Source: Perna viridis (lineage: Eukaryota). Taken from it: 64,000 nucleotides of DNA. The position numbers and the translations under genes are program-made. Of this stretch, positions 1 to 64,000 are shown in pieces. The notes beneath the pieces are model-generated. The model had not been told where the DNA came from. It worked only from the letters and a program-made list of their open reading frames with translations, and did not search any database. The DNA lies in NCBI GenBank assembly GCA_037379345.1, contig CM074521.1, forward strand, positions 25,878,704 through 25,942,703. The letters run 5' to 3'. Positions within the stretch are counted from its first letter, which is position 1, and every line of letters starts with the position of its first letter.

Positions 1-42150: not shown

Positions 42151-45037
42151 CATTGATTATAGAAACTCTTTTTGTATTTTACACAGTTTTTGCCACAATC
42201 ATATATATGCACTTTACGAATTGCTTTAACATCTTTGTCTAGAATAAAACAAGTACTATAAAATAAGATAGCCGACACGTTTTCTTGCTCTGTCAGAAAC
42301 AGTATACACAACAAAGAACATGAAATAACCAAAATGACAAGTACAAAGAGACAAATGCAACAGGACAACTCGGATTAAACTGAATCTATTTGCAATTATA
42401 AACAAAAATCTGAGGCTCTATACTAGTGGGAACAAATGAATAATACCACAGTAGAATTGTTAGGCGGGAGCCGAGGTCTGCTTTATGAGGGAAAGGAAAA
42501 TAAGCCGATCTCATTAGAATCATGATATAACTATTTAGTTGGTAAGAATGATAGATTTGTCATAATAGAAAAGCAAGTGGTACAAATAAGCTCCATAAAA
42601 CAAACTTTAAAACGCCTGGTAGAAGACATCAGGGAATGCTTATTTTTTACCCTTAGTTCAGATCAAGTCACAACCCCCCAAATTAATTCTAGCCTTCCTT
42701 CAGTGGTATGGCACCTTGTACGTGTAGTTCAATCTCAAAGAAATCAATTTAATTGTACCTACTAGTACTTAACTTTTCAGAAATCAGGAAAATGCTTGTT
42801 CCTGGCCCTTTTTGTCCCATCATTCCTTAAGGGATTAATACCAGTCTAACCTTAGTGGAGATGAATTATATGTCTTTTGACTAAATCAACAAAAACACAA
42901 ACAATGACATACAAGTACTTAACAGTATATCTTCGAGTCACCTGTAATTGTGCCTCTCCTAGGAAACCAAATGGTATAGTATGGCTATAAACTGGTAATC
43001 AGTAGAATTTTCGCTGCATGAAAAAGGACTTACATGCACATGGTGTACATTTTTTATAACAAAATGAACTGAGAAATGTAGATTGATACAACTGTATTTT
43101 AAAATCCTAAACAGTTGGGACAAGTATAGAGTATGGATTAATGACAGTGTATCTAAATTCAATTATGACACGTCTTTCAGTTTGGATCAAAATTGCATGT
43201 ACATGTATAAGTTTTAGACAGAATAAATATATGGAAAGTTACTAAAAATTAGAAAATTTAAATTTATATGTCTCCCATTTTAAATCAGTATAATTGAAAA
43301 TGCATGTCACATTGTGACTTTTTAACAACCAGGCAGTGATTAAATACTGCACGAGATTTTCCAACATCTAATATTTTGAGTTTTTCACAGATTTCATGGG
43401 CGAAAGACCCCTTCTACCTACTCTTGCTTTTAACTTCTTGCCATCAGTCTATTTATGCTTGCTATAGCTGGTATGTTGAAAATCTAAATTTTATCATCTC
43501 AAGTAGAGAAATAACTTAAACCCTGCACTACATTATTACGTTTAGATTAAACACTTAATGGAATGCATAAAACATACCCGACTTAAAATAGTAAGAACAG
43601 ATTTTTCTACGTCAAAAAATAAACAGACACTCAGCTTCAGGTATATTGTACATTGTTGTGTATATGTCTGTATATTCATTTTCTAGGGGAGCCATGTCTG
43701 GAAATAAATATCAAAACATTGAAACGGGCAAAGGTGTCAATGAGTAACGGATTTACGGATAGTACTATCTTTTTCAACTTTATTGTTATAGTGTTATTTA
43801 AATAGTATATCGATTCGGATTCCAATACTAAGCCTTGAAAATGATTAATAGATACAACATGTCCAGACTAATAGACCCTTTTGTGCTTATTTTCGTGCAT
43901 GCGCACAACCACTTCCGCGAGGACCAAAACAACAATGGCTACTCGAGAAAAATTGTAGAAATTAACAAAAGTTAATTTAAAAAAGCTTTGTAGTGAAATA
44001 TGTTTGTCAGAATCCGGAAAAAAGAACTTATTTCAGGCATTTTAACTGAACAGGTTAACCCCTTTAACCCCTGTCATCCAATGTAGGTATTTTCGAGCAG
44101 GGATTAGTTTTTGGGGTTGTTATTTGAACTTTTTAGAAACTAAGGGATGGAAACAAGCATTGTCATAATGTCTAGACAATAACTTTATTCTATGAAATTG
44201 TACCATGAAATTCAATACATCCAAATGAAGGCTAGGATTCATTTTATTGGTTGTGATTGGAACCATTTATGAATACATAGCGGCAATTTTTAATAACCCC
44301 TCAAATAAAATTGGGGGCGTATATAGGTTTCACCCTATCAGTGTGTCTATCCGTCTGAACTATTTACTTAGCAACTTGCAGCATTGTTATGAAACTTAGT
44401 GGGATATAATATAATAACAAGGATATGTGCACATTGTCAGGAATTTATAATTTGGCAAAAATTATCAGTCTTTTTCAGCAAAACTTGGTCTCATATATTA
44501 TTTGCATTTCCTTTACAACTTCCAGGATTGTTATGAAACTTTATGGAGTGTTAAATTACCATATTGGATTGTGCATATTATCAGGAATTTATGCTTTAAG
44601 TAATTGACAGTTTTATTCTGTTATTGTGTTGTCAACAACAAAAAGAAAGTACTGATTGTGGATTGGAGTTGGTTATTATAGAAATGGCTGCAAAATTATT
44701 TGTCAAAAGTGCTTATCCCCCATAAAAAATGTGTCCAATATAAATCGTGTGTCCACATTGGTCCTCAAATAGGTTCAACAGAATGCAGGGGTATTAATCC
44801 CATTAAGTGTCTAGATTATTTTATACTGTGTCAAATATTTAATTGGAATCTAAACTTGGAACTGTATCAAGATTAGATGTTGTGTCCATACTTTGCCCAA
44901 CTGTTCATGCTGGGTTTGACCTGGATCTAAGCTGTGTCAAACGTGGCATCTTATTACACAATAGTATACCATGTATAGTATATATTATAACCTACTTATT
45001 ACAGCACTTTTCAATTTCTATAACAACTTTTTTAGGT

Positions 45038-45584
45038 ACTGAAACATTCCAGCTCCCGTGAAATGGGGATTGGAGAGGAAAGATGAGGCACGGGAGGACT
45101 ATTTATCGTTGATGAACAAATTTGGTAAGGTTACTGTGGAACCAGCAGAGCTAACTTTACTTTCATCACACTCATTCCTTGGTTATGCAAGTGATGGGAT
45201 TGTTCGTGACTGCAGTCTTAATGAGTCAGTCCAGAAAGATGATTTGGAGATTAAGTGCCCATTTTCTTTGGACAAATCAAAGACATGACAATAGATGAAA
45301 TATTGAAACTAGGAAGTGAGACATTTTGTTTAACTCATTCAGATTTAGGACCTTCCTCGAGGAAAGAACACAATTACTTTGCCCAAGTTCAAGGAGAGAT
45401 AGCAATAAAAGGACTTTCATGGTGTAATTTTGTTGTTTGGACGGCATCAAAAGAGAACAACATATTCATAGAAAGAATTCATTTTGATAAAGAATATGTT
45501 TTAATGGTGATGCCAAAATTAGTTGAATTTTACACATCTTTCGTCGTTCCAAATTGGTTCCAAATATGCACCATCATAAAATAA
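45038..45584 (+). pseudogene. YqaJ/lambda-exonuclease-like ORF of the ISL2EU element (frameshifted, 5' part missing)
   Basis: FLGYASDGIV...LEIKCPFS / HNYFAQVQGEIAIKGLSWCNFVVWT. Confidence 0.85.
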
Positions 45585-45868
45585 ATTTAAAATAACTGAT
45601 ATATTTCCACAAGAGAAATTATAACAAACAATGACAAATGAATGCTCAAACTTTGCAGTGAATCAAAATTAAAATGAAGTAGAATTACATCCAATGAAAC
45701 ATTGTAACAACACCATAGCACTATTTTTCATAACATGTAATTCTCCTATATTTACAGTGCACAATGTTTCAAATTTTTAACAGGTTACATAAAACAACAG
45801 GCTTGGGCCAGCTTCTTAGTTTATAAATAAAATCTACAATACAAAAACATTTTAAAAAAAAACTTCTC

Positions 45869-48800
45869 CATTGCACCAAACGAACATCAAAGTTTGTAAG
45901 CCAACAAATAACCTGAAAAATCTTAGTAGATAATGACGCAATTGGCAAAGGAAATATACCATCTAGTATGTGATAATTCTTAACTCTACCTATACTTCTT
46001 TCTACATGTATTCTTAATTCTGCTATTTCTTGAGTTTCAAAGACCTCTGTAGTGGAAAATTGTGCAGAAGCACCTCGAAAATAAGGAGTATTCAACGTAC
46101 ACTTTTGTTTTTCTAACAAATCTTTGATAGTAAATCCCTTATCAGCCATAACACTATCACCTTCCTGCAACAATTCTAAAACACCTGATTCCATAGTGAT
46201 CTACCAATCAGATACCTTACCTCCCATCCTTCTGATACAAAAGAAATAACCCCTGGTGGAGTAATTCCAACCAAAAATTTAAAAGTATTATGGTGCTTGT
46301 ATGCAGAAAAAGTATTATACTGATTAATAATGCTGTTTGCTCTCTGCACAAAAATTTCTGTACAGTCTAATATAATTCTAGTAGAAGGATATTTGTTCCT
46401 AAAACTGTTAGGCATGTTTCTATCAATAATTTCTCTAGTAGGAAATGGATTTAAAATTTTCAGTTCATAATGCAGGAGACAAATCCAGGTTGAAAAATAT
46501 CTAGAAAAAGTGCCTGCTGAAATATTAAACCTGTCAGCTATATCTTGAACAAAAAGACCTAATTGAAGTCATCACTACAAAAGTTTTATGGTCGTCATCA
46601 TAAACTCGTGGATCGTTATGGTGTATCCATCTGCACCATGAAAACTGATTTATTCAACGGGTCATGGTTTTCCTTTCCTCGTTTGTCTACCCGGACTTGA
46701 CTTTTTATGAGCAACTCGGCGGGTGTTTCTAGAAAAGCAGAGGACGCTTACCCTACCAGTGCACCTGGTCCATGCTCCCAGTTTTTAGTGGAGTCCGAGT
46801 TGCTCATTTACTTTTGTTACTTTGTATTTATGATTTTAGTTACTTTATGTTCTTTGTTGTGTATGTCTGTTTTCCATGTCTGGTCTTTGTCCCTGGATTA
46901 CATTCTTTTGATTACCGCTATAACCTTGGTTCCCTTGATTACTCTTTAAACGATTAAACGAATCAAAACAGCAAACAACTGGTTCATAAGATCTAAGGAA
47001 CCTTCACTTCGTCTTAACCTGTCCTATTGAGGAGTTCTTGCACCTGTCCAGTAGGTCATTATAGTAGTCTTTGGTAATAGATATCTGAAATAATATGTAA
47101 ATAAACACTACTAAGATTGAATAATATTAGTTCAAACTTTTTTGAGATACAAATTACACAAAGTAGGTATACCTTTATTGTGATGTACAGACAGATGGCG
47201 TTGAGCAACTACTAGACTTATTTTAAACTTTTGTGATTTTGGTAAAAAAACAAATTTAAAAATAGGACGTTAATGAACATTAAATGATACTATGCCATGT
47301 AATGGTTATAAAAGGGGATGGCAAAGTGTTCAAAATGGCCTTACTGAAAGTTCATTAATCAGTTTTCAAGTTATCACCTGGAAACCCTTAAGCACTGACA
47401 GACAAAACTTTTCGCAGGGTTTCGATAGGGTATTAAAATTATGGTACATGTATTGTAAATGCTTTAGGCAACTTTACAACATTTCAAAATAACCACATTT
47501 TTTGTCCATACAATAACTTATTATAATAAAACGATCACAAGGTGCCCATGTTTGAATGTTTATTTTTGTCCTTGGTTCAGAGTTTGACCAAGCTGCAAAG
47601 CCTTGGCATGTAGTGGAAAACAGTTGAAAAAAACAATCTTTCTTTTCGAATTATTTAGAACAAAAAGCTTCAGTTCAATTACAAATTAGAAAAGTAAATG
47701 TCCTCTTTGTTAAATTTTTGCTAAAAATACTATTTTTACTCAACCTTGAAGCACACAAATAATAAATATTTTAATCTGTAATTTTAACAAGCTATGTAGG
47801 CTATGAAATATATTCATTAACAAGTTACTTAGAGCTATGAAAAATATATATTATTTTGCCTATATTATCATTACAGCCTTTTATGTTATACATTGTATAC
47901 AGCTGTAGTAATCAAGATTGTAATGCTTTTTAGACAGCTCCTGTTGTAATTAAATAAATCTTACTTTCCCTGACTCATGCTTTTATCAACAAGATCCAGT
48001 TTGACTGTTACATCAAATCAGTCAAGAATCAACAGCAACTCTGACTTCCATTATTTAAGTAGCAGTCTTTATAAAAATCAGACAGGAGGTGATTCACGTA
48101 CATGTATGTCAAAATGTCATCGAATGCACTTTTTGTTTTTAATATTCAGACCACATAAGCTACAGTCTTAAAATTCCCAACGATGTAAGAACTGTCAAAT
48201 TTGCGAAGCAAAATTTTGGTTGTCCCTCCTTCTGAGACGTTTGTATATATATAACAAGAATAGGTATGATGTATAGGTCAAAGAGACAACCTGGTGCGGT
48301 TTTATTTATATATGTATGAAATTGGCCCTTTGTCAAAGTTATCATTCTTAATTTCGATTGATTTAGTTAAATCTAATGGAAGATGAATGTATGGTTTCCG
48401 AAAAGTACAGATCTAATTTACAAAAGCAACTACCATTAAGTAAAAATATAGGATATATGTAGACTGAAAAACTAATGTTAGTGCAGTGGTTTACAACGAA
48501 AATATCTTCCACCATAAGCAGAGTCTTAATTTTCTACTGAAAGGCCCTTAAATAAAACAAAAACACTTAACATTATACATACTGATAGAGCCACAGGAAA
48601 ACAGCAAAAGATGGTAGTCCAGTATAAGACTTGGTGTTAACATCACTATCTTTAATTTTGTCAGCACTCCATGTGGCCTGTTTTATGTCCTCCTTTACCC
48701 GTTTAAATTCTGCTCTTAGCTCTTCATTTTTCTTAAGAAGCGCATCTTCATCAGTCTGCATACCTGTAAGAAATTTGTCAACATCAATCCCTTCAAAACA

Positions 48801-49182
48801 TATTTCTAAACAGTCATGATGCAATGTTTGAATCAAAATTTTAAAGCAATTGAGTTCCGCCGACCATCACAACATCACAAATCAATAACTTTGTCATAAG
48901 TGAAAGTAGGTCATGGAAAAATTTATTTCACATCAGAAAAACATGTTAAATAACGGAAATTGTTGTTTAATTTTGAATATTTATGCTGTTTATGACTCGT
49001 TTAAAAGTAAAAGTTACCATTTACAATATTTCGTCAAATAATGTCCATCTCTCAGAACTACTATGCGGGTTTTCAATGTTAACTATTTGCTTGATAAACA
49101 CAATATAAGTGTATTGCAGAAAAATATAGAAAGTTTTTGTATTCGGCTCGGAAGGGGAGTAACTGCTCGGCAATTAATACAC

Positions 49183-49219
<37 letters not shown>

Positions 49220-51183
49220 GTTTTTTTTTAAATAAATATACAATACCCTGATATTGAATTGCAATAAATGATTTCTGTAATAAATAAGTACAAATTTGTT
49301 TAATTATAATTTAACCCTATTGTGCCACTCAAAACAAGCTCATGTTTAAAATGGTGTTTGAAGACGACTATCACAGCTGAGAAAGACTCATGATTTAATG
49401 AAAGAGAAAGTCCTGTGAAAATCATTGAGTCTTGCAAAAATAAGTACAAACCATACCAGACACTTTTGACTGCTAGAATGACATCAATTCTAGGTAACAT
49501 GTCCTTTTTACAACATGATTTTCAAAATTACCTTGAAAGTTTCAAAAGAGACATTTTACAAAAGTAGAGTTAAATTGATTCAATCACCCAAGTTAAATTT
49601 TCTCCATCTTCCTATTTTAAAAAGTGGAAAGTTTCCAATCCATCTAAATCAGTTAACTCTAAGGTGGAATAACTCTTTAAAAATATTTTTAATAATATAC
49701 TTTGGTCCTTAAGAACTTAGAGTTCAGTGTCATTGTTTTTGGCAATGACAGTGATGTCATCGTTCTCCAATCCCAAAACTGTTGAATCAATGCCATCAAT
49801 GTGCATGTAATTATGGGCTGTTCTAGAACATATGACAATGAATTTCTTTTGTTCTTTTCTTCTCAATTTTATCCTTAAATGAAAATACTAAAAATATTCA
49901 AAATTGTACAATGACTTTTAGTGGAAGCAATGTTTTTAATCTTCATCTAGCTAATTTTACCTTCTATAACTGGAAAGTCATAAATAAAATAGAAAGCAAA
50001 AACATCCTGGGATATAAGACAATGTTCAGAATTAGTTAGATGTGTTGTCCTCATATTTCTGAAATCATTTATTTATTATTAAATTGACTAAAACTAGTTA
50101 TGAATTGACACTTAGGTAAATATTTTTAAGCAAATCTTTTGAGTTCTTTATGACAAAATTACCAAATAAGATACATGTACCTCCTCCTCTGAAGAGATGA
50201 AATTTTCTAGAATATTACCTTTTCAAACTTTTGTAAGATTATTGTGAGTAAAAAAAATCATATGAGTACCACAAATGGGGTTTACTTCCAATGTCAGGAC
50301 TTTTCCCAACCTGTTAGAAATTGAACTTAATACCAGGAAATACATTAAAAAGATAAATATAAAATTGTGTCACTTACTGTCACATATTTCAAACATAAGA
50401 CCTTTTATGAACTTTCATTCCACAGTTATGTAAACAAACCACTACATGTAAAGTACAGAAGATTAAAGAAATTGTAAATCTTGATATTATGGTCACTTAC
50501 CTTCTAATTCTACTTACCAAGCATTAATTCACACTAAAATGGTACCTTGATTGGCATCATGAACATAACAGGAGGTGATGAAAATGAAAATGCCGTAAAT
50601 GATCAACATAAAGTTTGCTTGAATCAAACCCAAGTCAAACATGAACATTTTTCAGTTACAACAAATCAAAGTAACAGAACACCAGTGATCAATTTCCACA
50701 AAACTAAATAGTTTGTGTAGGTTCATTAAATATTTCAGATCCTAAAGTACAATATATAGATGTGCATTAACCAAAAACCTGGTGTAACAATAGATTTTCA
50801 TTAAATGAAATGTAACTTTGAGGCATAACGATGAACAACTGAAGTTCGCTGTTTTTTTTCTCATTCTTACCTTGAACAGTGCCCTCTTACACATTCTAGT
50901 TTCTCTTGCAAAATCAGACGCTGTGGCCTGTTTCTCCTTGTAGGCAACGACGGTAGGCGTGTAGTTAGGATCTCCAGGTTCATCTCCATGCCAGTTGTCA
51001 ATGAAATGGGCTGAGAAGATGTAACTGGCCTCTGTTGGTGTCCAGTCTGCTCTGTTCAGCGCCTTAATCCACGCTCTTCTTTTCCTCTGGTCTTTAGAGA
51101 AACGGAAAAAAGGATATTCCTTTCTCTTTAGATTCAGAAGTCTGCGTATTAGGGCATTTATACACGCTGCAGGTTCTCACCAT
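45869..51183 (-). pseudogene. Spliced THAP + HTH + DDE_Tnp_4 transposase
   Basis: THAP exon 51183-~50871 (MVRTCSVYKC..W....R.DW.P...IFSAHF...PT, frameshifted). Exon ~48836-48578 (SYTGLPSF). Then LFAVLIRL-KLGL..DIADRF; IILDCTE; YKHHNTFK; VMADKGF; RIHVERSIGRVK. Confidence 0.88.
46562..46950 (+). mobile_element. Naiad-type Penelope-like 3' fragment inserted in the transposase
   Basis: Splits the LIRL|KLGL codons. Near-identical to the reverse complement of 55994-56375. Confidence 0.85.
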
Positions 51184-51482
51184 GGTTGTCGATGTGACTT
51201 GCTTGTCCTCACGGAAATGGTTATGCGCATGCACCTAAAATATTCAAAGTTAGCACAAAGCGGTCCATTGTATACTTTAATTTACTTTAAATAAGATTTT
51301 ATCTTAAGACTTTCAACTATATGCTTTAGTAACGGACTACTAAACAATTAACAACGATCGACTATTATAAACTATCGTGAATAGCTCTCGCCATTAGTGG
51401 CTGGATCGCTTGTGATTTAGGTCAATGTCAATGCCAAATCCGAATAAATCATATTTAAATGATTCGTCCGGAAATCCTAATG

Positions 51483-51488
51483 TATAAA
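51483..51488 (+). promoter_or_regulatory. Candidate TATA box of the HEPN-TM-PGRP gene
   Basis: TATAAA about 65 nt upstream of ATG 51550; positional evidence only. Confidence 0.3.
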
Positions 51489-51549
51489 GTGCGCACATCA
51501 ATATAGTTAACCATTTTCAACTTTGGTTTCTCTTTCAAGGAGATTAGAC

Positions 51550-54500
51550 ATGGCAGAATTAAAATTTGATGATATAAAAAAACAGAATTTAATAGCAGTT
51601 TTGTTTGCTCTGGAATGTATTACCGATGTTGTTTATAAATTCTCAGAAGACGAATTCAAAAAACTTCAAGAAAAGATCTTACATTATTTCCAAATCAACA
51701 ACAACACACCGTGCAGTGTTTCATGTAGCTTGAAATACCCGAAGTCCACGAAAAACTGGTGCACAACTTGTAAGGATTGGAAAAATTTAATATTGGACTA
51801 CCATATATGTGGACCAGCCATTGGTGATAAAAGGATTGACTGGACAAAAATAGACTCTTCGAAATGGCCAACTGATCAGACGGAGATTGCGAAATGTTTT
51901 AGTCCACCTTTAGGCAGGGGTGTTGGCCAAAACCATATCGAAGATGACCTATCGGTAATCATCGGAAGAATTATTAACTGTAGAGAGTTACGAAATCTCT
52001 TTCATAACAATCCCCCTTTGACATCCTCAGTTGATCCCGATGAAATACGGATAATAAGGAACAATATACACCATGGTCCAAATGAGTTATCGACCGACGT
52101 TAAAAACGACCATTTTAAAAAGCTAATGGCTTTTATTCAAATGCCATGTCTATGGGTCTATCAGGAAGCAAGAGATGCTTTTAATAAAATTCAAATTTTT
52201 AAAATGAAAAACTATCAAGATATCATTAAAGAAAAAGTTATTGACGAACACGAAATGAGGAAAATGGAAAATAGAATAACACAAAACTGGACAAAATGCT
52301 ACAATATATCGATTGTATCTATTGCTCTGGTGATTATTTTGGTATTACTTCCTCTAGTTATAATGCTGATTCAGCAAGTGTTCGATTTACTGTACTATGC
52401 CACTGAAAGGTTTAAATACGGTCATGAACGAGGCGCAGTTGCGAACAAATTGGTCGACAGCAGGGAAAACAATAGCAACATTTCTACAGTGTCACTACTG
52501 GTCTTGGTTATTCTGTTGTTAGTACCACTTGTAATTCTAAGCCTTAGGGAGCTCAAGAAAACTCGATATTATGTATATGTCGAGATCTTCTTTGAAAGAC
52601 TGTTCATGAAGTCTGCGTGGCGCGGTAAGTAGTAAAAAAATAAACATTAATACATGCATTTGTGTATTTTTAGCATACCCACAATGTTTGGGGGTATAAA
52701 GGAATGACCCTGACTGTCTATTCGTCTGTCCACATTTCTTGAGTGTGCAACGACACCTAAACTCAAGGAATTTTGATGAAAATATAGAGGAAGAGGAAGG
52801 TTGCACATGAATATCTTTTAGATGTGAATGAAGAATTCAAAGTGAGATAAGCGTAATTAAATTCGATATTCTCTTCGTGAGCCTTGTCGCCGTATTTATA
52901 GTTATAATATATTTTTCAAAAGTTTTTTTTTTCATCAATATTTCACTAATTCTTTTCTGTAACTAAATAAATATAATCGATATGGTTCCGTTATATATGT
53001 AGATGGCATTTAAAAGAAATTAAAATTTCCGGAAAATGTTTATTTTCAAGTACCATATGATCCTCCTCTCGTTGTTTAGAATAAGTATAAAATTGAGATG
53101 AAGACATAAAAGGTTTATTTTTCAGATAAGTTGCATTTTATTGAATTCTTGTATGCTTGCATAAGGTGTTGTAGTAAAAAAATAAACAGATATGTCTATA
53201 TGAATGGAATGCCTACCTGCTTATTTTTTACATATTTTCAGGAAAACAAATTAAAGGTGTTATGTTTGTCAAAAGAGAAGAGTGGGGGGCGGAGAAACCA
53301 AAACCACCAGAGCAAATGCCAAGTCCAGTTGGAAACGTCTTTGTACACCACACAGGTGGACCATTCTATGAGGACGAGGAAGGATGTAGTCAGAGGGTCA
53401 AGTATATTCAATACACGCACATGGAAGGCAATAGTAAGTTTTCTCAACACTAGATAGAGATGTTGTAATGGTAATGGACGGCTTGCAAATAGCATTGTTT
53501 TCAGAAACAAGGAAAGGGGATGCCGACTTTCCTTAAAGGGGCTCCAGTGATTTCCAGTGACTTTCTATATAATTAATCGACCAAAATTTTCCGGGAGGGA
53601 AATGGGTTTTAAATCATCTTCCTCCTTCAACGACCAAACCGTGTTATCAATTTCTTCACAATCACTTCTCTCGTTTGAGAGAAACTTAATTTATGGATTA
53701 GAATAGTCTAGTATGTGTCGGTGAAACACAAGAACGATTAAACAAAAGAATGTGCGGTCATCGTTCGGGAATTAATACCAAATTCTATCTTAGGGAAAGA
53801 GAGGAGTACTGGATACGCAGACTAGGTACTGCAATACCTTACGGATGCAATGAGAACATCAAAAGTATAGGAAACTTTCAAGCCAATATAACAATAGCAT
53901 AAATGTGATGAATTTATTTGACAAAAATCCAAGACGGGAAAGGAGTCATGGCCATCGCCACTATACGTCATCTAAGTTGCATAATGTCTCCATAGATGGT
54001 CTCCTTCCTTTCTTATAAAAAACCTCTTGGACTTCATCACATTAGAATCAAACTCTATTCTATACCTCTTACTCTACTACACTCCCTTTACAAAACAGGT
54101 CTTGATACTCCTGTTTCTGAACCTATCTCATCATTATACAGACTTGTTGCCTTCATTTTGGATATTGGTTTCCACAGACTCTTTAAACTAGTTTGTGTGA
54201 AAAGTCAAGATGAAGAAAAACGATCATTTCTTTCACTACCGTTTCTCAAAAAACGTATAGATGCAATTAATTTGGCTAACATCCTCCATCACAAAAACGT
54301 TACCAACAAAATTCCACCATATTTCAAAGACAAATCCATACCAATTATTTCATATTCCTATACTTTACCTATTGGATCCAAAATTTTCAATTGTAAAAGG
54401 TTATTGCAGAACCTCGAGATTGAGGACTTCAAGGCTAAACCACCTGGCTATTCTTGCAAAAACTCTCCATTCAAATATGGTCCTTCCGGTCACGTCGTTA

Positions 54501-57121
54501 CGGGAGATTTAACCATCATCGAAAACGAATCTCTGCGTAATATCTTTTCTAAAGGTCCCAAGTACCTTAAACCACGTTCCATAAATTGAAATTATAACTT
54601 CTTATGGATGCCGTGGAGGACTACGCAAGAAAATGGACAAAACGAGAACATGAAGACACCGATTCTCTATCAGAGTGGTTAAAGGCCGTGAAGTCTTTAA
54701 TTTTGAAACGAATGAAAGTTTTAAGTAGGTCAATGAGTGCCAATGCTACATCAGTTTTCCAAGACCCCGATGTAGCAAAACCATTGTCTACTATACATGA
54801 CAAATACATTGTCGTACCAGCAGAAAAAGCCCAAAACTACACTGTTATGTCTGCAAAACGTTTTACATCCAATGTCTATCAGAGGTAGACGTAGAATATA
54901 ATAGCAGTGATAAGACCTATACTGCTATAACACTCTCCAAAGAAGAGATTGTGGAAAACCATAAAACTGTGCTACCCTCCTTTCTTTTGGTCTCTCTACC
55001 AAGGATGATGATTGTGATTTACCGTCTATGTACTGGATTCCTATACTCCACAAAAATCCATACAAATAACGTCACATAGTTGAATCTGCAAAATGTACCA
55101 CCAAACCTCTTTCCAAACTTTTAACTTCTATACTCACAGCTGTCAAAGAGGGTCTGCAGTCCTACTATAACACTTGTTACTCCCGTCGTGATATTAATTC
55201 TTCTTCTTGTTGAGTACAAAACCATCACCTGGTGTATCCTCGTAATGGTTGGCGACTATATACAAAAGTGATCGGTGCTGGAAGGACCCAAGGTACAAGT
55301 TAAAATCCATATTTACTGTGCAGCTAAAAACGAGGATGTGTTGTTTATCTCAGACTGGTGGATTGCAACTTACTCTTGAACGATTCCAAGGAGTTACAGG
55401 CTATCACTTGTTGAGGAAGTTGGTTACAGATTCTGATTGAGTCGGGAAAGAATGACGGTTTGTAACAGGAGGATCGGGCATATGGCACCAAGAATCTCTG
55501 GTAGTGGCCTCTAACATTCACTGCAGCTGGTGTGAGATATGTAGCTGGGATGTCTACCAAGTTGTTGACAATCTTGAACATCATAACGGCCTTGGCTTGG
55601 GCTCTACGTTCCTGGAGTGTTGTCCAACTCAGGTTGTTAAGCATGGTGGTAACACTGCTTGTCGTTTTGTAGTCGCCATATACAAATCTAGCGGACCTGC
55701 GTTGTTCTTGGCGGTATGAAGGTCCCATATTACATTCCCATATTCCATGATTTGTCGCACCAATGTAGTGTAGCACAGCTCCTTGGTCTTCTTATGGCAG
55801 GCATACGGGTCTCTTTGAAGAAAGGCACGGGTGTAGTTTGTCTCTTTGGCGACTTGATCTATATGTCCATTCCAATTCATCTGATGATGGATATTCAAAC
55901 CTAAATACTTTGCTGTTTCTACCACTTCTAGCTGATGGCCATGGATGGAGTATGGTTCTTTCAGTGGTTTTCTCTTTGTTGTTACATGTGAAAGGGTAAT
56001 CAAGGGAACCAAGGTTATAGCGGTAATCAAAAGAATGTAATCCAGGGACAAAGACCAGACATGGAAAACAGACATACACAACAAAGAACATAAAGTAACT
56101 AAAATCATACATACAAAGTAACAAAAGCAAATGAGCAACTCGGACTACACTAAAACTGGGAGCATGGACCAGGTGCACCGGTAGGGTAAGCGTCCTCTGC
56201 TTTTCTAGAAACACCCGCCGAGTTCCTCATAAAAAATCAAGTCCGGGGTAGACAAACGAGGAAAGCAGACTATGACCCGTTGAATAAATCAGTTTTCATG
56301 GTGCAGATGGATACACCATAACGATCCACGAGTTCATGATGACGACCATAAAACTTCTGTAGTGATAACTTCAATCTTGTAGCAATATAACCCTGTTCAA
56401 GAAGCATATTTTTTAGAGTTCAAGCGCGATACAAAACGTCTGTGTAGTTTCGGCAAGCTCTAGCATAACGTATGAGTTGTGATATGAACACTGCATATGC
56501 AGGTGCCGAGGGGATGTTGCAACAGATGAAAGAACATTTTACAATTCTGAATGAAAAGTTATCACGTTTGTCGTAAAGTTTGGTCAGTTGTTTTCCTTTA
56601 CAATCGATTTCTAAGTGTAGGTCAAGATATGAGGCTGACTTGACAGTGTCTGTAGTATCCTTTATCTCAAGTTCTTTTGGGTAGATGCGATGTACCAAAT
56701 CCCGAAATTTGGATTGTTTAAAGATAATGCGTCATCTATATGTTATGTTAAAGTTTTAGTATTTGAAGTGCAACTTCTACTCTTTTTTTTAGAATGGGAC
56801 GATATTGCATATAACTTTGTTATCGGAGAAGATGGTCGAGTATATGAGGGCAGAGGCTGGAACACCGTTGGAGCACACACCTTAGGGTGGAACAAAAATT
56901 CAATATGTTTTGCATTCATTGGTGACTACAATGAGAGATCCCCAAACCACAGAGCAATACAAGCTTTAGAAAACGCTCTAGAATGGGGTGTTAAAAACGG
57001 AAAGTTAACAGCCAACTATATCCTATACGGACATTGTGACAAGCGTAGCACGGACAGCCCGGGGAGATACTTGTATGCTATTATTAGATATTTTAAACAC
57101 TACCACAAGAAACAGATTTAA
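51550..57121 (+). CDS. CXorf38/DUF4559-like HEPN domain - 2 TM - peptidoglycan recognition protein (PGRP) fusion; exons 51550-52624, 53242-53433, 56793-57121
   Basis: Both introns are phase 1 and join in frame: CGC G|gtaagt...ttttcag|GA gives WRGKQIKGVMFVKREEWGA, and AAT A|gtaagt...ttttag|AA gives [28 protein letters not shown]. N-terminal motif series CxxCxxWKxxILxxH..IDW..KWP.D..EIAK.F..RNNIHH. Confidence 0.85.
53700..55197 (+). mobile_element. Naiad-type Penelope-like element 5' part (GIY-YIG upstream of RT), decayed, in PGRP intron 2
   Basis: VGETQERLNKRMCGHRS..REREEYWIRRLGT..PYGCN, then GHVVTGDL..KGPKY, VVPAEKA, LPSMYWIP.LHKNP. Confidence 0.8.
55198..55993 (-). mobile_element. 3' end of a non-LTR retrotransposon (CR1/L2-like)
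   Basis: KYLGLNI..W..HI; CYTTLVR.IMEY; LSWTTLQERR..MMFKIVN; SFFP.SIR..NQLP; ends in a (GAA)n tail. Confidence 0.8.
55994..56700 (-). mobile_element. Naiad-type Penelope-like 3' part (RT C-terminus plus tail)
   Basis: IYPKELEIKDTTD..SASYLDLHLEID..LYDKRD.FSF..NIPSAPAY.VFISQLIRYARAC. Confidence 0.87.
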
Positions 57122-58779
57122 TTTTTGTAATGAAGCAAGATTCTGTGATATAAAAACTTTGTTGCTTACTCACTTTTTAATACAAACATAAATTCTACTT
57201 CTTGTCCACTTTATACATATACATACTGTTCTTACAGCTTAAGTACAATGTACCCATTTATAGGGTGTAGATTTAAGAAGATTCCTTAAAGTATAGTGCT
57301 TTATTTGTAAGTTGGAAGATATTTGTCCCTCCCTGGTTGTGTCTCTAAATTGTATATTATTGTAACTGTTGTTTTATTTGATGGTATATCACTGAGGTCT
57401 TTCAAAGTTATATTTCCATTGTATTACCTCACCGTAGTATATTTATGTAGGTAATAAGAAGGCGGGTACTATAAAAAGTGGTTATATTAACTTGAACTCA
57501 TTGAAAGAAAGTACGTAATCAAACCAGTATTTTAAACTAAAATAATGTGATAAACTCGATCGAGAGGTATCTCTAGAAAGCAAGACACATACATTTTCGG
57601 TACATGTGCTCCCAGATTTGGTTTTTGAGGGGATGCTAATTTTACCTTCCGTTTTATGTTCATTCGTTTATTTCTATATGTTGCTTGGTGCCTTTGTTTA
57701 TTTCGTCCCTTGAAATTCGAACTTCTTGTTACACTTTTTTAAAATTCAGACAGACAGTTTTTCTGTTAGAAAATCATTGGTTCTATTCCATGACAAATTC
57801 CCAAAATGAAGCATAAAAAAATAGAGAATCAGATTCAGTAGTTTTAGTCAATTAAATATGACTATATTATTAGTCAAAAAAGAATACAAACACAAAAAAG
57901 AATAAAAATTCACATTCATATGTAGACCAAAAATATGTTGGCGCATCACAGGTTTTCAGTTCAACTCACATTATAATGATCTACCGTGTGATAATATATC
58001 TATATATTCAGCTAGTTTCAAATGTGTGCAGGTGAGAGACAAAGACATACATGTTATTTTTTGTGTTTGTGACCTTGATTTTTTCAAATAATCACACTAT
58101 TGTACAATACACGTTTATTGTTGACCGTATATAACCACACACACACACACACACAATACAATAGCATGTACTCTGTTTAAATATAATGATAGATAGAATT
58201 TAACATAGGACAGTTATGCCCTTTAGCTCCTATCCGAAAATATTTATAACGGTACAGATGTTTAAGCTGAGCAACTTTCTGACAGAATAACAACTAGAGA
58301 TAATCATATGAATGAACCTTGCCAACGATTATTTGCATTTAGTGAACCCCACCTAAGTGACCAATCTACGAATGATAAGAAATGGCATAAACACACACAC
58401 GCGCGCGTGCAAAAATGTACCCGTAACAACCGTACTGAGTTGTCAGATGAAGAGAAATCTGTGGAAAAATTAAGCTAAGTCCACCATGAAGCAACAAAGA
58501 ACAAGCTATAATTAAATAAACGTGAACTAAAGATAAGAAGCATAAAACAAATATGAAACTTGGGTGAACTCATGTACTCGGGAAAGTTTGTCAGTTCCTG
58601 CTTCTTGCATGTTCAGTTCATGGCATGTCTGGAAAAATGGTTAAAATCGGTTCCTCCGAAAGAAAAAAAAAAGAAAAAAGAAAAAAAAACGTTTGTTTTT
58701 TTCTTTCACAGCATCATGTTATGGTTTAGATCGATAAGTAACCGACCGTACACACAGATAATAATCATGCAGTCATTTT

Positions 58780-58935
58780 AACATGTCTCATGTGATTGGG
58801 TAAAAGAACAACAAGTGAAAGTGCACAATTGGTACCCATTCGGATACATGTTGTCAGCAAAAAAGCAAAAACACCAAATTCGACAAATCCATTTCTACTG
58901 GCGTAACTTTCAAAGAATATTGGATATATCCGTTT
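58780..58935 (-). mobile_element. Old Penelope/Naiad RT fragment
   Basis: FVEFG...IRMGTNCA, a remnant of the GIPMGTNCAP motif. Confidence 0.55.
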
Positions 58936-59934
58936 AATTTCGACATGAAGGGTTATTGGCACGTGCAGAGGAAGAGGGATTAGTTGACAAAGATTCTGCC
59001 AAAATAAAAACTATATGTACGTTACATTAGTTATCACGATGTCATGATGTCACGATGTCATGCATAATTAATGAGGCATTTGTCAAAAATTCCATTTATT
59101 ATGTGGTTAGTCAATAGATGTTTGTTCCTGTTGTTATTTACCTTAAACAATGGACAATACAGGGAAATGAGTCAAATAACAATCTAATTAGGATCCAGGC
59201 TTTGCAGTGGTCCAAGGTTCGGAACCCCCTTTGTTGGATAATTTTGTTTATTGGGTGTAATGTTTCGGGAAAAAAATGAGCAAACCTTTATCACTAATTT
59301 TTGGATTGGATGCCTCCATTTTATAAACTTTTAATCTGAACCGCCCTTCTAATCAGTTATGCTATATTTTTGTACCACGTGAAATAAACCTTTTGTTTTA
59401 GTTCCTACTATATACGGAAAGTACAAATAGAAAATAATACATTTTCATTGTATGACGTTGTGAACCAGTATAAATATTTGCATATAACTGTAACTGGAAA
59501 TGGAAAACTAAAATATATCCTTCAGAAATCCTTGCTCTCAAAAGACTAGGAAAGCCCCCGTTTTGTCTTAAAACTATATCATCGTCAGATAACATATCAT
59601 GCAGTACATATAATGAAATTGTTTGAGCTATAAGATCTGTATGGTCTCTTCCTTTCTAACCTATATATATGGTTCTGAAATTTGATAGCTGATCATAAAA
59701 TTAACTTAGAAAACCTACATAGCCGATGAGCAAATTAAAAAAAATCACACACAAAATATGATAATAAAACATGTACTTAGTGTACATGTAGATGATGAGA
59801 CCTCTAACCTTGCCTTTCACTCAAAATCATGACTTGAAATCACCAAGGCATTTAACGTGTGTTATTAATAATACCATGTAATCGCCTTGTAAAGACTGAA
59901 ACATCCAAGGAATATTTATCTACCAGTAAAGCAA

Positions 59935-60490
59935 AAAACACCCTTCCGGTCGAGATTGTGTTTTTCACCAATAAACCTGTAAAATAAAGTTTATACTACC
60001 TGATAGAAAATAAAACTGTCTTTTAGAATATGTAGAGTGTTTTTGACCGGGGATTTTTTAATTAATGAAAATTGAGATCAAAGTAAGCATTGTTGTCGAC
60101 GTCATCCTCTGACTAGGTACGTTTCCAGTCAAGATAGTGTTTTTCACCAATATTTTTGTAGGATAAAGCACGTCATCTGAAAGAAAATTAAACTGTATTT
60201 CAGAATATATAAATAACAGTTAACCGGGGCTCATGAATATACGAATTTAAGATCAAAGATGAAATTTTGTTCGTCGTTCGAGCGAATTAAAAACCTTCCG
60301 GTCAACTTTTTGTCCCATAATTACATTTTTTCGAATAATGTTGACATGAGATGATAGAATTAATCATTAACTTTAAGAATCGGTTCAAATTTTAGTTCTA
60401 GTACTTTCCAAGATATGACCATTGACAACATAAAAAAACCATTCCGTGTATTCAACCCTTCCGCGCTTTAGACCCTCCCGTCAAGTTAGA
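59935..60490. repeat. Degenerate ~180-bp tandem repeat (about 3 copies)
   Basis: ccttccggtc / gtttttcaccaat / accgggg / gatcaaag recur at ~180-bp spacing. Confidence 0.6.
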
Positions 60491-61010
60491 ATCACAAAAT
60501 TTCCCTTCATTATCGTTTGAACATGTAAAAAACTTCAATTAAGGGACCGGTCAATATTTATTGGAGGGTAAGACCGTTGCATTTCATATTATCGTTTAAA
60601 AATGTCCATCTGAATCGATTCCTTTCCGGGATTTGCAGCCTTGTTTTAGTGTAACCGAAAAAAAATGACAAACAGAAAGTTGAAAGTCTGGGAAAAGAGG
60701 AAATGAAATGATTTTTTTCTTTTCAGCCAAGAAATATTCAATGATATGATTCCCGTTAACTAATTATAACTTCTGCTTTGCTTCATGGTGACAAAAAAGT
60801 AAGTCCCAATTAGCACAGACCCCTTATTTACGTACAATCTCACATACATTTTGTAATTCGTGCATTATTCCGGATTTCCAAATTTGGAATATTATATATG
60901 TCTGTACAGAAAATATAAAGGCACTGGATAGAGCCTTTCAAGTAACAACAATTTTTTTTCTTATTGTTACTTTTCCAGGCAAATCCGAGTAACCGTAGCC
61001 AGTTCAAAAT

Positions 61011-61124
61011 TAGTCCGAATTTCCTCTGACCCTGCAACCCTCCTTTTTTTTTAATTTCATATTTGGATATTGATATGTAACCCCAAAAAAAGGAGGGTTG
61101 CAGGGTAAGAGGAAATTCGGACTA
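61011..61124. mobile_element. 114-bp MITE with TAG...CTA termini and a 9-bp TSD (Academ-like)
   Basis: ~40-bp TIR TAGTCCGAATTTCCTCT.ACCCTGCAACCCTCCTTTTTTT with one mismatch. TSD GTTCAAAAT at 61002-61010 and 61125-61133. Confidence 0.85.
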
Positions 61125-62423
61125 GTTCAAAATATGAAACTTTTGCATTCAATATTCATATTCATAATTTTCATATAATTAACAGTACCAAGTTGATTTG
61201 TCTTCACTCACTTCAGTACATTCCTGTTCGCTTTGGGTCATTTCTCCAACTAAGGTGAGTTGTTCCACCTTGATATGAAATATGTGGTAAACACTGTAGA
61301 TTTAAGTATATGGGAGGTAATAATCATTTTTTATTAAAAAGTATGATAAAGAAAAAAAGCAACAACTGGATTGATTAAGGTCTGCATTAAAGTATATAAA
61401 TTTCAGTATCAAATGTTTTACTTATCCATTCGTATGCACAAAAAATGGTTATTTGACAAGAATTGAAAATAAAGAAATGAAAGGATTTCAGAAAAATCAA
61501 AATGCCAAATAACAGAGTTCCTGCTTGCAGTTAGTCAGTTTTGTGTCTGTTATAATGCAATGTGCTTTTATAATGTTCTGATGAAAATTATATTTTATGT
61601 ATATTAGAAACATAGTTTACTTTATGAATTAAACTGAGGTGAGGGTTCAATTTGTTATGGAGGAATCTTGATAAATCAAGAATTTTTGTAAGTAAAATTA
61701 TATGACTTTGTTGACTTTTAGTTTGTATTATTCAAATCAATCTTTAACTTGAATAAACTATTTAATATCAATATTATTTGTTAACATTTACTTGGTAATA
61801 GCATAAACTAATGTTTGTTACACTTAAAACAAGTAATTAATGTCAATCATAACTTAATGCAAGGGTATTCTAGCAAAAATGCAAGTTTGCATTTCAACCA
61901 GGAGATAACAGGAAGAGACAAAATATTGCAATCAACTGTATATTTTAATTCAGAACATTTCAAGTTTCATCTCCTGTGGAGGACTTTTTGGCAAAAAAAT
62001 CCTTAGTGTTTTTTATCTCTTGCAATCAAAACTTCCTATTTTTAGTCATCCTACATTTTTAAGGGGACAATGAATTTTTAAATTTTAGCTGAAATCTCAC
62101 ATTTAAAAATTGTTTAACAAGCTGTGTATTCATATAGTTAGACAATGTATGCATCCCTTGCCTTAAAATAGGAAAAAAAAATTTAGCATGGTATCTTTAT
62201 TTTCAGCAAAAAATAAAATAAAAATTGGGGGCTTGCTTTGTTCAGCCCTTCCTATCCTGAAATCCTGGATTCACTTCTGTGGGGTGCATACACACTGCTT
62301 TTCTTTTAGTTTGATAACAAAGCACTATTTATTTGTCAAAAAAGCCATAATAATTCCTAAAGACGTCCTTATTTTTTAAGAAATTTGCCTTAAAATATGC
62401 ACTTATTTTTCACAAAATGTTAC

Positions 62424-63582
62424 ATTTTATACCCCATGCAACATAGTTGTGGACTTTTTTTTCTAAATGCTAGCAGATATTAACATGATTTTTGGTATAT
62501 AAATTCACCATGATAAGTTACAGGTCAGTTTTATGTTTCATTCTGCTCCAATGATTTTTACCTAAATTACGGGCTTTGAACTCTGCAAAATTCACAGAAA
62601 TAACAATTTTCTGGTCTTTTTTTCTTAACATTTGCAATATTGACATGATTTTTAGTATAGAAATTAGCCATGATAAGTTAAAGGACAAGTTTGTAGTTGG
62701 TTCCGCTCCGATGATTTTACCGCAGTTATGGGCCTTGAACTTAGCAAAATTCACAGAAATAACAGTTTTCCTGACTTTTTTCTCAACTCTTGCAGATATT
62801 GACATGATTTTTGTGGTATATAAATTCACAATGATAAATTACAGGTCAGTTTAATGTTTCGTTCCACTCTGATGATTTTTACTGTAACTACAGGCATTGA
62901 ACTTAGCAAAATTCACAGAAATAACAGTTTTTGGACTTTTTTCTAAACATTTGCGGATATTGACATGAATTTTAGTAAAGAAATCAACCATGATAAGTTG
63001 CAGGACTAGTTTGTAGTTGGTTCTGCTCTGATGATTTACCGAAGTTACAGGCCTTGAACTCCACAAAATTCACAGAAATAACAGTTTTCCAGACTTTATT
63101 TCTAAATGCTTGCAGATATTGACATGATTTTTGGTTTATAAATTCACGACGATAAGTTACAGGACATGTTTGTTGTTGGTTATGCTCCGATGATTTTACA
63201 GAAATTACGGGCCTTGAAGTTAGCTAAATTCACAGAAATAACCGTTTTTCAGACTTTTTTAACTAAACGCTTGTAGATTATGACAGGATTTTTGGTATAT
63301 AAGTTCACCATGATAAGTTACAGGTCAAGTGTACGTTTTGTTCTGTATGATGATATTTACTTTGGATTAACTAAAACTCAAAGAAATCACCGTCTGGAGT
63401 TTGAAACTACCATTCTGAGTAATAGAATTTAGTTAGAAGAAAAAGGTCTAAAGCCTAAAAAACACTCTTATTCCTCTTTTTATTGGGGTCCTTCTACATG
63501 TATTTCTCTTACAAACAAATTTACTTGAGTATCCAACATGGGGACACATGGGATATGTGAGCGAACTCACTAAGATTCTTTA
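62424..63582 (+). mobile_element. Non-autonomous Helentron-like element carrying a ~160-bp satellite array (about 6 units)
   Basis: Starts TTTTATACCCC. Units with catgataagtt at ~62509, 62669, 62830, 62989, 63149 and 63309. Ends in a gtgagcgaactcac hairpin. Confidence 0.75.
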
Positions 63583-63639
63583 ATAAGAATTAATAGAAAT
63601 AGGTTTGATTTTGCCTACGAAAACCAATGCCTCCACATT

Positions 63640-63905
63640 TCCAAGTTCAAAGGGGTATAACAGCAACAAAATTTAGTGGTTCATAAATTCCTTGTAACAT
63701 GCACAACTACATAACATATTCTGGCCTTCCTACAAAGTTTAATGAACTTTAATGCAGTAGGTTCCAAGGAGTAGCACTTACAAAAGTATGGTGGACAGAC
63801 AGGGTAAAAATGAACTTAAATGCAGTAGGTTCCGAGGAGTAGCACTTACAAAAGTATGGTGGACAGACAGACAGACGGACAGACTGGGTAAAAATGATAT
63901 GTGAA
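63640..63905 (-). mobile_element. Helentron/DINE-like fragment with a (GACA/GACG)n microsatellite and a ~68-bp internal duplication
   Basis: atgaactt.aatgcagtaggttcc.aggagtagcacttacaaaagtatggtggacagacag occurs twice. Confidence 0.6.
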
Positions 63906-64000
63906 ATAGGAAGAATTTGAAATAGAATTGCGTGAGTTATACCCAATGATCTGACAATATGTAATTTCACTCAAAATGTCTTCTCTATTTGAAGTAACCA

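Follow-up and report, generated by a model that had tools for sequence, protein, structure and literature searches.

The window, meaning the whole 64,000-nucleotide stretch of Perna viridis DNA analysed here, contains a plus-strand gene of three exons encoding a protein of 531 amino acids (aa) without internal stops. The protein joins a HEPN-like domain, two transmembrane (TM) helices and a PGRP domain, laid out as follows in positions of the window:

51493..51549, + strand: 5' untranslated leader, continuous with exon 1 (record 3 of the run X5 contigs covers 51493-52623)
51550..52624, + strand: coding exon 1 (aa 1-359), with the HEPN-like domain, both TM helices and the juxtamembrane helix; donor confirmed by reads
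51565..52287, + strand: DUF4559/CXorf38-like HEPN domain (aa 6-246), PF15112 E 5.6e-17, with a Cys/His insert of zinc-ribbon type
51946..51948, + strand: acidic residue D133, invariant in 16/16 rows, candidate counterpart of CXorf38 D134
52057..52074, + strand: HEPN catalytic-type motif R170-N-N-I-H-H175 (R-phi-x-x-x-H), with R170, N171 and H175 invariant in 16/16 rows
52306..52371, + strand: TM1, the first copy (aa 253-274), KD19 3.34, a helix in the AF2 model and a predicted type II signal-anchor
52372..52485, + strand: loop (aa 275-312) with N307 and N310 near TM2, predicted luminal and of low conservation (35-40% identity)
52486..52545, + strand: TM2, the second copy (aa 313-332), KD19 3.21, predicted stop-transfer, 74-87% identity among long-loop relatives
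52546..52602, + strand: basic RELKKTR and juxtamembrane helix (aa 333-351), an ancestral flank with KD19 0.22 and no third TM
53242..53433, + strand: coding exon 2, PGRP domain (first half); reads of X21-X23 and the X5 contig show its GT-AG joints
53367..53387, + strand: lost-disulfide site, Y401...C407 replacing C-x5-C; the bridge is Cys48-Cys54 of PGRP-SA
56793..57121, + strand: coding exon 3, PGRP domain (second half, with Y429, R443 in YEGRGW, H503 and S511) and stop codon

Both introns have GT-AG ends and are spliced out in all three raw-read RNA runs as well as in contigs of run X5. The first joint is crossed by 1, 7 and 14 reads in the three raw runs and the second by 8, 16 and 20, and the reads covering the exons are of low depth and nearly all in the same direction. 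The initial annotation had noted that a signal peptide is absent, and the transcript bears this out: an unbroken contig runs from 51493 through the ATG to the first donor, with an in-frame TAA at 51508-51510 upstream of the ATG, so this transcript carries no exon for a signal peptide. An additional 5' exon could join at an acceptor-like sequence 10 bases upstream of the ATG, although none appears among the joints listed. An isoform splicing out after TM1 is likewise not among the joints listed for the RNA runs on the window; seven GT sites follow TM1 as cryptic donors, the best with 5/9 consensus matches, and a single one (52421) is in phase.

Other features surround this gene. Intron 2 (53434-56792) contains repeat-derived pieces, some of which (55686-56807) have very deep RNA coverage that stems from other copies. 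A divergent THAP-domain frame occupies 50742-51176 on the minus strand; its start and the point where the PGRP transcript begins are about 370 bases apart, and a promoter shared by the two is possible. Fragments of DDE_Tnp_4 and HTH_Tnp_4 at 45769-46568 (minus strand) suggest a Harbinger-like element. Further away, a stop-free plus-strand frame of 5143 aa at 553-15984 (2288 Thr, 1183 Gly and 635 Pro, with TGPTT repeats) forms a mucin-like exon, followed downstream on the same strand by a TSP1 exon (26779-27132) and a DAN/cystine-knot exon (30524-30895); these three may belong to one gene.

The N-terminal domain matches the DUF4559 profile PF15112 at 62.6 bits (cut-off 27), a family that we take to be that of CXorf38. 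Its zinc-ribbon insert carries C55, C59, C74 and H85, all invariant in the aligned relatives, and we infer that these residues bind zinc. A 2013 survey counts CXorf38 among the active HEPN families and notes a zinc ribbon inserted in it (PMC3710099). The HEPN motif is given as R-phi-xxx-H in a 2026 preprint, which proposes a His-Asp dyad for CXorf38 (D134) (10.64898/2026.05.28.728550), and D133 of the window protein is the putative equivalent of this Asp. The available text of these two sources (PMC3710099; 10.64898/2026.05.28.728550) reports no RNase activity for the CXorf38 family, and the survey's main text, as far as available, never mentions PGRP. In structural comparison, the AF2 model of exon 1 (mean pLDDT 75.7) was matched best by VIA-align to the Swt1 C-terminal domain 4pqz (Z 6.1, 124 aligned residues, rmsd 3.7), with further matches to Csm6 (Z 4.9) and AF_0298 (Z 4.5); helical bundles can reach all of these scores by chance, and the modelled likeness to Swt1 is no more than suggestive of a HEPN fold. 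Foldseek gave no match at E 0.001. The Atlas places the domain in mixed HEPN_DZIP3/DUF4559 clusters that are mostly molluscan (feature-based agreement of 0.95-0.96) and holds no usable match for P0004, a Mytilus galloprovincialis relative. The prediction of a HEPN homodimer (score 0.17, mark 0.32) weighs neither way, and the full-length AF2 model of P0004 (mean pLDDT 62, TM and PGRP regions mostly below 50) was set aside.

Between the HEPN-like and PGRP domains, the initial annotation had pointed to two similar hydrophobic segments 58 aa apart and read them as an internal duplication. Both segments are encoded in one exon, with N252 starting at 52303 and N310 at 52477. They share 12/23 residues without a gap, a local score matched by 0/20,000 shuffles, and shuffling the hydrophobic core only still gave p=0.003 for the score and p=0.011 for identity, so the repeat exceeds what shared composition would yield. 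At the DNA level, 38/69 positions are identical, falling to 6/23 at third positions, and blastn between the copies found no real match; the duplication is thus old. Hydropathy reaches KD19 maxima of 3.34 (aa 256-274) and 3.21 (aa 314-332), and the sole further peak of 1.63 is an N-terminal helix within DUF4559. A third span is absent, as KD19 peaks at -0.45 in the loop, 0.22 in the helix after TM2 and 0.58 in the PGRP domain, and by this measure the protein has two TM-grade segments, neither one nor three. The AF2 model of aa 253-337 resembles two-helix hairpins such as that of cytochrome oxidase subunit II (Z ~6, low pLDDT).

The C-terminal domain belongs to the PGRP family, as exon 3 alone matches PF01510 (Amidase_2) at 58.9 bits (cut-off 26, E 8.6e-16). 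In amidase PGRPs, the zinc-binding and catalytic set consists of His, Tyr, His, Thr and Cys (PMC8347126). The window protein keeps H394, Y429, H503 and T509, with S511 (in DSPG) at the position of the zinc Cys, and hence lacks the full residue set of a catalytic amidase. Since Ser replaces the zinc Cys as in PGRP-LCx, the domain is predicted to be a non-catalytic sensor. R443 in YEGRGW corresponds to a residue of LCx and LE, presumably Arg254 in PGRP-LE. An Arg in the binding groove is described as not decisive for DAP preference (PMC8347126). The protein ends in KKQI (57107-57118, plus strand), which is missing from 6/6 relatives compared and on which no weight is placed. This ending presumably fits a di-lysine ER-retrieval motif, functional only on cytosolic tails.

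Exon 1 has four matches in the genome (723 Mb, 46 contigs). One of these, L002 (contig C7), shares the layout but with one TM, and its intron positions match according to a predicted spliced model. No PGRP was found next to the other two matches in the stretches examined. The DUF4559-like gene L003/L020 (G000:C12:26630788-26631453) stops shortly past the domain; it shows no clear TM, and a PGRP was not found within 9 kb. L004 (G000:C5) is a DUF4559-like gene with a variant RNRYFGH motif and a TM-like segment. Those relatives that bear names are Mytilus proteins, and the family falls into three types. The single-TM type, found both in this genome and in Mytilus, comprises L002, P0182, P0163, P0155, P0039 and P0185; in P0182 and P0163 only, the second His of HHT is Asn (HNTA). 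The two-TM type with a long loop of ~38 residues comprises the window protein, P0002 and P0003. The two-TM type with a short loop of ~6 residues comprises P0004 (M. galloprovincialis PGRP-1), P0158, P0181 and P0068, and its TM2 is moderately hydrophobic (KD19 2.3-2.6). In Mytilus, short-loop and single-TM genes have adjacent gene ids, and one gene model, P0159, is fused.

In the single-TM forms, the one TM is preceded by the flank that lies ahead of TM1 (CYNISI) and followed by the flank that lies behind TM2 (ELxKTxY), the pattern that descent of both copies from a single TM would produce. In a tree of TM units, the two long-loop copies group together (support 70/90), and they score 54 on average against one another, versus 31 against the matching short-loop copies. 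PGRP-1 possibly stems from a separate duplication (support 70/90). A single origin of the two-TM forms was not rejected with either the HEPN domain (p-AU 0.456, from a tree omitting P0085, the outgroup P0152 and the near-duplicate P0158) or the TM unit (p-AU 0.358), and the two-TM forms may go back to one duplication event. An earlier test that rejected a single two-TM clade (AU p 0.0005) was discarded, as the shortened P0085 nests in the short-loop group and had been forced out.

Evidence on the side of the membrane that the PGRP domain faces comes from its cysteines and sequon. The disulfides of PGRP-SA are Cys48-Cys54 and Cys11-Cys134, and a C48A mutant of this secreted protein was not expressed (PMC515366). 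In the window protein, Y401 takes the place of the first Cys of C-x5-C and neither Cys of the second bridge is present, so that it lacks the two disulfides of a secreted or surface PGRP. The same division runs through the relatives. All six single-TM mytilid rows keep C-x5-C, an N-T-S sequon and a Cys pair for the second bridge, the last offset by one residue in L002. By contrast, the first Cys of C-x5-C and the sequon are missing from 11/11 two-TM rows, and in all ten two-TM rows that extend to helix 3, the second-bridge Cys of that helix is missing from its place. These rows represent two lineages against two, a contrast strong in kind and small in number. The first-bridge Cys was replaced differently in the two, by Tyr in long-loop and by Gly in short-loop forms, and the orphaned N-terminal Cys is either Cys or Ser among Mytilus short-loop sequences. 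For background, C-x5-C is kept in 204/224 PGRP domains (141 proteins from the best 150 matches). Among these 141 proteins, it is lost in 4/95 with a leader or TM versus 6/33 with neither (Fisher p 0.018), and in 4/13 fragments. The marker is one-sided, as 27/33 PGRPs without leader or TM still keep the cysteines.

The single-TM forms are likely ancestral, since they hold the common PGRP state in which C-x5-C is kept. The opposite course, in which a two-TM ancestor gave rise to single-TM forms by recombination between the repeats, would leave an identical flank pattern, and the trees, being unrooted, do not distinguish gain from loss of a TM copy. It would also require two bridges and a sequon to be regained, in forms whose state is that of 204/224 PGRP domains. 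A related reading is that the two-TM PGRP is decaying and no longer binds, as the loss of Cys48 or Cys54 destroys secreted PGRP-SA (PMC515366). Decay is unlikely, since identity between the window protein and P0002 is 72% in the PGRP domain versus 66% in HEPN, and the PGRP domain is the better conserved in 7/8 pairs, both two-TM pairs included; dN/dS against L002 was uninformative, with synonymous sites saturated. Taken together, reversed history or decay is very unlikely. The history proposed in the initial annotation, a single-TM ancestor with an extracellular PGRP that was flipped by the duplication, is instead supported by the single-TM paralogues, which retain both disulfide and sequon.

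The annotation had further proposed an N-in/C-in hairpin with the PGRP facing the cytosol, and the loss of the first bridge and sequon only in two-TM forms argues for such a topology. Two of the grounds originally offered do not carry over, although the residues themselves are all present. RELKKTR (aa 333-339) does follow TM2, but the similar KEFKKT follows the single TM of L002, and the short-loop TM2 is followed by one Lys. The loop does contain the N-x-S sequons N307 and N310, but these lie 3-7 residues from TM2, and N310-I-S is the duplicate of N252-I-S. Glycosylation needs a sequon at least 12-14 residues from the membrane, so both are too near TM2 to be used.

The PGRP domain would still lie outside or in the lumen if only one helix spanned the membrane, or if a third segment did. 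The basic flank after TM2, inherited from single-TM forms, is uninformative in this respect, and the bridge is lost also in the 4/95 leader- or TM-bearing PGRPs (best 150 matches). Moreover, a two-TM PGRP that retains secretory marks is known from another mollusc: EsPGRP4 of Euprymna scolopes has two TMs and is described with the zinc residues of an amidase (PMC10844198). Like the window protein it spans the membrane twice, but it has no N-terminal domain and retains the two disulfides as well as the sequons; an outward-facing PGRP is therefore likely, and TM number alone does not fix the side of the PGRP. EsPGRP4, however, has 4 residues ahead of its first TM, compared with a folded domain of 250 residues here. 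Both helices of the window protein exceed KD19 3.2 with no third segment above 0.6, and the joint loss of two bridges and the sequon is confined to two-TM forms. An outside or luminal PGRP is accordingly a distinctly unlikely arrangement. Judged from the sequences, the TM duplication likely moved the sensor from the exterior of the cell to its interior.

How such a protein might act can be outlined in steps. The N-terminal domain of 250 residues would fold in the cytosol, with TM1 serving as signal-anchor and TM2 as stop-transfer, and both termini very probably remain cytosolic. The PGRP domain probably binds peptidoglycan without cutting it, likely of the DAP type given R443, with invading bacteria, symbionts or muropeptides leaked from phagosomes as potential sources. 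Ligand binding clusters receptors in PGRP-LE and PGRP-LC. By the same means, the ligand would bring two RNxxxH motifs together, and on balance we favour a composite RNase whose cleavage of RNA leads to shutdown or death of the cell. In the single-TM paralogue, the same chain of events would start from peptidoglycan outside the cell or in vesicle lumens, in which case one effector would watch two compartments.

Alternatively, the PGRP could be cytosolic and the protein serve as a regulator or scaffold, either through HEPN partner binding in an IMD/NF-kB-like pathway or with the two-TM copy damping or tuning its single-TM paralogue. The two kinds of gene do co-occur in this genome, as they do under adjacent ids, and in the fused model P0159, in Mytilus. 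In the 2026 preprint, CXorf38 is modelled in a partly occluded or autoinhibited state (10.64898/2026.05.28.728550), and the nearest solved fold, Swt1 HEPN, comes from a family described as possibly inactive (PMC3710099). Against this, R-N-x-x-x-H and D133 are invariant in both two-TM lineages, a conservation not expected of an inert scaffold or decoy, making this role somewhat unlikely. The reading towards which we lean, from sequence comparison, is that a peptidoglycan receptor of the cell surface became, through a duplication, a cytosolic sensor still tethered to the membrane, and that its clustering would trigger the predicted HEPN RNase. It could be speculated further, with more doubt than confidence, that mussels possess a PGRP-gated HEPN RNase that was flipped twice independently and shed its disulfides, and that guards both sides of the membrane and may replace NOD-type sensing.

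The feature itself is real, and in the literature searched it is a combination of known parts in an unreported arrangement. The papers searched contain no description of a HEPN-PGRP fusion or of a flip by TM duplication, and mollusc papers naming both HEPN and PGRP discuss the two separately in the text available. Membrane-bound mussel PGRPs were already known (PMC3308963), and the sequence of PGRP-1 is deposited in GenBank. If true, the proposed flip would be a natural, polarised example of a receptor switching compartment via one small duplication, with the expected after-effects, the loss of disulfides and of a glycan site, visible beside unflipped sister genes. The protein is also a candidate means by which bivalves detect intracellular bacteria, an issue that an immune survey of Mytilus edulis leaves unanswered (PMC3308963). 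In addition, it gives the CXorf38 HEPN family, to which a human gene belongs, a defined candidate trigger, peptidoglycan, for RNase assays.

Among known systems, the closest are M. galloprovincialis PGRP-1 (AJQ21530.1, P0004) and its neighbours LOC143063982 and LOC127728091, which share with the window protein DUF4559, the TM or TMs, and a PGRP domain in which the zinc Cys is Ser. PGRP-1 and its single-TM neighbours are annotated merely as PGRP or uncharacterized. Identity between PGRP-1 and the window protein is 46% in HEPN and 62% in PGRP; the loop of PGRP-1 has ~6 residues compared with 38, and its disulfide Cys is replaced by Gly rather than Tyr.

Two Drosophila PGRPs offer further comparison. 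PGRP-LC is the best PDB match to the PGRP of P0002 (2f2l, E 1.6e-42) and has in common with the mussel domain the Ser at the zinc-Cys position and the Arg of YEGRGW. Its layout, a single TM with the PGRP outside, is that of the paralogue L002 and not of the two-TM window protein. PGRP-LC also keeps C-x5-C, which the window protein lacks, and it signals through Imd via a RHIM-like motif, whereas the N-terminus of the window protein is a HEPN domain, followed by two TMs. PGRP-LE (2cb3) is non-catalytic and lacks both C-x5-C cysteines, resembling the lost bridge of the window PGRP; it is not known to have a TM anchor and, unlike the window protein, has no HEPN domain. It is described as an intracellular sensor (PMC3308963), and the loss of the bridge in PGRP-LE and in the window lineage is convergent.

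Finally, the pairing of a HEPN-type R-phi-xxx-H domain with a sensing module, and the predicted activation by pairing, place the protein alongside the CXorf38 HEPN family and the KEN-type Ire1 and RNase L, with the difference that Ire1 has a luminal sensor and a kinase. A comparable fusion is seen in Lingula anatina XP_013386931.1 (P0119), which consists of HEPN, one TM and a PGRP that retains C-x5-C. The HEPN of P0119 is of the DZIP3 type (PF18738) rather than DUF4559, and this fusion is thus probably separate, which suggests that the pairing of sensor and RNase arose more than once.
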